From: Candidatus Palauibacter australiensis
GTDB taxonomy: Bacteria > Gemmatimonadota > Gemmatimonadetes > Palauibacterales > Palauibacteraceae
Assembly: GCA_026705295.1 (NCBI GenBank)
Contig: JAPPBA010000136.1
Location: forward strand, 961-64,960
Direction: 5' to 3'
DNA: 64,000 bases
Positions 1 to 64,000 of this stretch are shown here, in pieces (the stretch's first letter is position 1; every line of letters begins with the position of its first letter). The translations under genes were made by a program, and so were the position numbers. Under the pieces are notes generated by a model. It saw nothing but the letters and a program-made list of their open reading frames with translations. It was not told the origin of the DNA and ran no database searches.

Positions 1-141
1 GCTCCGGTTGAGCTTGAGACCACGATTCCCAGCGCCAGCCACGAGTTGCTCGATGTGGCCGCGGACCGCATCGCCGTCCTCCGCACGAGCGAACTCGGAG
101 AAGAGTTCGTCGAAGTATACGCCATTGATCTGCCCCGGTAG
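1..141 (+). CDS. 3' end of an unidentified protein (partial, enters from outside the window)
   Basis: Frame +1 is open from base 1 to TAG 139-141 (...ELLDVAADRIAVLRTSELGEEFVEVYAIDLPR*) with GC-rich third positions. The complementary frame is also open, so strand and reality are uncertain. Confidence 0.3.
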   Translation, partial: APVELETTIPSASHELLDVAADRIAVLRTSELGEEFVEVYAIDLPR

Positions 142-257
142 CGGCTGACGTCCGGAAGCATGACGAAATCCGCGCCGCCCATCCGAACACCGAGGATGGC
201 TTCGGAACGGCAAAGTTGTCGACGGCCCAAAGAGCTGGAACACAAGACGGGCGTCGT

Positions 258-2075
258 TCAGGACCCTCCGTCCGAGTTGGCGCCTGCGCTTCCGGTGGTG
301 AGTGCGACGACCTCGATGGCGGCCTCGCGCATCGTGACCGCTAGCGTGCGTCCGTCGGGGCTTACGCTCGGCTGGAGTGCGCCGAGGGCGCCGGTCGTCA
401 CCTGTCCGGTCGCGCCGGTAGAGATGTCCACCCTCCATACCTGGAAGGGCCCGACCCCGTCGTTGCGCGAGTAGAAGAGCGACATGCCGTCGGCGCTCCA
501 CTCGGGCGCGCTGTACGGTTCGCCATTAACAAAGGAGACCACGGCCGTGGGGGCTCCTCCTGCGGCCGGCACCGTGTAGACGGTGACGCGTCCGTCCTCG
601 AGCGAGCGTCCGTAGAAGGCCAGCCGCTCGCCGTCCGGCGAGAAACGGGCTCCCATGGCATAACCCTGGAACGCGTCGAGCGGGACTCGGACGGGGTCGG
701 CGACCGCGCGCCCCGTGGCGGGATCGACGGCGACCGTGTACACGGACCCCGGATTCCCCTCGAGCGGCGGGCCGTGGCTGCTGAAGGCGAGCGCCCGCCC
801 GTCCGGGCTCCAATCCGGCTCGCCGGTGTCCGCGCCCGGCCCGAAGTGCGTGAGTCGTGTGGGTCGCTCGCTCCCGCCGACCGGGACGAGCCAGATGTCG
901 TCGCTCTGCTCCATGTGCGAGTGGAAGGCGAGCCACCGGTCGTCGGGCGACCACGCGGCTCCGTAGTCTTCGCCCTCCTCCGAGAGGAGCGTTCGGGCGG
1001 TGCCGGCCGGGGCGCCCTGCGCATCGAGGTCAAGGACGCCGAGGTCGAAGTCGATGGGCATGCGGACGCGCCGCCAGGAGAAGGTGATGAATCCCAGCGC
1101 CCGCCCGCCGGGGTGCCAGGAGGGCAGAAAGGCGCTCGTGGAACCTGTCGTGGTCACGTCCGTGGGTTCCCCTCCGGTCACAGGCACGAGGCCCACCGCG
1201 GTGCGCGTATGGTACACGCTGAGGGCGACGCGCCCGTCGGCGAGCGGCGTGACCGCGAGCACGTCACGGCCGCTGTGCTCCAGCCGTTCGGTCGGGCCTC
1301 CGTCCACCGGCACGCGCCAGGCGACAAAGAGCGAGTCGTCGACCCCGGCTGCCGCGAGATGGAGCGACCGGTCCGTGGAGGACCACTCCACGCGGCGGTC
1401 CCATCCGAGCCGGAGGTCGGAGGCGAGCGTGCGCGTCTCGCCCGTCGCGATCTCCGTCACGGCGAGATCCGCGCGTCTACCCGCGGCGCGAAGGTATGCG
1501 ACGGAGCGCCCATCGGGCGATCGCACGGGCGCGACCCAGCCGCCGGCCCGGTCGACGACGACCGAGATTGCGCGCTCGACTCCCGGCGCATACGCGACCC
1601 ACGCGGTATCGGCGCCCGCGTAGCGAAGCGCCGTCACGGTCCCGTCGGCCAGCAATCTCGGATAGTCGATGCGGGCGTCGCCGGGGTCCACGATGCGCGA
1701 CTCCCGGCCGGTGATCGGGTCCAGCGTCCAGACTCCGTGACGGTCGGACTGGCGGTCGACGTACACGACGCGCGAACCGTCGGGCGACCAGGTCACCCGC
1801 GTCCGTCCCCCCGGCGTCCTCGTCAGCGCGCGGCCGACCCCCGTCGCCACGTCGTAGACCGTCAGCGATCGCTTGTCCGCGGCATAGTCGGCGAATACGA
1901 TTCGATCGCCGGCGGGCGACGGAATGCCCGGGTAGGCATCGTAGAGGTCCGTATGGACGTGTCGTGCGAGCACGACGCCCGAAGCGTCTCCGACGTCGCT
2001 TCCGCACGCCGCCGCCGTGAGGAGCGGCACTGCCGCGAGGCTGCGGCATCCGGCCGACAGACGCCGTCCCATCAT
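258..2075 (-). CDS. TolB-like / PD40 (WD40-like) beta-propeller repeat lipoprotein
   Basis: ORF 258..2396. I moved the start to ATGATG at 2075, giving MMGRRLSAGCRSLAAVPLLTAAACGSD (signal peptide plus lipobox). Repeated PD40-type motifs: WSPDGSR, RSPDGRS, WSPDDRW, WSPDGRA, FSPDGER, WSADGMS, VSPDGRT. Confidence 0.8.
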   Translation of the reverse strand: MMGRRLSAGCRSLAAVPLLTAAACGSDVGDASGVVLARHVHTDLYDAYPGIPSPAGDRIVFADYAADKRSLTVYDVATGVGRALTRTPGGRTRVTWSPDGSRVVYVDRQSDRHGVWTLDPITGRESRIVDPGDARIDYPRLLADGTVTALRYAGADTAWVAYAPGVERAISVVVDRAGGWVAPVRSPDGRSVAYLRAAGRRADLAVTEIATGETRTLASDLRLGWDRRVEWSSTDRSLHLAAAGVDDSLFVAWRVPVDGGPTERLEHSGRDVLAVTPLADGRVALSVYHTRTAVGLVPVTGGEPTDVTTTGSTSAFLPSWHPGGRALGFITFSWRRVRMPIDFDLGVLDLDAQGAPAGTARTLLSEEGEDYGAAWSPDDRWLAFHSHMEQSDDIWLVPVGGSERPTRLTHFGPGADTGEPDWSPDGRALAFSSHGPPLEGNPGSVYTVAVDPATGRAVADPVRVPLDAFQGYAMGARFSPDGERLAFYGRSLEDGRVTVYTVPAAGGAPTAVVSFVNGEPYSAPEWSADGMSLFYSRNDGVGPFQVWRVDISTGATGQVTTGALGALQPSVSPDGRTLAVTMREAAIEVVALTTGSAGANSDGGS

Positions 2076-2202
2076 TCCTGTCAGTGTCTTCTCAGTGTCT
2101 TCATCGCGCGAGGACGGTATTCGTCGTGCGTTACGACCGTCAATGGAGCCGAGGTGGGGTGTTTCATGTACCTTGCGCTGCACACCCGGAGCCCCACGTG
2201 CC

Positions 2203-2637
2203 ATGACCAGCAATCCAACGCCACCTGATGCGATCAACCGGACGATCGAGCTGGACGCCTCGCCCGCCCGTGTGTGGGTGGCGCTTGCCGACCCCGCCGG
2301 CCTGGGCTCGTGGTTCCCGGACCGGGTGGAGGGACTCGCGCCGCGAGAGGGGTCGCAGGGCTGGCTGGTGTGGGACAACCACGGGCGGTACGCCATCGCG
2401 ATCGAGTGGATAGAGGCCGGGCGCCGACTCGTGTGGCGCTGGGCCCGGCAGCCTGAGACCCCGCTCGAGGGCGGCTACACGACGGTCGTCGAATGGACGC
2501 TCACCGAACGCGAAGGCGGCGGGACGATCCTGCGCCTGGTCGAGAGCGGTTTCCGAACCGAGAGCGACCGCCAGGACAACGTCGCCGGCTGGGAACACGA
2601 ACTCGGCGAACTCGGCGACCACCTCGCGACCGCCTGA
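2203..2637 (+). CDS. SRPBCC / AHSA1-like (activator of Hsp90 ATPase homolog 1-like) domain protein
   Basis: Internal ATG at 2203 of ORF 2017..2637. Sequence INRTIELDASPARVWVALADPAGLGSWFPD...GGTILRLVESGF...AGWEHELGEL is typical of SRPBCC/AHSA1 family proteins. The upstream part of the ORF overlaps the divergent gene. Confidence 0.75.
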   Translation: MTSNPTPPDAINRTIELDASPARVWVALADPAGLGSWFPDRVEGLAPREGSQGWLVWDNHGRYAIAIEWIEAGRRLVWRWARQPETPLEGGYTTVVEWTLTEREGGGTILRLVESGFRTESDRQDNVAGWEHELGELGDHLATA

Positions 2638-2681
2638 CGGCGCAACCGGCTGACCCGGCTTCTCCTCTTATAGGGGGGGCC

Positions 2682-2710
2682 TTTACGGCGGGTGCATCTG
2701 GACCTATAAA
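2682..2710 (+). promoter_or_regulatory. candidate sigma70-type promoter for the SusC-like gene
   Basis: TTTACG (2682-2687), a 17-nt spacer, then TATAAA (2705-2710), in a locally AT-richer intergenic stretch about 75 nt upstream of ATG 2786. Pattern match only. Confidence 0.3.
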
Positions 2711-2785
2711 TCGTGGAACGAGTTTGGCGGAATCGGGAGCGGATCATTCGGTCGCTTCCATCCCCTCCAGCGCAAGGAGCGCCGA

Positions 2786-5700
2786 ATGAAACGATTTGCC
2801 TCTCGCACCATCGGTGCATGGGGAGTGGGCTTGGTTGCGCTCGCCTGCCTCGCGCCGGGCCTGAGTGGCCAGGCCGCGGGCAGCATCGCGGGCCGAGTGA
2901 CCGAAGAAGGCTCCCTCCGACCCCTTTCATCCGCGCAGGTGTTCATCGAAGGCACCGGCATCGGGACCTTCAGCAACGCCAGCGGAGACTTCGTGTTACT
3001 CAACGTACCCGCCGGCGAGCAGACGGTGGTCGTTCGCCTGGTCGGCTACCGTCAGGCCTCCGAGGCCGTGACCGTCACCGCCGGCTCGACCGCGACGCTC
3101 GACTTCGCCCTGAACGTCACCGCGGTCCAGATGGACGAGATCGTCGTGACGGGCACCGGTGTCGCGACCGAGAAACGCAGGCTCGGCCACACGATCGCGA
3201 CCCTGGACGCCGCGGAGCTCGAGAACGCGCCCATCTCCGACTTCAGCCAGCTCATCGCGGGCCGCGAACCCGGCGTGGTGGCGCTGCCCTCGTCGGGCTA
3301 CACGGGCGAAGGCGCACGCATCCGCATTCGCGGGTCCGCGTCGTTGTCGCAGCTTAACGAGCCCATCGTCTACGTGGACGGAATCCGCGTGGACCGCTCC
3401 GCCGTGCAGAACTTCAACGGGCAGGGGAACCCCTCCCGTCTCGACGACATCCCGCCCGAGTCCATCGAGCGCGTCGAGATCCTCAAGGGCGCCGCGGCCG
3501 CGACGCTGTACGGGACGGAGGCCTCGAACGGCGTGATCCAGATCTTCACGAAGCGCGGCACCATCGGGAGCCCGCGCTTCACGTTCCGGGGCGACCTGAC
3601 CGGGATCTCCGTGCCGACCAACCGCATCCTGCCGGTGGCCGACTTCGCCGGCCGGGTCTGCGGGAGTCCCGGCTGCACGGGAGACGGCGACGCCGAGCGG
3701 CTGTCGGACGCCGTCAACCTGATGTCGACGCGCTGGGGACAGCCCGTGTCGCCCTGGGAGCCGGTCGAGCGCGACCTGATCCCCGATCTGCTCACCACGG
3801 GATTCGGCCAGACGTACTCCGGATCGCTCCAGGGCGGATCGAGCGTGTTCCAGTACTTTGCCTCCGCGCGCCTCGCCACCGAGGACGGGCCGTACGACGC
3901 GGCGAGGAACTTCGAGGTGGCGGAGGGGCTGGACCCGGAGAACGACACCAACCGCCGCGCATCGATCCACACCAACTTCACGCTGATCCCGACCAGCGAT
4001 CTGCGCATCGGCGTTACGACGCTCTATTCGGACATGGCGCACCACACGCCCGACAACTCGAACAACATCTACGGCGTGTTCTCATCGGCGCTCATGTCGC
4101 AGCTGCGGCTCGCCAACGCCGACCCGGAACTCGGGCAGATCAACTACTACGGCCAGCCGGCGTTCGCGACGCTGCGCGAGAACGCCTACCAGCTGAACTT
4201 CGTGAACTCGCAGCACTTCGCGGGGTCCACGAACATCGACTTCTCGCCCACCGAAGCGTTCAACATCAACGGAACCTTCGGGATCGACTTCACCTCCGAC
4301 GACGCGGTGAGTTTCCGCCCCTATCGGTGGAACGTGGACGGCTTCTCGGGCTCGACCCCGGACGGGAGCCGAAACGTCCAGGAGAACCGTAGCCGCGAGC
4401 TTACGGCCGACGTCAAGGGATCGTACGTCTTCAGCACCAGCCGGATCGAGCACACGCTGCTGTTCGGCGGCCAGGGGTTCCTGCGCCAGGCGCAGTCGGC
4501 GGGTGGGCAGGGACGCGACTTCCCCGGTCCCGGCCTGGAGACGCTTTCGGCGCTGGGTTCCGAGAACTCGTTCGAAAACTGGCTCCGGGTGACGCAGCTC
4601 GGCGGGTACGTGCAGGATCAGCTCGCTTGGGACAACTGGCTCTTCCTGACCGTGGGCGCTCGCTGGGATGCCAACTCGGCGTTCGGTGAGGCGTTCAACA
4701 CGGCCTTCTACCCGAAGGCCAACTTCGCGATCGTCCCGAGCGAACAGTGGGACAGCGAGGTCTTCTCGTCGATGCGGATCAAGGGGGCCTACGGCACGTC
4801 CGGGCTGCAGCCGGGCGCCTTCGACAAGTTCACGACCTTCTCGTCGCTGGGCACCGAGGTGGGTCCCGGCGTCCAGCCGTCGAATCTCGGCAACGAGCAG
4901 TTGAAGCCCGAGGTGTCCACGGAGCTGGAGTTCGGGATCGACCTGGGTCTGTTCAACGACCGGTGGTCGGTCGAGGCGACCTATTGGGATCGGGTGGTCA
5001 CCGACGCCATGGTCGCGCGCCAGTTCCCGGTCACGGGCGGGTTCACGCAGACCCAGCTCGACAACATCGGCGAGGTGTCGGCGCACGGCGTCGAGTTCGG
5101 TATCCGCGGCAACCTGATCCAGGCGCGGGATATCTCGCTCAACGTCTTCGCGAACACGGCCTTCCTGTCCGAGAAGATCACGGACATGGGCGGAGCGCCT
5201 CCGCTGAAGACCGGCGGCAGCTACCCGCGCTACCGCAACTACCTGGTCGAAGGATTCACGCCGGGCGCCTTCTTCGGCGCGAAGGTCGCCGATGTCGCGA
5301 TCCCGCTGAACATCCTCGATCCGGTCGACGGCCAGTGCGTCGTGCCGACGCGCGATCAGGCGCTCGCGTACTTCAGTCAGCCGCGCAATCCCAACAGCTT
5401 CAAGCCGCTGGCGATCGGCAACGAGGACTTCGGAGTGCCCAACGGAGAGTTGGCGTCGCATAACTGCGGGGCGGGATTGCTCGATACGCACCTCGGCAAC
5501 CCCACTCCGGACTTCGCGGGCTCCTTCGGCTTCGACCTCGCGTTCCTGGGCAACTTCCAGTTGACGACGCTCATGGAGTACAAGATCGGTCACCAGGTGC
5601 AGGATCTCTCGGGCATGTTCCGGCGCGCCAACAACTTCATCGGGCGCAACACGCCGCGCTCCGCCGAACTGTACGCCACGATGCTGAACCCCGGTTCGTC

Positions 5701-6058
5701 GGCGGATGAGCGGCTCGATGCGGCGGTCGCGTGGGCGCATGAGGTCGAGGGCCTCTCGCCGATGAGCGGCATGAACGGGATCTACGACGCCGACTGGATC
5801 CAGTGGCGCGAGCTGTCGCTCAGCTACCGGGTGCCGGCCACGTTCGTCCAGCGCTGGGGCTTCTCGGCCGCTACGGTGAACATGGGCGTGCGCAACCTGC
5901 TGCTCTTCATGATGGGCGACTACCCCGGCATGGACCCGGAGGGCAACGTCCTCGGGCGCTGCAACGAAGGCCTCAACTGCAACTTCCTGAATTCGACGGA
6001 AGGCTGGGGCATTCCGGTGCCGCGGCGCTTCACGATGTCCGTGCGCGTCACTTTCTAG
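2786..6058 (+). CDS. SusC/RagA-family TonB-dependent outer-membrane receptor with N-terminal CarboxypepD_reg domain
   Basis: 1090 aa with a signal peptide. Carboxypeptidase-regulatory-like domain (IAGRVTEEGSLRPLSSAQVFIEGTGIGTFSNASGDFVLLNVPAGEQTVVVRLVGYR). Plug region (DEIVVTGTG...IERVEILKGAAAATLYGTEASNGVIQIFTKRG). Terminal aromatic (...MSVRVTF). Immediately followed by a SusD-like gene. Confidence 0.9.
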   Translation: MKRFASRTIGAWGVGLVALACLAPGLSGQAAGSIAGRVTEEGSLRPLSSAQVFIEGTGIGTFSNASGDFVLLNVPAGEQTVVVRLVGYRQASEAVTVTAGSTATLDFALNVTAVQMDEIVVTGTGVATEKRRLGHTIATLDAAELENAPISDFSQLIAGREPGVVALPSSGYTGEGARIRIRGSASLSQLNEPIVYVDGIRVDRSAVQNFNGQGNPSRLDDIPPESIERVEILKGAAAATLYGTEASNGVIQIFTKRGTIGSPRFTFRGDLTGISVPTNRILPVADFAGRVCGSPGCTGDGDAERLSDAVNLMSTRWGQPVSPWEPVERDLIPDLLTTGFGQTYSGSLQGGSSVFQYFASARLATEDGPYDAARNFEVAEGLDPENDTNRRASIHTNFTLIPTSDLRIGVTTLYSDMAHHTPDNSNNIYGVFSSALMSQLRLANADPELGQINYYGQPAFATLRENAYQLNFVNSQHFAGSTNIDFSPTEAFNINGTFGIDFTSDDAVSFRPYRWNVDGFSGSTPDGSRNVQENRSRELTADVKGSYVFSTSRIEHTLLFGGQGFLRQAQSAGGQGRDFPGPGLETLSALGSENSFENWLRVTQLGGYVQDQLAWDNWLFLTVGARWDANSAFGEAFNTAFYPKANFAIVPSEQWDSEVFSSMRIKGAYGTSGLQPGAFDKFTTFSSLGTEVGPGVQPSNLGNEQLKPEVSTELEFGIDLGLFNDRWSVEATYWDRVVTDAMVARQFPVTGGFTQTQLDNIGEVSAHGVEFGIRGNLIQARDISLNVFANTAFLSEKITDMGGAPPLKTGGSYPRYRNYLVEGFTPGAFFGAKVADVAIPLNILDPVDGQCVVPTRDQALAYFSQPRNPNSFKPLAIGNEDFGVPNGELASHNCGAGLLDTHLGNPTPDFAGSFGFDLAFLGNFQLTTLMEYKIGHQVQDLSGMFRRANNFIGRNTPRSAELYATMLNPGSSADERLDAAVAWAHEVEGLSPMSGMNGIYDADWIQWRELSLSYRVPATFVQRWGFSAATVNMGVRNLLLFMMGDYPGMDPEGNVLGRCNEGLNCNFLNSTEGWGIPVPRRFTMSVRVTF

Positions 6059-6080
6059 ATCCAAGCGGGAGAACCATACC

Positions 6081-7412
6081 ATGAGGAATCGAAACATGAA
6101 GGCCTGGTTGGCCACGCCTCTCCTGGCCGCTTTCACGCTTGGGTGCGGCGATCTGCTGGACGTCAACAACCCCAACGACCTGGTCGAGGAGGACATCCGC
6201 AAGGAAGCGGCGGCGGCCGCCGTGGTGAACGGAACGCTCACGCTCGTTTCGTCGTCCGTCTCACAATCCTGGCAGCCGTACCTGGTGGCGTCCGACGAGA
6301 TGCGCTGGATCGGCTCCAGGGATGCCTGGCTCTCGCTCGATCTCGGATTCGTGGATGATCCGCTGAACGAGTTCATCGATGGCCCGTTCCCGGCCATGGG
6401 ACAGGCCCGGTGGATGAGCGACGAAGCCATCGAGATCCTGCAGGAGCATCACGGCAACAACCCATCCACCTCGATCAAGACGGATCTGGCGCGCGCGTAC
6501 ATGTACTCCGGCATCATCTACATGGTGATCGGAGAGATCCAGGAGGACTACGCGTTCTCCGACAAGACGGAGAGCGGACCTCCGGTCGGGCCGGCAAACA
6601 TGGGTCAGGTCCTGGACGGCGCGATCGACAAGTTCTCTTCGGCCATCGCCGGCTTCAACGAGGTAGGGGCCACCGACATGGCGACGCAGGCCAGGGCGCT
6701 CCGCGCCCGCGCCAGACAGTCCCGCGCGATATGGGATGCGATCAACCCGTCGCCATCCGGCAACGGGCTGGTGTCTTCGGCCGACGCCGGCATGGACGCA
6801 AGCGCGGTTCTGGCGACCGTCCAGCCGGACTGGACGCACAACCTGACGTTCTCCGCCGCCAGCGTAACCAACTCGATGGCGTCCTGGGTCAACGACCGCA
6901 AGGAGAACCAGATCGACCTCTCGATCGCCACGGTCGACGACCAGAACGACATCAACGGCATCGCGCTCCAGGACCCCATCGATAACGTCGACGATCCGGC
7001 CGTCATCAAGTGGCTGAATCAGTGGAAGGGCGGCAGCTATCTCGACAAGGGCGGGGTCTATCCGCCCTTGACGCTCGCCTCGGCCCGGATGATGCACCTG
7101 ATTCTGGCCGAAAACGCGTTGGCGGGCGGGGATTCCAACGGCTTCGCCATGCACATCAATCACATCCGCGCGCTGGACGACCTGACGCCGTACTCGGGTC
7201 AGATCTCCGAGATGGAGATGCTCCAGCATACGCGCCGGGTGAACGTGCTGCTGCAGGGCCTGCGCCTGGCGGACATGTACAGGTGGGGACTCACCGATCC
7301 CAAGTGGCAGGGCGCCGCCGCCGCGTCCAATGCGCCGGGCACGATGCTCCCGATTTCGATCATCGAGCTGCGGGCGAACTGCCACCTGAACGGACTGGGT
7401 TGCGGAGGTTGA
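6081..7412 (+). CDS. SusD/RagB-family nutrient-binding outer-membrane lipoprotein
   Basis: 443 aa with lipobox LLAAFTLGCGD. Position directly downstream of the SusC-like gene. Helical TPR-like composition and a conserved-looking C-terminal RLADMYRWG motif typical of SusD-like proteins. Confidence 0.75.
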   Translation: MRNRNMKAWLATPLLAAFTLGCGDLLDVNNPNDLVEEDIRKEAAAAAVVNGTLTLVSSSVSQSWQPYLVASDEMRWIGSRDAWLSLDLGFVDDPLNEFIDGPFPAMGQARWMSDEAIEILQEHHGNNPSTSIKTDLARAYMYSGIIYMVIGEIQEDYAFSDKTESGPPVGPANMGQVLDGAIDKFSSAIAGFNEVGATDMATQARALRARARQSRAIWDAINPSPSGNGLVSSADAGMDASAVLATVQPDWTHNLTFSAASVTNSMASWVNDRKENQIDLSIATVDDQNDINGIALQDPIDNVDDPAVIKWLNQWKGGSYLDKGGVYPPLTLASARMMHLILAENALAGGDSNGFAMHINHIRALDDLTPYSGQISEMEMLQHTRRVNVLLQGLRLADMYRWGLTDPKWQGAAAASNAPGTMLPISIIELRANCHLNGLGCGG

Positions 7413-7888
7413 GGTCAGGGGGGAGGCGGCGGTTCGCACCCGCCGCCTCTGCCGCCCCCTACGTTCGACTGCCGCTCCTGCTGGCCGCGATCGCCCTTGG
7501 CGGGTGTTCGGAGATTTTCGATGACCCGACGCCCGAGAACATCTATTTCGAGATGCGGGGCGAGGCGGGCGACCGGGTCCGGGCGATCTACTCCACCCAG
7601 TTCGTGGCCGGCCTCAACGAGTTTGGGGTGACGCGGGTGCAGGTGGCCCGGGCCGACACGGTGATTCACGAAATCCCCTTCCAGAGAACGATGAATATCT
7701 CCATCGATCGGCGCTGGCTCGTCCAGGCGGAGTCCCTGGATGGGGATACTCTCTCCGTCCGCGTCATCGTGAACGTCGACGACCGTGGTCTCGTGGACGA
7801 ATCCGGCGGGATATTCCCCGACGAACCGTGGCACTTCGTCTACTCGTTCAACCAACTCCTGACGCGAGACCTCGATGTTGCGTTCTGA
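7409..7888 (+). CDS. hypothetical lipoprotein (start uncertain)
   Basis: Frame of ORF 7010..7888. There is no ATG after the SusD stop. TTG at 7409 (or 7400) overlaps the SusD stop and gives M-RSGGRRRFAPAASAAPYVRLPLLLAAIALGGCSE (n-region plus lipobox). No family recognised. Confidence 0.5.
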   Translation: MRSGGRRRFAPAASAAPYVRLPLLLAAIALGGCSEIFDDPTPENIYFEMRGEAGDRVRAIYSTQFVAGLNEFGVTRVQVARADTVIHEIPFQRTMNISIDRRWLVQAESLDGDTLSVRVIVNVDDRGLVDESGGIFPDEPWHFVYSFNQLLTRDLDVAF

Positions 7889-8435
7889 TCTCTTGCCGAG
7901 CGCTAGAGCGCGGCGACATTGGCTCGTCGCTTTGCTCGGGGTCGTGCTCACCGCGCCGGGTTGCTACTCCTACCGACTTGTCGACGACGCGCCCGTCGGC
8001 GCGGTGGCCAGGCTGCGCGTGCCGATCCAGTCCGCGATCGTCGATCCCAACTCGCCTACCGGGACGGTCGCGGTCGAGGGTAAGGTCATCAGCGTGGGAG
8101 ACACGATCGAGTTTGAAGCGAGCACGCGGCACACTCTCGGCCTGTTCCAGGACGTCGTGCAGTACGACACGCTTCGCGTGGCCCGGGACGGTGTGACGAG
8201 CATCGAGGTGCGCGAATTCTCGACGACGAAGAGCGTCCTGCTCGGGGCCGGGATCGCGGCCGGAACGGCGGCCCTGGCTGCCGCCGCGGCGGGGGTCGGG
8301 GGAGGCGACGCCGGCGACGCGCCGGGCACGGACCCGCCACAGACGTCCACGACGGTGGGCGTTTCCGTACCGGTGAGCGCGATCGGACGATGGTTCGGGC
8401 GCGCGATACCCTCCCTCCTGGGGATGAGGCGCTGA
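7875..8435 (+). CDS. hypothetical lipoprotein with C-terminal Gly/Ala-rich hydrophobic segment
   Basis: 186 aa. MLRSDLLPSARARRHWLVALLGVVLTAPGCYSY (lipobox). Overlaps the preceding gene by 14 nt. C-terminal LLGAGIAAGTAALAAAAAGVGGG looks like a transmembrane segment. Confidence 0.55.
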   Translation: MLRSDLLPSARARRHWLVALLGVVLTAPGCYSYRLVDDAPVGAVARLRVPIQSAIVDPNSPTGTVAVEGKVISVGDTIEFEASTRHTLGLFQDVVQYDTLRVARDGVTSIEVREFSTTKSVLLGAGIAAGTAALAAAAAGVGGGDAGDAPGTDPPQTSTTVGVSVPVSAIGRWFGRAIPSLLGMRR

Positions 8436-8478
8436 CGGACCCGGTGGGTCGCGGCGCGCGCTACGTCGCGTCGCTACA

Positions 8479-9645
8479 CTAGGACTTCGGGATCTCCTTG
8501 CGGGGATCCACGAAGGGCCGGGGCACCACCGTGGCGTTCCGCTCTCCGTTAGGCGTCGTCACGCTCAACCGTGAGCCCATCTCTCCGTAGGCGGTCGGTA
8601 CGAAGGCGTAACCGATGTTCTTCCCGAGACGCGGCGAATACACGGCGGACGTGACGAATCCGATCGCGCCGCCCTCCCCGTTCACGCCTCCGCCTGCGCG
8701 CACGGGCCAGCGGTGCATGTTCAAGTCGAGCGGCGCGCCGGAGATTTCGATGCCGGCGAGGAGCCGCCGGGGCCCCTCTTCGGCGATCCGGGCCAGCGCC
8801 TCGCGGCCGATGAAGTCGCCCTCCTGATCGAAGTCGACCTGCCATCCGAGCCCGACCTCCCAGGGGTTCGTGTCCAGCGTCATGTCGATGCCGTAGTTGA
8901 GGATGCCGGCTTCGATGCGGCGGATGTCCGACGGACCGGTGGGAGAGATGCCCAGGTCGCGGCCCGCCTCCAGCACGCGGTCCCAGAGTTCGACCCCCCG
9001 GCTTCCGTCCCTCAGGTAGATCTCGTAGCCGACCTCGCCGCTCCACCCCGTGCGAGTCACGACCACCGGGATCCCGTCCACATCCGTCTCCAGGAACCAG
9101 TAGTAGCGGAGCTTCAGGACGTCTTCCCCGAAGAGCCTGCGCACGACCTCCTTCGACTTCGGGCCCTGCACCTGCATGGGCGAGACGTCCGGCTCGCAGA
9201 TCTCGACGTCGAGGCCGGCGTTGAGCGCGACCCCCTTCGCGTACAGCAGCACGTCGCTGTCCGCCAGCGCGAGCCAGAAGTGGTTCTCGCCCAGGCGCAG
9301 CAGCACGGGGTCGTTCACGATGCCCCCGTCCTCGGCGCCGATGAGGACGTACTTGCCCTGCCCGACGGCGCACTTCGAGAGGTCGCGGGGCGTGAGCAGG
9401 TTCGTGAACTCGAAGGCGTCCGGCCCGGTGATCTCCACCTGCCGCTCGACGCTCACGTCCCACACCGTGACGCCGGTCAGGAGCTTCTCGTACTCCGCGT
9501 GCAGGTCGTCATAGCGCGTCGGGAGGAACATGTGGTTGTAGACCGTATAACTCCGGCATCCATCGCGGAGGGTGGCCTCGAAGTACGGCGAGCGGCGGAG
9601 CCGGGCCCCGCGCTGAATCAAGGCCATGTCAAAGGTCTCGGTCAT
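8479..9645 (-). CDS. aminomethyltransferase family protein (glycine cleavage T-protein / DmdA-like fold)
   Basis: 388 aa. N-terminus RRSPYFEATL...YNHMFLPTRY...VWDVSVERQVEITGPDA and overall length match the GcvT/aminomethyltransferase family. The exact substrate cannot be told from sequence by eye. Confidence 0.8.
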   Translation of the reverse strand: MTETFDMALIQRGARLRRSPYFEATLRDGCRSYTVYNHMFLPTRYDDLHAEYEKLLTGVTVWDVSVERQVEITGPDAFEFTNLLTPRDLSKCAVGQGKYVLIGAEDGGIVNDPVLLRLGENHFWLALADSDVLLYAKGVALNAGLDVEICEPDVSPMQVQGPKSKEVVRRLFGEDVLKLRYYWFLETDVDGIPVVVTRTGWSGEVGYEIYLRDGSRGVELWDRVLEAGRDLGISPTGPSDIRRIEAGILNYGIDMTLDTNPWEVGLGWQVDFDQEGDFIGREALARIAEEGPRRLLAGIEISGAPLDLNMHRWPVRAGGGVNGEGGAIGFVTSAVYSPRLGKNIGYAFVPTAYGEMGSRLSVTTPNGERNATVVPRPFVDPRKEIPKS

Positions 9646-9841
9646 GAGATCTCCCTCTCTGGTTTACAGGTTGGGTCGGTGTCACAGGACGGAATCGTTT
9701 CCGGCGAACGCCGCACGCGTTGCACGCGTCGAGTTGCTGCCCCGGTTTACCGCGAATCGGGGCGTTCCCGCGGGAACGTTGGGGACGGTTCGCCGCCGTC
9801 CGCCCTCGATCTCTTCGGCCACCGCGGCGCATTGCTCGAGA

Positions 9842-10267
9842 TCACGCCGTATCCGTGCCGGTGTCGGGTGGTGCGATGCCGAGCACGGAACCCTCCAATC
9901 GGGCCACCGCCATGCGCGTCCTGGTCAGCTCCGCAACGACCGCGTCGATGCGGCCACCAAGTTCCTCGCGAACGCTCGCGATCTCCTCGCGCACGCTCGC
10001 GCGCAGGCTCCCGATCTCCTCGTTCACGCTCGCGCGCAGGCTCCCGATCTCCTCGCGCACGCTCCCGATCTCCTCGTTCACGCTCGCGCGCAAGGTCCCG
10101 ATCTCCCCGCGCACGCCCTGGATCTCGCTCCGAAGCTCGTCCCGCAGCTCGCCGCTCGTGCGGTCGATCTTCTCTTCGAGCTTGCGCGTACGGCCGGCCA
10201 CCGCCAATCCCACGACGACGATGGTCAACCATAGGGTTACGAGTCCGATGATCACGTACAGCTCCAT
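9842..10267 (-). CDS. membrane-anchored coiled-coil protein with 11/7-residue repeats
   Basis: Internal ATG at 10267 gives MELYVIIGLVTLWLTIVVVGLAVAG (N-terminal TM helix). It is followed by EIGTLRASVNEEIGSVREEIGSLRASVNEEIGSLRASVREEIASVREEL. The upstream 22 codons of ORF 9842..10333 look non-coding. Confidence 0.6.
   Translation of the reverse strand: MELYVIIGLVTLWLTIVVVGLAVAGRTRKLEEKIDRTSGELRDELRSEIQGVRGEIGTLRASVNEEIGSVREEIGSLRASVNEEIGSLRASVREEIASVREELGGRIDAVVAELTRTRMAVARLEGSVLGIAPPDTGTDTA
9980..10120 (-). repeat. in-frame tandem 33-nt / 21-nt DNA repeats inside the coiled-coil gene
   Basis: Units GATCTCCTCG(C/T)(G/T)CACGCTCGCGCGCAGGCTCCC at 9980-10012, 10013-10045 and 10067-10099 (33 nt). 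Truncated 21-nt units at 10046-10066 and 10100-10120. They encode EEIGSLRASVN (11 aa) and EEIGSVR (7 aa) units. Confidence 0.85.
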
Positions 10268-10378
10268 CCCTTGACGACTCCCCGTTGAAGGTCTCGCGTG
10301 GCCTGCGGCGCCCTGGCCGCGGCCTCCATCCACGCGAACCTCCGCCTCCCGATCAAGGTGGTATCAAGAGGCGATCCG

Positions 10379-11683
10379 TCAGGCGGGGATGCCGTGCTTC
10401 ACCGCGCGGGTCATCGCGTCGACGAAGCGGTCGAGTTCCTCGAGCGTCGTATAGGTGGACGGCGAGATGCGGAGCCCCGTGAACTCCGCGTGGTTGATGC
10501 CGACCGTGAAGATCCGGTGCTCGTTCCACAGCCAGTTGCGGAGCGCGCTCGTGTCGATGCCCTCGACCTGGACGTTGGCGATCCCGCACGCGAAGCCCGG
10601 CTTGAGGCTCGTGTTGAGCCGCACGCGGTCGTGCTCTAGGAGTTGCTCGGCCCAGTAGTTCCGCAGGTGGACGAGACGCGCCTCCTTGCGCTCGCCGCCG
10701 ACGAGCTGGTGGAAGGTGAGCGCTTCGCCGATGGCGAGGAAGTTGGCCTCCGGGTGGGTGCCGATCGCCTCGAACTTCCGGATGTCGTCGTCGCGGCTTT
10801 CCGCCGCGGCCTGCAGCGGCCAGATCTCGGGGATCTTCTCCCGCCTCACGTAGAGGAGTCCGGTGCCGACCGGGGCGTGCAGCCACTTGTGCAGGCTGAC
10901 GGCGTAGTTGTCGCAGTTCAACTCGGAGAGGGTAAAGTCGTGATGTGCAAGTGAATGTGCGCCGTCGACGAGGACGGGGATGCCGTAGCCGCGCGCCATC
11001 TCCACGACCTCGCGCACGGGGAGGATCTGTCCGGTGATGTTGATCATGTGGCACATCAGGATGAGCCGCGTGCGGTCGGTGATCTGCTCCTCGAACAGCC
11101 GCACGATTTCGGCTGGATCCTCGGCCGGGACCGGGATCTTGAACTGCTTCATGACGATCCCCTCGCGGCGCTCGCGCTGCTGGAAGGTCGTGATCATGCG
11201 CCCGTAGTCCTGGGTCGTCGTCACGACTTCGTCGCCGCGCTCCAGGTCATACCCGTTCTGGAGGATCTGGAGGCCCTCGGACGCGTTGCGCGTGATCGCG
11301 ACTTCCTCGGGGTCCACGTCCCACTGCCGGGCGAGCCGGGCGCGGACGCCCTCCCGCTGCGGCTCGAGGATCTGCCACCCGTTGTAGACCGGGATCTGGT
11401 TCGCGAAGTCGAGGTCCCGCTTCATCGCCTCGAGCACGTGGGCGGGCGTCGGGCTCACGCCTCCGTTGTTGAGGTTGACGAGGGAACGGTCGGTGGTGAA
11501 CGCCTTCTGGATCTCGATCCAGAACTCCTCGTCCCGCGCGATCTCCTCCGGGGAGCCGGGCGTGCGGGACAGGTCGCGGGCCGCCGCGACTGCGGTGCTC
11601 CACTTCGTGGGAACGACGGTCATGGCTCCGGCTGCAGCGGCGGAGCCCCCGAGGCGGGCGAGGAATCGTCGGCGGGTAGGCAT
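10379..11683 (-). CDS. Tat-exported class-V aminotransferase-fold PLP enzyme (cysteine desulfurase / isopenicillin-N epimerase-like)
   Basis: 434 aa. Twin-arginine signal MPTRRRFLARLGGSAAAAGA. PLP-lysine context AVSLHKWLHAPVGTGLLY typical of class V aminotransferases. AGGAGG lies 5 nt upstream of ATG 11683. Confidence 0.85.
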   Translation of the reverse strand: MPTRRRFLARLGGSAAAAGAMTVVPTKWSTAVAAARDLSRTPGSPEEIARDEEFWIEIQKAFTTDRSLVNLNNGGVSPTPAHVLEAMKRDLDFANQIPVYNGWQILEPQREGVRARLARQWDVDPEEVAITRNASEGLQILQNGYDLERGDEVVTTTQDYGRMITTFQQRERREGIVMKQFKIPVPAEDPAEIVRLFEEQITDRTRLILMCHMINITGQILPVREVVEMARGYGIPVLVDGAHSLAHHDFTLSELNCDNYAVSLHKWLHAPVGTGLLYVRREKIPEIWPLQAAAESRDDDIRKFEAIGTHPEANFLAIGEALTFHQLVGGERKEARLVHLRNYWAEQLLEHDRVRLNTSLKPGFACGIANVQVEGIDTSALRNWLWNEHRIFTVGINHAEFTGLRISPSTYTTLEELDRFVDAMTRAVKHGIPA

Positions 11684-11785
11684 GCGGCCTCCTGGCTGGT
11701 TCTTACCGGTCCGGCTGCTGCCAATTGGGCCGTTTTCGGCGTCGCGAGCAAGTCCGGCGCCCGCCGTGCCCCCGGCCTCGAGGCG

Positions 11786-12349
11786 TCAGTCCGGCGCCGT
11801 GATCATGGCGAGGATCGGGTCGATCGCCTCGTCCGCCAGCGATTCGAGTTCCGCCGCGGTGCGGTTCTGGATCGGGTGCGGGACCCAGACGATGCCGGGC
11901 TCGAAGCCGAGCGAGCGCGACTGGCTGCGCGCGGCCTCCTCGAACTCCGTCGTGACGACGAAGCAGCCGGGGATCCCGCGTTCGTCGAGGTCTCTGAGGT
12001 CGTGCAGACCGCACGACGTGCAGGACCCTCAGTCGGCTAAGGCCTGCACCACCACATCGGCCTCCGTGGCGATCCTCTGCAGCAACCCGGTCGGCGCCCG
12101 CCGCGCGTTCGTCGGCTTGTCCGTGCGGATCGTCGCGATGCCTCGCGCTTCGAGGCGCGCCTTCACGTGGTCGAGGAACTCGTCGCTGCGCTGCTTGCCG
12201 ATCCCCTGGAGCGCGACCACGCGTCCTTCGAGAGATGGGGGAGGCGTGCGTCGAGGGCGCATCTCGGAGGCGAGTTCGGAAGTGGGGTCGTGCAGGACGG
12301 TCGTTCGCGCCGCCGGGGTTGCCGGGCTCGCCGGAGTCGAAGCGGTCAT
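11786..12349 (-). CDS. predicted selenoprotein with U-G-S-C motif (in-frame UGA at 12031-12029 read as Sec), 187 aa
   Basis: ATG 12349 overlaps the upstream stop (ATGA). 106 codons (...ATEADVVVQALAD) run to TGA at 12029-12031. The same frame then stays open for 80 codons (GSCTSCGLHDLRDLDERGIPGCFVVTTEFEEAARSQSRSLGFEPGIVWVPHPIQNRTAAELESLADEAIDPILAMITAPD) to TGA 11786-11788. About 75 of those 80 codons end in G/C. No usable start codon exists for an independent gene. A SECIS-like hairpin lies 11 nt after the UGA. Confidence 0.7.
11996..12020 (-). promoter_or_regulatory. SECIS-like recoding hairpin downstream of the in-frame UGA
   Basis: mRNA reads UGA-GGGUCCUGCAC-GUCGUGC-GGUCU-GCACGAC. There is a perfect 7-bp stem (12017-12011 with 12005-11999) and loop GGUCU. 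It is extendable by A-U and G-C pairs across one C.C mismatch (12020/11996). The 11-nt spacing and GGUCUGCAC loop/stem resemble the E. coli fdhF SECIS as I recall it. Confidence 0.55.
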
Positions 12350-13797
12350 GTCTCGATCTCTCTGGTGATGGGGTGTGAGTGCTGCCAGGCGCGGCCGCCG
12401 GGCCAGCCGGCCAGGATGGCGGAGTACAGTCCGGCCGCGCCGCCGGCCCGGGCGAGGAGCAGTCCCCCGGGCGGGAACTTGGGCACCCGGCGGCGCGCCT
12501 CCGAGTCCGGCACGCCCTCCGCGAGGCCTCCCGCGCCGCGCGCCACCTCGCTCAGCGGCCGCGTCGTCGCCTCGAGCAGCGCCTCGGTGATCCGCGCCCG
12601 GCCCCAGCCCGCTTCCCGGTAGATGCCGTAATGCTCGGGGGAGAGGAGGAGCACCGCGTGCGCCCACTCGCAGATCTTCGGGTGGCAAACGGCCAGCAGG
12701 CACGCGGCCAGGGACGCGGTCAGCTCCTCCGGCGTGCGCGAGCGCTGGTCCATGATCCCCTGCACGCCCTCGCCCTGGAAGAGGGTGACGGCGCTGGCCC
12801 CGCGCGGGAGGCCGCGCGAAACCGCGAGCGGCTCCCACTCCTCGTCCGATTCGTCCTCCGCGAAACAGAACGTGTACTTGCTCGGCGCGCCGAAGGTCGC
12901 GCGGTCGATCTCGCCGGGGCGGCCGCCGCCCACGTTGCGCACGATCAGGTTGAGGGCGCGCCCGATGGTCGCGTTGGCGCGGTTTCCCTGGCCGAGGACG
13001 TTGAGTCCCGCGTTCATCCCGATGCGGCGGGCGACGGGGCCGTTGACGATGATGAGAGGAGACGTGAAGCACGTGCTGCACAGGATCCCGTGCAGCGTGA
13101 AGCCGGGGTCGAGCGCCGCCTCGAGCGCCGCGAGCAGGACCGGCATGTACTCCGGCTTGCAGCCGGCGAGCACGGCGTTGATCGCGACCTTTTCCACCGT
13201 GCACTCCGCGTAGTCCGGCGGCACGGCCCCCACGACCTCGTCCGCAGCCCGGGGCGTGCCCGCGAGCATGCGCAGGATCCGCTCCGGGGTCGGCGGAACG
13301 ACGGGCAGCCCGTCCGTCCACCCGCGCTCGAAGCATGCCTCCAGGGCGTCCGCATGCGGTTCCAGCGCCACCTGCCGCGCTTCGATGCCGGTCTCCCCGA
13401 AGCGCGCCCGCAGCCGCTCCGCCGCGCCGGGTTCGACGGACCGCGAACCGCAGCCCGGCCGGAGCTCGGGCAGTTCCGCGCCCAGATCCGGCGTCGACGT
13501 CAGCTCGCGCCACTCGGCCCGGTTCCAGCCCACCACGCGGCCCGCCTCCTTCCCGTCCTCGAAGCGCACGAGCGTGGGGACCGTCTCGATCCCGAGGCGG
13601 AAGGAGTGTTCGAGTTCCGTGTCGTCGACCACACCGGAAAGCGCCGCGGGAAAGTCCGGATCGTCCTGGCTGAAGACGGCGAGCCCTCCGGGACGGCTCG
13701 CGAGCCGTTCGAGCACGGGTTCGACCAGCCGGCACGTGGGACAGTCGCGCTTCACGACGGCCGCGAGCCCCTCCTGCGGGAGCGGAACGTGTTCCAT
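12346..13797 (-). CDS. thioredoxin-fold domain fused to a ~350-aa uncharacterised domain (partner of the selenoprotein)
   Basis: ORF 12346..13854. ATG 13797 gives MEHVPLPQEGLAAVVKRDCPTCRLVEP...IETVPTLVRFEDGKEAGRVVGW (CxxC plus cis-Pro VPT thioredoxin signature). An alternative GTG start lies at 13854. The C-terminal domain has ERGWTDGLPVVPPT and a second CxxC (LCSTCF). Its stop overlaps the selenoprotein start. Confidence 0.75.
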   Translation of the reverse strand: MEHVPLPQEGLAAVVKRDCPTCRLVEPVLERLASRPGGLAVFSQDDPDFPAALSGVVDDTELEHSFRLGIETVPTLVRFEDGKEAGRVVGWNRAEWRELTSTPDLGAELPELRPGCGSRSVEPGAAERLRARFGETGIEARQVALEPHADALEACFERGWTDGLPVVPPTPERILRMLAGTPRAADEVVGAVPPDYAECTVEKVAINAVLAGCKPEYMPVLLAALEAALDPGFTLHGILCSTCFTSPLIIVNGPVARRIGMNAGLNVLGQGNRANATIGRALNLIVRNVGGGRPGEIDRATFGAPSKYTFCFAEDESDEEWEPLAVSRGLPRGASAVTLFQGEGVQGIMDQRSRTPEELTASLAACLLAVCHPKICEWAHAVLLLSPEHYGIYREAGWGRARITEALLEATTRPLSEVARGAGGLAEGVPDSEARRRVPKFPPGGLLLARAGGAAGLYSAILAGWPGGRAWQHSHPITREIET

Positions 13798-13863
13798 GCC
13801 GCAACTTCTCGGCCGGACCCGGTGCGGGCAACGAGCACCACAAAGTGTCGTCACGACGACCGA

Positions 13864-13891
13864 AGTAGTTATGCGGCGTAGTAGTTATGCG
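13864..13891. promoter_or_regulatory. 12-bp direct repeat (AGTAGTTATGCG x2) in divergent promoter region
   Basis: AGTAGTTATGCG occurs at 13864-13875 and again at 13880-13891 (16-bp period). The patch is AT-richer and lies between the Trx-fusion/selenoprotein operon (-) and the LuxR gene (+, ATG 13963). Confidence 0.35.
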
Positions 13892-13962
13892 ACCAGCCGG
13901 ATTCCGGCCGTGGCGCAGCTTGTTCCACGCCGCGTTTTCTCTCCCAAAATTGGTGGTGTTCC

Positions 13963-15171
13963 GTGGACGCCCCATGGCCCATTCTGGGAGCCGCCGGAAT
14001 GGAGAGGACGGGAAGACGGAAAATTGATTCGCAGGACAGGTTCGAGCGCACCGTGGCGTCGTTGTACGGCGCCGCGCTGGACGATGGGGCGTGGGTCTCG
14101 GCGGCCGGGGCGATCAACGACCTGCTCCGGATCAGCGGCCACGGCCTGACGTTCGCGGATCCGTGCCAGACCGAGCCCGAGATCTTCTTCAACCGGTTCT
14201 TCGTCGGCGCGGAACACCGGATGGACCTGGAGCTCCTGTATTTTCGCGACTGCTACTGGCGCGATGAAGCGATTCCGCGGCTCTACGCACTCGGCGACGG
14301 CGATTTCGTCTACCGGTCGGAACTCTATACCGACCGGGAGAAGGAGACGTCTCCCGCGTACAACGAGTTCCGGCACATCGCGAAGTCGCAGGACGGGCTC
14401 TTCCTCGCGCTCGACGGGCTGGACGGCTGCGGCGTCGTCTGGTCCATCGGCGACTCCGTCGAACGGGGAGGCTGGGGGCAGGATCAGATCCGGGCCATCC
14501 GCCGACTCGCGCCTCATCTGCGCCAGTTCGCGCGCATCCGTCGTGCGCTGGCCGATGCCAGGGCGCTGGGCGCGTCGCTTGCCGAGCTACTGGAAAGCGG
14601 GCGGTCGGGGGTCATCCAGCTGGACCGCCGCGGACGCATCCTGGAGGCGAACGACCGGGCCCGGGCCGTCCTGGCGAAACGCGACGAGCTCCGCGACGAG
14701 GGCGGCGTGCTCGCGGTCGGAACTCAGACGGAGCACGCGGAACTGCAGCACCTGCTCGCGCGCGCGCTGCCCGTTTACGGCGCCCGGGGGGCCGGCGGCA
14801 CGATGAAGATCACGCGCCGCCGTGCCGGGACGCCGCTGGTCCTTGAAATCCACCCCGTCCAGAAGACGGGTACGGACGCTCGTTCGTGGGAGGTCGGCGC
14901 GCTGGCGCTGATCGTCGACCCGATCGCCCGTCCCCGGGTGGATCCCGGCTTGCCGGCGATGGCCTGGGGGTTGACGCCTGCGGAGAGCCGTGTGGCGGTG
15001 GCGGTGGCGACCGGCCAGACGCCAGCCGGCGTCGCGGCCGAACTGGGGTGCGCGGAGAGCATCGTGCGCACACACCTGAAGCGGGTCTACCGCAAGCTCG
15101 GAGTCCGCAGGCAGACCGAACTCGTGCGCAGGGTTCTGTCGCTCGAAGCCCTGCGGGGATCCTTCCGCTAG
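13963..15171 (+). CDS. LuxR-family helix-turn-helix transcriptional regulator
   Basis: 402 aa. The C-terminal LTPAESRVAVAVATGQTPAGVAAELGCAESIVRTHLKRVYRKLGVRRQTELV matches the LuxR/GerE-type HTH. The N-terminal sensor region is not recognisable. Confidence 0.8.
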   Translation: MDAPWPILGAAGMERTGRRKIDSQDRFERTVASLYGAALDDGAWVSAAGAINDLLRISGHGLTFADPCQTEPEIFFNRFFVGAEHRMDLELLYFRDCYWRDEAIPRLYALGDGDFVYRSELYTDREKETSPAYNEFRHIAKSQDGLFLALDGLDGCGVVWSIGDSVERGGWGQDQIRAIRRLAPHLRQFARIRRALADARALGASLAELLESGRSGVIQLDRRGRILEANDRARAVLAKRDELRDEGGVLAVGTQTEHAELQHLLARALPVYGARGAGGTMKITRRRAGTPLVLEIHPVQKTGTDARSWEVGALALIVDPIARPRVDPGLPAMAWGLTPAESRVAVAVATGQTPAGVAAELGCAESIVRTHLKRVYRKLGVRRQTELVRRVLSLEALRGSFR

Positions 15172-15359
15172 TCGGCAAGCCGCCGCAGGGGCTTCGTCAG
15201 CCTCCGAGCGGGATCACGACCCTATGGCAGAGAGTCGATCCGCCATCGGAGCGTGTCCGGGCACTGCGCGGGCGTTGACCGGGTGGGGGACTGAACGGAG
15301 ATTTGTGCAGGCGTGTTGTGAAGGGATGTGAAGGTGATATGCAGGGTTTGTTGCGCCGC

Positions 15360-15389
15360 GATGGACCTGCGATGGACCCGTGATGGACC
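15360..15389. promoter_or_regulatory. three direct GATGGACC repeats at 11-bp spacing upstream of the amidohydrolase operon
   Basis: GATGGACC at 15360-15367, 15371-15378 and 15382-15389, which is 23-52 nt upstream of ATG 15412. Upstream there is also TGTGAAGG x2 at 15317-15324 and 15327-15334. Confidence 0.3.
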
Positions 15390-15411
15390 CTCGGGGAAGG
15401 ATGTATCTCTC

Positions 15412-17121
15412 ATGAACCGCACCGCACTCGCGCGCCGGCTGGCGGGCGGGGTCGTTCCGGGGCTGCTCCTCGCGTCGCTGTCGGGCCTTGCCGCTCCGGC
15501 GCCCGCCGACGCGCAGTACATGCCGAGCCAGGCCCCGGTGCCTCCCCCGTTCTTCGCCCTCCAGAACGCGCGCATCGTGACCGGCACGGGCGCCGTGATC
15601 GAGAACGGCACCGTCGTCATCGCCAACGGCCTCATCGAGGCGGTCGGAGCCGATGTCGAAGTCCCCGGCGACGCATGGCTGATCGACGTCTCGGGCCTGA
15701 CCGTCTACCCCGGCCTGTTCGACGGGCTGTCCCGGATCGGGATGGCCTCGCAGGTGGGGAATCCGGGCGGCGGGGGAGGCAACCCCTTCGCCGCGTTTGT
15801 CGAGCAGGCGAACCAGCCCCGCACCGTGGGGCCCGAGGACCGTCCGGCGACGAACTCCTGGGTCAACGCGGCCGACATGCTGGACCCGGATTCCGACGAC
15901 ATCGAGACGTGGCGGAGCGGCGGGTTCACGAACGCGCTCGTGGCGCCCGATGACGGGATCGTGACGGGGCAGGGCGTCGTGGTGAACCTCGCGGGCGACG
16001 AGCAGGAGATGGTCGTGAAGGCGCCCGCCGCTCTCCGCGTGACGATGAGCGGAGCCGGAGGGTTCCGGAGCTTCCCGGGTTCCCTCATGGGCGTCATCGC
16101 CTACATCCGGCAACTGTACCTGGACGCGGATCACAGCCAGCAGTACGAGGCGCGCTACACGGCCAACCCGAGCGGCCAGCCGCGGCCCACCTACGACCGG
16201 GCGCTCGGTCCGATCCAGGACGCGATCGCCGCGGGGTGGCCGACCGTGATGCCGGCGAACGAGGTGCGGCAGATCCGGCGCGCGATCAAGCTCGGGCGCG
16301 ACACCGGCGCGCGGCCGGTCCTCCAGGGCGCGCACGAGGCGTACGGACTCGCCGGCGAGATCGCGGCGGCCGGCGCCCAGGTGCTCGTGAACGCCGATTG
16401 GCCGGAGCGGAACCGCGATGCGGATCCGGAAGCCGACGAATCGCTCTCGTCGCTGAAGCGCCGCGCCTATGCGCCGACGACGCCGGCCCGGCTCGAGGAG
16501 GCGGGCGTCGAATGGGCCTTCTACAGCGGCTCGGCCGGGAGCCCCCGCGCCATGATGGAGAAGGTGCGGACGGCGATCGAGAACGGACTCTCCGAGGAGG
16601 CGGCGCTGGAGGCGCTCACCGTCGCGCCCGCCCGCATCTACGGCGTGGACGCGATGCTCGGCTCCGTCGAGGCGGGCAAGATCGCGAACCTCGTCGTGAC
16701 CGACGGCCCGCTGTTCGACGAGGACACCGACATCCGCATGGTGTTCGTCGACGGCCACAGGTTCGAGGAGGAAGCACCGGAGCCGCGGCCGACGGAGCCC
16801 CCGGCGGTCGACATGAACGGCACCTGGCTCCTCTCCCTGAACAACGACTCGCAGGAGGCGACGGCTGAACTCGAGGTGTCGGAGGACGGCACGATTTCCG
16901 GCGTCATCCAGGGCGAGCGCGGGGAGCAGCAGATCACCGACGGCTGGGTGAGCGGCAACGAGTTCAGCATTACGGCCTCGGCCACGATGGGGCCGGGCAT
17001 GGACGTGGAGATCGTCTACACCGGCACCGTCGAGGGCGATGCGATCGAGGGGAACGCTTCCTTCGGAGGCATGCGCAACATGGACTTCACGGGCACGAGG
17101 CCCGGGGGAGGTGTCCGATGA
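15412..17121 (+). CDS. amidohydrolase-family protein, secreted (HxH motif degenerate)
   Basis: Internal ATG 15412 gives MNRTALARRLAGGVVPGLLLASLSGLAAPAPADAQ (signal peptide). Homologous in layout to the next two genes (IVIANGLIEAVG...GLTVYPGLFDGLSRIG), but the canonical metal-binding H-x-H is replaced by G-L-S. Confidence 0.75.
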   Translation: MNRTALARRLAGGVVPGLLLASLSGLAAPAPADAQYMPSQAPVPPPFFALQNARIVTGTGAVIENGTVVIANGLIEAVGADVEVPGDAWLIDVSGLTVYPGLFDGLSRIGMASQVGNPGGGGGNPFAAFVEQANQPRTVGPEDRPATNSWVNAADMLDPDSDDIETWRSGGFTNALVAPDDGIVTGQGVVVNLAGDEQEMVVKAPAALRVTMSGAGGFRSFPGSLMGVIAYIRQLYLDADHSQQYEARYTANPSGQPRPTYDRALGPIQDAIAAGWPTVMPANEVRQIRRAIKLGRDTGARPVLQGAHEAYGLAGEIAAAGAQVLVNADWPERNRDADPEADESLSSLKRRAYAPTTPARLEEAGVEWAFYSGSAGSPRAMMEKVRTAIENGLSEEAALEALTVAPARIYGVDAMLGSVEAGKIANLVVTDGPLFDEDTDIRMVFVDGHRFEEEAPEPRPTEPPAVDMNGTWLLSLNNDSQEATAELEVSEDGTISGVIQGERGEQQITDGWVSGNEFSITASATMGPGMDVEIVYTGTVEGDAIEGNASFGGMRNMDFTGTRPGGGVR

Positions 17122-18539
17122 GACATCCGATGAGAGATCCGAGGACACGGGTTGCCGGCCGGGTCGGCGCCGGGTGCCTGGCGCTCGGTCTCGCGCTCGG
17201 GATTCCGGGCGGGGCCGCGGCTCAGGAGCAGCCCATCCTGATCACGGGCGCGACGATTCTCACCGCGGCGGAAGCCGGGAGGATCGAGGACGGCGCCGTC
17301 CTGTTCCAGAACGGGCGCATCGTCGCCGTCGGGCCGGCCTCCGAGGTGGAGGCCCCCTCCGACGCGGTGGTCATCGACGGGACGGGCAAGTACATCACGC
17401 CCGGGATCGTTGACGCCCACTCCCACATCGCGGCCGACGCGATCAACGAGGGGGCGGTCTCCGTCTCCTCCATGGTGTCGATCCACGACGTGATCGACCC
17501 GACGGACGTCGCGATCTACCGCGAGGCGGCGGGCGGCACGACGACTTCGCACGTCATGCACGGGAGCGCGAACCCGATCGGCGGCAACAACGCCGTCATC
17601 AAGCACCGCTGGGGCGCGGACGCGCAGGGTCTCCTCTTCCAGGGCGCCCCGCCCACGATCAAGTTCGCGCTCGGCGAGAACCCGAAGCGGGCCGGGAGCC
17701 CCAACCTACCCGGCCACGAGGCGCGCTATCCCGCCTCCCGCATGGGGGTGATGGACGTGGTCCGGCAGGCCTTCATCGAGGCCAGCGAGTACAAGGCCGA
17801 GTGGGACACCTACCGGGCGCGCGTGGCCGATGGCGACCGCAGTGCGATCCCGCCACGCCGCAACCTGACCATGGATCCGCTGGTTGAAGTGCTCGAAGGC
17901 ACGCGCTACGTGCACGCGCACAGCTACCGCGCGGACGAGATCCTGCAGCTCATGCGGGTGGCCGAGGAGTTCGGCTTCCGCATCCACGTGTTCCAGCACG
18001 TGCTCGAAGGCTACCGCGTGGCCGACGAGATGGCCGAGCACGGGGCCCACGCCTCCACCTTCTCCGACTGGTGGGCGTACAAGATGGAGGCCTACGAGGC
18101 GATTCCGCACAACGCGGCGATCATGACGCAGCGCGGCGTCAACGTCTCCATCAACTCCGACAGCGGAGAAGAGGGACGGCACCTCAACCAGGAAGCCGCC
18201 AAGACGATGAAGTGGGGCGGTCTGAGCGAGGCCGAGGCCCTCGCCACCGTGACGATCAACGCGGCCTTCCAGCTGCTGATCGACGACCGCGTGGGTTCGC
18301 TGGAGGCGGGGAAGGACGCGGACATCGTCCTGTGGGAGAACTATCCGCTCTCCTCCTACGCCAGGGTCCGGACGACGTATATCGACGGCGAGGTGGTGTT
18401 CGACATCGACGCGGACCTGGCGATGCGGGCCGAGATCGAGGCCGAGAAGGCGGAGTTGAGAGAGATGCTCGGCGAGGCCGACGAGGACGACTCCGATAAC
18501 GAGCGCGAGCCGGATCGGCGGCCGGGAGGTGAACGATGA
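17118..18539 (+). CDS. amidohydrolase-family metallohydrolase (canonical HxH present)
   Basis: 473 aa with a signal peptide. GKYITPGIVDAHSHIA is the classical amidohydrolase metal-binding motif. The start overlaps the upstream stop (ATGA at 17118-17121). Confidence 0.9.
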   Translation: MRHPMRDPRTRVAGRVGAGCLALGLALGIPGGAAAQEQPILITGATILTAAEAGRIEDGAVLFQNGRIVAVGPASEVEAPSDAVVIDGTGKYITPGIVDAHSHIAADAINEGAVSVSSMVSIHDVIDPTDVAIYREAAGGTTTSHVMHGSANPIGGNNAVIKHRWGADAQGLLFQGAPPTIKFALGENPKRAGSPNLPGHEARYPASRMGVMDVVRQAFIEASEYKAEWDTYRARVADGDRSAIPPRRNLTMDPLVEVLEGTRYVHAHSYRADEILQLMRVAEEFGFRIHVFQHVLEGYRVADEMAEHGAHASTFSDWWAYKMEAYEAIPHNAAIMTQRGVNVSINSDSGEEGRHLNQEAAKTMKWGGLSEAEALATVTINAAFQLLIDDRVGSLEAGKDADIVLWENYPLSSYARVRTTYIDGEVVFDIDADLAMRAEIEAEKAELREMLGEADEDDSDNEREPDRRPGGER

Positions 18540-19900
18540 TGCGCATGGTGAAGTCGATAGTCGCGGCGGCGGCAGTCCTCGGCACCGTCGGGTTTGCCCT
18601 GCCGGCTGAGGCCGTCGCGCAGGACGGCGGCACGTTCGCGGTACAGGGAGCCACGATTCACACCGTCGCCGACGGCGTGATCGAGGGCGGCACGATCGTC
18701 ATCCGGGACGGCCGCATCATCGCGGTCGGACAGGACGTCGACATCCCGGCGGACGCCGAGATCATCGACGGGGAGGGGAAGCACGTCTTTCCCGGCATGA
18801 TCGATTCGTTCAGCTCGCTCGGGCTCACGGAGGTCGGGGCCGTCGCGGTGACGAACGACGCGAGCGAGCTGGGGCGCTGGAACCCGCATCTCAACGCGCA
18901 CACGGCGATCCACCCCGCCAGCGAGCACATCCCGGTCGCGCGCGCGAACGGGATCACGCACTCGCTGGTCGCGCCCGGCGGCGGCGGCCGCTTCGGCGGC
19001 GGCGGAGGTTCGGGCATCCAGGGTCAGGCCACGCTCGTCCACCTCGACGGCTGGACGGTGGAGGAGATGGAGATCGAGAAGACGGCGGCCATGATCATCG
19101 GCTGGCCCACGCTGTCGACGGGTTTCCGCGCCTTCGCCGGCTTCGGCCGCCCGGCCGGGGGCCGCTCCTTCCAGCGGGCGCAGGAGCGCTTCGACGAGGA
19201 AGTGGCGGAGATGGACTCGTGGTTCGTCGCCGCCGAGCACTACCGGCAGGCCGTGGCGTCCGGATCGAGCCGCGTGCCCCGCAACATCCAGCTCGAGCAC
19301 CTGTCGCGCGTCCTCGACCGGGGGATGAAGGTCATCGTGCGGGCGAACGGATGGCGCGAGATCGAGTCGGCCATCGAGTTCGCGGAGAAGTGGAACCTGG
19401 ACCTCACCATCGCGGGCGGGAACGGGGCGCGCGAGATCGCCGGCACGCTCGCCGAGAAGAACATCCCCGTGATCCTGGGGCCGGTGCAGCGGCTGCCGCA
19501 GGGCGAGGACACCGCGTACGACGATCCGAACACGCTGCCCGGCGTGCTGCACGAGGCGGGGGTCGAGATCGCGTTCGCGACCTTCAACTCGTCCGATGCG
19601 CGGACCCTGCCCTACGAGGCCGCGAACTCCGTGTCGTGGGGGCTCTCGAAGGAGGCGGCGCTGGAAGCGGTGACGCTGGGCCCGGCGCGCGTGCTGGGCG
19701 TGGACGACCGGCTTGGGTCGCTGGAAGTCGGGAAGGTGGGGAACCTGATCGTGACCGACGGGGATCCGCTCGAGATCACGACCCGGATCGAGTGGGTGTT
19801 CATCAAGGGCGTGCCGTCCGACCTGGACAACAAGCACGATAGCCTGTGGGAGGAATACAGGAACCGCCCGGCGCGGCGCGTGACCACGACGACGACCTAG
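18536..19900 (+). CDS. amidohydrolase-family protein, secreted (HxH motif degenerate)
   Basis: 454 aa with a signal peptide. GKHVFPGMIDSFSSLG sits at the position of the HxH motif. ATGA overlap with the preceding gene at 18536-18539. Confidence 0.8.
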   Translation: MMRMVKSIVAAAAVLGTVGFALPAEAVAQDGGTFAVQGATIHTVADGVIEGGTIVIRDGRIIAVGQDVDIPADAEIIDGEGKHVFPGMIDSFSSLGLTEVGAVAVTNDASELGRWNPHLNAHTAIHPASEHIPVARANGITHSLVAPGGGGRFGGGGGSGIQGQATLVHLDGWTVEEMEIEKTAAMIIGWPTLSTGFRAFAGFGRPAGGRSFQRAQERFDEEVAEMDSWFVAAEHYRQAVASGSSRVPRNIQLEHLSRVLDRGMKVIVRANGWREIESAIEFAEKWNLDLTIAGGNGAREIAGTLAEKNIPVILGPVQRLPQGEDTAYDDPNTLPGVLHEAGVEIAFATFNSSDARTLPYEAANSVSWGLSKEAALEAVTLGPARVLGVDDRLGSLEVGKVGNLIVTDGDPLEITTRIEWVFIKGVPSDLDNKHDSLWEEYRNRPARRVTTTTT

Positions 19901-19903
19901 CAG

Positions 19904-20341
19904 CTACTCGTCGGATTCGGGACGGCGCCGCTGCCTCTTCGTGAGGGAGCGGCGCCGTTTCTTTTCCAGCCGTTGTTCGCGGGAGGCCCGGGTGGGCTTC
20001 GTCGGGCGGCGGGGCCGCGGCGTGTGCTCCCGCTCCCGGAGGGTGGCGCGGAGCCGGTCCAGGGCGCGGGCCCGGTTGCGGTGCTGGCTGCGGGACTCGC
20101 GCGCGGTCACGACGATGCCGGTGGGACGGTGCGTGAGCCGGACGGCCGACTCCGTCTTGTTCTGGTGCTGGCCGCCCGGACCACCGGCCCGGAACGTCTC
20201 GACGGTGCACTCGGCGAGCAGTTCTTCGTCGCTGCGTGACTCCGCGGCGCTCACGGCTTCCTCCCGTCGGATCGCTGGCCGGTTCCCGCCGGCTCCGCGC
20301 GCCGACACGAAAACCCTTCGATCAGCGTAACTTGTCCACAT
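19904..20341 (-). CDS. arfB: alternative ribosome-rescue factor ArfB / class-I release-factor-domain peptidyl-tRNA hydrolase
   Basis: GGQ motif context [41 protein letters not shown] plus a basic C-terminal tail ([14 protein letters not shown]). ATG 20341 would overlap the divergent gene start. An alternative GTG at 20254 gives a more typical ~116 aa. Confidence 0.75.
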
Positions 20342-20966
20342 GAACGAGTCGACGCACAGCCCGGAGACGCCGGACCTGCCCGAGACGTCCGAAACGCCCG
20401 AGACATGGGGGACGCCGGAGACGGCGGGCTCCTGGGACCCGGCGGACCCGCCGAACCGGGAGGCCGGCAGCATTGCCGACGGGGTGCGCCGTTCGCTCGA
20501 TCCGAAGGTGATCCCGCTGCAGCGCACGATCGGCGCCATCGTCACGGGTTGCGTCTCGCTCCCGCTCGGCGCCGCGGTCGGCGTGCTGTGGGCGGCCTTT
20601 GGACCCCCTCCGGTCGTATGGGGCCCGATGCTGGGAGGTTGGGCCGCGGTCACCGGCGCGCTGGGCTGGTGGCTGCAGCGGTGGCCCGTCCTTCACCACC
20701 GCTACGCGTCCTACGCCGTGCACCCGGACGGGATCGAGATCCGCAAGGGCGTGATCTGGCGGCAGGCGATCAGCGTGGCGCGCTCCCGCGTCCAGCACAC
20801 CGACGTGTCGCAGGGTCCGCTCGAGCGGAAGTACGGCCTCGGGACGCTGGGCGTCTACACCGCGGGCACCGACCACGCCAAGGTCTCCCTCGACGGCCTG
20901 GAGCACGACACGGCGCTCCGCATCCGGGATCATCTCCTGCCGCCCGCGGGGGACGATGCCGTCTGA
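20340..20966 (+). CDS. YdbS-like membrane protein with bacterial PH (bPH_2) domain
   Basis: 208 aa. Low-complexity PET-rich N-terminus, two TM helices, then [52 protein letters not shown], typical of bPH_2/DUF304. Confidence 0.7.
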
Positions 20967-22599
20967 GGCGGCGGCGCCCACGCGGGCGATCGAGCACCGT
21001 CTCCATCCGCTCTCCGTCGGCTTCTCGCTCGCAAGCCAGCTCCGGCGGGCGATCCTCCCGCTGATCATCGGAGGCGCGTCGGCCAACTTCCTCGGCGTCG
21101 TGGAGATGCGTTTCGTCCTCCTGGTCGGGCTCATCCCGCTCGTGGTGGGTGCCGTCGTCCGCTACTTGACGTTCCGGTACCGGTACGAGGAGGCGGAACT
21201 CGTGATCCGGAGCGGACTCCTGTTTCGGCGCGAGCGGCACGTCCCCTACGCCCGCATCCAGAACCTCGACGCCGTGCAGGGCGTTTTCCACCGCGTGCTG
21301 GGCGTCGTGGAGGTCAAGCTCCAGACGGGCGGGGGACAGGAACCCGAGGCGACGCTGACCGTCCTCCCCCTGCCGGCCCTCGAAGCGCTGCGCCAGCGGG
21401 TCCGCGAGGGAAAGCGGGAAGCCGCCGGGGAGGTGGCGGGTGCCGGAGAGGTGACGGACGCCGCGACGGGGACGGCTGCCGACGCGGCGGCGACTCTCGA
21501 CGCAGCGGCGACCGGTATGCCCGCCGAGCCGGCGGCGGATCCCGCTTCGGCCGATTCCGCGGAGAGCCGCACACTGCTGCACCTTCCGGCGCGCGAACTC
21601 CTGCTCCACGGTCTCCTCCAGAACCGCGGCATGGTGCTGATCGCCGCCGCTTTCGGCCTCGCTTGGGAGACGGGCCTCTTCGAGCGGGCCTCCGACTGGG
21701 TCGCCGGGGAGCAGTCGTGGATCGGCCCCGCGGTCGAGGGCGCGGCTGCGGACGTGGTGGTGGCCGGCATTCTCGTGACCGTGCTCGCCATAGCGGCGCT
21801 GGTCGTCGCCTTTGTGATCTTCGCCCGGCTGCTCTCGATCGTCTGGACGCTCGTGCGCCTGCACGACTACCGGGTCGTGCGCTCCGAGGAGGGGCTGCGC
21901 GCCACGTTCGGCATGCTGACGCAGGTCGCTGCCACCATCCCGCTGCGGCGCGTCCAGACGGTGACGATCCACGAGGGGCCGCTGCAGCGCTGGGCGGGCC
22001 GGGTCGCGGTCGGCGTCCAGACCGCCGGCGGAAGCCAGGCCGGACAGCCCGGGAACGCGGATCCCCACCGGCATCAACTCGCGCCCATCCTTCGCCGGGA
22101 ACGCCTGCGCGAGTTCCTCCGGGAGGTGATCCCCGAACTGGACGCCCCCGAGGTCGGCTGGGAGCCCGTCTCTCCGCTCGCGTTCCGTCGCGTGGTGAGG
22201 GGGATCTCCTTACTCGCGACGCTGGCCGCGGTGCCGCTCTACTTTGCGCTCGGAGGCTGGGGCGTCGCCTTCCACGCCGCCTTCCTGGCCTGGGCGGTGT
22301 TCTACGCGCGGCGCTACGTAGACTGCCTCGGGTGGGCGCTGAAGGACGACATGGTCTGGTTCCGCAGCGGCTGGCTGTGGCGCCGCACGACGATCGCCCG
22401 CTACACCCGCATCCAGGTCGTGGCGCTGCGCGCTTCCCCGATCGACCGCTGGCGGGGCATGGCCAGCCTCCGGGTGGACACGGCCGGAGCAGGCGCCGCC
22501 GCCCACAAGGTGGACATCCCCTACCTGCCCGTCGACACGGCCCGACAACTGCGAACCCTCCTTGCCGCGGAGGCTGCCCGAACCGCCTTCCGCTGGTAA
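20956..22599 (+). CDS. YdbT-like membrane protein with repeated bacterial PH domains
   Basis: 547 aa, overlapping the YdbS-like gene by 11 nt. Repeated TM pairs are each followed by bPH-like segments (RERHVPYARIQNLDAVQGVFHRVLGVVEVKLQTGG; IPLRRVQTVTIHEGPLQRWAGRVAV; YTRIQVVALRASPIDRWRGMASLRVDTAG). Confidence 0.7.
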   Translation: MPSEAAAPTRAIEHRLHPLSVGFSLASQLRRAILPLIIGGASANFLGVVEMRFVLLVGLIPLVVGAVVRYLTFRYRYEEAELVIRSGLLFRRERHVPYARIQNLDAVQGVFHRVLGVVEVKLQTGGGQEPEATLTVLPLPALEALRQRVREGKREAAGEVAGAGEVTDAATGTAADAAATLDAAATGMPAEPAADPASADSAESRTLLHLPARELLLHGLLQNRGMVLIAAAFGLAWETGLFERASDWVAGEQSWIGPAVEGAAADVVVAGILVTVLAIAALVVAFVIFARLLSIVWTLVRLHDYRVVRSEEGLRATFGMLTQVAATIPLRRVQTVTIHEGPLQRWAGRVAVGVQTAGGSQAGQPGNADPHRHQLAPILRRERLREFLREVIPELDAPEVGWEPVSPLAFRRVVRGISLLATLAAVPLYFALGGWGVAFHAAFLAWAVFYARRYVDCLGWALKDDMVWFRSGWLWRRTTIARYTRIQVVALRASPIDRWRGMASLRVDTAGAGAAAHKVDIPYLPVDTARQLRTLLAAEAARTAFRW

Positions 22600-22618
22600 A
22601 GGGCTGTCGCCGCCGGGG

Positions 22619-24844
22619 TCAGCGCGTGCCGTCGGTTTCGCGAAGCGCCTCGACGCGCCAGGCGAACTCTTCGTCGAGCTTCGAGGTGTTGCCGATCTTC
22701 ACGAACTGGATGTAGCCGTCGCGGTCCACGAACCACGTGGTCGGCCAGGCCCCGATCCCGGCCCGCTGGACGTAGCCGTCATCCATCAGGACCTGGAAGT
22801 CGAAGTCGTTCCGTTCGAGGTAATCCTCGACGAGGTCGCGTGACGTATCGTTGCTGATCGAGACCACGCTGACCTCCGGGTCGTCGCGGTAGCGTTCGTC
22901 GAACTTCTGGTACTCGGGCATTTCGACGATGCACGGGCCGCACCACGTACCCCAGAAGTGCACCACGGCGATCCTTCCATCGAGGTCGGCGGAGTCGACC
23001 ATGGATCCGTCGAGCCGCGCCAACTGGAACGGCTCGTAGGTCCCCGCCGCCTCGACCCGCGACTCCAGGATCCGCCCGCGGCGTCGGATCTGGTCGCGCT
23101 CGTTCAGCGTGGCGAGGTACTCGTCGATTCCTGCGCGGCTCCCGTTGCGACGCTCGTACAGCGCTTCGATGGCCTCCTGACTTGGGTTCTCGCCCACCCG
23201 CGTGCTTCCGAGGCCGGCGATGTAGGAGTCCTCCGCGCGGTCCAGCCACTCGATGGCCGCTTCGGCGTCTCCGTTTTCGGCCGCCCGGTCGGCGAAGTGC
23301 TCGTAGACCTGCCCGAGGTGATATCGGGTCTCCCGATTGGATTCCGTGAGAACGAGAGAGCGCTCCAGCGAGTGCAGTCCGTCCTCCACCCGTCCTGCCT
23401 TGAAATAGGCCCAGCCCATCGCATCGTGGACGATGCTGAGGTAGTAGCGCAGGGACTGTTCCCACTCTCCCTCGGTATCGAAGGACCTGCGTGACATTCC
23501 GACACGGTCGACGGCGTTTTGGAGCCCGTGATTCCGTGCGATCTCGGCCGCCTCCAGCGCATGCGGCGTGGATTCGGCCATGTCGATCAGCGCGGATCCA
23601 AATGTGATGTGCGGGTTCAGGTCGTTGTGCGCGACGAGTCCCCGGACGGCCTCGGCCAACTCCTCAGAGGGGACGGGGTCCATGTCCCGGAGCGCGACGT
23701 AGAGGCTCATGTAGGCGCTTGCCTTCTGTCGGTCCGAGTACAGCGGTTGCTCGAGAAAGCGGTTTACGGCAGCGCGCACCACTTCGAGTTGCGCCATGTA
23801 TTCCGGGGAATCGCGGCCCTCAGCCTGGTAGAGCCGGTTCAACTCGCTGCTCGCAGCGTTGTACTCGCGCGCGTATATCAGCGACGCGTGGCGGCTGAGG
23901 GGAGCGCGCTCGACCACCAGAGCTTCGAGTCGTTCCCCGCGCTCCATGTCTTCCATGTCCCGGTACATGCTCGCGGTCGCCGAGAGCCCGCGGATGGATT
24001 CGAGCCCCGCGTCCCGGAAGGCCGCGATGCTCGCCTCGACGGCCGGGCGCCGCTCTTCGGCCGGAAGCACGCCCGACTCGAACAGAATCCACCAGTGCCA
24101 CTGCCGCACGTCCACTGAGCCCGGGGCGAGTGCCACGGCCTGTTCGATCAGCGGTAGCGCCTCTTCCGCCCGATTGGCGCGGAACAGGTCTTCGGCCGCC
24201 CGGAGGTATCCGTTTACGTGATCCGGGAATCGCGCCCGCAGTTCCGCGTACGTTGCGAGACTCGAATCGGCCCATGCCGGATCACTCAACTCGTACCGGG
24301 CCTGGGACTCCAGTTGGGCGCGCGCGAAGAGGATTTCCGGCGTCGCCCGGGTCACCGAATCGAGCGATGCCAGGAAAGCGCGAGCACCCTCGATGCTATC
24401 GAAACGGAGCGACTGTACACGCGCGGCCGCGAACTCGGGACGGGGCAGAGCTTCCCACGCCTTCAGGCTGGGCTCGACTGCGAGTTTCCACTCATTCTCG
24501 GCGAAGTGCCCAAGCGCCTGCGTATAAAGCCCCCACGGGTTGTTCGGATCCTCGGCAAGTATCGCATCCGCCTGTGCACGGATCTCCTTGAACAGCCACC
24601 AGCCCCGCAGTTGCTCCGCATAAAGGGCTCGGAGTTCGGCGTCGTCCGGGGCGCGCGCGACCCATGCCTCCCCGAACGGCAGGCCGGCCTCGAAGGTCCG
24701 CAGCCGAACGTGGTCCCGAAGTTCGGCCTTCGCGGCTTCGAGTTCCTCGGGCGTGTAGTCGGGTGGCGCGCCACAGCTCGCGAGGGCGGCGCAGACGAGC
24801 AGAGGCCCGACCCGGGAGCCGGGCCGAAGGGAGCGGAGCGACAT
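22619..24844 (-). CDS. lipoprotein with large helical/TPR-like domain fused to a C-terminal TlpA/ResA-like thioredoxin domain (paralog 1)
   Basis: Internal ATG 24844 is preceded by GGAGG. MSLRSLRPGSRVGPLLVCAALASCGAPPDY contains a lipobox. C-terminal VVHFWGTWCGPCIVEMPEYQKF is a thioredoxin CxxC. The upstream 125 codons of ORF 22619..25219 overlap the next gene and look non-coding. Confidence 0.8.
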   Translation of the reverse strand: MSLRSLRPGSRVGPLLVCAALASCGAPPDYTPEELEAAKAELRDHVRLRTFEAGLPFGEAWVARAPDDAELRALYAEQLRGWWLFKEIRAQADAILAEDPNNPWGLYTQALGHFAENEWKLAVEPSLKAWEALPRPEFAAARVQSLRFDSIEGARAFLASLDSVTRATPEILFARAQLESQARYELSDPAWADSSLATYAELRARFPDHVNGYLRAAEDLFRANRAEEALPLIEQAVALAPGSVDVRQWHWWILFESGVLPAEERRPAVEASIAAFRDAGLESIRGLSATASMYRDMEDMERGERLEALVVERAPLSRHASLIYAREYNAASSELNRLYQAEGRDSPEYMAQLEVVRAAVNRFLEQPLYSDRQKASAYMSLYVALRDMDPVPSEELAEAVRGLVAHNDLNPHITFGSALIDMAESTPHALEAAEIARNHGLQNAVDRVGMSRRSFDTEGEWEQSLRYYLSIVHDAMGWAYFKAGRVEDGLHSLERSLVLTESNRETRYHLGQVYEHFADRAAENGDAEAAIEWLDRAEDSYIAGLGSTRVGENPSQEAIEALYERRNGSRAGIDEYLATLNERDQIRRRGRILESRVEAAGTYEPFQLARLDGSMVDSADLDGRIAVVHFWGTWCGPCIVEMPEYQKFDERYRDDPEVSVVSISNDTSRDLVEDYLERNDFDFQVLMDDGYVQRAGIGAWPTTWFVDRDGYIQFVKIGNTSKLDEEFAWRVEALRETDGTR

Positions 24845-24891
24845 GCTGTACCTCCGGGATTCGTGGGTCTCTGCTGTCCGGCGCCTTCCGG

Positions 24892-27135
24892 TCAGGGGCT
24901 GCTGGTGTCGTCTCGAATCGCCTCGACGCGCCAGGCGAACTCCTCGTCGAGTTTCATGGCGGTGCCGATCTCCACGAACTGGACGTAGCCCTCGCGGTCC
25001 ACGAACCAGGTGGTTGGCCAGGCGTACACGCCGGCGCGGTCGACGTAGCCATCGTCCACCAGCACAGTGAAGTCGAAGTTGTTCTTCGCCAGGTACTCCT
25101 CGATCACGTCGTTCGTGCGGTCGTTGCTGATCGAGATCACGGCGACCTCGGCGTCGTCCCGGTAGCGTTCGTCGAACTTCTGGTATTCCGGCATCTCGAC
25201 GATGCACGGCCCGCACCACGTCCCCCAGAAGTGGAGTACGGCGATCTTCCCCTCGAGCTCCGCCGAGTCGATCATTTCACCGTCCAGCCGCGCGAGCGTG
25301 AACGGTTCGTACGTCCCCGCCGCCTCCACCCGCGACTCGAGGATGCGCTCGCGCCGCCGGTTCCGGTCGCGCTCGTCGAGCGTCGCGAGGTACTCCTCGA
25401 TCCCCTCGCGGCTCCCGTTCCGGCTCTCGTACAGGGCCTCGAGAGCGGCTTCATTGGGGTTCGCGCCCCGGCTGGCCCCGAATCCCGCGATGTAGGAATC
25501 CTCCGCCTGGTCCAGCCAGGCCGTGACCGCTTCGGCGTCTCCCTCCTCCTCTGCCTCCGCGGCCATGTGCTCATAGACCTGCCCCAGATGGTAGCGGACG
25601 TCGCGGGTGTCCTCGGAAATCGCCAGCGCGCGCTCGAGCGTGTGACGCCCATCCTCCACACGGCCAGCCTTGAAGTGGGCCCACCCGATCACGTCGTACG
25701 TGTCGGTGAGGAAGCTGCGGAGCAGTTGATCGAACTCGCCTTCCGTGTCGAAGCGGTCTCGCGACTCGTTCAATCGCTCCAGCATGACGGGCACGCCCTC
25801 GCGGACGATGTCGACCGCTTCCAGCGCGTAGGGCGTGTGATCGATCATGGCGAGCGGGGCCGCCCCGAACGTGATGTGAGGATTCATGGTTTCGTGTGCG
25901 GCGAGTCCCCGCACCGCGTCGGCGAAGTCCTCCACCGGAAGCGGATCCATGGACCTGAGGGCGAAATACAGAGTGATGTAGGCCGTTCCCTTGTAGGTGT
26001 CGCTGTAAAGCGGCCGCTCCAGGTATTCGTGCACAGCGTCTCGTACGACGCCGAGCTGGGCGCGATGTTCGGGCGAGTCCGGGCCGTGCTCTTCCCGGAG
26101 TTCGCTCAGCTTGTCGTTCGCGCTGCGCACCTCGCCCAGATAGATGAGCGATGCGTGATAGCTGGCCGGGTCGCTCTCGACGATCTGCGTTTCGAGTTGA
26201 GCGGCGCGCTCTTCATCGCCCATCTCCCGGTACATTGCGGCGATGACTCCAAGCCCGCGCAGGGTCTCCGGGGCGGCATCACGGAACGCCGCCATGCTGG
26301 CCCTGACGGCTGGGCCTCGCTCGTCCTGCGGGAGAAGTTCCGACATCCACAGGCCGCGCCAGTGCTGTCGTCGAACCTCCGACGATCCAGGCGCAAGCTC
26401 GAGAGCCGCGTCCATGAGTGAGGTCCACTCATCCATGCGGCGGGCGTTATAGGCCTCGTTGGCCAACCTGGTGTATCCCAGTACGTGGTCCGGAAACCGT
26501 TCCTTGAACTCCGCCCACGTCGCTCGGCTGGAGTCCGCCCACGTCGGGTCGTTCAGCATGTAGCGGGTCTGTGACTCCAGCTCGGCCTGCATGCGCAGTA
26601 TCTCCGGCCAACCGCGGGTCTCCTCATCGAGCCCGTCGAGGAACTCTCGCGCCGCATCGAAGTCGTCCCGGCTCAACGCCCGCAGGTAGAGGAAGGCGAA
26701 CTCGGGTTGCGGAGAGGCCTCCCACGCCTGCAGGGCCATCTCGTGCGCCGGTCCGGCCTCGTTGTCGACCAGGTGGGCGTAGGCCCGCACATAGAGACCC
26801 CACGGATTGTCAGGGTCATCCGCCAGGATCGCGTCGGCTTGCTCGTGGACCTCCTTCGACAGTCCCCAGCCCACGAGCTGGTAGGCGTAGAGGCCTCGGA
26901 GTTCCGCGTCGTCCGGCGCGCGGGCGACCCACTCTTCGCCGAACAGCTTGCCGGCCTCGAAGGTGCGCAGCCGGGCATGGTCGCGAAGCTCCTGCTTCGC
27001 CGCCGCAAGTTCTTCGGCCGTGTAGTCGGGCGGAGCGGCACCGTCCCCGCACGCTCCGAGCAGCGCGCCCGCAAACACGACGAGCGGAAGAAAAGGTCCG
27101 ACGTTCGGGCCGGATCGGCGGGAACGCGTCGACAT
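24892..27135 (-). CDS. lipoprotein with large helical/TPR-like domain fused to a C-terminal TlpA/ResA-like thioredoxin domain (paralog 2)
   Basis: Internal ATG 27135 is preceded by GGAGG. MSTRSRRSGPNVGPFLPLVVFAGALLGACGDGAAPPDY contains a lipobox. C-terminal VLHFWGTWCGPCIVEMPEYQKF. Colinear with paralog 1 over the full length, and the 3' ends are also similar at DNA level. Confidence 0.8.
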   Translation of the reverse strand: MSTRSRRSGPNVGPFLPLVVFAGALLGACGDGAAPPDYTAEELAAAKQELRDHARLRTFEAGKLFGEEWVARAPDDAELRGLYAYQLVGWGLSKEVHEQADAILADDPDNPWGLYVRAYAHLVDNEAGPAHEMALQAWEASPQPEFAFLYLRALSRDDFDAAREFLDGLDEETRGWPEILRMQAELESQTRYMLNDPTWADSSRATWAEFKERFPDHVLGYTRLANEAYNARRMDEWTSLMDAALELAPGSSEVRRQHWRGLWMSELLPQDERGPAVRASMAAFRDAAPETLRGLGVIAAMYREMGDEERAAQLETQIVESDPASYHASLIYLGEVRSANDKLSELREEHGPDSPEHRAQLGVVRDAVHEYLERPLYSDTYKGTAYITLYFALRSMDPLPVEDFADAVRGLAAHETMNPHITFGAAPLAMIDHTPYALEAVDIVREGVPVMLERLNESRDRFDTEGEFDQLLRSFLTDTYDVIGWAHFKAGRVEDGRHTLERALAISEDTRDVRYHLGQVYEHMAAEAEEEGDAEAVTAWLDQAEDSYIAGFGASRGANPNEAALEALYESRNGSREGIEEYLATLDERDRNRRRERILESRVEAAGTYEPFTLARLDGEMIDSAELEGKIAVLHFWGTWCGPCIVEMPEYQKFDERYRDDAEVAVISISNDRTNDVIEEYLAKNNFDFTVLVDDGYVDRAGVYAWPTTWFVDREGYVQFVEIGTAMKLDEEFAWRVEAIRDDTSSP

Positions 27136-27262
27136 CGCACACCTCCGGGGCAGGGGCAGGGACAGCCGCAGGCTGAGCCTCTCAACCTGTAAGGACGTTG
27201 ACATGACGAAAAGGGTTTTCCGCCGTTGAGGTTCCGTTGAGCCGGGGGCGGATATCCGTGGT

Positions 27263-28837
27263 ATGTTGCGAACGATGATCGAGCCGCGCGCCCCCCACCC
27301 GGAATCCGTCCTCCGCGACGTGTTCGGCTACGACGAATTTCGGCCCGGTCAGGCGCACATCATCGACGCGGTGCTGGCGGGGCGGGATTGCATCGGCGTC
27401 ATGCCCACCGGGGCGGGGAAGTCGCTCACCTTCCAGATTCCGGCGCGGCTCATGCCGGGGACGGTCGTCGTCCTCTCGCCCCTCATCAGCCTGATGAAGG
27501 ACCAGGTCGACGCCCTCCTCGACCTCGGGTTCCGGGCCACGGCGATCAACTCGTCGCTCGCGGCGGACGAGCGCCGGCGCCGGCTGCGCGGGTTCGAGCG
27601 CGGAGACTATGAACTCGTCTACCTGGCGCCGGAAGCTCTGGGGCCGCACATGCGGCAGCGCCTGCGTTACGCGCCGCTGTCCCTGATCGTCGTCGATGAG
27701 GCGCACTGTATTTCGCAATGGGGACACGACTTTCGCCCGTCCTACCGGGCGCTTCAGGGACTGCGGGACGAGATTCTCGACCAAGGCGCGGGAGGGAACG
27801 GGTTGCCGATCCTCGCGCTCACCGCGACCGCCACCCGCCGGGTCGCGGCCGACATCATTCGACAGTTGGGAATGAGGAAGCCCGAGGGATACAAGGGTTC
27901 CTTCTTTCGCTCGAACCTCCGCGTCGTCTGCCGGAAGAAGGGGGAGGGGAATACGCGGGCCGAGATTCTGGGGCTCATCCGCCGGCACCGGGGGGAGAGC
28001 GGGATCGTCTACTGTCTGTCGCGAAAGTCCGTGGAACAGATGGCGGAGTTCCTCCGGCGCGAGGGCGTCGACGCGGTCCCGTACCACGCGGGGCTTGACG
28101 ACGACGCGCGGGCCGAGCATCAGGACGCGTTCGCCCGCGATGAGGTCGACGTGGTCGTGGCGACGATCGCCTTCGGGATGGGGATCGACAAGTCCAACGT
28201 GCGCTTCGTCATCCACCGGGACATGCCGTCCGACATCGAGTCGTGGTACCAGGAGATCGGACGTGCCGGGCGGGACGGGCTGCCCAGCGACTGCGTGCTC
28301 TTCTACTCGTGGGCGGACGTGAAGGTACGCGAGCGGTTCCTCGCCGAGATCGACGATCCGACGGTGCGCGAGGCCAAGCGCCGGGCGGCTGTCGACCTCT
28401 TCCGGCTCGCGGACCGCGACGCGTGCCGCCACCGCGGGCTGCTCGCCTACTTCGGGGAGGATTTCGAGGCGTGCGGCGAGTCGTGCGATGTGTGCACGGG
28501 ACTCGGCGTGACGGATCTCGTGGACGTGCTCCCCGTGCTCAAGCGCAAGCCTCGGGCTGGACGCGCGGGCGGCCGCGTTGCCGCGGGGCGGGCCACCGCG
28601 GCCGACGCCGACCGGTCGCCGTCGGACCCCACCTTCCAGCGCCTCCGCACGCTGCGGAAGGAACTGGCGGACGCGCGCGGCGTCCCCGCCTACATCGTGT
28701 TCAGCGACCAGGTGCTGTGGGACCTGATCGACCTGCGTCCCGGCTCGCCCGAGGAGATGCTGCGCGTTCCCGGCATCGGCCCCGCCAAGCTCGAGCAGTA
28801 CGGCGACGTGTTCCTCGACGCGCTGCGCGACGGCTGA
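27263..28837 (+). CDS. recQ: ATP-dependent DNA helicase RecQ (short form, 524 aa)
   Basis: FGYDEFRPGQAHIIDAVLAGRDCIGVMPTGAGKSLTFQIPA (Walker A). VVDEAHCISQWGHDFRPSY (DEAH box). ATIAFGMGIDKSNVRFVIH. C-terminal HRDC-like GVPAYIVFSDQVLWDLIDLRP...VPGIGPAKLEQYG. Confidence 0.9.
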   Translation: MLRTMIEPRAPHPESVLRDVFGYDEFRPGQAHIIDAVLAGRDCIGVMPTGAGKSLTFQIPARLMPGTVVVLSPLISLMKDQVDALLDLGFRATAINSSLAADERRRRLRGFERGDYELVYLAPEALGPHMRQRLRYAPLSLIVVDEAHCISQWGHDFRPSYRALQGLRDEILDQGAGGNGLPILALTATATRRVAADIIRQLGMRKPEGYKGSFFRSNLRVVCRKKGEGNTRAEILGLIRRHRGESGIVYCLSRKSVEQMAEFLRREGVDAVPYHAGLDDDARAEHQDAFARDEVDVVVATIAFGMGIDKSNVRFVIHRDMPSDIESWYQEIGRAGRDGLPSDCVLFYSWADVKVRERFLAEIDDPTVREAKRRAAVDLFRLADRDACRHRGLLAYFGEDFEACGESCDVCTGLGVTDLVDVLPVLKRKPRAGRAGGRVAAGRATAADADRSPSDPTFQRLRTLRKELADARGVPAYIVFSDQVLWDLIDLRPGSPEEMLRVPGIGPAKLEQYGDVFLDALRDG

Positions 28838-28839
28838 TC

Positions 28840-29928
28840 TCACGACTTCGTCCAGATCACGACGACGCCGCAGCGCGATTCCATCCCGGCGAACTCGGCC
28901 GGCAACTCGGAGGGGCCCAGGTACACTTCGACCCCCGCGATCTCGATTGGAAGGACGAAGTCGTTGATGTTCGCTACGCCACCGCCCCCAATCCGACCCC
29001 TGCGCACGATGAGGCTGCCGTCCAGGTAGATGTTCATCAGGCAGCCATCGGTCGAAGAGATGTCCGATATCCGGGTGTTGTACAGCTTGCAGCTGTTCTG
29101 CCGCACGCCGCAGTTCCGGAGTCGGATCCCCGGGATATCGGCGACCATCTGCGTGATCCGGAGGGGACTTCGGCGCTCGATGTCCTCGGCCGTGAAGAAC
29201 GTGCCGCCTGCGACCAGTTCGCCCCAGTATTTTCTCTCGTAGAAGCCCTGGGTTTCCAGTCGGCGAGACCGTACCACGGTGGCGACCAGCGGCTCCAACT
29301 CCACCGGTTCCGGGACGAGACCGATCTCGATTTCCGTCGTGTGCCCGCGGGCCACCGCGACCGAATGGCGGAAAGGCGCATACCCGATGTGGCGCACGGC
29401 GATCTCGCGCCGGCCGACGGGGACGCCGGTGAGGACGAAGCGGCCCCGCCGATTGCTCGAGACTTCGCCGGCGTTGCCGAGGATGGACACCGCCGCCGCG
29501 GCCACGGGCTCATCCGTGGCGGCATCGCGGACAAGGCCCACGAGCCGTCCGGTGCCGGCCTCCGAGAGCAGGAGCCGAAGCTCCACGTCGTGCGGCATCC
29601 CCGCTTCGAGAGCCACGACGGCTTCCGGGCTGGATGCGTCTCCGAACTCGGCCCAGAGCGTGGCCTCGCCCGCGTCCCGCGGAGCGCAGAGAAGCAAGTG
29701 TCCGTCCGTGCCGGCGCTTTCCCGCACGGGTCGCCGCACCGCGTCCGTCCAGCGCAGGACCACGGAGGCTCCGGGGATCGGAATGAAGCCGGACTCGTCC
29801 ACCACCGAGACCCGGAGGGAGGCCCGGCCGTCGCAGTCGTCCATCGACTGGCCCTCCACACCGAGGGGGACGACAACCGGTTGCAGCGCGACCAGAACGG
29901 CCAGCGCCAACGCTCGTCCGTGATGCAT
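28840..29928 (-). CDS. CarboxypepD_reg-like domain(s) plus TonB-plug-like C-terminal domain, no beta-barrel (paralog of 40934..41767)
   Basis: Internal ATG 29928 gives MHHGRALALAVLVALQPVVVPLG (signal). Two Ig-like regulatory-domain segments (LRVSVVDESGFIPIPGASVVL; LVGLVRDAATDEPVAAAAVSILGNAGEVSSNRRGRFVLTGVPVGRREIAVRHIGY). Then FYERKYWG...FFTAEDIERRSPLRITQMVADIPGIRL and a terminal CGVVVIWTKS. Confidence 0.6.
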   Translation of the reverse strand: MHHGRALALAVLVALQPVVVPLGVEGQSMDDCDGRASLRVSVVDESGFIPIPGASVVLRWTDAVRRPVRESAGTDGHLLLCAPRDAGEATLWAEFGDASSPEAVVALEAGMPHDVELRLLLSEAGTGRLVGLVRDAATDEPVAAAAVSILGNAGEVSSNRRGRFVLTGVPVGRREIAVRHIGYAPFRHSVAVARGHTTEIEIGLVPEPVELEPLVATVVRSRRLETQGFYERKYWGELVAGGTFFTAEDIERRSPLRITQMVADIPGIRLRNCGVRQNSCKLYNTRISDISSTDGCLMNIYLDGSLIVRRGRIGGGGVANINDFVLPIEIAGVEVYLGPSELPAEFAGMESRCGVVVIWTKS

Positions 29929-30085
29929 GTCCGTCACTCCCGACACTAGGTTCCCGGATGCTGTTCGGAAGACGCCGAAATCACTTGCAGCGTCACATGG
30001 CTCCGACGCCCGACGCCGAGGTTCGACCCATGAAAGCCTCACACGCCGCAGCGCTGAAGACGCGCCGCTCCGGGTAGTGCAGCCG

Positions 30086-30919
30086 ATGCCGGAGGTCTTT
30101 TTCCACGTGGGGGCGGGGCGGGCGGCGTCGCGCTGGCTCCAGGAACGGGTGTTCCCGCACTTCCGGGGCGTGCGTTACGTGCCGCGTACCCGGTTTCGGC
30201 AGAGCGCGAAAGTGGTGCGGCGGGGCGGAGACCTTCCCGTTCTCGTGTCCCGGCAGCTCGGCTACCGCGAGTTGACGCCCGCGGTGGAGTGGTTCGCGCG
30301 CGCCGCGCCGGCGGCCCGGCCGATCCTGGTCCTGCGCCGCCACGATGAGTGGCTGCGGTCGGTGTATCTCCGGGAGATCAAGGAGCTGCGCTACGTCCCG
30401 TTCGAGGCCTTTATCGACTTCGAGCGCGATGAGGGCGCCCGGCCCCGGTCCTCGGCTTTCTTTCGCGAGCGGATCCGGGTGCTCGAGGATCACTTCGCAC
30501 ATCGGCCCCTCGTCCTCTTCTTCGACCGACTCATCGAAGATCCCCGGGGGTTCGTCCAGACCATCGCCGACTACGTGGGCGCGTCGTATGACGAGGCCCG
30601 GATCTCGTTCCGGCCGTCGAACCGGTCCTATCGCGACCGGCAGTACCGATTCCTGCGCGAGGTGGGCCGGCGCTGGCCGGTGAAGCAGCGCGAAGAACCC
30701 GGGCCCGCGGCCTCCCGGTGGCTCCGCGTGAGGTCTCGCCGTCTCGCCTGGCACGCAGGCGTGGCGCTCGGACGGGTCGCGCCGGAGCGGATCCTGAGTC
30801 CGGACCCGCTCCTCACCGGAGAGCAGCTCGCGCGCGCCCGGGCCTTCTACGAAGCGGACTGGGAGGCCTGCGTGGACTATGCCCGCCGGCACAACCCGGG
30901 ACTCATCGCCGGAGACTGA
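30086..30919 (+). CDS. sulfotransferase-like protein (tentative)
   Basis: Internal ATG 30086 gives MPEVFFHVGAGRAASRWLQERVFP (resembles the 5'-PSB loop of sulfotransferases). Later segments ILVLRRHDEWLRSVY and DYVGASYDE fit. Weak, motif-level call only. Confidence 0.45.
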   Translation: MPEVFFHVGAGRAASRWLQERVFPHFRGVRYVPRTRFRQSAKVVRRGGDLPVLVSRQLGYRELTPAVEWFARAAPAARPILVLRRHDEWLRSVYLREIKELRYVPFEAFIDFERDEGARPRSSAFFRERIRVLEDHFAHRPLVLFFDRLIEDPRGFVQTIADYVGASYDEARISFRPSNRSYRDRQYRFLREVGRRWPVKQREEPGPAASRWLRVRSRRLAWHAGVALGRVAPERILSPDPLLTGEQLARARAFYEADWEACVDYARRHNPGLIAGD

Positions 30920-31050
30920 CCTGACCCCGGGAAAGACCCAACCCCGGGACTGACCGAACGCCGCGGACGGCGGCGGACTCGCCGCATCCGGTCGCGCTCC
31001 CCAGATTCCCGCCCCTGCGATTCGTTTGCCGACGACATTCCGGAGGACGC

Positions 31051-31545
31051 ATGCCCCGACTACCCTTCGCCACCCGCCGCACCGCCCCCATCATGCCGGT
31101 CGCCTTGCCGCCGGCCGCGCCGCTGCCGGTTGCCTTGCTCCTGGCCGCCTTGCTTCCGGCGCTGCGTGCGGCGCCCGCCGCCGCCCAGGAGCGCTTTCCC
31201 GACCCGCCTCCGGATCACGGCCTGTACTCGGATGCGGTGCGGGTGGGAGATCTCGTATTCCTCGCAGGTGTCGTGAACCGCGATCCCGATCCCGCCACCC
31301 AGTTTCGCAACGCGTTCCGCCGCATCGGCCAGGTTCTCGAGGAAGCCGGGTCGAGCCTCGAGCGGGTGATCGACATCACCACCTATCACCTCGACATGCA
31401 CGCCCACATCGACACCTTCATCGAGGTCAAGGACGAGTTCCTTCCCGAGCTTCCATCCTGGACCGCGGTGGGGGTGACCGAACTCTACAGCCCAGGCGTG
31501 CTGATCGAGGTCAAGGTGATCGCTGCGGTCGATGATGAAGGCTGA
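31051..31545 (+). CDS. RidA/YjgF/L-PSP family protein with N-terminal signal peptide
   Basis: 164 aa. PVALLLAALLPALRAAPAAAQ is a signal peptide. GLYSDAVRVGDLVFLAGVV...VIDITTYHLDM...PSWTAVGVTELYSPGVLIEVKVIA matches the RidA family. Confidence 0.8.
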   Translation: MPRLPFATRRTAPIMPVALPPAAPLPVALLLAALLPALRAAPAAAQERFPDPPPDHGLYSDAVRVGDLVFLAGVVNRDPDPATQFRNAFRRIGQVLEEAGSSLERVIDITTYHLDMHAHIDTFIEVKDEFLPELPSWTAVGVTELYSPGVLIEVKVIAAVDDEG

Positions 31546-33544
31546 CGGCGAGCCCGTGACTCCGGTCCGCGCGCGCCGGATCGCGCTCGGTCTGGCGTTC
31601 GGGTTCGGGGTCGCGCTCTCGGGCTGCGGCGGCGACGAGGCCGCCATCGATACCGGCGAACGCTCGGAGCCGCTGACGGCGTATGCGGGCGACGACTGGC
31701 CGGTGTACGGCGGCGACCCCGGCGGTCTCAAGTATTCCTCGCTGACGGACATCGACCGCTCCAACGTCGCCGAACTCGAGGCGGCCTGGGTGTGGGAGAC
31801 GGGAGAGGAACCGATTCCGGACGCGGCGAGCCCCATCCAGGGCGAACGCGTGGCACCGGGCGCGTTCGAGGTGACGCCGATCGTCATCAACGACACGATG
31901 TGGCTCTCGACCCCCTACAGCCGGGTGGTCGCGCTGAACGCGGAGACGGGAGAGGAGTTCTGGAGCTACGATCCCAAGGCGTGGGAGTGGGGGAACCTCC
32001 ACCGCGGCTGTCGCTTCTGTCACCGCGGCATCGCGCAGTGGAGCGACGGAAGCGAGCGCCGGATCTTCCTCAACTCGCGATGGCGCCTGATCGCGCTCGA
32101 CGCCGCCACCGGCGAGCCGATTCCCGATTTCGGGGAGGGAGGCGAGGTCGACTTGACGGAAGGGCTCGCCTGGGACGCGAACCGGCTTCACATCTCCAAC
32201 ACTTCTCCCGCCGTCGTGTACGGGGACATCGTCATCGTGGGCAGCGGCGTCCCGGACAACCGGATCTACCGCCACAACCCCCCCGGCGACGTGCAGGCGT
32301 TCGACGCACGCACCGGCGAACTGCGCTGGACCTTCCACACCATCCCCAAGGAAGGGGAGTACGGGGTCGAGACGTGGGAGGACGAGTCCTGGTCCTACAC
32401 CGGCTCGGCGAACGTGTGGGCGCCGTTCTCGCTGGACCCCGAGCGGGGACTCCTCTACCTGCCCGTCTCCACCCCGAACAACGACTTCTACGGCGGACAC
32501 CGGCGGGGGCAGAACCTGTTCGCCGAATCGCTCGTGTGCCTGGACGCGCGGACGGGCGAGCGCGTGTGGCACTTCCAGACCGTTCACCACGGCCTGTGGG
32601 ACTACGACCTGCCCGCGCCCCCCGCCCTCGTGACGATCAATGTGGACGGGCGCGAAATCGACGCGGTCGTGGCGGTGGGGAAGACGGCGTTCACGTACGT
32701 GCTGGACCGCGAGACCGGCGAGCCGGTGTGGCCGGTCGAGGAGCGCGCGGTGCCGGAGAGCACGGTGCCTGGCGAGGTGCCGTGGCCGACCCAGCCGTTC
32801 CCGACGCGGCCCGCGCCGTTCTCCCGGCAGGGGATCACCGAAGACGACCTCATCGACTTCACGCCCGAACTGCGCGCGGAAGCGCTGGACGTATTCCGCC
32901 GCCACCGGACCGGGCCGATCTTCACCCCGCCCTCCGTCGAGGGGACAATCATGATGCCGGGCCTCATCGGCGGGGCGGGGTGGGGAGGCGCGGCCATCGA
33001 TCCCGAGAGCGGCCACATGTTCGTGAAGGCGTATGACGATCCCTTCCTGGCCCGGGTCGCCGAGGCGGAGCCGGGGACCGGGGACGCGGACTACCTCCCA
33101 AACTTCGCGAGCACTCTCTCGGTGGCCGGCGGGCTTCCGATCCTCAAGCCGCCTTACGGCACGATCACGGCGATCGACCTCAACACGGGCGACCACCTGT
33201 GGCAGCGTTCGTTCGGGGACGACTCCGCGATCCGCGAGCACCCGGCGCTCGCGGGCCTCAACCTCCCGCCCATGGGGGGCACGCCGCAGAGCCACGGCAC
33301 GACGTCGGGGCCGCTGGCGACGGCGGGTGGGATCGTCTTCCTGGCGGGCGGCACTCCGTGGCTCGAGGCCATGGATGTCCGCGATGGAGGCACGCTGTGG
33401 CGGGGGGACCTGGGTGAAGGGTTGGGGCGCGGCAACCCGATGACGTACCGCACCCGGTCCGGGCGCCAGTTCGTCGTCGTCGCCACCTCCGCCGACGGGC
33501 AGGTCGACTCGAAGCTGCAGGCGTTCGCCCTCCCGGCCCGCTGA
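31532..33544 (+). CDS. PQQ-dependent dehydrogenase (glucose/quinate/shikimate-type beta-propeller), lipoprotein
   Basis: 670 aa with lipobox VALSGCGGD. WPVYGGDPGGLKYSSLTDIDRSNVAELEAAWVW, repeated W-docking propeller blades, and HHGLWDYDLPAPP are typical of quinoprotein dehydrogenases. Overlaps the RidA gene by 14 nt. Confidence 0.85.
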   Translation: MMKADGEPVTPVRARRIALGLAFGFGVALSGCGGDEAAIDTGERSEPLTAYAGDDWPVYGGDPGGLKYSSLTDIDRSNVAELEAAWVWETGEEPIPDAASPIQGERVAPGAFEVTPIVINDTMWLSTPYSRVVALNAETGEEFWSYDPKAWEWGNLHRGCRFCHRGIAQWSDGSERRIFLNSRWRLIALDAATGEPIPDFGEGGEVDLTEGLAWDANRLHISNTSPAVVYGDIVIVGSGVPDNRIYRHNPPGDVQAFDARTGELRWTFHTIPKEGEYGVETWEDESWSYTGSANVWAPFSLDPERGLLYLPVSTPNNDFYGGHRRGQNLFAESLVCLDARTGERVWHFQTVHHGLWDYDLPAPPALVTINVDGREIDAVVAVGKTAFTYVLDRETGEPVWPVEERAVPESTVPGEVPWPTQPFPTRPAPFSRQGITEDDLIDFTPELRAEALDVFRRHRTGPIFTPPSVEGTIMMPGLIGGAGWGGAAIDPESGHMFVKAYDDPFLARVAEAEPGTGDADYLPNFASTLSVAGGLPILKPPYGTITAIDLNTGDHLWQRSFGDDSAIREHPALAGLNLPPMGGTPQSHGTTSGPLATAGGIVFLAGGTPWLEAMDVRDGGTLWRGDLGEGLGRGNPMTYRTRSGRQFVVVATSADGQVDSKLQAFALPAR

Positions 33545-34458
33545 TGGAGGCGATGACGGATGCCACGGACGGGACGGATCTCGCCCTCAAAGGGCAGGTC
33601 GCGGTCGTCACCGGGGCCAACTCGGGCGTCGGGAAGTCCGCCGCCGACCTCCTCGCGCGGGCGGGCGCCGACGTAACCCTGGTGTGCCGCAGCCGCGAGC
33701 GCGGGGAACCGGCGCTTGCCGACGTGCGGCAGGCGGGGGCTGCCGCGCGCGCGGATGTCCGCCTCGAAATCGCCGACCTATCGCTCCAGGCCGATGTCCG
33801 CGCCCTCGCCGACCGCCTGGCCGCCCGCTTCCCGGCGATCGACATCCTGGTGAACAACGCCGGCGTCTGGCTCCACCGGCGCGAGATCACGTCCGAGGGC
33901 TTCGAGGTCACGTTCGCGACGAACCACCTCGGCCATTTCCTCCTCACCCATCGCCTCCTCGCACCCCTCGCGGCCGGGCGGGGCCGGATCGTCAACGTGA
34001 GTTCCGAAGCCCACCGCAACGGGGACCTGCGCCGCGTCCCCCTCGAGTCCATCGTCCGCGGCGATGCGTGGAAGGGCGGTTTCCAGGCCTACGGCGACAC
34101 GAAGCTGGCCAACGCCCTCTTCACCTTCGAGTCGGTACGGCGCTGGAGCGCCCACGGAATCACCGCGAACGCCGTCCACCCCGGCGTCCTCCGCACGCAG
34201 ATCTGGCGGAAGAACCGCAGCGTGCTGGGCCTGCTCCTGAACGCGGCCAAGGGCCTGATGGCGAAACCCGAGGTCGGCGGCCACGCCGTGATGCGGCTCG
34301 TCGCGGACCCCGCCCGCGAGGAGGTGACCGGGCGCTACTTCAAGGTGGAGTCCGAGGTCGCCGCGACGGCCCAGGCCTACGACGAGGATCTCGCCCGGGA
34401 ACTGTGGGACCGGAGCCTCGAATGGACCGATGTCGCCAGGAAAGACGGTCCCCGCTAA
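33544..34458 (+). CDS. SDR-family oxidoreductase (retinol-dehydrogenase-like)
   Basis: 304 aa. VAVVTGANSGVGKS (TGxxxGxG), NNAG, and YGDTKLANAL (YxxxK). Start overlaps the PQQ-dehydrogenase stop (TGATG). Confidence 0.9.
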   Translation: MEAMTDATDGTDLALKGQVAVVTGANSGVGKSAADLLARAGADVTLVCRSRERGEPALADVRQAGAAARADVRLEIADLSLQADVRALADRLAARFPAIDILVNNAGVWLHRREITSEGFEVTFATNHLGHFLLTHRLLAPLAAGRGRIVNVSSEAHRNGDLRRVPLESIVRGDAWKGGFQAYGDTKLANALFTFESVRRWSAHGITANAVHPGVLRTQIWRKNRSVLGLLLNAAKGLMAKPEVGGHAVMRLVADPAREEVTGRYFKVESEVAATAQAYDEDLARELWDRSLEWTDVARKDGPR

Positions 34459-34524
34459 CCGCCAGCCGTTTTCACAGTTGCGATCTCGGCTCGTGCCGCG
34501 CATCTTCATCTGACCTTCCTAATT

Positions 34525-34549
34525 GAGAATGATTCTCATTATCATTATC
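34525..34549. promoter_or_regulatory. Fur box
   Basis: GAGAATGATTCTCATTATC (34525-34543) matches the 19-bp Fur consensus GATAATGATAATCATTATC at 16/19 positions. It is extended by another ATTATC hexamer (34544-34549). This is the only strongly AT-rich patch in the region, 16 nt upstream of ATG 34565. Confidence 0.6.
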
Positions 34550-34564
34550 GCCGAGGTCGAGCCG

Positions 34565-35578
34565 ATGCTGAACAGATTACGGGCGTCCTGCGGCGCCCTG
34601 GGATTGATCTGGACGTTGAGCGGGTGTGCGTCCGCAGGGGGACCGCAACCCGCCGTCGAACTGACTTCCGGCCCCGAGCGCACGGGAGCTGCGCCCGAAT
34701 CGGCGCCTCGTCCCGGGATTCTCGTCATGGCGCACGGGGGCGGCGAGGAGTGGAACGGACGGGTCGAGGACGCCGTGCGGCCGCTGCGGGACAGGGTCCC
34801 CGTGTCCCTGGCGCTCGGGATGGCCAATCCCGCGACCATGCAGGCCGCCCTCGACTCGCTCGCGAATGAAGGCGTGAACACCGTGGCGGTCGTGAGGCTG
34901 TTCGTGTCCGGGGCGTCGTTTCTGCACCCGACGGAATTCCTGCTCGGCCTCCGCCCCGACCCCCCGAAACGCGCGATGGTGGGGCACCGAATGGTGAGTG
35001 GGACGGAGCTCGATCCGCTGGCGAACGGCAGCCGGATCCTGCTGGAGATGGAGGGGCTGGGAGGGTCCGATCAGGCGGCTCGCATCCTGGTCGACAGGGC
35101 CTCCGGCGCCGGCATTCCCCCGGCCGAGAGCGGCGTGCTGCTGCTCGCGCACGGCATGGGTGATGAAGGCGAGGACCGGCAGGTGCTACGCTCCATGGAG
35201 GATGCGGCCCGGGCCCTGAGCGACGGCGGCTACGCGGAGGTCCACGTCGGCACGCTGCGAGAAGACTGGGCCAGCGCGAGGGAAGAGGCGGAGGAGCGGA
35301 TCAGGGGGCTGGTCGCCGGCATGGGGGAGCGCCACCGGCACGTCCTCGTGGTCCCGTACCGCGTGTCCGGCTTCGGCCCCTACGCCGACGTGCTGGAAGG
35401 CCTCGAATACGTTGCCACCGAGGGCTTCCTGCCCCATCCCCTCATCACCGACTGGATCGCGGCGAAGGCTACGGCGCGCTTCTGCGCCACCGGTCTCGTC
35501 TCGCCGCTCGGACCCTGTACCCCTGCCGCGGGAGGGCGCGCGCCGTCCGCCGTCCGCGAGCAGCCATCGAACCCCTGA
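34565..35578 (+). CDS. CbiX/SirB-like (class II chelatase fold) lipoprotein, two-domain
   Basis: ATG 34565 gives MLNRLRASCGALGLIWTLSGCASAG (lipobox). Two chelatase-like halves begin ILVMAHGGGEEW... and VLLLAHGMGDEGED..., each followed by an alpha/beta pattern (VNTVAVVRLFVSG; HVLVVPYRVSG). Confidence 0.55.
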   Translation: MLNRLRASCGALGLIWTLSGCASAGGPQPAVELTSGPERTGAAPESAPRPGILVMAHGGGEEWNGRVEDAVRPLRDRVPVSLALGMANPATMQAALDSLANEGVNTVAVVRLFVSGASFLHPTEFLLGLRPDPPKRAMVGHRMVSGTELDPLANGSRILLEMEGLGGSDQAARILVDRASGAGIPPAESGVLLLAHGMGDEGEDRQVLRSMEDAARALSDGGYAEVHVGTLREDWASAREEAEERIRGLVAGMGERHRHVLVVPYRVSGFGPYADVLEGLEYVATEGFLPHPLITDWIAAKATARFCATGLVSPLGPCTPAAGGRAPSAVREQPSNP

Positions 35579-35602
35579 ACGGCGCTGGATTTCGACCCGG
35601 AG

Positions 35603-36688
35603 ATGGTGCACATGCACAGAAGCACATTCGTCTCGGCGCGGATTCCGTTCCGCGTGCTGACGATTCTATTCATGATCGCGGCCGTGGCGGCCTGCGAATC
35701 GGAAGTCGCCGCTCCCGAGGAGGAGACCTTCGAAGAGGGCGTGATCTCGATCGATGCCTCCTCTCCCGTCTCCTTCGCCTATGTGAGTCTGACCGGCGGC
35801 GGACTGCTCCAGAACCCCGCGGACGCTGGCAGTTCCACGTCGTGGGACATGGCCTTCCGCAGGTTCTCCGTCCGGTTGAACGGGGGCGTTGCGGGCCCCG
35901 GCTCGGTGTCCGCGGTCAGCCTGGGAAACAACGCGAACCTGACGGCGGATCAGGTCACGGCGCTGACCCCGCAGGATGGGGAAGCGGCGTTCGCGGCGGT
36001 CAGTGAGGCCGACATTCCGGCGGCGGGATTCGTCGAGGATGCCCTGGCGCCGGAGACCGGTCCATCGTGGTTCCGCTTCGACCGCCAGTCGGGCTCGATC
36101 GTGGCGAACCCCGGCGCGGCCTGGAAGCTGCGCGAGGGTTCGGACCGCGGGTTCGGGGTAATTCGCATGGTGGACATCGCGATGCAGGGAGAGCGGCCCG
36201 TGGGCGCGACCATCCAGTTCCGCCGTCACGACCCGGGCGGCAGCCTCGGCGCGCCGGCAACGCTCGCGCTGGACCTCACCCGCGGCCCCGTGTACCTGAG
36301 CCTGTCGAGCGGGATCGTGCGCGACCCCGCAAGCTGTGACTGGGATGTCGCGACGTCGCCCGAGTTCACGATACTGGTGAACGAAGCCTGCGGCGCGGGG
36401 ACCTTCCCGCTCGACGCGACGGACGATTTCACGGCGCTGGCCCAGGCCGACGACGCGCCGGACTACGCCGGTTTCCTCTCGACGATCGCCGGCGCGTTTC
36501 CGGCCACGGTGGGAGACGCGCGGGGTACGTTCTGGTACAGCATCCAGCAGAACAATCGCATGTGGCCGACGTACAACGTCTTCCTCGTGCGGGTGGGCGC
36601 GGAGATCTACAAGGTGCAGGTCTTCGACTACTACAACGCGACCGGAGATGCGGGGTATCCGTCCGTGAGGTTCCAGCGGCTCCGGTGA
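35603..36688 (+). CDS. HmuY-like lipoprotein (putative haem/tetrapyrrole-binding)
   Basis: 361 aa with lipobox IAAVAACESE. SSTSWDMAFRRFSVRLNGG and the C-terminal VRVGAEIYKVQVFDYYNATGDAGYPSVRFQRL resemble HmuY-family signatures as I recall them. Located directly upstream of a TonB-dependent receptor. Confidence 0.55.
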   Translation: MVHMHRSTFVSARIPFRVLTILFMIAAVAACESEVAAPEEETFEEGVISIDASSPVSFAYVSLTGGGLLQNPADAGSSTSWDMAFRRFSVRLNGGVAGPGSVSAVSLGNNANLTADQVTALTPQDGEAAFAAVSEADIPAAGFVEDALAPETGPSWFRFDRQSGSIVANPGAAWKLREGSDRGFGVIRMVDIAMQGERPVGATIQFRRHDPGGSLGAPATLALDLTRGPVYLSLSSGIVRDPASCDWDVATSPEFTILVNEACGAGTFPLDATDDFTALAQADDAPDYAGFLSTIAGAFPATVGDARGTFWYSIQQNNRMWPTYNVFLVRVGAEIYKVQVFDYYNATGDAGYPSVRFQRLR

Positions 36689-38859
36689 GCGTGCGCGGCG
36701 CCCGGCTGGCGCTCTGCCTCGCCATCGGGTGTGCCGTCATCGTCTGGCCGGACGCGGCGCGGGCTCAGTCGGAGGGGCGCGTCTACGACCTGGAGTCGGG
36801 GGCGGGGATCCCGGACGCCGAGGTGGGGTGGGTTCCGGCTCCCGCGGCGGGAGGCACCCCGGATTCCGTCGCCCTTCGGGACGCGGTACGCACGGACGCC
36901 AGCGGTTCCTTCATTCCCGATCCGAGCTGGGGTTCGGGAGGCGCGATGGCGGTGTCGGCGCTCGGGTACCGCTCTCGCACGGTCACCCTGGCGGACGCCG
37001 CGGCTGCGGGATGGCGGATCGGGCTTGAGCGCGACCCGCTCGCGCTCGACGAGATCGTGGTCACGGCGGGTTCGCTGCCGCGGCTCCGCTCGCAGGTCGC
37101 CGTGCCGATGGAGACGGTGGAAGCCGAGGAGATCGAGGCGGCCGGCGTCGCTGCCGCTGACCGGCTGCTCGCGGAGCTTCCCGGCGTCCAGGTGACGGCC
37201 GCCACGCCGGTCGGCTCGAATCTCATGATCCGGGGCGTCGGCGGCGCCCGCGTCCTCGTACTGCTCGATGGCCAGCCCACCGCGGGCGCGCTGCTCGAGA
37301 ACCGCGACCTGAGCCGCATGTCGCTGACGGGCGTGGAGCGGGTCGAGATCGTGAAGGGGCCCCTGTCGTCCCTTTACGGCTCCGATGCGCTGGGCGGCGT
37401 CGTGAACGTCATCACGCAGCTTCCCGCGTCGGGGTTCCGGGTCGACGCGCGTGCCCTGTCGGGTGGCGCCGGACGCCGCGAGGCCGAGGCGTCGGCAAGC
37501 GGCGGAGGCCGTCTCCGCTATCGAATCACCGGCGGCTGGCGCCAGGAGGATCGGATCCCGGGGCTCGCCGATGCGGGCCCGAGCGCCTTCGCGCGCGTCT
37601 GGGACTTCCGGTCCCGCCTTCAGTTCAAGGCCTCGGACGCTTGGGACGTACGCGCTACCGCCACGTACCTTCGCGAGCGGCAGCGCTGGCCGGTGGGCGG
37701 CGCCTTCTCCGGGTTCAACGATAACGCGGGGTTCTCCGGCTGGGTCGAGGCGCGCCGGCCGCTGGGTCCCGGAACGTGGAGCGGAAGTCTCTTTCTCCAG
37801 GAATACGAGCACCTGTACCGAAGCGCCCGTGGAGAGGCTCCCATCGCCGACGACGGCGAAGCCACCCAGTGGGAGCGCCTCGCGAAGGGCGCCGCGGGAT
37901 ACTCCGCGGCCTTGGGCGGTCATTCCGTGGACCTGGGTCTCGAAGTCGCGAGCCGCGCGATTCGGTCGCCCGCCAAGTTGATCGAGGAGCGCGCCGCCGA
38001 CCGGCAGCTCGCGCTCTTCGCGCAGGACGCCTGGCGTCTCGGGGGCACCGTATTGAGTGGCGGCGCCCGCCTCACCTGGAACGATCGCTGGGGCTCAAAC
38101 CTCTCGCCCACCGTGGGCGTGACTCGGCGCGCCGGCGCCCGCGTGCATCTGCGGGCAGCGTTGGCCCGCGGCTTCCGGGCGCCCTCCTTCAAGGAGCTGG
38201 CGTGGAACTTCGTCAACGTGGGGGGCGGCTACGTCCTTCAGGGGTTCCCGGAGCTGGATCCGGAGCGCTCGTGGAACATCTCCGGCGGGGTGGACTGGCA
38301 ACCGGCGTCGACCCTCAGGATCGAAGTCGAGGCCTTCTCGAACCGGATCCGGAACCTCATCGAGCCGGGGTTCGTCGGGAATACCGAGAGCGGTCTCCTC
38401 ATCCTCTCCCCCCGGAACGTCGCGGACGCGGTCACGCGCGGGTTCGAGTTCAGCCTCCGCGCCGTCCTGGATCGGATGGAGTTTGCCGCGGGCTACGCGT
38501 ACCTCGATGCGTACGCGGTCGACTCGGGGCTCCCGCTGGACCGGCGTGCCGGACACTCGGCGCGCGCCCGGGCCGCGTGGACCGCCGAAGCCCTCTCCGG
38601 GTTTCGGCTGGATGCCACCGCACACCTCACGGGCGCCGCGCCAATCATCGGAACCGCTTCCGACGGGAACGAAGCGAGGATCGGCACGCAGGAGCGGTTC
38701 GTGGCCATCGACCTGCAGACCTCCGTCGATCTCGGGCGAAGCCTCAGGCTGGTGGCCGGGGTCGACAACCTGTTCGATGCGCGTCCGGCGGGTTGGCAGG
38801 GGGCGATAGAACGAAAACTGCGGATGGGACTGGCCGTCGAAGACCTGTTCGCACGTTAA
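36685..38859 (+). CDS. TonB-dependent outer-membrane receptor
   Basis: GTG 36685 overlaps the upstream stop (GTGA) and gives VSVRGARLALCLAIGCAVIVWPDAARAQ (signal). Plug region (DEIVVTAGS...VERVEIVKGPLSSLYGSDALGGVVNVIT). Barrel motifs (GFRAPSFKEL) and a terminal aromatic (...LAVEDLFAR). Confidence 0.85.
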   Translation: MSVRGARLALCLAIGCAVIVWPDAARAQSEGRVYDLESGAGIPDAEVGWVPAPAAGGTPDSVALRDAVRTDASGSFIPDPSWGSGGAMAVSALGYRSRTVTLADAAAAGWRIGLERDPLALDEIVVTAGSLPRLRSQVAVPMETVEAEEIEAAGVAAADRLLAELPGVQVTAATPVGSNLMIRGVGGARVLVLLDGQPTAGALLENRDLSRMSLTGVERVEIVKGPLSSLYGSDALGGVVNVITQLPASGFRVDARALSGGAGRREAEASASGGGRLRYRITGGWRQEDRIPGLADAGPSAFARVWDFRSRLQFKASDAWDVRATATYLRERQRWPVGGAFSGFNDNAGFSGWVEARRPLGPGTWSGSLFLQEYEHLYRSARGEAPIADDGEATQWERLAKGAAGYSAALGGHSVDLGLEVASRAIRSPAKLIEERAADRQLALFAQDAWRLGGTVLSGGARLTWNDRWGSNLSPTVGVTRRAGARVHLRAALARGFRAPSFKELAWNFVNVGGGYVLQGFPELDPERSWNISGGVDWQPASTLRIEVEAFSNRIRNLIEPGFVGNTESGLLILSPRNVADAVTRGFEFSLRAVLDRMEFAAGYAYLDAYAVDSGLPLDRRAGHSARARAAWTAEALSGFRLDATAHLTGAAPIIGTASDGNEARIGTQERFVAIDLQTSVDLGRSLRLVAGVDNLFDARPAGWQGAIERKLRMGLAVEDLFAR

Positions 38860-38899
38860 GCCGACGCTGCGGCCTGCCAGCTCAGCCGCAGTAGTCGGC
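38860..38899. terminator. long hairpin between convergent genes (candidate bidirectional terminator)
   Basis: GCCGACGCTGCGGC (38860-38873), an 11-nt loop, then GCCGCAG-TA-GTCGGC (38885-38899). That is 13 paired positions with a 2-nt bulge. It starts 1 nt after the TBDR stop and spans the M20 peptidase stop. No U-tract. Confidence 0.35.
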
Positions 38900-40054
38900 C
38901 GCAGCCCCGGCGAGGATCTCGGCCAGCCTCGCGCACGATTCGAGGTCCACCCACTCGACGTCGGCGTGCGCGCCCGCGCCGTGCGGGCCGATCACGACGC
39001 TGTCCACACCCGCCGCCTGCGTCAGGGCGGAGTCCATCCACGGGGAGTCCCCAATGACCTCCGGCGCGCGGCCAAGCACGGCGCGGGCGGCGCGCGATAC
39101 ACAGGCCGCGACCGGCGCCTCAGGCGTCGTCTCGAAGGGTTCGCGGTGGAAGAAGGTCGACCAGTCGACCTCAAGATCCGGGTCCTCCGCCCGCAGATCC
39201 TCGATCAGAGCCGCGATCTCCTCTTCCACGGACTCCCGCGTCTCGGGCGGCACCGTGCGCCGCTCGACCTTGAGCGTGCAGCGCGGGGCGTAGGTGCTGA
39301 TCCCGCTCCCGCCCTCCACCAGCGCCGCGTGCATCGAAGGGGGACCGAGAAGCGGGTGCCCCGGCCGGGACTGGAGTTCCTCTATGAACGCCTCCAGCCG
39401 GTGCAGGACGCGTCCCATGCGCAGGTTCGCGTCGATCCCTTCCCGATAGCGGCTGCCGTGGGCGGCGTGCCCCCCCGTCGCAATCTCGATCCACGTGAAT
39501 CCGCGGTGGGCCACGCACAGGTCCAGCGCCGTGGGCTCGGTGACGATCGCGGCGTCGAAGGCCAGTTCCCCGCGTGCGCGCCGTTCGAGCAGGTCCGCGG
39601 TGCCCAGGCTCGCGTATTCCTCGTCGGCCACGGCGGCCACGAGAACGTCGCCGGCAAGGCGCGGTTCGGATTCGCGGAGGAGCCGGGCGGCCTCGATACA
39701 GGCGGCCAGCGCCCCCTTCATGTCGTAGGCGCCCCGCCCGTAGAGCCGCCCGTCCCGTATGCTCGGCGAGAACGGCGCCTCCATGCCCTCCACGCCGACC
39801 GTGTCGTAGTGGGCGTTCAGCATCAGCGCCGGCCCTTCCCCGGCCCCCGCGAGGCGCCCGACGACGCTCGGCCGGCCCGCCTCGGGCTCGTGCCGCGTCA
39901 CCTCCAGACCCGCCTCGCGCATGTGCCGGATCGTGAGATCCGCAATCTCCGTCTCGCCCGGCGCCCCCTCCACGAGGGTCGGATTCACGGAGTTCGTGGC
40001 GACGAAGTCCGTGAGGATGGTTGTGAGGCGCAGCAGGTCTGCGGAGAAGGTCAA
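38882..40054 (-). CDS. M20-family metallopeptidase (ArgE/DapE/acetylornithine deacetylase-like)
   Basis: 390 aa with a TTG start. LMLNAHYDTVGVEG, GRGAYDMKGALAA and AAVADEEYASLG are the canonical M20 metal-binding and catalytic motifs. Confidence 0.85.
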   Translation of the reverse strand: MTFSADLLRLTTILTDFVATNSVNPTLVEGAPGETEIADLTIRHMREAGLEVTRHEPEAGRPSVVGRLAGAGEGPALMLNAHYDTVGVEGMEAPFSPSIRDGRLYGRGAYDMKGALAACIEAARLLRESEPRLAGDVLVAAVADEEYASLGTADLLERRARGELAFDAAIVTEPTALDLCVAHRGFTWIEIATGGHAAHGSRYREGIDANLRMGRVLHRLEAFIEELQSRPGHPLLGPPSMHAALVEGGSGISTYAPRCTLKVERRTVPPETRESVEEEIAALIEDLRAEDPDLEVDWSTFFHREPFETTPEAPVAACVSRAARAVLGRAPEVIGDSPWMDSALTQAAGVDSVVIGPHGAGAHADVEWVDLESCARLAEILAGAAADYCG

Positions 40055-40335
40055 GGGCTCGGGAGGCGCTTGATCTCCCTGCGGCCCGCCGCCACGCCGG
40101 TACCGACCCCGATCCCGAACAGAACGGCCGTGAGGGGAGTGACGAGCGGCAGGGCCGCGGCGAACAATCCGACGACGCCGCCTGCGATCCCGGCCAGGAG
40201 CGGGATACCGCGCCGATGAACGCCGTCCACGAAGCGCAATCGTCTGTGTACGAACCTCTTCATGGTCACGAAGCCGCCGATCGACGCGGCGCCGGCGATG
40301 GCGAGCCAGAGGAAATTCCCGATGAACTCAAACAT
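40051..40335 (-). CDS. small hypothetical membrane protein
   Basis: 94 aa with two or three hydrophobic Gly-rich helices (FLWLAIAGAASIGGFV; LLAGIAGGVVGLFAAALPLV; VLFGIGVGTGVAA). Stop overlaps the M20 start (TTGA). No family recognised. Confidence 0.5.
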   Translation of the reverse strand: MFEFIGNFLWLAIAGAASIGGFVTMKRFVHRRLRFVDGVHRRGIPLLAGIAGGVVGLFAAALPLVTPLTAVLFGIGVGTGVAAGRREIKRLPSP

Positions 40336-40488
40336 GTCGCACCTCCCGAAAAGCCCCTACGCCCTCCATCCCGGGGCGGTTTCAGCGGTTCAGCTGCCCA
40401 CTTTGGGCGCTGGCGCAGCGCTTTGCCACGAGCTGCCGGCCACGTTGTACTATGTTGCCGAAGTCCGACACCAGCCACGGAGATCGAG

Positions 40489-40911
40489 ATGAACAGGGAC
40501 GGAATCCAGGTCCGGTGGGACGGCGGCCTCAAGTTCAGCGCCGACCGAGCCGACCACGAGACGCGAATCGACGGGGACGAGGGGATCGCCCCAAGCCCGG
40601 TCGCCCTGATGGTGGAGTCCGTCGCCGCCTGTGCCGCGATCGACGTGGTGGTCGTCCTCGAAAAGGGGCGCCAGCAACTCACCGGGCTCTCGGTCCGGGC
40701 GAGGGCGCGCAGAGCGGATACGGTGCCGCGCTACGTGAAGGGTCTCCGGTTCGACTTCCATGTCTCCGGCAAGGTGGACGAAGCCAAGGCTCGTCGGGCC
40801 GTGATGCTCTCGTTCGAACGCTACTGCTCTGTCTACCATTCGCTCCGGGAGGACATGGAACTCGAATGGACGCTGACCCTCAACGGCGAGCCCGCGGGCG
40901 GGCGGGACTGA
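40489..40911 (+). CDS. OsmC-family protein (peroxiredoxin-like)
   Basis: Internal ATG 40489. APSPVALMVESVAACAAIDVVVVLEK...AVMLSFERYCSVYHSL carries the two conserved Cys contexts of OsmC/Ohr-fold proteins. Confidence 0.8.
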   Translation: MNRDGIQVRWDGGLKFSADRADHETRIDGDEGIAPSPVALMVESVAACAAIDVVVVLEKGRQQLTGLSVRARARRADTVPRYVKGLRFDFHVSGKVDEAKARRAVMLSFERYCSVYHSLREDMELEWTLTLNGEPAGGRD

Positions 40912-40933
40912 CGCGGGGGCTTTTCGCGCCCTG

Positions 40934-41767
40934 CTATTCGAAGGGGGGAAGTTCCCCGGCCCAGTCCAGGAAGCCCGCGCCGTCCGGCGTCCAGACCACG
41001 ATCGCGCCGCAGGTCGAACCCGTGCGCATGAACTCCATCGGCGTCTCCACGTCCCGCCTGTAGACCTCGACCGCGCCGAGAACCTCCCTCTCGAGATCGT
41101 CGAATTGCATCCCCGCCTGGTACATCCCGTCCAGGTAGAGCGCCGGCGGACATCCGAGCCGAGCGCCTTCTCCAAGGAAAATTTCCGCTCTCCCGTATTC
41201 GATCCGGCCCACGGAGACGTTCGGCAGGCCGCGCAGGAGGTCGCTGGGCATGCGCGGGTTACGGTTGATGATGTCCCGCGGCGTGAAGAAGGTCCCGAAC
41301 CCCTTTTCCATGCGTTCCAAGAAGCCCTCCAGGTGCCGCGCACGGCGGGTCTGCCGTACCTCCACCGTGAGATCCGCGATGCGGATGACGCTACTCGAAA
41401 GCGTCAGCGTGACGCGCGTCGTCTGGTCCGGCTCGAGGTCGATGACGGTGTAGCCGGCCTCGTAGCCGATGTATCGCACTTCGACCGAGTCTCTGCCGGC
41501 CCAGGTTTGGGGGACCCGGAAGTTGCCTTCGGCATCGGTGATCGCCCCGTAGCCGGAGCCCAGGAGGATCACGCGGGCCCCTTCGAGCGGGAGTCCCGTC
41601 GAGGCGCTGACCACCTGCCCGATCAGCTCCGCCGTCTCCCGTTCCGTCTCTTCCTGCGCCCGAGCCGAAATCGGTGAACCCGCCAGCACGCCTCCCGCGA
41701 CGAGGGTCAGCGCCGCCAAGCGGGCGCATCTGCTTCCCGACTCCAACGCCGACTCCAATGCACTCAT
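40934..41767 (-). CDS. CarboxypepD_reg-like domain plus TonB-plug-like domain, no beta-barrel (paralog of 28840..29928)
   Basis: 277 aa with a signal peptide. LIGQVVSASTGLPLEGARVILLGSGYGAITDAEGNFRVPQTWAGRDSVEVRYIGY is CarboxypepD_reg. Then FLERMEKGFGTFFTPRDIINRNPRMPSDLLRGLPNV and CGAIVVWT, colinear with the 28840..29928 protein. Confidence 0.6.
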   Translation of the reverse strand: MSALESALESGSRCARLAALTLVAGGVLAGSPISARAQEETERETAELIGQVVSASTGLPLEGARVILLGSGYGAITDAEGNFRVPQTWAGRDSVEVRYIGYEAGYTVIDLEPDQTTRVTLTLSSSVIRIADLTVEVRQTRRARHLEGFLERMEKGFGTFFTPRDIINRNPRMPSDLLRGLPNVSVGRIEYGRAEIFLGEGARLGCPPALYLDGMYQAGMQFDDLEREVLGAVEVYRRDVETPMEFMRTGSTCGAIVVWTPDGAGFLDWAGELPPFE

Positions 41768-41833
41768 ACGGTCCCCCGGTCGAGTCCGGCCCTCTCCCCG
41801 ATAAACGCCTTCCGTCGCCCGAAAGATACGGCC

Positions 41834-42442
41834 TTACCGCCTCGTCATCGACAGGACGGTCGGATCTCCGCCTCCGCTGCCATGTATGGTTACGATCAGC
41901 TCGGTGCTCGTAGGGCTCTCGTACGTGAACCACCAGGGCGCGTTTGGAGGCGGCGCCTCCGCCGTGCTCCGGAAGGTGGCCTTGCGGTCTTCCAGAGCCG
42001 TGAGCCGGTATTCGAGCCGCGTCTCCTCCACCGGCTCCCAGCCCCGCAAGACGTGCTTGAATCGGTAGTAGATCTCACCGTCATCGTCCTGCTCCAGGAG
42101 CAGAAGCTCGTACATGATCGCGAGACCGTCGCGGACGAGGCGGAAGGAGCCGGACATCGAGCGCCCCGCGGGGCTGAACCACGCCTCCTCGATCTGTCCC
42201 CCGAAGGCATCCCCGCCCCAGTGGCCGGCGATCCACGCCAGCTCCTCGAGATTGACGGCCCGCGCGGGCGCGGGCGGTGCCGGACGATCCTGCGAACCCG
42301 CATCCTGGCCCGTTGCCGCCGAGGCGCCGATCAGGTGGCCGACGGCCGCGAGCGCGACGGCGACCGCCGCCGCCCGGCGGCGAAGGGCCCCCGCCGGAGC
42401 CGTTTGAGAAAGCGCGGATCTCGCCGCATCTTCGCACGCCAT
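41834..42442 (-). CDS. hypothetical secreted protein (lipocalin/DUF-like; ELAWIAGHWGG motif)
   Basis: C-terminal 202 codons of ORF 41834..42808. The signal-like segment is RRRAAAVAVALAAVGHLIGASAATGQ. The start could be 42442 or 42475, and the rest of the long ORF is Arg/Pro-rich shadow frame. Family assignment is uncertain. Confidence 0.5.
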   Translation of the reverse strand: MACEDAARSALSQTAPAGALRRRAAAVAVALAAVGHLIGASAATGQDAGSQDRPAPPAPARAVNLEELAWIAGHWGGDAFGGQIEEAWFSPAGRSMSGSFRLVRDGLAIMYELLLLEQDDDGEIYYRFKHVLRGWEPVEETRLEYRLTALEDRKATFRSTAEAPPPNAPWWFTYESPTSTELIVTIHGSGGGDPTVLSMTRR

Positions 42443-42800
42443 GAGAGCCGTACTGAAGCTCCTGGTTTCCGTCATCGTCTGTCTCCTCGCCGGCCTCGCG
42501 GGGCTGGCGCTCGTGTTCAGAGACCTGCCCCTGGGACCCGGCCCCGGGCTCATCGGACTCGGTGGTCTCCTGTACTTCGCCGCGGGTTTCGGTCTCGCGC
42601 GCTGGCACCGGGGCGCGCGTCCCCTCCTCTGGGGCCTGGCGCCGGGCTGGAGCCTGGCCCTGCTGGGGGTCGTCGGCGTCTGGGTGACGGTGACGGATCC
42701 TCCGTCCGGCCACTGGGGCCTCGCGCTTCTCTTCCTGCTCGGCCCGGCCGCCGCGGGCTCGGCGGGCGCCGTCCTCGCCGCGAGGAGGCTGAAGGGCTGA
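42441..42800 (+). CDS. hypothetical 4-TM membrane protein
   Basis: 119 aa. MRAVLKLLVSVIVCLLAGLAGLALVF..., LIGLGGLLYFAAGFGLA, WSLALLGVVGVWV and WGLALLFLLGPAAAG form a clear alternating hydrophobic-helix pattern. Confidence 0.5.
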   Translation: MRAVLKLLVSVIVCLLAGLAGLALVFRDLPLGPGPGLIGLGGLLYFAAGFGLARWHRGARPLLWGLAPGWSLALLGVVGVWVTVTDPPSGHWGLALLFLLGPAAAGSAGAVLAARRLKG

Positions 42801-42804
42801 GCGC

Positions 42805-43464
42805 TCACGGCTGTGATCGCCGGGGCCCTGCGAGGCGTTCGCCGCTCCGCGGCCTGGCCACGCCAAGGTAGACGGAACCCAGCGCCCGGGGCACCCCGGG
42901 CATCGTGAAACGCTCGAGATCGGCGATCCGGAAACCGCCGTCCTCGACCTCGGCGTCGATCTTCCGGTTTATGTTGCAGCCGCAGGCGACGAAGTTCTGG
43001 ATCGGGTTCAGGGTGTCCTGAAGGCGCGAAACCCAGCCCTTATCGTTCCGTCCGTGCTCGAGAAAGAGGAACTCGCCGGAGGGCTTCAGCGCGCGCCTCA
43101 ATTCGAGGAGGGCGTCCCGGAGCCGTTCGATCGAGCACAGCGTCCAGGTGCTCGTCACGGTGTCGAAATGTCCGTCCGGAAAGGGCAGTCGGTCGGCGGC
43201 GTCGTGGATTACGCGCTCGACGGGGAAGGGGGCACGGGCGACGCGGGCGCGTACGCGGCGTTCGAGCACGGCCGCGGGGTCGATCCCCGTGACGCGGCGA
43301 ACCGACGCCGGGTAGAACTCGAGATTGAGGCCGGTGCCGAAGCCGACTTCGAGCACGTTCCCCCTCGCGCGGGAGAGCACGCGGCGCCGATATCGGCGAT
43401 GCACGTCGCCCTTGAGTCCGCTCTCCATGAGACGCGGAAAGATGTGTTCGGAGTAAAGACCCAC
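42805..43464 (-). CDS. class I SAM-dependent methyltransferase
   Basis: 219 aa with a GTG start. VLEVGFGTGLNLEFY (motif I), followed by HFDTVTSTWTLCSI and PSGEFLFLEH, typical of Methyltransf_11/25. Confidence 0.85.
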   Translation of the reverse strand: MGLYSEHIFPRLMESGLKGDVHRRYRRRVLSRARGNVLEVGFGTGLNLEFYPASVRRVTGIDPAAVLERRVRARVARAPFPVERVIHDAADRLPFPDGHFDTVTSTWTLCSIERLRDALLELRRALKPSGEFLFLEHGRNDKGWVSRLQDTLNPIQNFVACGCNINRKIDAEVEDGGFRIADLERFTMPGVPRALGSVYLGVARPRSGERLAGPRRSQP

Positions 43465-43475
43465 TCGTTATTCTC

Positions 43476-43515
43476 CCCGGTGACGCGGGCGCCTTCTTTC
43501 CCGGTGACGCGGGCG
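43476..43515. promoter_or_regulatory. 16-bp direct repeat (CCCGGTGACGCGGGCG x2) in divergent intergenic region
   Basis: Identical 16-mers at 43476-43491 and 43500-43515 (24-bp period). Each is internally palindromic at its ends (CCCG...CGGG). They lie between the methyltransferase start (43464, -) and the GTG start at 43579 (+). Confidence 0.3.
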
Positions 43516-43578
43516 AAGGTTGAAACGTCTACCCAAACATAGACGTACCGGCACCCATCGGGATGGGTCGCCGGCCCG

Positions 43579-45936
43579 GTGTTGTGTCCCGCCCTCGACC
43601 GCGAGGCGCGCGCCTCGATACCGCTGGCTCTGGACTGGAGATCGCTCTTGGACCGAACGCAGCAGGGCGCTTACCGGGGGCTGGTGGCGCTGGCGATGTG
43701 CATGGGGGCTGCCGCGGGCTTCGCGTTCGACGCGTCCGCCCTCCAGGAACCGCCCGCTTCCGTCTCGCGGCCGATTCCGTCCGACGCCTACGCCGATGAG
43801 GGGATCGCGGGGCTGATCGGGCGCGCCATGGCCCAGCGCAAAGCTCGGGCTGACGGGCTGACGAGCTTCGAGGCGACCTTCCGCGAGCGCATCTACGCCG
43901 GGCTGGGCGGCGCGGCCCTGCGCCGGGAGCGGGCGATGTTCCACCAGGAGCGCGCCGCGCGCCTGCGCTGGGCGGCGGAGGGCGAACACATCGTCCGTTG
44001 GCTGGGCGTGCGGCGCGGGGTGCCGATCGTCGGTCTGGGCGTCGAATTCGAGGACGATCTCCGCGACGACGACGCGTTCGAACTCGACTTCGACATGATC
44101 GATCCGGCGAGCGAGCACGTGACGGTCGGTTCGGAGTGGGCCCTCCATCCGCTGGCCGATACCGCGGCCTATCACTACCGCTACCGCTCCGGCGACACGC
44201 TGCGCATCCGCTTCCCGGGGGACGACCGCACGGTGACGCTGATCGAGGCCATCGTCGAGCCGCGAGAGGCCCGCTTCGACCGCATCGCCGGCTCGCTGTG
44301 GTTCGACGCGGACGAAGGGGTCCTCACGCGCGCCGCCTACCGCCCGGCGATCGAGTACGACTTCGACCGCGAAGAACCGGAGGATGCGGAAGACGTCCCC
44401 GGGTTCGTGAAGCCGATCCGCGCCAGGGTCGAGTTCATCACGATCGACTACGGACTCCAGGAACTCCGCTGGTGGCTCCCGAATCGCATGGCCTTCGACG
44501 CGGTCGCCACGATGGCGGACCTGGCGAGCATGCCGGTCCGCTACGAATGGACCTTCGAGGACTACGTCGTGGATCGCGAACCGTTGCTCGATCCGGGGGA
44601 GGATCTGCCGGAAGGTTGGACGCGGTGGGTCGACGAGGAGATCGACGCCGAAGAGGGGCGGATCCAGGCGAACGAGGGAGAAGGGGCGCGAGTCGAGGGA
44701 ATCCGCGACGATCCGTTGACGGCGGAAGCCGATTCACTCCCCGCAAGGGCCCGTCCCATCGTGATCATCGTCCCGCCTCTCGACGAGCTTCCCGCGTCCC
44801 GGGAACTGCCGGAGCCGCTCTTTTCCGCCACCGTCGACGCCTTCGCGGCGCAGGAACTCGACGACCTGAAGGATCGCCTGTCCTCGTTGGAGATCCCCGC
44901 CGCCATGGCTCTGGGCCCCCGCCTGGATCTCGCTCCGGGTCTGCGCAGGCTCCGCTACAACCGCGTCGAGGGGCTGTCGCTCAGCGCGCGCTTCGCGGTA
45001 CCGACCGGGGTCGTGTCGGAGTTCGCGGTCACGCCGCGAATCGGCATCCCGGAGTGGGAGCCCGGCGTGGAGGTCGGGTGGCGGCGGCAGACGGCGACGG
45101 GCGGTTTCGGGATCACGGCGTACCGGCGCCTCACGGACCTGGGCGATTGGGGCCGTCCGCTCTCCTTCGGCAACTCCTTCAACAGCCTCGTCATGGGGTA
45201 CGACGAAGGCCTCTACTTCCGGGAGACCGGCTTCGAGGTCGCGGCGAGCCGCCAGGGGAAGCGGACCCGCGTGGAAGGCGCGCTCTTCGCGGAGCGCCAC
45301 CGGAACGCGGTGAAGCAGAGCGATGCCTCGCTCCCGAACCTCTTCGGCGATGCGGTCTTTCCGGACAACATCGTGGCCGCCCGCGGCGACGTCGTCGGCG
45401 TCTCGGGCCGCCTGCGCGCATTTTCGTCGGTGAATCCGGGCACACCGATCCTGAGCGGTTCCATTTGGGGGGAAGCCGCGACGGGCGACTTCGATCTCTA
45501 CGGCCGTGCCGCGGTCTCCGCCGCGCTTCAACTCCCCGTGAGCGAGTGGTCGCTGGCGCTGGAGGGTGGGGCGGGAAGAGTGTTCGGGGAGCCGCCCCCA
45601 CAGCGTCGCTTCCACCTCGGCGGATCGTACACGTTGCGGGCCTTCGACCCGGTGTCGACCGGAGGCGAGAGCTTCTGGTTCGGCCGGTTCGAGCTGGGGC
45701 GCGGTTTCCGGATCGGCGATCCGGCGTACGACATCGGGGGCAGCCCGATCCGGATCACGGGGTTCTGGGACGCGGGCTGGACGGGCTCCGTGGATGCCTT
45801 CGGCACGAAGGGCTGGTTGTCGAGCGTGGGGGTCGGCCTGTCGCTCATGGACGGGCTGTTTCGCATCGACATCGCCCGCGCCGTCCGCGGCGGCAGCCTC
45901 TGGCGGCTCCACATCTACTCCGACGGCCTCATGTAA
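43579..45936 (+). CDS. large outer-membrane protein with Omp85/BamA-like C-terminal beta-barrel, no recognisable POTRA
   Basis: 785 aa with a GTG start. The C-terminal third has Omp85-type motifs: LRYNRVEGLSLSARF, RFHLGGSYTLRAFD, GVGLSLMDGLFRIDIARAV. The N-terminal ~430 aa is unassigned. Confidence 0.55.
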   Translation: MLCPALDREARASIPLALDWRSLLDRTQQGAYRGLVALAMCMGAAAGFAFDASALQEPPASVSRPIPSDAYADEGIAGLIGRAMAQRKARADGLTSFEATFRERIYAGLGGAALRRERAMFHQERAARLRWAAEGEHIVRWLGVRRGVPIVGLGVEFEDDLRDDDAFELDFDMIDPASEHVTVGSEWALHPLADTAAYHYRYRSGDTLRIRFPGDDRTVTLIEAIVEPREARFDRIAGSLWFDADEGVLTRAAYRPAIEYDFDREEPEDAEDVPGFVKPIRARVEFITIDYGLQELRWWLPNRMAFDAVATMADLASMPVRYEWTFEDYVVDREPLLDPGEDLPEGWTRWVDEEIDAEEGRIQANEGEGARVEGIRDDPLTAEADSLPARARPIVIIVPPLDELPASRELPEPLFSATVDAFAAQELDDLKDRLSSLEIPAAMALGPRLDLAPGLRRLRYNRVEGLSLSARFAVPTGVVSEFAVTPRIGIPEWEPGVEVGWRRQTATGGFGITAYRRLTDLGDWGRPLSFGNSFNSLVMGYDEGLYFRETGFEVAASRQGKRTRVEGALFAERHRNAVKQSDASLPNLFGDAVFPDNIVAARGDVVGVSGRLRAFSSVNPGTPILSGSIWGEAATGDFDLYGRAAVSAALQLPVSEWSLALEGGAGRVFGEPPPQRRFHLGGSYTLRAFDPVSTGGESFWFGRFELGRGFRIGDPAYDIGGSPIRITGFWDAGWTGSVDAFGTKGWLSSVGVGLSLMDGLFRIDIARAVRGGSLWRLHIYSDGLM

Positions 45937-45980
45937 CGATGCCGAGCGTCGGCGGTTCCCGTAACGGAAGGTCCGAAGGT

Positions 45981-46700
45981 ATGGCCAGGAAGCGAAGCAA
46001 GAGCAGCAAGAGGCCCGACGCCAAGCAGTCGGCGAGGGAGTGGGCTCGATCATTGATCGTCGCAGCCGCCGGTCTCCTCTTCTTCCGGACGTTTCTCCTG
46101 GCGACGTCCGTGATTTCCTCCGGATCGATGGAGAACACACTCCTGGTCGGCGATTTTCTGCTCGTGAACAAGCTTGCCCTGGGCGCCACGATCCCGTTCA
46201 CCGAGGTTCGCATCCCGGGCTACGTGGAGCCGGTCCACGGCGACATCATCGTCTTCCGCTCGGACCATTCTCCCGGAATGGACCTCGTGAAGCGCACGGT
46301 CGGCCTGCCCGGCGACACGCTCCGGATGCAGGGCGGCGTCCTGTACCGGAACGGGGTCGAGGTCGAGGAACCCTACGTCCGCCGCGATCCACGCCGGCCG
46401 GATGCCGGAGACAGCCGGATGCTGTGGCAGAGAGAGCACCTGGTACGGGATCCGGAGCGAAGCGAGTACCGGCCGAAGCGGGACAACTGGGGACCGCTCG
46501 TAGTTCCCGCGGAGCGCTACTTCATGCTTGGCGACAACCGCGACGACAGTCTCGATTCGCGCTACTGGGGTTTCGTGGAGCGCGCGAAGATGAGGGGGAA
46601 GCCGTTCTTCATCTACTTTTCGTACGATCGGGACGCACTCGATCCGTTTCGGGTTCTGACGGCGATGAGACCCGGCCGAATAGGGTCCCGGCCCGACTGA
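45981..46700 (+). CDS. lepB: signal peptidase I (paralog 1)
   Basis: ATG 45981 lies within the long shadow ORF 43998..46700. SSGSMENTLLVGDFLLVNK (catalytic Ser box), DLVKRTVGLPGD (Lys box), and GDNRDDSLDSRYWGFV. Confidence 0.9.
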   Translation: MARKRSKSSKRPDAKQSAREWARSLIVAAAGLLFFRTFLLATSVISSGSMENTLLVGDFLLVNKLALGATIPFTEVRIPGYVEPVHGDIIVFRSDHSPGMDLVKRTVGLPGDTLRMQGGVLYRNGVEVEEPYVRRDPRRPDAGDSRMLWQREHLVRDPERSEYRPKRDNWGPLVVPAERYFMLGDNRDDSLDSRYWGFVERAKMRGKPFFIYFSYDRDALDPFRVLTAMRPGRIGSRPD

Positions 46701-46853
46701 CGGTCCGTACGGCTTGCGGCGCCGGCCGGAGCTGCCCGAAGCGCCGGGCGTTTGCGTGGCGGGTGAGATGGCCGCAGAGTAGCGTCCGCCGCAACCGACG
46801 ATGACGCCCGGCGCCCGGCGCGCCGGCGATCCCCGCAACGAGCACGCCGAAAC

Positions 46854-47624
46854 ATGGCACGAAGCCGCAAGAGGAAGGGCCGTACCGGAGAGGCGGACGA
46901 AGCCGCGGAAGCGCGGGAACGCCCCCCATCCCCAGCGGCGTTCAGCGCGGAATGGTTCCGCGACTGGGCGCGCACGCTGCTCGTCGCGTTCCTCATCTTC
47001 ATCTTCTTCCGGACGTTCCTGCTGGCGACCTTCGTGATCACGTCGGGGTCGATGGAGGGGACGCTCCTGGTCGGCGATTTCCTGCTCGTGAACAAGACGT
47101 CGCTCGGTGCGCCGATCCCGTTCACGAGTGCCCGCGTACCGGGATACGCCGAGCCGGAGTACGGGGACATCATCGTGTTCAGGGCGGACCATTCTCCGGG
47201 GATGGATATCGTCAAGCGTACCGTGGGTCTGCCCGGCGACACGCTCCGAATGGAGGGAGGCGTCTTCTACAGGAACGGCGTCGCCGTCGACGAACCCTAC
47301 GTCCGCCGGAATCCTCGACAGCTGGATGAAGGGGATCCCCGGATGCAGTGGCAGCTGGAGCACCTGATCCCGGACCCGGAGCGGGGCGAGTACGAGCCCA
47401 CGCGGGACAACTGGGGACCGCTCGTGGTGCCGGCGGAACGCTACTTCATGTTGGGAGACAACCGGGAGGAGAGCCTCGATTCGCGGTACTGGGGCTTCGT
47501 CGAGCGCGGGAAGATGCGGGGCAGGCCATTCTTCATCTACTTCTCGTACGACCGTGAGGCGCTGAGACCCGTGAAGTTCCTGACGGCGATGAGGCCGGGA
47601 CGGATCGGACCCTCCCCGGACTAG
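46854..47624 (+). CDS. lepB: signal peptidase I (paralog 2)
   Basis: 256 aa. TSGSMEGTLLVGDFLLVNK, DIVKRTVGLPGD, GDNREESLDSRYWGFV. Colinear and highly similar to the preceding gene. Confidence 0.9.
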   Translation: MARSRKRKGRTGEADEAAEARERPPSPAAFSAEWFRDWARTLLVAFLIFIFFRTFLLATFVITSGSMEGTLLVGDFLLVNKTSLGAPIPFTSARVPGYAEPEYGDIIVFRADHSPGMDIVKRTVGLPGDTLRMEGGVFYRNGVAVDEPYVRRNPRQLDEGDPRMQWQLEHLIPDPERGEYEPTRDNWGPLVVPAERYFMLGDNREESLDSRYWGFVERGKMRGRPFFIYFSYDREALRPVKFLTAMRPGRIGPSPD

Positions 47625-47652
47625 CGGGAATCGAGCGTATTCCGTTCCGCCG

Positions 47653-47715
47653 TCAGAGCTTCTTGAGCAGCTTCCGAATGACGATCACGGCCACGGCGAT
47701 GGCGATCTTTCTCAT
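47653..47715 (-). CDS. candidate 20-aa hydrophobic/cationic micropeptide (MRKIAIAVAVIVIRKLLKKL)
   Basis: ATG 47715 is preceded by GAGGAAG 5 nt upstream, with stop TGA at 47653-47655. 18 of 20 codons end in G/C. It is too short for the ORF track. It lies between lepB paralog 2 (convergent) and the RND adaptor gene (divergent). No homology evidence. Confidence 0.3.
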   Translation of the reverse strand: MRKIAIAVAVIVIRKLLKKL

Positions 47716-47858
47716 CAGGTCTTCCTCTTCCGCGCATGATGTACGCTCCAAGGTACAATACGGGCGGCTCCCGGGTCGAGGTTTCGGCCGCTCTGGCCCC
47801 CGGGCGGGGGTCGGGCAACGTTGAACGGACGGGACAGGTTCGCAGCCGGGGAGGTGTC

Positions 47859-49361
47859 ATGCGCGTGAATCGGGCGATCGCCATGGTGGCGGCGCTCTCC
47901 AGTGCCGGGTGCGATTCGCCGCCCGCCGACGAGGTGGTGGCCACTCATTCCCATGCCGGCGGTGGCGCGGTGACGCACTGGACCGAGTCGCTCGAACTCT
48001 TCGTCGAGTACCCGCCGCACGTCCGGGGCGTCGCGAGCGAGCCGTGGGCCATCCACCTCACCTGGCTGGCGGACTGGAAGCCGGTGCGGGAGGGGAGCCT
48101 CGTGCTCCTGCTGCGGGGACCCGGTGGCGCCCGCGAAGAGATCGTGCTCCCGGCCCCGGCGACCCCTGGAATCTACCATGCGAGCCCGACCCTCACGGCG
48201 ACCGGGACGTGGCGGGCGGACCTGACCCTCACGGCCCGCGGCGCGGACCACGCGCTCCCGGTGGGACAGCTGGAGGTGTTCGCGAGTGAAGAGACGCTCC
48301 CGCACGACGAAGAGCAGCCGCCTCCGGGGCTGATCGCGCTCCTGAAGGAAGAACAGTGGGCGATGCCGTTCGAGGTCGCCGTCGCGGAGACGCGTCGGAT
48401 TCCGAACTCGATCCCGGTGACCGGGGAGGTCACCGCCCCCGCGCGCGGCCTCGCGCACGTCTCGACGCCGGCGGAAGGCCTCGTGCTCGTTCAGGGGCCA
48501 TCGCCCGCCCCAGGTGAGGCGGTGCTGGAGGGGGAGACGTTGGCGCTGATCGCCCCCACGAGCATCGACGACTCGTATGCCCGCATGCGGGCCGATGTGG
48601 AGGACGCCGAGCGCGAGGCGGACCGGGCGGAGCGTCTCTTCTCTGCCGGCGCCATCGCCGGGCGTCGCCTGGAGGAGGCGCGCCACAACCTCGACGTGGC
48701 CCGGGCGGCGTTCGAGGCCGTGGGAGGCCTTCTCTCCGCCGACGGGGACGGCGGTCCCGACCCGCACGTCTACCGCCTTCGGAGTCCGATCGGGGGGGTG
48801 ATCGCGGATCGCCACGTGGCGCCCGGCGAGCACGTCGCCGTCGGGACGCACGCCTTCACGGTGGTGCGTCCCGATACGCTGTGGTTCGTCGCACGGGTTC
48901 CTGCGCGCCACGCCGAGGCGGCCAGCGAAGTCCGCGGCGCGTGGTTCACCGTCGAAGGCGCGGGCCATGCGCACGCCGCCGACCGCGTGGTGTCGGTGGG
49001 CAGCATCATCGATGCGGGAAGCCGGACGCTGCCGGTCCGCTTTGCGGTGGCGAACCCGGGTGGCGTGCTCAAGGTGGGGATGCTGGCCGAAGGTCACCTG
49101 CTCCTCGGCGAGCCCGTGGAGGGGGTGGCCGTCCCGACGCCCGCGATCCTGGACGAGGACGGGCTCTACGTCGTCTACGTCAAGGTCGGCGGCGAAGCGT
49201 TCCAGCGGCGGGTGGTGGAGACCGGCCCCTCGGACGGCTCGTGGACCATCGTTCACTCCGGAGTGGCGAGCGGGGAGCAGGTCGTCGCCGTGGGCGCCTA
49301 CCAGGTGAGGCTGGCCTCGCTCGGTGACGTGGAGATCTCGGACCACGGACATCCGCACTAG
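47859..49361 (+). CDS. efflux RND transporter periplasmic adaptor (CzcB/CusB-like MFP) with N-terminal extra domain
   Basis: Internal ATG 47859 is preceded by GGGGAGG and gives MRVNRAIAMVAALSSAGCDS (lipobox). An Ig-like segment of ~150 aa comes first. Typical MFP regions follow: barrel-sandwich/hairpin (RLFSAGAIAGRRLEEARHNLDVARAA) and a beta-barrel. Ends with His-rich DHGHPH. Confidence 0.8.
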   Translation: MRVNRAIAMVAALSSAGCDSPPADEVVATHSHAGGGAVTHWTESLELFVEYPPHVRGVASEPWAIHLTWLADWKPVREGSLVLLLRGPGGAREEIVLPAPATPGIYHASPTLTATGTWRADLTLTARGADHALPVGQLEVFASEETLPHDEEQPPPGLIALLKEEQWAMPFEVAVAETRRIPNSIPVTGEVTAPARGLAHVSTPAEGLVLVQGPSPAPGEAVLEGETLALIAPTSIDDSYARMRADVEDAEREADRAERLFSAGAIAGRRLEEARHNLDVARAAFEAVGGLLSADGDGGPDPHVYRLRSPIGGVIADRHVAPGEHVAVGTHAFTVVRPDTLWFVARVPARHAEAASEVRGAWFTVEGAGHAHAADRVVSVGSIIDAGSRTLPVRFAVANPGGVLKVGMLAEGHLLLGEPVEGVAVPTPAILDEDGLYVVYVKVGGEAFQRRVVETGPSDGSWTIVHSGVASGEQVVAVGAYQVRLASLGDVEISDHGHPH

Positions 49362-49380
49362 TGTACACCAGTCCGCCGGG

Positions 49381-52300
49381 ATGAGCGCTCCCGGACCGGC
49401 GGAAGACCGGTCAGGCCTCCTGCAGGGCCTGCTGGACCGTCTCGTCCACGCCTCGCTGGAGAACCGCTTTCTCGCCGTGGCCGCCGGGGTCCTCCTCCTG
49501 GCGGGCGGGGGATGGGTGAGCGCCACGCTGCCCGTCGACGTGTTTCCCGACCTCACCGCTCCCACGGTGACGGTTCTCAGCGACGCGCACGGACTGGCCC
49601 CGGAAGAAGTCGAGAGTCTGGTCACCTTCCCGATCGAAACGGCGGTGAACGGTGCCGCCGGCGTGCGCCGGGTCCGATCGAGTTCGGCGCAGGGGATCAG
49701 CATCGTCTGGGTGGATTTCGACTGGGGGACGGACATCCTCCGTGCCCGGCAGATCGTGAACGAGCGGCTTCAGCTCGCCACGGCCCAACTGCCGGACGAC
49801 GTGAGCGCCCCGGTGCTCGCGCCCGTGAGTTCGATCATGGGCGAGATCCTGCTCGTCGGCATGAGCGCGTCCGCTGCGCAACTGATGGAGGCCCGGACGG
49901 CCGCGGACTGGACCGTGCGGCGCCGGCTGCTCGCCGTGCCCGGTGTCTCGCAGGTGGTGTCGATCGGCGGACAGGTCCGCCAGTACCAGGTCCTGATCCG
50001 GCCCGAACGCCTGCTCGCGTACGGCGTCGGGCTCGACGAGGTACTGGAGGCGGCGGCCGGATCGAACCGGAACGCGTCCGGGGGCGTCTATCGGTCGGGC
50101 GGCCGCGAAATCCTGATCCGCGGCATCGGTCGCGCGCGTGACCTGGAGGAGATCGGCCTGACCGTCGTCGCCGTGCGGGAGGGGGTACCGGTCCTCATCG
50201 AGGATCTGGCGGAGGTTCGGATCGGCCCGCGCGTCCGGCTCGGCACCGCTTCCGTGAACGCGGAGCCCGCCGTGGTGCTCTCGATCCAGAAGCAGCCCGG
50301 CGCCAACACGCTGGAGCTGACGGAGCGGATCGACGCCGAACTGGACGAGATCGAAGCGGAACTTCCGGCGGGCGTGGCCTTCGAGAGATCCGTGTTCCGA
50401 CAGGCCGATTTCATATCGCTTGCCGTGGACAACGTGATCGAAGCCCTGCGCGACGGTGCGTTGCTCGTCATCGCCGTGCTTCTGCTCTTCCTGTGGAACC
50501 TGCGGACGACGGCGATCTCCGCGCTCGCGATCCCGCTCTCGCTGGCCCTCGCCGTCATCGTTCTGCGGCTCCTCGGGGGTACGATCAACACGATGACGCT
50601 GGGCGGCATGGCCATCGCCATCGGCGCGCTGGTCGATGACGCGATCATCGTCGTCGAGAACGTGTACCGCCGCCTGCGCGAAGACCGTCGCCGCTCGCCG
50701 GAGCGCCGCCGCCGGCCGCTGGCCCTCGTCCGGGACGCGGCGCGGGAGATCCGGACCCCGATCCTGAGCGCCACGCTCATCATCTCCATCGTCTTCGTCC
50801 CGCTCTTCTTCCTCTCCGGCGTGGAGGGGCGCATGCTCCGGCCGCTGGGACTGGCGTACATCGTGAGCATTCTCTCGTCGCTGCTCGTCGCGGTCACGGT
50901 GACGCCGGCGCTCTGCCACATGCTTCTGCCGGGGGACCGGGCGCTTGGCCGCCCGCGCGAACCGTGGCTGATGCGCGGGATCGAACGTGCGTACGGCCGC
51001 GTCCTCGACGGGGCGCTGCGCCGTTCCGGCGCCGTGCTCGGCGGTGCGGCGCTCCTGCTGGCCGGCACGCTGGCGCTCGTGCCCTCGCTGGGGCGCGGCT
51101 TCCTGCCCGAGTTCCAGGAGGGGACGCTGACCATCTCCGTCGTGAGCCTGCCCGGGACGTCACTGGTGGAGTCGGACGCGATCGGGGCCCGCGTGGAGCG
51201 GCAGCTCCTGGCGCACCCGGCCGTCGTCTCCACCTCGCGGCGGACCGGCCGGGCCGAACTCGACGAGCACGCGCAGGGCGCCAACGCCTCCGAGGTCGAC
51301 GCGCGGCTGGACCTTTCGGAGCACGACCTGGAGGAGGTCATGGCCGCGCTCCGGGACGACCTGTCGGGACTTCCCGGAACCAACGTCACGATCGGACAGC
51401 CGATCGGGCACCGGATCGACCACATGCTCTCGGGCACGCGGGCGGCCATCGCGGCGAATCTGTTCGGCCCGGACCTCCGGGAACTGCGCGATATTGCCGG
51501 CGAGATCGAGACCGTCGCGGGGACGGTGGAGGGGCTCGTGGACGTCTCCGTCGAGCGGCAGGCGGACATACCCCAGCTTCAGATCCGCGCCGACCGCCGC
51601 GCCATGGCTCGCCATGGCGTCACCCCGGCGGCGATGGCCGCGGCCGTCGATGTCGCGTTCCAGGGAGAGGAGGTATCGCTCATCCGGGACGGCGATCGCG
51701 CGTTCGACCTCGTGGTGCGCTATGCGGACGAACACCGCACCGACCCCGAGGCGATCGGCCGGACGCTGATGACGACCCCGGCGGGCGCCACGGTGCCGCT
51801 GTCCCAACTGGCTTCGATCGTGCCGTCGCTGGGGCCGAACACCATCAGCCGCGAGAACGTGCAGCGGAAGATCGTCGTGAGCGCGAACGTCGCGGGGCGC
51901 GATGTGGGCGGAGCCGCGGAGGCGCTTCAGGCGCGGGTCGCGGCCGAGGTCGAACTGCCGCCGGGCTACTACGTCCAGTACGGCGGCCAGTTCGAGAGCG
52001 GGCGAGAGGCGACGCGGCGCATCACGCTGCTCTCGTTGTTCTCGATCGCCGCGATCTTCCTCATCATGTTCCGGGCCTTCGGGAGCGCCAGGATCGCCGC
52101 CCTTCTCATGGTGAACCTGCCGCTGGCGCTGGCGGGGGGCGTGCTCGCGGTGCTGCTCATCGGCGGCACGGTGAACATCGCGACGCTGGTCGGGCTCATC
52201 ACGCTGTTCGGCATCGCCGTGCGGAACGGGATCCTTCTCGTGAGCCGCTATCAGGATCTGCGTGCGGCGGGCGCCGGGCTGGGCCCGAGCATCCGCCGCG

Positions 52301-52530
52301 GCTCCATGGAACGTCTCAGTCCCATCCTCATGACGGCGCTCACGGCGGGCCTTGCGCTCGTCCCGCTCGCCCTGGGCATCGGCGAACCGGGCAAGGAGAT
52401 TCAGGCCCCGCTCGCCGTCGTCGTACTCGGGGGGCTGTTCACATCCACCACGCTCAACATGGTCGTCGTACCCGCCCTCTTCCTGCGCTTTGCGGGGGCT
52501 TCCGCCAATCCGCGCACGGATGCTGGTTGA
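49381..52530 (+). CDS. CusA/CzcA-family heavy-metal efflux RND permease
   Basis: ATG 49381, about 1049 aa. LLDRLVHASLENRFLAVAAGVLL, VFPDLTAPTVTVL, TMTLGGMAIAIGALVDDAIIVVENV, and the 12-TM architecture are diagnostic of the HME-RND family. Confidence 0.92.
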   Translation: MSAPGPAEDRSGLLQGLLDRLVHASLENRFLAVAAGVLLLAGGGWVSATLPVDVFPDLTAPTVTVLSDAHGLAPEEVESLVTFPIETAVNGAAGVRRVRSSSAQGISIVWVDFDWGTDILRARQIVNERLQLATAQLPDDVSAPVLAPVSSIMGEILLVGMSASAAQLMEARTAADWTVRRRLLAVPGVSQVVSIGGQVRQYQVLIRPERLLAYGVGLDEVLEAAAGSNRNASGGVYRSGGREILIRGIGRARDLEEIGLTVVAVREGVPVLIEDLAEVRIGPRVRLGTASVNAEPAVVLSIQKQPGANTLELTERIDAELDEIEAELPAGVAFERSVFRQADFISLAVDNVIEALRDGALLVIAVLLLFLWNLRTTAISALAIPLSLALAVIVLRLLGGTINTMTLGGMAIAIGALVDDAIIVVENVYRRLREDRRRSPERRRRPLALVRDAAREIRTPILSATLIISIVFVPLFFLSGVEGRMLRPLGLAYIVSILSSLLVAVTVTPALCHMLLPGDRALGRPREPWLMRGIERAYGRVLDGALRRSGAVLGGAALLLAGTLALVPSLGRGFLPEFQEGTLTISVVSLPGTSLVESDAIGARVERQLLAHPAVVSTSRRTGRAELDEHAQGANASEVDARLDLSEHDLEEVMAALRDDLSGLPGTNVTIGQPIGHRIDHMLSGTRAAIAANLFGPDLRELRDIAGEIETVAGTVEGLVDVSVERQADIPQLQIRADRRAMARHGVTPAAMAAAVDVAFQGEEVSLIRDGDRAFDLVVRYADEHRTDPEAIGRTLMTTPAGATVPLSQLASIVPSLGPNTISRENVQRKIVVSANVAGRDVGGAAEALQARVAAEVELPPGYYVQYGGQFESGREATRRITLLSLFSIAAIFLIMFRAFGSARIAALLMVNLPLALAGGVLAVLLIGGTVNIATLVGLITLFGIAVRNGILLVSRYQDLRAAGAGLGPSIRRGSMERLSPILMTALTAGLALVPLALGIGEPGKEIQAPLAVVVLGGLFTSTTLNMVVVPALFLRFAGASANPRTDAG

Positions 52531-52531
52531 C

Positions 52532-53125
52532 ATGAATTCGAGGAACAGCTTCCGGCGCACGTTCGCGCTGTTGGCAGTGACCCTTGCTGTCGCCGCTTGC
52601 GGAGATGACTCGACCGGGGCTGGAGGAGACAGGCTGACACCGGAGGAGAGCGAGGCCCTTTACCGGGCTCTCCGCAACCATGTCAATCTGGATCCGACGG
52701 GTGAGCTGCCGCCGGAGGTACGCGCCTGTACGGGTGGTGGCGAGGCGACGCTGACCGCCTCCGTCTCGATGTCGGAAGGCGAAAGCGACATTACGTTCCA
52801 CGTCGATCTCACGCTGGTGCCGCGCGACTGCGTGGAGGCGGCGCACGGAAGGACGTTCAAGCTGAACGGCGCTCCGAGCCTCCGGGAAACCGGCACGTAC
52901 GCCTTGAGGGTGTCGCCCCGGCTCGGGTTCCGGAACGTTATCGACATGGCGCTGTCCGGGGCCGTCACCTACCAAACGGCCGGGCGGAGCGGCACATGCG
53001 ACATTTCGATGTCCACGCGGCTCGAGGTCTCAACCACAGCCGGAAGGCAGACGGGCGGCGCCTCCGGGATCATGTGCGGGAACCCGCTGGAAATCGATCT
53101 GAGCGGGCCGCTGTCGGAGCCGTGA
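52532..53125 (+). CDS. hypothetical lipoprotein
   Basis: ATG 52532, 1 nt after the RND stop. MNSRNSFRRTFALLAVTLAVAACGDD contains a lipobox. No family recognised. Confidence 0.5.
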   Translation: MNSRNSFRRTFALLAVTLAVAACGDDSTGAGGDRLTPEESEALYRALRNHVNLDPTGELPPEVRACTGGGEATLTASVSMSEGESDITFHVDLTLVPRDCVEAAHGRTFKLNGAPSLRETGTYALRVSPRLGFRNVIDMALSGAVTYQTAGRSGTCDISMSTRLEVSTTAGRQTGGASGIMCGNPLEIDLSGPLSEP

Positions 53126-53180
53126 CGCCCCGAGCGGCAGCCGCCGGCCTTCCGTCGCGATCCGGGATCGTCCCCGCAAG

Positions 53181-53196
53181 GGCCGCAGCTGCGGCC
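53181..53196. terminator. perfect 16-bp palindrome between convergent genes
   Basis: GGCCGCAGCTGCGGCC (53181-53196) lies between the stops at 53125 (+) and 53201 (-). It can form a 6-bp stem with a 4-nt loop on either strand. No U-tract. Confidence 0.3.
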
Positions 53197-53200
53197 GTGC

Positions 53201-54316
53201 TTACTCGAAGCGGTCGATGGAGAAGTATGACCGTTCCCGGCGCGGCACGTCCGAGAGCAGGTCGGCCATCAGCGACCCGAGGACGGGTGTGAACTTGAAC
53301 GCATGCCCGGAGCCTCCGGCGAAGATCACCACCCTGGAGTGGTCCGGGTGGCGGTCGACGATGAAGTCCTCGTCGGGCGTGTTCGTGTAGAGACAGACCG
53401 ACGCGTGCGCCAGCGCGCCCGCCACGCCCGGCGCGTAACGCCCGAACAGCCATCGCAGATCCTCCGTCTCCGAGGCCCCGATCTCACGGTCGACCCGCTC
53501 GACATCGGTTCGGCGTCCGTCCTGAAAGTGCATCCCGGCCTTCAGACCTCGCTCCGTCGGTGGGAATCCGTACCACGTACCCCCCTGTTCAAGCTCCCAT
53601 ACCCAGGCAGGGCCGTCGCGGAGCGTGAGGGTGTGTTCCCCGGCGGGTTCGAACCAGTACTGCACCGTGCGCTCCACCTCGAGGGGGAGGGAGAGTTCGG
53701 GAAGCAGTTGCGAAGTCCACGCCCCCGCGGCGATGGCGAGTCGCCGCGCCGGGTATTCTCCCCGAGCCGTCCGGACCCGGACGCCCGAGGCCGAAGCGGA
53801 CCAGCCGACCACGGGCTCGTCGAAGCGCAGGTCCGCGCCCCCGGCCGCCTCCAGCATCGCCTCGAGGCAGCTTTCCAGTGAGAGGATGGCGGCCCCTGGT
53901 TCGTAGATGCTGACGGTGCCGGGATCCGGGCGGAGCCAAGGGAAGCGCTCGACCACTTCTTCCACGGAGAGGGGGACGTAATCGGTGTCCGGCCCGGCGA
54001 CGCCGCGAAGCGGCCCCCCGGCGAACGCGCGGCCGTCTTCCGGCCCCATCATGAGGGCGCCCGTCGTCCGCAGCAGCGTTCGGCCGGACGAGCGCCCGAG
54101 TTCCTTCCAGCGCCGGAAGGCGTCGCGGACGAGCGGCATGTACGGCGACGCGTGGTACCACCCCGCGCGGATCATCCGCGTGTCGCTGTGCGCCGATCCC
54201 ATCGTGTGCGGGGGCCTGTAGCGGTCGAATCCCACCACCGAGTGTCCTCGTCGGACGAGTTCGGCCGCGGTCGCGCTTCCGATGGCTCCGAGTCCGATGA
54301 CGGCGAAGTCGTGCAT
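53201..54316 (-). CDS. FAD-dependent oxidoreductase, monomeric sarcosine oxidase / N-methyltryptophan oxidase-like
   Basis: 371 aa. FAVIGLGAIGSATAAELVRRGHSVVGFD (GxGxxG dinucleotide fold) and the C-terminal FAGGSGHAFKFTPVLG typical of the MSOX/MTOX family. Confidence 0.85.
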   Translation of the reverse strand: MHDFAVIGLGAIGSATAAELVRRGHSVVGFDRYRPPHTMGSAHSDTRMIRAGWYHASPYMPLVRDAFRRWKELGRSSGRTLLRTTGALMMGPEDGRAFAGGPLRGVAGPDTDYVPLSVEEVVERFPWLRPDPGTVSIYEPGAAILSLESCLEAMLEAAGGADLRFDEPVVGWSASASGVRVRTARGEYPARRLAIAAGAWTSQLLPELSLPLEVERTVQYWFEPAGEHTLTLRDGPAWVWELEQGGTWYGFPPTERGLKAGMHFQDGRRTDVERVDREIGASETEDLRWLFGRYAPGVAGALAHASVCLYTNTPDEDFIVDRHPDHSRVVIFAGGSGHAFKFTPVLGSLMADLLSDVPRRERSYFSIDRFE

Positions 54317-54334
54317 GTCGATGCCGGTCGCGAC

Positions 54335-56098
54335 TCAGTTTGCGATTCTTGGGAAAACAAGGCGCTGGTCGGCCTCCACGACCGAAACCGCGCCCGCGAC
54401 GCGCTCCGCGACTTCGAACACGAACTGCACGGCGGACCCGTGCATCAGGAACGCGGTCGGGGACTGGGGGAGGAGTCGGAACGCGGTCTCGCCAGTGCGG
54501 GCGGCCATGAGAACGTCCTCCTCGAGCGTGACGGTCAGGGTCGTGGCCGGGTCGATCCGGTACTCGCCCACCAGGATGGACAGATCCTCGGGCTCCACCC
54601 GCACGATGGGGAGCCGAAGCGCCGGATCGGGTTCGACGCCCATCTCCGACAGGCGTTCCAGGAGCCGGGGCATCCCGGGATTGTACGTGAGCGCCGTCCG
54701 GATGTGGTCCGACGCCGCCTCCAGAGCCCCGGCCTCTTCGTGAAGCTCGGATAGCGCGAATCGGATGGCGATGGGGAGGGGTTCCGGCGTTCCGGCCGCG
54801 TAGGCCTCGAGGATCGCGATGGCCGTGGCCGGCTCGCCCGCCCGGAAGTGGCCCGCGAGCCTCAGGATCTGGCCGGGCGAGTAGTCGTATTCCTCCGGTC
54901 GCGTCCGGCGCCAGTTCTCGTACCTCGTCATCGCCGCCTCGACCCCGCCCGCCTCGACGATCGGCAGCAGCCGTTCGGCGATCGACGGTTTCGGACGAAC
55001 GGCCTCGGCGCCCCACAGCAGATTCGTCAAACCCTCCACGAGCGGTCCCAGGTCGGAGGACGTGTTGTCCAGCAGCACGATGAGGCGTCCGTGGTCCGGG
55101 AAGACGCGCAGCAGCGAGGAGAACCCGAAGATCCCCCCAGAGTGTTCGATCGTGCGCACGCCGCGGTCGCGCTCGATATCCCGCGCCCGCACGCCGACGC
55201 CGTACCCGTATGCCCCGGCTTCGAGGCCCGGGGTCGTCATGCGCGCCAGCGTCTCCGGGTCCCGGAACAGGCCCCCGTCGAGGAAGAGGCGGGTGGCCCA
55301 CCGGGTGAGATCCCCCACGGTGGAGTACAGCATGCCGGCCGAATAGGGCACGGACGGATCGATGAGACGCGCCGGGCGATAGCCGACGAGGTCGCGCGTG
55401 TGGCCGGCCGCGTGGCCCTCCGGCGGCCGGAGCGAACCGTCGTATCCGGTGTCGCGCAGTTCCAGCGGGTCGAGTACGTACGTTCGAAGCGCCTCGGCGT
55501 AGCTCAGCCCCGTGACGCGTTCGGCGATCCAGCCCAGAAGGACGTATCCCGAGTTGGAGTACTCGAAGTCCGTGCCCGGCTCGAAGGAGAGGGGGGCCTC
55601 CCAGGTGAGCGCGAGGATCTCGCCCGGCGAGAACGGGGTCGCCGCCTCCCAGTCCATGAACCCCGGCATGTTCGTGTAGCTCGGCAACCCCGACGTGTGG
55701 GTGAGCAGGTGATGGAGCGTGACCCGGTCCGCGTTTTCGGGCGGATACTCCTCGATATGGCGCCCCACCGGATCGTCGACCCGCAGCAGCCCCTCTTCTT
55801 CAAGTCTGAGGACGAGTGCGGCCGTGAACTGCTTCGTCAGCGAAGCGATGCGGAACCGCGTGCTCGCGTCGTTGGCGCCGCCGGCCGCGAAGTCCGACCG
55901 TCCGAACGCGCCCTCGAACAGGACCTCGCCCTCGTCGACGATGAGCGCCGCGCCATTGAACAGCCTGAGGTCATGGAAGGACCGCAGGTAGCCTTCCGCC
56001 CGTTCCGCGCGCGACTGCGCCTCGGCGGCGGACGCGAACGCGGCGACGAGCGCGGCCGCGAGACCGTACCTCCACGATGACTTGTGAAGCGGATACAA
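54335..56098 (-). CDS. serine hydrolase, beta-lactamase/transpeptidase fold, with C-terminal extension
   Basis: 587 aa with a signal peptide. FRIASLTKQFTAA (S-x-x-K) and YSNSGYVLLG (Y-x-N), followed by an extra C-terminal region of ~200 aa. Confidence 0.85.
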   Translation of the reverse strand: MYPLHKSSWRYGLAAALVAAFASAAEAQSRAERAEGYLRSFHDLRLFNGAALIVDEGEVLFEGAFGRSDFAAGGANDASTRFRIASLTKQFTAALVLRLEEEGLLRVDDPVGRHIEEYPPENADRVTLHHLLTHTSGLPSYTNMPGFMDWEAATPFSPGEILALTWEAPLSFEPGTDFEYSNSGYVLLGWIAERVTGLSYAEALRTYVLDPLELRDTGYDGSLRPPEGHAAGHTRDLVGYRPARLIDPSVPYSAGMLYSTVGDLTRWATRLFLDGGLFRDPETLARMTTPGLEAGAYGYGVGVRARDIERDRGVRTIEHSGGIFGFSSLLRVFPDHGRLIVLLDNTSSDLGPLVEGLTNLLWGAEAVRPKPSIAERLLPIVEAGGVEAAMTRYENWRRTRPEEYDYSPGQILRLAGHFRAGEPATAIAILEAYAAGTPEPLPIAIRFALSELHEEAGALEAASDHIRTALTYNPGMPRLLERLSEMGVEPDPALRLPIVRVEPEDLSILVGEYRIDPATTLTVTLEEDVLMAARTGETAFRLLPQSPTAFLMHGSAVQFVFEVAERVAGAVSVVEADQRLVFPRIAN

Positions 56099-56227
56099 GC
56101 GGGATTCTCCCTCGTCGCTCCTTGTCAGGCGAGCGCCTCACCACTATCGGCGCCGACCCAGGCGTTTGCCACAGGCTGCCGGGCCGAAACGCTCGCGTGC
56201 CCCGTACGAAAGGGATAGGATCGCATC

Positions 56228-57772
56228 ATGCGCTCGATCTCAAGTCGGCAGCGGTCCCGGATCCTGGAACTGGAGGAGGCTGCGCGGCCGCTCGACCCCG
56301 ACGCGGGGGAGCGCGACCGCCTCATGACCGAGGTGCATGGCTACGCGCAGCGGTTCCTCGACGGGCTCCCCGAACGCCTCGCCTACCGGCACGACAAGTC
56401 CTCCGTGGCGGAGATCCGGGAACTGGGCGCCGGGGCCGATACGCGGCCCATCGGGCGGCTCATCGACCGGATCGATGAGTCCGTCGTGGGGGTGGGACTG
56501 GTGCCCTCGCACGGCGGCCACCTCGGGTACATCCCCGGCGGCGGCATATACGCCTCTTCGCTGGCGGACTATCTCGCGGCCGTCACGAACGAATACGCCG
56601 GGGTACGGTTCACCGGGCCGGGCGCGGTCGAGATGGAGAACGTCATCCTCGACTGGATGGCCCGTTTCGCGGGATACCCGGCCACGTGCGCCGGGAACCT
56701 GGCCTCGGGCGGCTCGATCGCGAGCCTCATCGCCGTCGTCACCGCGCGCGAGGCGGCCGGGCTGCGCGCCCGCGACTACGAGCGTGCGGTCGTCTACTCC
56801 TCGCCCCACCTGCACCACTGCCTGCACAAGGCGCTCAGGATGGCCGGCGTGGGAGAGGCGGTGCGGCGCGACGTCCCGCTGGATGGGGAATACCGGATGC
56901 GGGTCGACGCGCTCGCCGAACTCGTGGCGGAGGATCGCGCGCGCGGACTCCGGCCCTGGCTCGTCTTCGCTTCGGCGGGCACCGTGGACATCGGCGCCAT
57001 CGACCCGCTCGCGGAGATCGCGGACGTCGCCGAGCGCGAAGATCTCTGGTTCCACGTGGACGGCGCCTACGGCGGCTTTTTCGCCCTGCTTGAGGAGATG
57101 CGGCCCGCGCTGGCGGGGCTGGAACGCTCGGATTCCCTCGTCCTCGACCCGCACAAGGGCATGTTCCTCCCCTACGGGACCGGCGCCGTGCTCGTCCGCG
57201 ACGGGAACGCCCTGGCGGATGCGCACACCTCCGGCGCCAGCTATCTGCAGGACACGGTCGAGGCCGAGCGCTGGGGGCCCTCTCCGGCCGCCGTATCGCC
57301 GGAGCTCACCAAGCACTTTCGCGGACTGCGGGTTTGGCTGCCGCTCCTCCTTCACGGGGAGGCGCCGTTCAAGGCCTGCCTTCGGGAGAAGCTCGAACTC
57401 GCACGGTACTTCCACCGAGAGGTCGGGGCACTCGGGTTCGAGGTGGAGTCGGAGCCGCCGCTGTCGGTGGTCACCTACCGCTGGGTACCGGAGTCGGGCG
57501 ACGCGGACGCCTTCAACCGCGCGCTGATCGAAGAAACGCACCGCGACGGCCGGGTCTTCCTCTCCTCCACGACGATCGATGGAACCTTCCTGCTGAGAAT
57601 GGCGGCGCTCGCGTTCCGCACGCACCTCGACACCATCGACCTCGCGCTCGAAGTCCTCGCTGAGGCCGTGGAGCGCCTCGAAGCTCACCCCGAGCGCTGG
57701 CGCTCGGAAGCGTCGGCCGAAGCGTCCGCCGGAGCGCCCGCCGAAGCGCTCGCCGGGGGAGGCGGCGCCTGA
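56228..57772 (+). CDS. group II pyridoxal-dependent decarboxylase (aromatic amino acid/glutamate decarboxylase-like)
   Basis: 514 aa. GGSIASLIAVVTARE, WFHVDGAYGGFFAL and SLVLDPHKGMFLPYGTGAVLVR (PLP lysine) fit the group II decarboxylase family. Confidence 0.85.
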   Translation: MRSISSRQRSRILELEEAARPLDPDAGERDRLMTEVHGYAQRFLDGLPERLAYRHDKSSVAEIRELGAGADTRPIGRLIDRIDESVVGVGLVPSHGGHLGYIPGGGIYASSLADYLAAVTNEYAGVRFTGPGAVEMENVILDWMARFAGYPATCAGNLASGGSIASLIAVVTAREAAGLRARDYERAVVYSSPHLHHCLHKALRMAGVGEAVRRDVPLDGEYRMRVDALAELVAEDRARGLRPWLVFASAGTVDIGAIDPLAEIADVAEREDLWFHVDGAYGGFFALLEEMRPALAGLERSDSLVLDPHKGMFLPYGTGAVLVRDGNALADAHTSGASYLQDTVEAERWGPSPAAVSPELTKHFRGLRVWLPLLLHGEAPFKACLREKLELARYFHREVGALGFEVESEPPLSVVTYRWVPESGDADAFNRALIEETHRDGRVFLSSTTIDGTFLLRMAALAFRTHLDTIDLALEVLAEAVERLEAHPERWRSEASAEASAGAPAEALAGGGGA

Positions 57773-59583
57773 TGGCGGGTTCCGGCCCCGGGCTCGCCCG
57801 CCAGGACGTGCGTTTCGAGCCGAACGAGCGTCCTCCGCTCCCCATGGCCGCCGGACTCGGCGTCCAGTACGCCCTTATCTGCCTCGCCAGCATCGTGCTC
57901 ACGCCGACGGTCATGATCACGGTGGCGGGCGGAAGCCCGGAGTACCTGTCCTGGGCGGTGTTCGCGGCGCTCGTCATCAGCGGCATCACGACGGCGATCC
58001 AGGCGCGCAGCGTGGGACGGATCGGCGCCGGCTACGTCCTCATCATGGGGAGCACGAGCGCCTTCATCGCGGTGAGCGTCACGGCCATCGAGCAGGGCGG
58101 GCCGGGCATGCTCGCGGTGCTGATCATCGCCTCCTCGCTGGTCCAGTTCCTGCTTGCGTCCCGGATGGCGCTCCTGCGCCGGGTGTTCACGCCCACCGTG
58201 GCGGGCACCGTGCTGATCCTGATCCCGGTGACGCTGACCCCGATGATCCTGCGGAAGCTCGCCGAAGTCCCGGCCGGAGCCCCGACCGCCGCGGGTCCGC
58301 TCGTGGCCGGCGTGACGCTGGCGGTCACGGTCCTGGTCCCGCTTCGGTTCTCCGGCGCCCTTCGGCTGTGGGCCCCGGCCCTCGGGATCGTCGCCGGATC
58401 GCTCGTCGCCGGCCTCGGGTTCGGGATCTACGACATGTCCAGCGTCTACGAAGCCCGCTGGATCGGCCTGCCGGACCTGGCGTACCCCGGACTCGACCTG
58501 AGCTTCCGCCCCGAGTTCTGGGCTCTCTTGCCCTCCTTCCTCATGGTGACGCTCGTGAGCGCCATGGACACGCTCGGCGATGCGATCGCGATTCAGCGCG
58601 TCTCCTGGCGCAGGCCGCGCGCGATCGACTTCCGCTCCATCCAGGGCGCGATCGCCGCCGACGGCGCGGGCAACCTCCTCTCCGGTCTGGCCGGGACCGT
58701 CCCCAACACGACCTACGGCGTGGGCATCGCCGTCGCCGAACTCACCGGCGTCACCTCTCGCGCCATCGGGATGTGCGTCGGCGTCGTCTTCGCGGCGTTC
58801 GCCTTCCTGCCGAAATTGCTCGCCCTCATCATCGCGATCCCCGGCCCCGTCGTGGCGGCCTATTTCATCGTCGTCGTGGCGCTGATCTTCGTCTTTGGGA
58901 TGAAGATCCTGCTCCAGGAGGGGCTGGATTACCGCAACGGCCTCGTGGTCGGCGTGGCGTTCTGGCTCGGCATCGTCTTCCAGTTCGACTGGATCTACCC
59001 GGAGCAGATCGTCGGAGCCTGGGAGGAATTCCTCGGCAACGGCATGACGGTCGGCGGCATCACGGTGATCCTGCTCACCATCTTCGCCGAGGTCACCGGA
59101 GGCCGTCGGGCGCGCCTCAAGACGCGGTTATCGGACGACACGTGGTCGGAGGTTGACGCCTTCCTGGTGAAGTTCGCGGCGCGCAAGGGCTGGGACGAGG
59201 AGATGGCAACGCGTCTGCGTGCGGTGGGCGAAGAGACGATGCAGATCCTCGGCCGCACCGGAGCCGCAGCTGCATCCGAGGCCGAAGCTGCGGCCGAAAC
59301 CGGGACCGAAGCCGGGACCGACGAGGCGCGAAGCCTGTTGCTCATCGCGAGCAGCGATGGCCCCGCGGCGGATCTCGAGTTCATCGCGACGACGGACGAG
59401 AAGAACGTCGAGGACCAACTGGCGATGCTCAGCGAGGGGGCCGCAGGGGTCCCCGTTGAAGCGGAGACGCCGCTTCGGCTGCTGCGGCACTACGCCTCGT
59501 CCATCCGCCACCAGCAGTACCACGACATCGACATCCTCACGATCCGCGTCGAGTCTGTCCCCAAGGTGGCTGCCGACTTCTGA
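57772..59583 (+). CDS. NCS2/SLC23-type nucleobase (xanthine/uracil)-like permease with ~170-aa C-terminal cytoplasmic extension
   Basis: 603 aa. Multi-TM body with NCS2-like segments (GLGVQYALICLASIVLTP; VPNTTYGVGIAVAELTG; IPGPVVAAYFIV). Acidic Ala-rich linker and extra C-terminal domain. Start overlaps the decarboxylase stop (TGATG). Confidence 0.75.
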   Translation: MAGSGPGLARQDVRFEPNERPPLPMAAGLGVQYALICLASIVLTPTVMITVAGGSPEYLSWAVFAALVISGITTAIQARSVGRIGAGYVLIMGSTSAFIAVSVTAIEQGGPGMLAVLIIASSLVQFLLASRMALLRRVFTPTVAGTVLILIPVTLTPMILRKLAEVPAGAPTAAGPLVAGVTLAVTVLVPLRFSGALRLWAPALGIVAGSLVAGLGFGIYDMSSVYEARWIGLPDLAYPGLDLSFRPEFWALLPSFLMVTLVSAMDTLGDAIAIQRVSWRRPRAIDFRSIQGAIAADGAGNLLSGLAGTVPNTTYGVGIAVAELTGVTSRAIGMCVGVVFAAFAFLPKLLALIIAIPGPVVAAYFIVVVALIFVFGMKILLQEGLDYRNGLVVGVAFWLGIVFQFDWIYPEQIVGAWEEFLGNGMTVGGITVILLTIFAEVTGGRRARLKTRLSDDTWSEVDAFLVKFAARKGWDEEMATRLRAVGEETMQILGRTGAAAASEAEAAAETGTEAGTDEARSLLLIASSDGPAADLEFIATTDEKNVEDQLAMLSEGAAGVPVEAETPLRLLRHYASSIRHQQYHDIDILTIRVESVPKVAADF

Positions 59584-60887
59584 TGAGGACGTCCGAACCC
59601 CCCACGAGAACGCGCGGGCGAGCCCGTGGCGGCCGGCCGGTCCGTTCGCTCGCCGTCGCCGTGCTCCTCGTCGGGTGTGCCGGCGAGGCGGAGCGGCACG
59701 TGTCGCTGGAGCCGGGAGATGTCGAGTTCGAGCGGTCGTTCCCGAGCGGCGAACCCCATCTCGCGGTGGGCGCCGAGGGTCGCGCGATCCTGACATGGAT
59801 CGAGCCGGAGGACGGCGTGCCCGCGCTGCGGCTGGCGATTCGCGGGGAGGGAGGCTGGTCCGAGCCGCGAACCGTGTGGGCGTCGGAAGAGATGTTCGTG
59901 AACTGGGCCGACTTTCCGTCCTCGGTGGAGATGCGCGACGGGACGCTCGCCGTTCACTGGCTGGAGAAGGTGGCCGACGCGCCCTACGCCTACCATGTCA
60001 TGTTGGCGCTCTCTGCGGATGACGGCATGACGTGGTCGGAGCCGTTCCGCGCGCACGACGACGCGTCGCCGACCGAGCACGGCTTTGTGTCGATGGTGCC
60101 GTGGGGTGACGGTGCGGGGCTGACCTGGCTCGACGCCCGCGCCATGGCAGGCGATGCCGGGGGCGGCGAGCACGTGGCCGTAGGCGGCGAGCACCTGGCC
60201 GGAGCCGGAGGGGGAGAGCGCGGGGCGATGTCCGTCCGCTTCCGGACGCTCGCGCCGGATGGTCGCCTGGGCCCCGAGGTGCTGCTCGACGACCGCACGT
60301 GCGAGTGCTGCCAGACGGCGCTGGCCCGCGTGGGGGACGGTCTGGTCGCCGCCTACCGCGACCGGAGCGAATCCGAAGTCCGCGACATCGCCGTGGTTCG
60401 CGGGGCGGGGGAGGACTGGACCGAGCCCGCTGCGGTCTCGACCGACGGCTGGGTCATCCCCGGCTGTCCGGTGAACGGGCCGCAGTTGAGCGGCGACGAG
60501 GGGGCGCTGGCCTCGGCCTGGTACACGGGCGCCGGCGGCACACCGCAGGCATACGTCGCGTTCTCGGCCGACGGTGGCGCAACCTTCGGCCCGCGAATCC
60601 GGGTCGACGAGGGGTTGCCGCTGGGCCGCGTGGACATCGAGCGCCTCGACGACGGTTCGGCGGCGGTCGTGTGGCTCGAAGCCTCGAACGAGACGCCGCG
60701 CGTCCTCGTCCGCCGCGTCCATCCGGACGGTTCGCTGGACGCGCCCCTCCTGATCTCCGAGACCGCCGGCGAACGCTCGAGCGGGTTTCCACGCATGGTG
60801 CGGAGGGGGGACGAGTTCCTGTTCGCGTGGACGATCCCCGGCGAAGGCGGCGGCGTACGCGTCCGCGCCGTGCGACTCTCCGACTGA
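59583..60887 (+). CDS. BNR/Asp-box repeat (sialidase-fold) protein
   Basis: 434 aa. Asp-box motifs SADDGMTWSEP and SADGGATFGP, with signal/lipobox-like LLVGCAGE. Start overlaps the permease stop (TGATG). Confidence 0.65.
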   Translation: MRTSEPPTRTRGRARGGRPVRSLAVAVLLVGCAGEAERHVSLEPGDVEFERSFPSGEPHLAVGAEGRAILTWIEPEDGVPALRLAIRGEGGWSEPRTVWASEEMFVNWADFPSSVEMRDGTLAVHWLEKVADAPYAYHVMLALSADDGMTWSEPFRAHDDASPTEHGFVSMVPWGDGAGLTWLDARAMAGDAGGGEHVAVGGEHLAGAGGGERGAMSVRFRTLAPDGRLGPEVLLDDRTCECCQTALARVGDGLVAAYRDRSESEVRDIAVVRGAGEDWTEPAAVSTDGWVIPGCPVNGPQLSGDEGALASAWYTGAGGTPQAYVAFSADGGATFGPRIRVDEGLPLGRVDIERLDDGSAAVVWLEASNETPRVLVRRVHPDGSLDAPLLISETAGERSSGFPRMVRRGDEFLFAWTIPGEGGGVRVRAVRLSD

Positions 60888-60902
60888 AGCCACCGTCCGG
60901 GG

Positions 60903-61883
60903 TCAGGGGACGAGAAGCACCTTCGCGACACCCGGCTCCGCCGCCCGGCTGAATGCCTCCGGGGCGTCGGAGAGCGGCAGCCGGTCGTCGATCAGATCGC
61001 GCACCTCGAAGTCTCCGCGCTCCAGCGCCGCCAGGGCGTCCTCGAAGGGCCCGCACCGGGACCCGAGCAGTCGTATCTCATCTACCACAACGGATGAGAT
61101 GTCGATGGATAACTCGTTTGTGTGCGTGCTCTTGAGAATTACTGTTCCGCGTGGTCGAACGGCCCGGCGGGCGACGGCGAAGCCCGCCGCTGCACCGCTA
61201 CATTCGACGACGAGATCGTAGGCCGCTTCCTCCACGGCGGTGGCCGGCCCGGCGGCGAGCCCGGCCGCGCGAGCCCGCGCCAGGTTGCGCTCCGACCGCC
61301 CGGCGACCTCCAGCCCCGGCAACCGAATCGCCAGCGCCCGCGCCACGAGTTGCCCCAGCCGGCCCGCACCCACGACGAGCGCCCGGGTCACGCGACCGTG
61401 CTCGATCTCGCGCCCGACCTGCCGCAGGACGCGGCAGGCAGCCGCAACCGGTTCTGCGAACACGGCAACCTCGTCCGGAAGCGCCTGCGGCACGCGGTGC
61501 AGGTTCGAGACCGGCGCCCGCAGCCATTCGGCGAACGCGCCATCACGCCCGTGGATGCCGATCGCCTCGCGGCGAAGGCAGTGCGTCGGCCGGCCGTTCG
61601 CGCAACTGCGGCAGAGCGGCTCGGCATGTCGCGAGCGGCAGGTGACGTTGATCTCCGCCACGACCCGCGCCCCGACCCACTCGGGCGACCCCTCCTCGAC
61701 GCGTCCGACGAACTCGTGCCCCGGAATCCCCGAGAAGCCGCGGTATCCACGCAGCAACTCCAGGTCCGTCCCGCAGATTCCCGCCATCGAGACCCTGATG
61801 ATGGCCTCTCCGGGCTCGAGAGGGGGCCGCGGGAGGTCGTCGCGTATGCGGACCCTGCCGCCGTCGATCCAGGCCGCGATCAC
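60903..61883 (-). CDS. zinc-dependent medium-chain alcohol dehydrogenase family protein
   Basis: GTG 61883 overlaps the upstream stop (GTGA). SMAGICGTDLELLRGY...GHEFVGRV (catalytic Zn site), CRSCANGRPTHC (structural Zn site), VVGAGRLGQL (Rossmann). The upstream 198 codons of ORF 60903..62477 overlap the next gene. Confidence 0.8.
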   Translation of the reverse strand: MIAAWIDGGRVRIRDDLPRPPLEPGEAIIRVSMAGICGTDLELLRGYRGFSGIPGHEFVGRVEEGSPEWVGARVVAEINVTCRSRHAEPLCRSCANGRPTHCLRREAIGIHGRDGAFAEWLRAPVSNLHRVPQALPDEVAVFAEPVAAACRVLRQVGREIEHGRVTRALVVGAGRLGQLVARALAIRLPGLEVAGRSERNLARARAAGLAAGPATAVEEAAYDLVVECSGAAAGFAVARRAVRPRGTVILKSTHTNELSIDISSVVVDEIRLLGSRCGPFEDALAALERGDFEVRDLIDDRLPLSDAPEAFSRAAEPGVAKVLLVP

Positions 61884-63124
61884 CCGCGGCGCCGCTCGAG
61901 GATCGCGCGGAACGACCGCGTTTCGAGTTCCGCGGCGGTGAGACCGGAGCGGGCCGCCTCCTCCGCCGTCAGGGCGCCGGTCGCGAGCCCTCGGAGGAAG
62001 AAGTTCAGAAGGCCCTGGCCCGAGGCTTCGTCGTCGAACACCGACCCCGTGAGGACGGCCTGCCCCGCGACGGCCACGAAGCGGTCGAGCCGGCTCGCCG
62101 CCGCGTCCAGACCCTCGAGGAAGAACGAGAATACGGCCGCGAAGCGGGAGACGAGCTGTGCGGGGTGGAGGTCCCAGCCCTGGTAGAACCCCTGGCTCAG
62201 AGACCGCCGGACATCGGAGTAATGCAGGCGCCATGCGCCGTGCACGACCGCCAGGTTCTCCACCCGCTCGGCCGGTGAGAGCGCCGTCTCTCCGCGATGC
62301 GGTTCGACGGGCAGCACGTTCGTCGCCCCATCCGAAAGCTGGACGCCGGTCCCGGCGAGCGAGAGCTGCAGGAGCTGCCTCGCCAGGTCGCACAACGGGT
62401 GCGCCAGCGTCTGGTCTTCCGCCGCGACCGCCACGGCGCCCGTGAGGTCGTACGCTCCGAGATGCACGGTGCGGCACCGCCCGCCCGCCGCCGCGACAAG
62501 CTCCGGCACGGCGATCCGTCCATCCGGCGCCACGAGCGACTGCGGCGTCTCGATCATGAGGTCGATCGCCACACGCTCCTCCGGCAGACCGAGCGTCGTC
62601 TCGAGCCGACTCAGGGCCGCCGTGAGCCGTTCCACCTGCCCGGCCGCGATGATCTTGGGAAGGAGCACCGTGAACCCGTCCGGCAGGTCGCGCCCGCTCC
62701 GCGCGAACGCGGCAAGGAAGAGTTCGAGCGTACGCAACGCCCGCCCCCCGGTGATCTCATCCAGCGACTTGATGCGGATGCCAAGCGAGGGCGGGAGACT
62801 GCCGGCCGCGGCTCCCGCCGCGACCTCCCTTGCCGCCGTGGCCGCCGCCTCATCTTCCTCCGCCTCGGACCGGACGCCGAACCCATCCTCGAAGTCGATC
62901 AGAAAGCACTCGACCGGCTCCCGTTCGAGCTTGGCGCGCACTCGCCGGCGCACCGCTTCCGCGGTCCCGGGGGGAAGGCGATTTCCGAGGGCCTCCCGCA
63001 GAGCGGCCGGGTCCGGCGCGTACCGGTCCAGGTAGCGTCCGGCGATCCGTCCGAGCTTGGCCGCCGTATCTCGTCGGAAGAGGTGAGCCCCGCCGACAAC
63101 CGTGTGCACGGGCTGTTTCTGCAT
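61880..63124 (-). CDS. CitE/HpcH-aldolase-like (TIM-barrel lyase fold) protein, tentative
   Basis: 414 aa. ECFLIDFEDGFG and IDLMIETPQSL resemble the D-x-E-D and I-E-T motifs of the citrate-lyase-beta/malyl-CoA-lyase/HpcH superfamily. No confident family assignment. Confidence 0.45.
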   Translation of the reverse strand: MQKQPVHTVVGGAHLFRRDTAAKLGRIAGRYLDRYAPDPAALREALGNRLPPGTAEAVRRRVRAKLEREPVECFLIDFEDGFGVRSEAEEDEAAATAAREVAAGAAAGSLPPSLGIRIKSLDEITGGRALRTLELFLAAFARSGRDLPDGFTVLLPKIIAAGQVERLTAALSRLETTLGLPEERVAIDLMIETPQSLVAPDGRIAVPELVAAAGGRCRTVHLGAYDLTGAVAVAAEDQTLAHPLCDLARQLLQLSLAGTGVQLSDGATNVLPVEPHRGETALSPAERVENLAVVHGAWRLHYSDVRRSLSQGFYQGWDLHPAQLVSRFAAVFSFFLEGLDAAASRLDRFVAVAGQAVLTGSVFDDEASGQGLLNFFLRGLATGALTAEEAARSGLTAAELETRSFRAILERRRG

Positions 63125-63296
63125 GGGCTCAACTTCCGCGGCTCCGGCCGCCGCAGCAACGAGCTGGCCGCCGGCACCCGAAAAACTGGCGACAACTCCC
63201 CTCGTCCCCTAGGATTGCGGGCGGTTATCTCACCAAGCGACTCACGGTTCGGGGAGCCGTGGGGCCTGTCGGGCGGGGTCGGCCCGAGGAGAGACG

Positions 63297-64000
63297 GTGG
63301 AGCCAACGAACGTCGAGAATCCCGACTACTACCACAAAGTCGTGGATTGCCAGTGGGCCTGCCCGGCCCACACCAACGTACCGGGCTACATCCGGCTCAT
63401 CGCCCAGGAACGGTACGACGACGCCTACATGCTCAACTGGGAGTCGAACGTCTTTCCGGGCATCCTCGGCCGGACGTGCGACCGCCCCTGCGAGCCCGCA
63501 TGCCGGCGCGTGAGAGTCGAGGAGAAGCCGGTCGCGATCTGTCGCCTCAAGCGCGTCGCCGCCGACCTCAGGGGCGACATCACGCCCCGCTTCCCGGAGA
63601 TCCCGAAGCAGAAGAACGGGAAGAGGATCGCCTGCGTGGGCTCGGGCCCCGCGTCGCTGACCGTCGCCCGCGACCTCATGCCCCTCGGCTACGAGGTCAC
63701 GATCTTCGAGAAGAACGACCGGCCCGGCGGCCTCATGTGGACGAACATTCCACAGTTCCGCCTGCCCCCCGAGGTGCTGTGGGAGGAGATCGACTACATC
63801 CTCGACATGGGCGTGGACATTCGCTACAACGCGCCCGTCGAAAGCATGAAGTGGCTGCTGGAGCAGGGGTTCGACGCCGTCTTCGTCGGTTCCGGCGCTC
63901 CGCGCGGCAAGGAGCTGCGCCTGCCGGGCCGGTACGACACGGACCACATCTACATCGGCATCGACTGGCTGGAATCCGTCGCCTTCGGGCACACGAACTC
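63297..64000 (+). CDS. glutamate-synthase-small-subunit-like (GltD family) Fe-S / FAD-NAD(P) oxidoreductase, 5' partial
   Basis: GTG 63297 is preceded by GAGGAGAG. VDCQWACPAHTNVPGYIRLIA...GRTCDRPCEPAC (Fe-S Cys clusters), KRIACVGSGPASLTVARDL...EKNDRPGGLM (dinucleotide fold), AVFVGSGAP. The frame is open to the window end and is absent from the ORF track because no stop is reached. Confidence 0.75.
   Translation, partial: MEPTNVENPDYYHKVVDCQWACPAHTNVPGYIRLIAQERYDDAYMLNWESNVFPGILGRTCDRPCEPACRRVRVEEKPVAICRLKRVAADLRGDITPRFPEIPKQKNGKRIACVGSGPASLTVARDLMPLGYEVTIFEKNDRPGGLMWTNIPQFRLPPEVLWEEIDYILDMGVDIRYNAPVESMKWLLEQGFDAVFVGSGAPRGKELRLPGRYDTDHIYIGIDWLESVAFGHTN

What the first reader, a model, noticed from the sequence alone, without database searches (positions are those of the whole stretch)
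10379..15171. Candidate selenium/thiol redox module: Trx-fusion protein, UGSC selenoprotein and Tat-exported class-V PLP enzyme, with divergent LuxR regulator
The 483-aa gene (12346..13797) has an N-terminal thioredoxin fold (CPTC plus VPT cis-Pro). It also has a ~350-aa C-terminal domain I cannot assign, containing GWTDGLPVVPPT and a second CxxC (CSTC). Its stop overlaps the selenoprotein start (ATGA at 12346-12349), implying co-translation and probably a complex or redox relay (CxxC, CxxC, UxxCxxC). About 100 nt downstream on the same strand, behind a perfect AGGAGG, lies a class-V aminotransferase-fold enzyme. That family includes cysteine desulfurases and selenocysteine lyases. Unexpectedly it carries a twin-arginine export signal (RRRFL), so it should act outside the cytoplasm. 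A LuxR-type regulator is transcribed divergently. I know of no characterised pathway with this composition.
Basis: inference. Interest (0 to 1): 0.7.

Follow-up and report, generated by a model that had tools for sequence, protein, structure and literature searches.

The report
Orphan selenoprotein UGSC with its conserved partner
The window holds a real selenocysteine gene (UGSC family) overlapping a thioredoxin-fused gene of unknown fold; the two travel together or are fused in about 140 genomes from ten or more phyla, so they look like an uncharacterised two-part redox enzyme, while the neighbouring PLP enzyme and LuxR regulator are local neighbours only.

Summary
All four genes are at the stated coordinates. 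The UGSC gene (11786-12349, minus strand) has an in-frame TGA at 12029-12031. A conserved SECIS-like hairpin follows it, and the protein stays conserved past the TGA.

The 483-aa protein is a Trx-fold domain (CPTC), an invariant linker Cys116 (PGCGS) and a ~345-aa orphan domain I call domX.
- A UGSC gene lies in 79/80 and 63/79 loci fetched with the partner protein as bait, mostly directly downstream.
- These loci span about ten bacterial phyla, and a haloarchaeal plasmid also carries the pair.
- Natural fusions exist in both orders.
- No third gene is conserved.

The PLP gene follows the pair only in Palauibacter-like genomes and its product is Tat-exported. Its closest solved relative is periplasmic PvdN. 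The LuxR gene recurs in one relative. The 'second CxxC' (CSTC) is not conserved.

New here:
- Cys116 is a TGA codon (Sec) in 8 Burkholderiales-type orthologues.
- The UGSC model is flavodoxin-like, not Trx-like.
- domX matches no Pfam, NCBIfam or PDB entry.

Best reading: a cytoplasmic, thioredoxin-driven two-subunit selenoenzyme with unknown substrate. A 2008 paper noted a 'UGSC/Unknown_1' fusion, so the link is partly anticipated.

The parts
12346..13797 (-). Gene for the 483-aa partner protein: Trx-fold domain + linker Cys + orphan domain 'domX'
   Evidence: ORF and translation. About 8000 homologues, named 'thioredoxin family protein' or 'hypothetical'. AF2 model with pLDDT 88.9. The start is supported by homologues, with M1 nearly invariant.
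13483..13797 (-). Trx-fold domain (about residues 1-105) with CPTC (C19, C22) and a cis-Pro loop VPT (73-75)
   Evidence: C19, C22, V73, P74 and T75 are invariant. Foldseek to thioredoxins gives probability 1.0 and TMt 0.5-0.65. TIGR01068 scores only 21.9 bits against a cut-off of 96.8.
13450..13452 (-). Codon of linker Cys116 (motif RPG-C-GS)
   Evidence: Cys in 73 and TGA in 8 of 81 orthologues. PGC is invariant in all 42 Trx-domX proteins of the second locus set. The TGA forms share a downstream hairpin.
12349..13380 (-). domX, an orphan domain of about 345 aa (residues 140-483) with universal D162-G163-L-P165, A211-G212-C213, N275, G279-R280, C311, E314, H389
   Evidence: 5674 clusters at 50% identity. 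Residue conservation. No Pfam, NCBIfam or PDB sequence match, even with profiles. Only weak Foldseek matches.
11786..12349 (-). UGSC-family selenoprotein gene (187 aa; start overlaps the partner's stop as ATGA)
   Evidence: Translation. Pfam PF24696 E 5.2e-33; NCBIfam NF041046 120.8 bits. Immediately downstream of the partner gene in most related loci.
12029..12031 (-). In-frame TGA = selenocysteine 107 in D-U-G-S-C110-T-S-C113
   Evidence: TGA in 74 of 79 and Cys codons in 5 of 79 set-1 loci. TGA in 136 of 141 overall.
11988..12028 (-). SECIS-like hairpin (core stem 12017-11999, loop GGUCU) starting 3 nt after the UGA
   Evidence: Fold. Present in all TGA forms and absent in the Cys forms. 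The 5-bp core is paired in 85 of 85 sequences, with compensatory changes; 78% of cells pair against 25-45% when slid.
10379..11683 (-). Neighbour, not part of the conserved unit: Tat-signal class-V PLP-fold enzyme (PvdN-like)
   Evidence: Aminotran_5 E 7.7e-40. The top NCBIfam hit is PvdN, far below its cut-off. PDB PvdN 5i90 E 7.5e-36. Co-located only in L001-L004 and L013.
13963..15171 (+). Neighbour, not part of the conserved unit: divergent LuxR/GerE-type regulator
   Evidence: GerE HTH at residues 337-390. A homologue is present only in L013.

Best explanation
The real unit is a two-gene cassette, not four genes.

Components
- Gene 1 encodes a Trx-fold domain (C19-P-T-C22), a short linker with an invariant Cys116, and an orphan ~345-aa domain (domX).
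- Cys116 is selenocysteine in some Burkholderiales-type orthologues.
- domX carries a universal set of polar and thiol residues: D162, C213, N275, R280, C311, E314, H389.
- Gene 2 is translationally coupled through an ATGA overlap. It encodes the UGSC selenoprotein, a small flavodoxin-like alpha/beta protein.
- Sec107 sits at the start of a helix, in the motif D-U-G-S-C110-x-x-C113.

Proposed mechanism (inferred)
1. The two proteins form a cytoplasmic complex.
2. domX binds the still unknown substrate.
3. Sec107 is the attacking or reducing nucleophile and ends up in a selenenyl-sulfide with Cys110.
4. The built-in Trx module (C19/C22, via the linker Cys116) re-reduces that bond with electrons from the cellular thioredoxin reductase and NADPH system.

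Shown and inferred
- Shown computationally: Sec decoding, gene coupling, fusion, residue conservation and the folds.
- Inferred: complex formation, direction of electron flow and reductase chemistry.

The PLP enzyme and the LuxR regulator are lineage-specific neighbours.
For: Sec decoding
- In-frame TGA with Sec/Cys alternation and a covarying hairpin.

Pairing
- A UGSC gene lies in the locus (within 300 nt downstream in most) in 79/80 loci seeded with the 483-aa protein.
- The same holds in 63/79 loci seeded with stand-alone domX, including 24 domX genes that lack a Trx domain.
- The loci come from Gemmatimonadota, Acidobacteriota, Alpha-, Beta- and Gammaproteobacteria, Chloroflexota, Actinomycetota, Methylomirabilota, Binatia, Eremiobacterota and Entotheonella. 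A haloarchaeal plasmid also carries the pair.
- Even a 23%-identical UGSC relative sits next to a domX gene.

Fusions
- 18 UGSC-domX and 4 domX-UGSC among 150 cluster representatives.
- 28 have a Trx-fold domain in front of domX; three sampled fusions (not all among these 28) score as AhpC/Redoxin in Pfam.

Redox role
- Invariant CxxC and PGC.
- Cys116 is replaced by TGA in 8 loci.
- trxB lies directly after the pair on a Roseovarius plasmid.
- selA or selB lies next to the pair in about 12 loci.

Folds and context
- The Trx domain matches thioredoxins with probability 1.0.
- The UGSC model (pLDDT 92.8) has five beta-alpha units and matches flavodoxin, TIR and DHQase folds.
- No third gene is conserved: the most frequent neighbour occurs in 17 of 159 loci.
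Against: - No experiment on any member was found in the papers I searched; the substrate and even the reaction class are unknown.
- I could not model the complex, so contact between Sec107, Cys116 and Cys213/Cys311 is untested.
- Some fused proteins (P0273, P0322) have lost Sec/Cys at the UGSC site. The UGSC domain can therefore persist without redox chemistry.
- 16 of 79 stand-alone domX loci show no UGSC gene within 5 kb.
- The conserved C213/C311/H389/E314 set could equally be a metal site.
- The hairpin lies in highly conserved coding sequence, so part of its conservation is due to the protein.
Confidence: 0.55

Rival explanations
1. One reading: Trx-fusion protein, UGSC, the Tat-exported PLP enzyme (as a Sec or Cys lyase) and the LuxR regulator form one selenium/thiol pathway.
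For: - Same strand, with only a 102-nt gap and no terminator-like site between the UGSC and PLP genes.
- The PLP fold family includes cysteine desulfurases and Sec lyases.
- Synteny is kept in four or five Palauibacter-like genomes.
Against: - PLP is absent from 75 of 80 related loci. In L004 it is separated from the pair by four opposite-strand genes.
- LuxR is present in 1 of 80 loci.
- The Tat signal places the PLP enzyme in the periplasm, while the pair is cytoplasmic.
- Scores fall far below the cut-offs for SufS (121.5/475), SclA (54/525) and all other desulfurase models. The best relative is PvdN.
Confidence: 0.04
2. A Prd/Grd-like reductive bond-cleaving selenoenzyme. domX plays the role of PrdA/GrdE by binding the substrate covalently, possibly through a modified Cys213. 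UGSC plays the role of selenoprotein B (PrdB/GrdB). Sec attacks a substrate carbon and cleaves a C-N, C-S or C-X bond. Cys110 resolves the selenoether or Se-S bond, and the fused Trx supplies the electrons.
For: - Same logic as PrdA/PrdB: a larger Cys-bearing subunit plus a small UxxC selenoprotein encoded side by side (mechanism as described in PMC11229817).
- A UxxCxxC-type motif.
- A dedicated dithiol reductant domain.
- An invariant A-G-C213 in domX.
Against: - No detectable homology: neither UGSC nor domX hits Pfam GRDB (PF07355) or the Gly_reductase family at E up to 10.
- There is no evidence of self-cleavage or a pyruvoyl group.
- The hosts are mostly aerobic heterotrophs, not Stickland fermenters.
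- My recollection that GrdB has UxxCxxC comes from memory and was not tested here.
Confidence: 0.15
3. Not a reductase. The pair is a metal-centre enzyme, or a sulfur/selenium/metal-trafficking pair, in which Sec107/Cys110/Cys113 and domX C213/C311/H389/E314 ligate a metal or cluster, or carry a persulfide or perselenide.
For: - U/C-x-x-C-x-x-C resembles a metal or cluster-binding motif and is kept in about 58 of 63 set-2 orthologues.
- domX has a Cys2-His-Glu/Asp type conserved set.
- The weak Foldseek hits of domX are to Fe-S class I fumarate hydratases (probability 0.63).
- DsrE, TusA and cysteine desulfurase genes lie upstream of the pair in Paracoccus.
Against: - The third Cys of the motif is lost in several members.
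- C311 is only 82% conserved in the broad representative alignment (about 95% in the second locus set).
- Recurrent fusion to CxxC Trx/Redoxin domains and the Sec/Cys alternation at residue 116 are hallmarks of thiol-disulfide chemistry.
- The Foldseek matches have TM about 0.2.
Confidence: 0.15
4. The TGA is an ordinary stop: two separate small genes, and no selenoprotein.
For: - Gene callers split or truncate the ORF in most databases.
- No tRNA-Sec, selA, selB or selD was found inside the 64-kb window.
Against: - Protein conservation continues in frame across the TGA in about 140 loci.
- Cys codons replace the TGA in 5 loci.
- The hairpin is present only in the TGA forms.
- The family is an accepted selenoprotein family (PMC2398784; NF041046).
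Confidence: 0.01

Closest known systems
UGSC-containing selenoprotein family (Zhang & Gladyshev; Pfam PF24696, NCBIfam NF041046), including the 'UGSC/Unknown_1' fusion noted in the GOS selenoproteome paper (PMC2398784)
   Same: The window gene is a typical member: a D-U-G-S-C motif, a Sec/Cys alternation and a hairpin after the UGA. The 2008 paper already saw UGSC fused to an unnamed conserved domain. That domain is very probably domX.
   Different: - The papers I found treat UGSC as an orphan 'likely Trx-like fold' protein of unknown function (PMC2398784, PMC13188914).
- Here the model is flavodoxin-like.
- The partner is shown to be near-obligatory, usually carries its own Trx domain, and can itself be a selenoprotein at Cys116.
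- I could not see the Unknown_1 sequence because the figure is held as an image. The identity with domX is therefore inferred.
D-proline reductase PrdA/PrdB and glycine/sarcosine/betaine reductase GrdE/GrdB (selenoprotein B systems)
   Same: - A two-subunit design: a larger catalytic subunit plus a small UxxC selenoprotein encoded next to it.
- Sec acts as the nucleophile, and the enzyme is regenerated by a dithiol or Trx-type reductant.
   Different: - No sequence homology is detectable to PF07355 or to the PrdA/GrdE family.
- There is no evidence for a pyruvoyl group.
- The hosts are mainly aerobes.
- The reductant domain is fused in cis.
- The cassette has no GrdA/GrdC/PrdC-type partners nearby.
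Thioredoxin-fused thiol enzymes (for example Trx-MsrA/MsrB fusions such as PilB; from general knowledge)
   Same: A Trx-fold CxxC domain is fused to the enzyme it recycles. This gives a self-contained reductase that depends only on thioredoxin reductase.
   Different: The catalytic domain here is an orphan with no known relatives, and a separate selenoprotein subunit is needed.
PvdN, the periplasmic PLP enzyme of pyoverdine tailoring (closest relative of the neighbouring PLP gene only)
   Same: Class-V PLP fold with a twin-arginine signal. It is the best PDB hit (5i90, E 7.5e-36) and the best NCBIfam hit.
   Different: The score of 141.7 is far below the PvdN cut-off of 650. No pyoverdine genes were seen nearby. 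The PLP enzyme is therefore a PvdN-like periplasmic enzyme of unknown substrate, not PvdN.

Membership tests
UGSC family (seleno)protein (PF24696 / NF041046) | Profile match above the curated threshold | tested here: met
   Pfam scores 115 bits against a cut-off of 25. NCBIfam NF041046 scores 120.8 bits, just under its equivalog cut-off of 125.
UGSC family (seleno)protein (PF24696 / NF041046) | Sec (TGA) or Cys in the U-G-S-C motif | tested here: met
   D-TGA-G-S-C at 12029-12031. TGA in 136 of 141 orthologues and Cys codons in the rest.
UGSC family (seleno)protein (PF24696 / NF041046) | Bacterial SECIS-like stem-loop shortly after the UGA | tested here: met
   Hairpin GUCGUGC-GGUCU-GCACGAC 11 nt after the UGA. 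No Rfam family matched.
Thioredoxin (canonical, TIGR01068) | CxxC active site, cis-Pro loop and Trx fold | tested here: met
   CPTC and VPT are invariant. Foldseek probability 1.0 to many thioredoxins.
Thioredoxin (canonical, TIGR01068) | Score above the curated equivalog cut-off | tested here: not met
   21.9 bits against a cut-off of 96.8. It is a Trx-fold domain, not a canonical thioredoxin.
Selenoprotein B reductases (GrdB/PrdB, PF07355) with GrdE/PrdA partner | Homology of the small selenoprotein to PF07355 | tested here: not met
   No GRDB hit at E up to 10 for the window protein or for 23 family members. No PDB sequence hit. A fold comparison with PrdB/GrdB was not possible, because no such structure appeared in the PDB search.
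Selenoprotein B reductases (GrdB/PrdB, PF07355) with GrdE/PrdA partner | Partner is a self-cleaving proprotein carrying a pyruvoyl group | not testable with these tools
   domX has no Pfam hit at all. Cleavage and the cofactor need protein chemistry.
Cysteine desulfurase / selenocysteine lyase (SufS, IscS, CsdA, SclA): the PLP neighbour | Score above the curated cut-offs | tested here: not met
   SufS 121.5/475.1, IscS 63.5/548, CsdA 69.8/607, SclA 54/525. Only the general Aminotran_5 fold is met.
Cysteine desulfurase / selenocysteine lyase (SufS, IscS, CsdA, SclA): the PLP neighbour | Cytoplasmic location | tested here: not met
   The N-terminal T-R-R-R-F-L twin-arginine motif followed by a hydrophobic stretch predicts export.
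PvdN (NF051467): the PLP neighbour | Score above the equivalog cut-off | tested here: not met
   141.7 bits against a cut-off of 650. The hit shares the fold and the Tat signal only.
LuxR/GerE-type regulator | C-terminal GerE helix-turn-helix | tested here: met
   PF00196 E 9.2e-10 over residues 337-390. The N-terminal 330 residues are unassigned.

The most novel reading that the evidence does not exclude
domX plus UGSC is a previously unrecognised, very widespread two-subunit selenoenzyme, with thousands of sequence clusters in ten or more bacterial phyla and in haloarchaea. Its catalytic subunit has an orphan fold. It brings its own thioredoxin and, in some Burkholderiales-type genomes, a second selenocysteine. 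It would carry out a Trx-driven reductive reaction in aerobes, functionally analogous to the Prd/Grd selenoprotein-B systems of anaerobes. This would give one of the most abundant aquatic orphan selenoproteins a function.
Probability: 0.3. Interest if true: 0.8.

Novelty: new variant of a known kind. Interest (0 to 1): 0.6.

Why it matters
UGSC has been listed since 2008 among the most abundant selenoprotein families in ocean and, especially, non-marine aquatic metagenomes. A 2026 review still says that the functions of such predicted prokaryotic selenoproteins remain largely uncharacterised (PMC2398784, PMC13188914).

Several results here make the question experimentally tractable:
- UGSC almost never occurs without one specific partner domain.
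- The partner usually carries a dedicated thioredoxin module and a Cys that can be Sec.
- The pair is present in cultivable organisms: Paracoccus, Roseovarius, Xanthobacter, Reyranella, Noviherbaspirillum and Natrinema.

In about ten genomes selA sits next to the pair. This could mean the pair is one reason those genomes keep Sec machinery, although I did not test that.

The results also correct the assumed Trx-like fold of UGSC. They define a large unnamed domain family (domX) that deserves a Pfam entry.

Tried and rejected
- Identifying domX by sequence. I ran Pfam and NCBIfam scans at E up to 10 on the window protein, on 10 distant relatives and on 35 stand-alone domX proteins. I also searched PDB with a single sequence and with two profiles. 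Nothing matched beyond the Trx domain.
- Identifying domX by fold. Foldseek of the full-length model against PDB returned mostly thioredoxins. The only non-Trx hits were class I fumarate hydratase (probability 0.63, TM about 0.2) and Toblerone-fold amidohydrolases (probability 0.35-0.41). These are too weak to use.
- Linking UGSC to GrdB/PrdB. There was no Pfam GRDB hit for any of 23 members and no PDB sequence hit. No GrdB/PrdB sequence was available for a profile-profile test, and the supplement of PMC11229817 is not held.
- Looking for a third conserved gene. I clustered all neighbours in 159 loci. Nothing exceeded 17 loci. ComA (phosphosulfolactate synthase) appeared near two distant members but nowhere else. 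A family III CoA-transferase recurs in 14 loci of many lineages, but at variable distance and orientation, which is a weak lead only.
- trxB adjacency. It is clear in one Roseovarius plasmid and not general.
- Rfam and tRNA scans of the window found nothing.
- The promoter and terminator scan of 10200-14200 was uninformative.
- A literature search for the domX motifs as text strings gave no papers.

Full report
**What is in the sequence**

On the minus strand, three genes follow each other.
- A 483-aa ORF lies at 12346-13797. Its stop overlaps the next ATG as ATGA at 12346-12349.
- A 187-codon ORF lies at 11786-12349 and reads ...VVQALAD-TGA-GSCTSCGLHD... The in-frame TGA is at 12029-12031.
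- After a 102-nt gap and an AGGAGG comes a 434-aa ORF at 10379-11683. It begins MPTRRRFLARLGG.

A 402-aa gene is divergent at 13963-15171.

- The middle ORF is a UGSC-family protein. Pfam PF24696 gives E 5.2e-33, and NCBIfam NF041046 gives 120.8 bits against a cut-off of 125.
- The 434-aa protein has the class-V PLP fold (Aminotran_5, E 7.7e-40).
- The divergent gene ends in a GerE/LuxR helix-turn-helix.
- The 483-aa protein has no Pfam hit. It gives only a weak thioredoxin signal at residues 19-93.

The closest relatives of the 483-aa protein are 88-93% identical proteins of Candidatus Palauibacter (Gemmatimonadota).

**The selenocysteine is real**

I used the 483-aa protein as bait in one-genome-per-species contigs and obtained 80 loci.
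- In 79 of them, tblastn with the UGSC protein aligns in one piece straight through the stop codon.
- The codon at the U position is TGA in 74 loci and TGC or TGT in 5.

A hairpin follows the TGA.
- In the window it is GUCGUGC-GGUCU-GCACGAC, 11 nt after the UGA, with an extendable lower stem.
- It is present in every TGA form and absent from the five Cys forms.
- The Cys forms also read S-T-H instead of S-L-H at the loop codons.

I then aligned 85 distinct sequences from both locus sets.
- The five core pairs are formed in 85 of 85 sequences.
- Compensatory changes occur; for example, pair 18-30 is GC in 51, GU in 25 and AU in 9.
- 78% of all cells pair, against 25-45% when the 3' partners are slid.

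The coding constraint inflates this signal. The contrast with the Cys forms does not depend on that constraint. No tRNA-Sec or selA lies in the window itself.

**The pair is the conserved unit; the PLP and LuxR genes are not**

- The PLP gene recurs only in L001-L004 and L013, which are Palauibacter-like. In L004 it lies 4 kb away, behind four opposite-strand genes.
- The LuxR gene recurs only in L013. It is missing from relatives that are 89-93% identical.
- Clustering of all neighbours in 159 loci found no third gene in more than 17 loci.
- The PLP enzyme's best relatives are PvdN. It is the top NCBIfam hit at 141.7 bits, far below the cut-off of 650, and the top PDB hit (5i90, E 7.5e-36).
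- PvdN is listed among periplasmic pyoverdine-maturation enzymes in PMC9305348 (found). A twin-arginine signal on this fold therefore has a precedent.
- All desulfurase and Sec-lyase models score far below their cut-offs.
- The pair has no signal peptide. The PLP enzyme and the pair should therefore work in different compartments.

**Anatomy of the partner protein**

I aligned 81 orthologues.
- Invariant: C19 and C22 (CPTC), the VPT loop, C116 in R-P-G-C-G-S, and C311.
- Nearly invariant: C199 and C213.
C243 is Cys in 24 of 81.

In eight Burkholderiales-type loci (L034, L037, L038, L041, L074, L075, L077, L078) the codon of Cys116 is TGA.
- All eight share the hairpin CUCGAGCC-CGGGGU-GGCCGAG about 13 nt downstream.
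- A Sec/Cys alternation marks a catalytic redox residue. The partner protein is therefore itself a selenoprotein in some organisms.
- The PGC motif is invariant in all 42 Trx-bearing proteins of a second, more diverse locus set.

An AlphaFold2 model (pLDDT 88.9, pTM 0.86) shows a Trx fold at residues 10-100, followed by a large alpha/beta domain.
- Foldseek against PDB returns thioredoxins with probability 1.0.
- For the rest of the protein it returns only weak matches: class I fumarate hydratase at probability 0.63 and TM about 0.2, and Toblerone-fold hydrolases.

**The C-terminal domain (domX) is a large orphan family tied to UGSC**

An exhaustive phmmer search with residues 120-483 found 5674 clusters at 50% identity. 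Of these, 1401 are below 1e-30. The best 150 representatives have these architectures:

| Architecture | Representatives |
|---|---|
| domX alone | 90 |
| Trx-fold domain + domX | 28 |
| UGSC-domX fusion | 18 |
| domX-UGSC fusion | 4 |
| Tandem domX | about 10 |

- Three Redoxin-type fusions that I sampled score as AhpC/Redoxin in Pfam.
- Many of the fusions are cut by gene callers exactly at the Sec codon.
- Every source name is 'hypothetical protein'.
- Profiles of domX hit nothing in PDB, and scans of its members hit nothing in Pfam or NCBIfam.

Across the family the universal residues are D162-G-L-P165, A211-G-C213, N275, G279-R280, C311 (82-95%), E314 and H389. They are the same whether or not a Trx domain or a UGSC neighbour is present.

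A second scan seeded with stand-alone domX gave 79 further loci.
- 63 of them carry a UGSC gene. It is immediately downstream in most, and a few lie further away or upstream.
- 24 of these have no Trx domain in front of domX.
- Over all loci, 141 hold both genes, 135 have them within 300 nt, and 136 have TGA.
- A UGSC relative only 23% identical to the reference also sits beside a domX gene, and next to selB.

Annotated records show the same pattern.
- Natrinema zhouii plasmid (an archaeon): 'UGSC family (seleno)protein' overlaps a 'hypothetical protein' that is domX.
- Paracoccus ferrooxidans pFER4: a UGSC gene split at its TGA, then domX, with selB nearby.
- Roseovarius plasmid: LysR regulator, domX, UGSC, trxB.

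selA is adjacent to the pair in ten loci.

**UGSC fold**

I modelled a Cys-form homologue (P0121, 60% identical; pLDDT 92.8).
- The model has five beta-alpha units.
- It matches TIR, flavodoxin, SsuE and type II dehydroquinase folds at TM 0.4-0.5.
- It is therefore flavodoxin-like, not the Trx-like fold suggested in 2008 (PMC2398784).
- The Sec sits right after strand 3, at the start of helix 3.
- K41, D95 and H147-P148 (P0121 numbering) are invariant across the 23 aligned homologues.
- U-G-S-C is the core motif. The third Cys (U-x-x-C-x-x-C) is kept in most orthologues but not all.

**How it most likely works**

Shown computationally:
- Sec decoding.
- Translational overlap of the two genes.
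- Near-obligate adjacency across phyla, and fusion in both orders.
- Conserved CxxC, PGC(U) and D-U-G-S-C motifs.
- The fold assignments.

Inferred:
1. The two proteins form a cytoplasmic complex.
2. domX provides the substrate pocket (C213, C311, H389, E314, D162, R280).
3. Sec107 of UGSC is the nucleophile and is trapped as a selenenyl-sulfide with Cys110.
4. The fused Trx module, acting through Cys116, re-reduces that bond at the expense of thioredoxin reductase and NADPH.

The substrate is unknown.
- Neighbours are typical catabolic paralogues: alpha/beta hydrolases, luciferase-like oxidoreductases, SDRs, CoA-transferases and TauD-like enzymes. They are inconsistent between lineages.
- The closest mechanistic analogue is PrdA/PrdB. 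There, Sec of PrdB attacks the substrate held by PrdA (PMC11229817).
- Homology to the Prd/Grd families was tested by HMM and not found.
- A metal-site or trafficking role cannot be excluded.

**Novelty**

- The UGSC family, and a 'UGSC/Unknown_1' fusion, were reported in 2008.
- Pfam, NCBIfam and PGAP already name UGSC.
- I found no paper that describes the partner family, its Trx fusion, its own Sec site or the conserved operon.
- The window's instance is an ordinary member of this uncharacterised system.
- The system itself is a promising, testable orphan.

Noticed in passing
L034, L037, L038, L041, L074, L075, L077, L078 (codon aligned to window 13450-13452): In these Burkholderiales-type genomes the partner protein has an in-frame TGA in place of Cys116 (PG-U-GS). 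A shared hairpin lies about 13 nt downstream. The 'thioredoxin family protein' is therefore itself a probable selenoprotein that gene callers split.
   Followed up: partly
L012, L057, L065, L070, L071, L076, L079, L080, L141, L144; also L160 and L163: selA lies next to the domX/UGSC pair in ten loci of several lineages. selB lies nearby in two more. This could mean the pair is one reason these genomes keep Sec machinery.
   Followed up: partly
P0273, P0322 (UGSC-domX fusion proteins): Some fused proteins have lost both Sec and Cys at the UGSC site (GWSG, EIGG). The UGSC domain can therefore persist as a non-redox partner.
   Followed up: no
P0196, P0204, P0217, P0219, P0224, P0234: Proteins of about 710-740 aa consist of two tandem domX copies, without a Trx or UGSC domain.
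   Followed up: no
L112, L116, L125, L129, L148, L159 (Poribacteria) and L083, L087, L089-L091, L093 (Methylomirabilota): These are stand-alone domX genes with no UGSC gene within 5 kb. In several Poribacteria loci the domX match is split between two frames near HMM position 275-295. This could be a frameshift, an insertion or recoding and was not resolved.
   Followed up: no
L152, L156 (Dehalococcoidia): These loci hold two UGSC and/or two domX copies. One UGSC match in L156 contains two in-frame TGA codons.
   Followed up: no
L023, L056, L103, L105, L107, L109, L115, L122, L124, L145, L151, L158, L162, L164: A CaiB/BaiF family III CoA-transferase gene lies within a few kb of the pair in 14 loci, from Proteobacteria, Chloroflexota and a haloarchaeon. 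Distance and orientation vary. It may be chance, because the family has many paralogues, or a weak hint at an acyl-CoA or carboxylate substrate.
   Followed up: partly
window 9845-10333 (-): A 163-aa protein with an N-terminal hydrophobic segment and tandem 11-residue repeats (EEIGSLRASVN...). It gives weak apolipoprotein-like hits. It is syntenic with the PLP gene and a GcvT-like gene (8482-9645) in Palauibacter relatives.
   Followed up: no
window 15328-19897 (+) and 19907-20653 (-): Three consecutive amidohydrolase-family genes (597, 473 and 454 aa; the first two have signal-like N-termini), followed by a 249-aa RF-1-domain protein on the opposite strand.
   Followed up: no
L161 and L162: A distant UGSC-like gene without domX sits among cupin, cyclase and phosphosulfolactate synthase (ComA) genes. 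A ComA gene also lies 2 kb from the Natrinema pair. It was not seen in any of the other ~160 loci.
   Followed up: partly

Follow-up and report, generated by a model that had tools for sequence, protein, structure and literature searches.

A UGSC-family gene truncated by annotation at a candidate selenocysteine codon in a Gemmatimonadota scaffold, with a conserved thioredoxin-domain partner

Results

Gene organization at the locus

The window, by which we mean the whole 64-kb stretch of DNA that was analysed, carries two overlapping genes on its minus strand (Table 1). The stop codon of the upstream partner gene overlaps the start of the downstream gene in the tetranucleotide ATGA (12349-12346). 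From the ATG of the downstream gene (12349-12347), translation gives 106 codons ending in ...VVVQALAD, then an in-frame TGA (12031-12029) and, past it, 80 sense codons (GSCTSCGLHD...LAMITAPD) that run to a second TGA at 11788-11786. A preliminary description of the locus had proposed this frame, with about 5 of the 80 codons ending in A or T and a downstream segment lacking a start of its own. Translation confirmed the frame and its coordinates, and the near absence of A/T-ending codons held as well (GC3 = 0.94); no ORF of at least 40 aa starts within the 80-codon segment, which offers no usable start codon. Within the window, no other in-frame TGA is flanked by coding signal on both sides while lacking a start directly downstream. 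The remaining in-frame TGAs flanked in this way are gene junctions of the ordinary type, each closely followed by a start codon, and were rejected as selenoprotein candidates.

Table 1. Positions of the features discussed, counted from the first letter of the window
Feature	Position	Strand	Remarks
Putative complete UGSC-family selenoprotein gene	11786..12349	(-)	187 codons + stop; ATG 12349-12347, candidate Sec codon 107, probable true stop TGA 11788-11786
Candidate Sec codon UGA, U107 of D-U-G-S-C-T-S-C	12029..12031	(-)	Homologues have Cys (TGY) in this column
Partner gene, 483 aa	12346..13797	(-)	N-terminal thioredoxin domain (C19-P-T-C22) + ~360-aa familyless domain; exact product recorded in source contig
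Putative SECIS core hairpin, GUCGUGC-GGUCU-GCACGAC	11999..12017	(-)	Starts 11 nt past the UGA; loop G23/U24 at 12009-12008
Extended lower stem of the putative SECIS, imperfect, lineage-specific	11988..12028	(-)	MFE fold of nt 1-46 after the U of UGA, -21.8 kcal/mol

In the record of the source scaffold, which is an 86-kb metagenomic one, the UGSC gene is called as 106 aa and is followed by a 345-nt gap. Gene callers halt at the UGA and therefore yield, here and in related Gemmatimonadota (Candidatus Palauibacter-like), a hypothetical protein of 103-107 aa and a seemingly "empty" gap of 345 nt. The annotation here and in all close relatives examined is a gene split at the UGA, which is an error; corrected, the 106-aa "hypothetical protein" and the gap would become a single putative selenoprotein gene of 187 aa.

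Family membership and homologues

Profile searches were carried out with Sec written as C in the read-through product, and with X as a variant. The product scores 115 bits with Pfam PF24696 (UGSC), whose threshold is 25, its residues 19-184 aligning across the junction with positions 2-171 of the 172-position profile. It also matches the NCBIfam equivalog NF041046, "UGSC family (seleno)protein," over residues 42-183, again spanning the junction, with 120.8 bits when U is written as C and 113.3 bits when it is written as X. The curated family of that name, which the preliminary description had mentioned, is NF041046. Its suggestion of family membership stood for PF24696 and fell just short for NF041046, whose curated cut-off of 125 bits the read-through product narrowly misses. 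Cys homologues from the same clade score 113 to 122 bits on this model and every clade member tested lies below 125, while other Sec-form clades reach 128 to 162 bits, with one (the L131 type) at 123. Because the clade scores 113-122, under the cut-off of 125, these values are probably what has left its members as unnamed, truncated hypothetical proteins.

A homologue search covered 5.8 billion proteins. Relatives with 80-95% identity, from Gemmatimonadota metagenome-assembled genomes, measure 103-107 aa, and the annotation of every one of them ends at ...ALAD. Those with 47-60% identity are 170-190 aa long and carry DCGSCTSC over the junction, with Cys at the column of the window gene's UGA. 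The expectation in the preliminary description that homologues would span the junction with Cys or TGA at this column was therefore borne out by the full-length proteins, alongside close relatives annotated only to ...ALAD. All 19 full-length Cys homologues carry DCGSC, and the 16 closer ones all carry DCGSCTSC; the third Cys of the motif is missing in distant members (DCGSCSAAT, DCGSCSLWT, and DCGSCTSGS). The segment after the UGA corresponds to the C-terminal half of the family models and contains a conserved PHP motif.

Conservation and selection downstream of the UGA

Four orthologous Gemmatimonadota loci all retain the TGA (4/4), 80-86 open codons after it (4/4), and the protein sequence (4/4). 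Three of these four loci lie on contigs of 3.7-4.1 Mb. For the region after the UGA, dN/dS is 0.16-0.30 in the three close orthologues and 0.50 in the most distant one, which is 60% identical, and the downstream frame is under purifying selection across the four orthologues (dN/dS 0.16-0.50). Sequence comparison strongly supports translation of the 80 codons beyond the UGA, to give a 187-residue protein.

We scanned public metagenome contigs with the degenerate DNA pattern (L/V)-x-D-TGA-G-S-C-T-S-C, which returned at least 120 loci. Among the matches listed, 119 of 120 are true homologues, and in every contig not ended early the TGA is followed by 78-106 sense codons. The 117 distinct metagenomic genes among the matches listed, together with the window gene, make up a Sec set of 118 distinct sequences. 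For comparison, a Cys set of 59 distinct Cys-form genes was drawn from a scan of one genome per species, which gave Cys-forms only because its pattern was DCGSCTSC.

A putative SECIS hairpin

A spacer of exactly 11 nt (GGGUCCUGCAC, 12028-12018) separates the UGA from a hairpin made up of GUCGUGC (12017-12011), the loop GGUCU (12010-12006), and GCACGAC (12005-11999), with a perfect stem of 7 bp (-11.6 kcal/mol). The preliminary description had reported this spacing and a 7-bp stem that can be extended, and both hold, the longer stem reaching -21.8 kcal/mol; pairs of the lower stem are not conserved across the UGSC family. Its account of the Escherichia coli fdhF SECIS was likewise accurate: in 5419 of 5426 E. 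coli genomes, fdhF carries TGA followed by 11 nt and GGTTGCAGGTCTGCACC at 100% identity. The local 71-nt fold does only modestly better than shuffled sequences (z = -2.03; 9 of 200 shuffles fold equally well), so the significance of the hairpin must rest on comparison. Rfam, searched at gathering and permissive thresholds, holds no family for the hairpin and gave only a chance snoRNA match (E = 2.2).

The sites tested in the comparison were left free by the scan pattern. Across the 118 distinct Sec-forms (among the matches listed), every sequence pairs at all five inner positions and reads NGUNN in the loop, which is not the case in the 59 Cys-forms. Codon by codon, and again with Sec-forms from among the matches listed, NCG at +5 is found in 114/118 Sec-forms and 21/59 Cys-forms (p = 4e-19), TGC at +6 in 118/118 and 48/59 (p = 3e-6), NGT at +7 in 118/118 and 1/59 (p = 2e-46), and a G-ending codon at +8 in 118/118 and fewer than half (p = 2e-21), while the control, TGC at codon +3, does not differ (92/118 versus 51/59, p = 0.23); since the compared sequences are related to one another, these Fisher p-values overstate their independence. 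The contrast in sequence between Sec-forms and Cys-forms is nevertheless clear. Mean hairpin energy is -10.0 kcal/mol in Sec-forms (among the matches listed) versus -3.7 kcal/mol in Cys-forms, and an independent RNAalifold run predicted the hairpin in the Sec set only.

The covariation raised as a check in the preliminary description is present: across the 118 Sec-forms (among the matches listed) the loop GU is invariant and pair 17-29 varies, being G-C in 79, G-U in 35, A-U in 3, and C-G in 1. Compensatory change is seen too, with TCG to TCA and CAC to CAT together converting a G-C pair to A-U in loci L205 and L136. Locus L205 is the most distant of the Gemmatimonadota orthologues.

Selenocysteine machinery and decoding of the UGA

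ARAGORN found no tRNA genes, and hence no tRNA-Sec, in the 64-kb window, and tblastn with E. coli SelA, SelB, and SelD found no selA, selB, or selD there or in the 20-kb flanks of the four Gemmatimonadota orthologues. At about 10 loci from other organisms, the UGSC module has selA, selB, or selD as an immediate neighbor. Because the window contains neither these genes nor tRNA-Sec, we infer the capacity of this organism for Sec insertion from three features: a UGA that is conserved, a putative SECIS, and a downstream frame under selection. The TGA at 12029-12031 is very probably decoded as selenocysteine, to give a 187-residue UGSC-family selenoprotein with the motif D-U-G-S-C-T-S-C; SelB carrying Sec-tRNA(Sec) would bind the hairpin and deliver selenocysteine at the UGA. 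The comparisons indicate that the Gemmatimonadota lineage of the window probably decodes UGA in this way, and a literature search found nothing on selenocysteine use in Gemmatimonadota.

The partner gene and its neighborhood

The partner lies directly upstream of the UGSC gene and on the same strand in all 80 of 80 Cys-form loci, which are spread over Alphaproteobacteria, Burkholderiales, Bacteroidota, Acidimicrobiia, and further groups. Among the matches listed, nearly all Sec-form loci whose flanks are long enough show the same arrangement. Together this amounts to about 170 loci from many phyla in which the two genes are adjacent and co-oriented, with Sec-form loci counted among the matches listed. 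The partner family comprises more than 8000 clusters, annotated only as "thioredoxin family protein" and without a Pfam domain, and the closest named relatives of the window's partner are from Candidatus Palauibacter. Its N-terminal 105 residues adopt a thioredoxin fold with C19-x-x-C22 according to the structure model and Foldseek. C19, C22, C116 (in a P-G-C at the domain boundary), and C311 are kept in at least 98% of 115 homologues with 34-100% identity, and many charged residues, in which the large domain is rich, are as conserved as these cysteines. Outside the thioredoxin motif there are three conserved cysteines, Cys116, Cys213, and Cys311.

The structure model of the partner is of moderate confidence (pLDDT 75.6, with the core near 50). 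Its large domain had no match in Pfam or NCBIfam even at E = 1-10, and a PDB profile search with it found thioredoxins only. A class I fumarase fold was considered for this domain and rejected, as it came from a weak Foldseek match with an rmsd of ~20 Å and hhalign against E. coli FumA gave a probability of 0.1%. The partner shows no similarity to GrdE or PrdA and matches thioredoxin models only.

TrxB-like genes occur near the module at 12 loci, and clustering of flanking ORFs from 203 loci revealed no other conserved neighbors. The class V aminotransferase at 10379-11683 was discarded as a member of the module because it lies beside the other two genes only in the closest Gemmatimonadota and is missing in L205 and in every other phylum. 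Apparent fusions of partner and UGSC were also discarded: the in-frame ORFs of 350-630 codons upstream at 13 metagenomic loci are high-GC shadow frames, as is a 648-aa "ORF" in the window. A domain termed "Unknown_1" fused to UGSC is reported in PMC2398784.

Predicted fold and resemblance to selenoprotein B

The AlphaFold model for a Cys homologue sharing 60% identity is confident (pLDDT 92.3) and contains five beta-alpha units, with Cys96, the equivalent of the Sec, between strand 3 (88-94) and helix 3 (97-112). The best PDB matches of the UGSC homologue model are flavodoxin-like folds, with TM-scores of only 0.4-0.5, and the UGSC fold is predicted to be flavodoxin-like rather than thioredoxin-like. 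A "Trx-like fold" had been suggested for the UGSC protein (PMC2398784); the model does not support it, showing instead a flavodoxin-like sandwich of five beta-alpha units.

Fifteen of 19 UGSC members weakly match the NCBIfam GrdB/GrdF models (E = 1e-4 to 1e-2), always over the region of the UGSC motif, with scores of ~14-23 bits that remain far below the cut-offs of 65-800 (65 for TIGR01918). Aligned by hhalign with PrdB-like reads from the GOS supplement, Sec falls on Sec (E = 6.5e-4), with a probability of only 27%. GrdB, GrdF, and GrdH are defined by the motif UxxCxxC (PMC6778437, PMC13188914), and the U-G-S-C-T-S-C of the window protein fits it. The link between UGSC and selenoprotein B is weak but recurrent, and would be one of resemblance in possible working, not of family membership.

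Discussion

What is known of the family and what is new

The "UGSC-containing protein" was named by Zhang and Gladyshev (PMC1976440, PMC2398784), with a selenoprotein of this type described in 2007 from Hyphomonas neptunium and metagenomes as having unknown function (PMC1976440). The hosts named in the family papers are H. neptunium and a deltaproteobacterial worm symbiont, with no list of phyla beyond these (PMC1976440, PMC2398784). UGSC proteins are reported to be among the most abundant selenoproteins of aquatic metagenomes (PMC2398784, PMC13188914), and reviews of 2022 and 2026 still list them without a function (PMC9312934, PMC13188914). As the family has been in print since about 2007-2008 (PMC1976440, PMC2398784), the window gene is a new, mis-annotated member of it and not a new kind of protein, and our findings overturn no current knowledge. 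They do offer new leads on UGSC function, namely a near-constant partner gene, a predicted flavodoxin-like fold, and a Sec site like that of GrdB/PrdB, and these three leads make the function of this abundant family more testable.

Proposed function of the two-gene module

We hypothesize, tentatively, that the UGSC protein acts as the small, selenol-bearing subunit in a conserved module of two genes, with the translationally coupled upstream gene encoding its thioredoxin-domain partner and with Sec107 and Cys110 acting as a relay. Sec107, predicted to lie where a beta-strand gives way to a helix within the flavodoxin-like fold, would be the attacking nucleophile, and Cys110 would resolve the resulting adduct to form a selenenylsulfide. 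The thioredoxin domain of the partner, fed by cellular thioredoxin reductase, would then reduce this selenenylsulfide, and the overall reaction may be a reductive cleavage that takes place on the partner's large domain. Reductive cleavage is suggested as the reaction because the Sec site resembles that of selenoprotein B (UxxCxxC).

A broader proposal, which we regard as possible but rather doubtful, is that UGSC and its partner form a widespread two-subunit selenoenzyme that performs reductive cleavage with a GrdB-type Sec site, reached by descent or convergence, and a built-in thioredoxin. Were this true, the enzyme would be common among marine, soil, and host-associated bacteria, and its Sec site would have descended from, or converged on, the selenoprotein B of Stickland-type reductases. 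In GrdE and PrdA, self-cleavage at a Cys yields a pyruvoyl group. By analogy, and more speculatively, the invariant P-G-C116 at the domain boundary of the partner could be a self-cleavage site giving such a group.

Alternative interpretations

All public annotations of close relatives, as hypothetical proteins of 103-107 aa, imply that the TGA is a genuine stop, which would leave a 106-residue protein and make the downstream 240 nt a decaying remnant or a non-coding spacer; TGA also serves as the ordinary stop of the partner gene and at the UGSC gene's own end. We find this hardly credible: the frame runs open through 80-86 codons in the four orthologues and through 78 or more in ~100 metagenomic genes (among the matches listed), the downstream dN/dS is 0.16-0.30, and the downstream part aligns with the C-terminal half of the family models, PHP motif included. 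It is also very unlikely that a standard amino acid (e.g., Trp or Cys, brought by a near-cognate tRNA) is inserted at the UGA while the hairpin only slows termination. This reading would fit the finding of no Sec machinery in the 64-kb window, but not the SelB-type features of the hairpin, with its 11-nt spacing and, in Sec-forms among the matches listed, invariant G23/U24 (PMC8659212), nor the loss of these features exactly where the codon is Cys. The selA, selB, or selD genes beside the module in other organisms and the standing of UGSC as an accepted selenoprotein family (PMC2398784, PMC13188914) argue against it as well. A negligible chance is left to the hairpin being a mere by-product of the conserved peptide C-T-S-C-x-x-H-D with no function at the RNA level: NCG, TGC, NGT, and the third-position G of the next codon are fixed in Sec-forms only (among the matches listed) and these positions are free in Cys-forms, where the loop GU appears in 1/59, and compensatory A-U and C-G variants occur, even though several stem positions are fixed by amino acids and pairs 16-30, 18-28, and 19-27 are 100% paired in Cys-forms too.

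A further possibility concerns function rather than decoding, namely that U/C-x-x-C-x-x-C binds a metal or an iron-sulfur cluster, perhaps together with Cys116, Cys213, and Cys311 of the partner, and does not cycle through a selenenylsulfide. CxxCxxC is the classic spacing for cluster binding, and the partner does possess those three conserved cysteines outside its thioredoxin motif. Sec as the first residue of a UxxC at the start of a helix is, on the other hand, typical of redox nucleophiles, and the third Cys of the motif is missing in distant members (DCGSCSAAT, DCGSCSLWT, and DCGSCTSGS). With a thioredoxin domain fused in the partner, and with the UxxCxxC of GrdB-type proteins serving redox chemistry (PMC13188914), we consider metal or cluster binding unlikely and the proposed Sec107/Cys110 relay the preferred, still tentative, reading.

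Comparison with known systems

The window protein resembles the UGSC family (PF24696, NF041046) in its end-to-end match, its U/C-G-S-C column, and the alternation of Sec and Cys there, and shares with it a size of ~170-190 aa and a putative SECIS directly after the UGA. It differs in coming from Gemmatimonadota and from a clade that scores 113-122 bits on NF041046.

The E. coli fdhF SECIS depends critically on 11-nt spacing with G23/U24 in the loop, and E. coli SelB needs a bulged U17 (PMC8659212). Numbered with the U of UGA as 1, nt 22-30 (GGUCUGCAC) are identical in the window hairpin, which likewise begins 11 nt past the UGA and places G23/U24 in the apical loop; it differs in lacking the bulged U17, its stem being a perfect 7 bp. 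Across the UGSC family (Sec-forms among the matches listed), conservation of the hairpin is limited to 5 bp and the loop GU.

Thioredoxin-fold UxxC selenoproteins (Trx-like, Prx-like, and DsbA-like) resemble UGSC in having their Sec at a helix start within a redox-type UxxC motif, whereas the predicted UGSC fold is flavodoxin-like. The likeness to selenoprotein B of the glycine/sarcosine/betaine/D-proline reductases (GrdB/GrdF/GrdH/PrdB; PF07355, TIGR01917/TIGR01918) lies in the UxxC(xxC) placed between a hydrophobic strand and a helix, in the G-I-P-x-V strand after the motif helix, and in a thioredoxin-type reductant, which for UGSC is predicted. Selenoprotein B is larger, at 240-436 aa versus ~180 aa for UGSC, and is partnered by a pyruvoyl proprotein of the GrdE/PrdA type, which the UGSC partner is not. 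It belongs to Stickland fermenters, whereas the hosts of UGSC include mostly aerobic lineages.

Synonymous divergence and reading frames around the Sec codon

Synonymous divergence differs on the two sides of the Sec codon (UGA, 12029-12031) of the UGSC selenoprotein gene. When the window was compared with the orthologous Gemmatimonadota loci L003, L204 and L206, a small sample, dS was 0.20-0.32 after the UGA (11789-12028) and 0.63-0.83 in the 80 codons that precede it (12032-12271), that is, two to three times lower past the Sec codon. Judged from these few aligned sequences, the lower dS past the UGA would fit an added constraint acting at the RNA level.

An apparent ORF of 648 aa terminates at the Sec codon (12029-13975, reverse strand) but was rejected as a real long protein: the high-GC partner gene directly upstream gives rise to it as a shadow frame. 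Comparably long open stretches occur in frame in 13 metagenomic loci, and these are not fusions either.

Partner protein and gene neighborhood

The partner protein (12346-13797, reverse strand) belongs to a family of more than 8,000 sequence clusters, yet its large domain is without any Pfam or NCBIfam model. We note two invariant cysteines in the partner proteins of the window and L003-L206: C116, in a P-G-C motif placed exactly where the thioredoxin domain meets the large domain, and C311, within F-C-F-A-E-D-E.

Other genes in the window, with coordinates and annotation
Position	Strand	Feature	Remark
10379-11683	-	Class V aminotransferase, cysteine desulfurase-like	Top NCBIfam match periplasmic PvdN, far under cut-off
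13963-15171	+	LuxR/GerE-type regulator gene	Divergent from the partner-UGSC pair
15328-19900	+	Three successive amidohydrolase-family genes (597, 473 and 454 aa)	Ends overlapping or abutting
24892-27204	-	TPR repeats and ResA-like thiol:disulfide oxidoreductase domain, 770 aa	W-C-G-P-C

Between the true stop of the UGSC gene and the aminotransferase downstream lie 102 nt that contain no terminator, and the aminotransferase is kept beside the UGSC gene only in the closest Gemmatimonadota genomes. Its N-terminus is twin-arginine-like (MPTRRRFLARLGG). On the other side of the module formed by the partner and UGSC genes, the LuxR/GerE-type regulator gene is also found in L204 and L206 and is absent from L003, the most distant ortholog L205, and loci beyond the window's Gemmatimonadota lineage; the amidohydrolase trio also adjoins the module in L003, a close relative. 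The 770-aa protein weakly matches the selenoprotein family 'WAxxUGC_long' (27.7 bits, cut-off 300), and its gene is in the Cys form, with no in-frame TGA.

Selenocysteine genes near the module

In other organisms, selB, selA or selD is encoded no more than a few kilobases from the UGSC module (loci L161, L165, L062, L079, L081, L087, L103, L143, L085 and L126). L062, which was retrieved as a Cys-form locus, carries selD, selB and selA near the module, and in L087 selA-selB follows the module directly.
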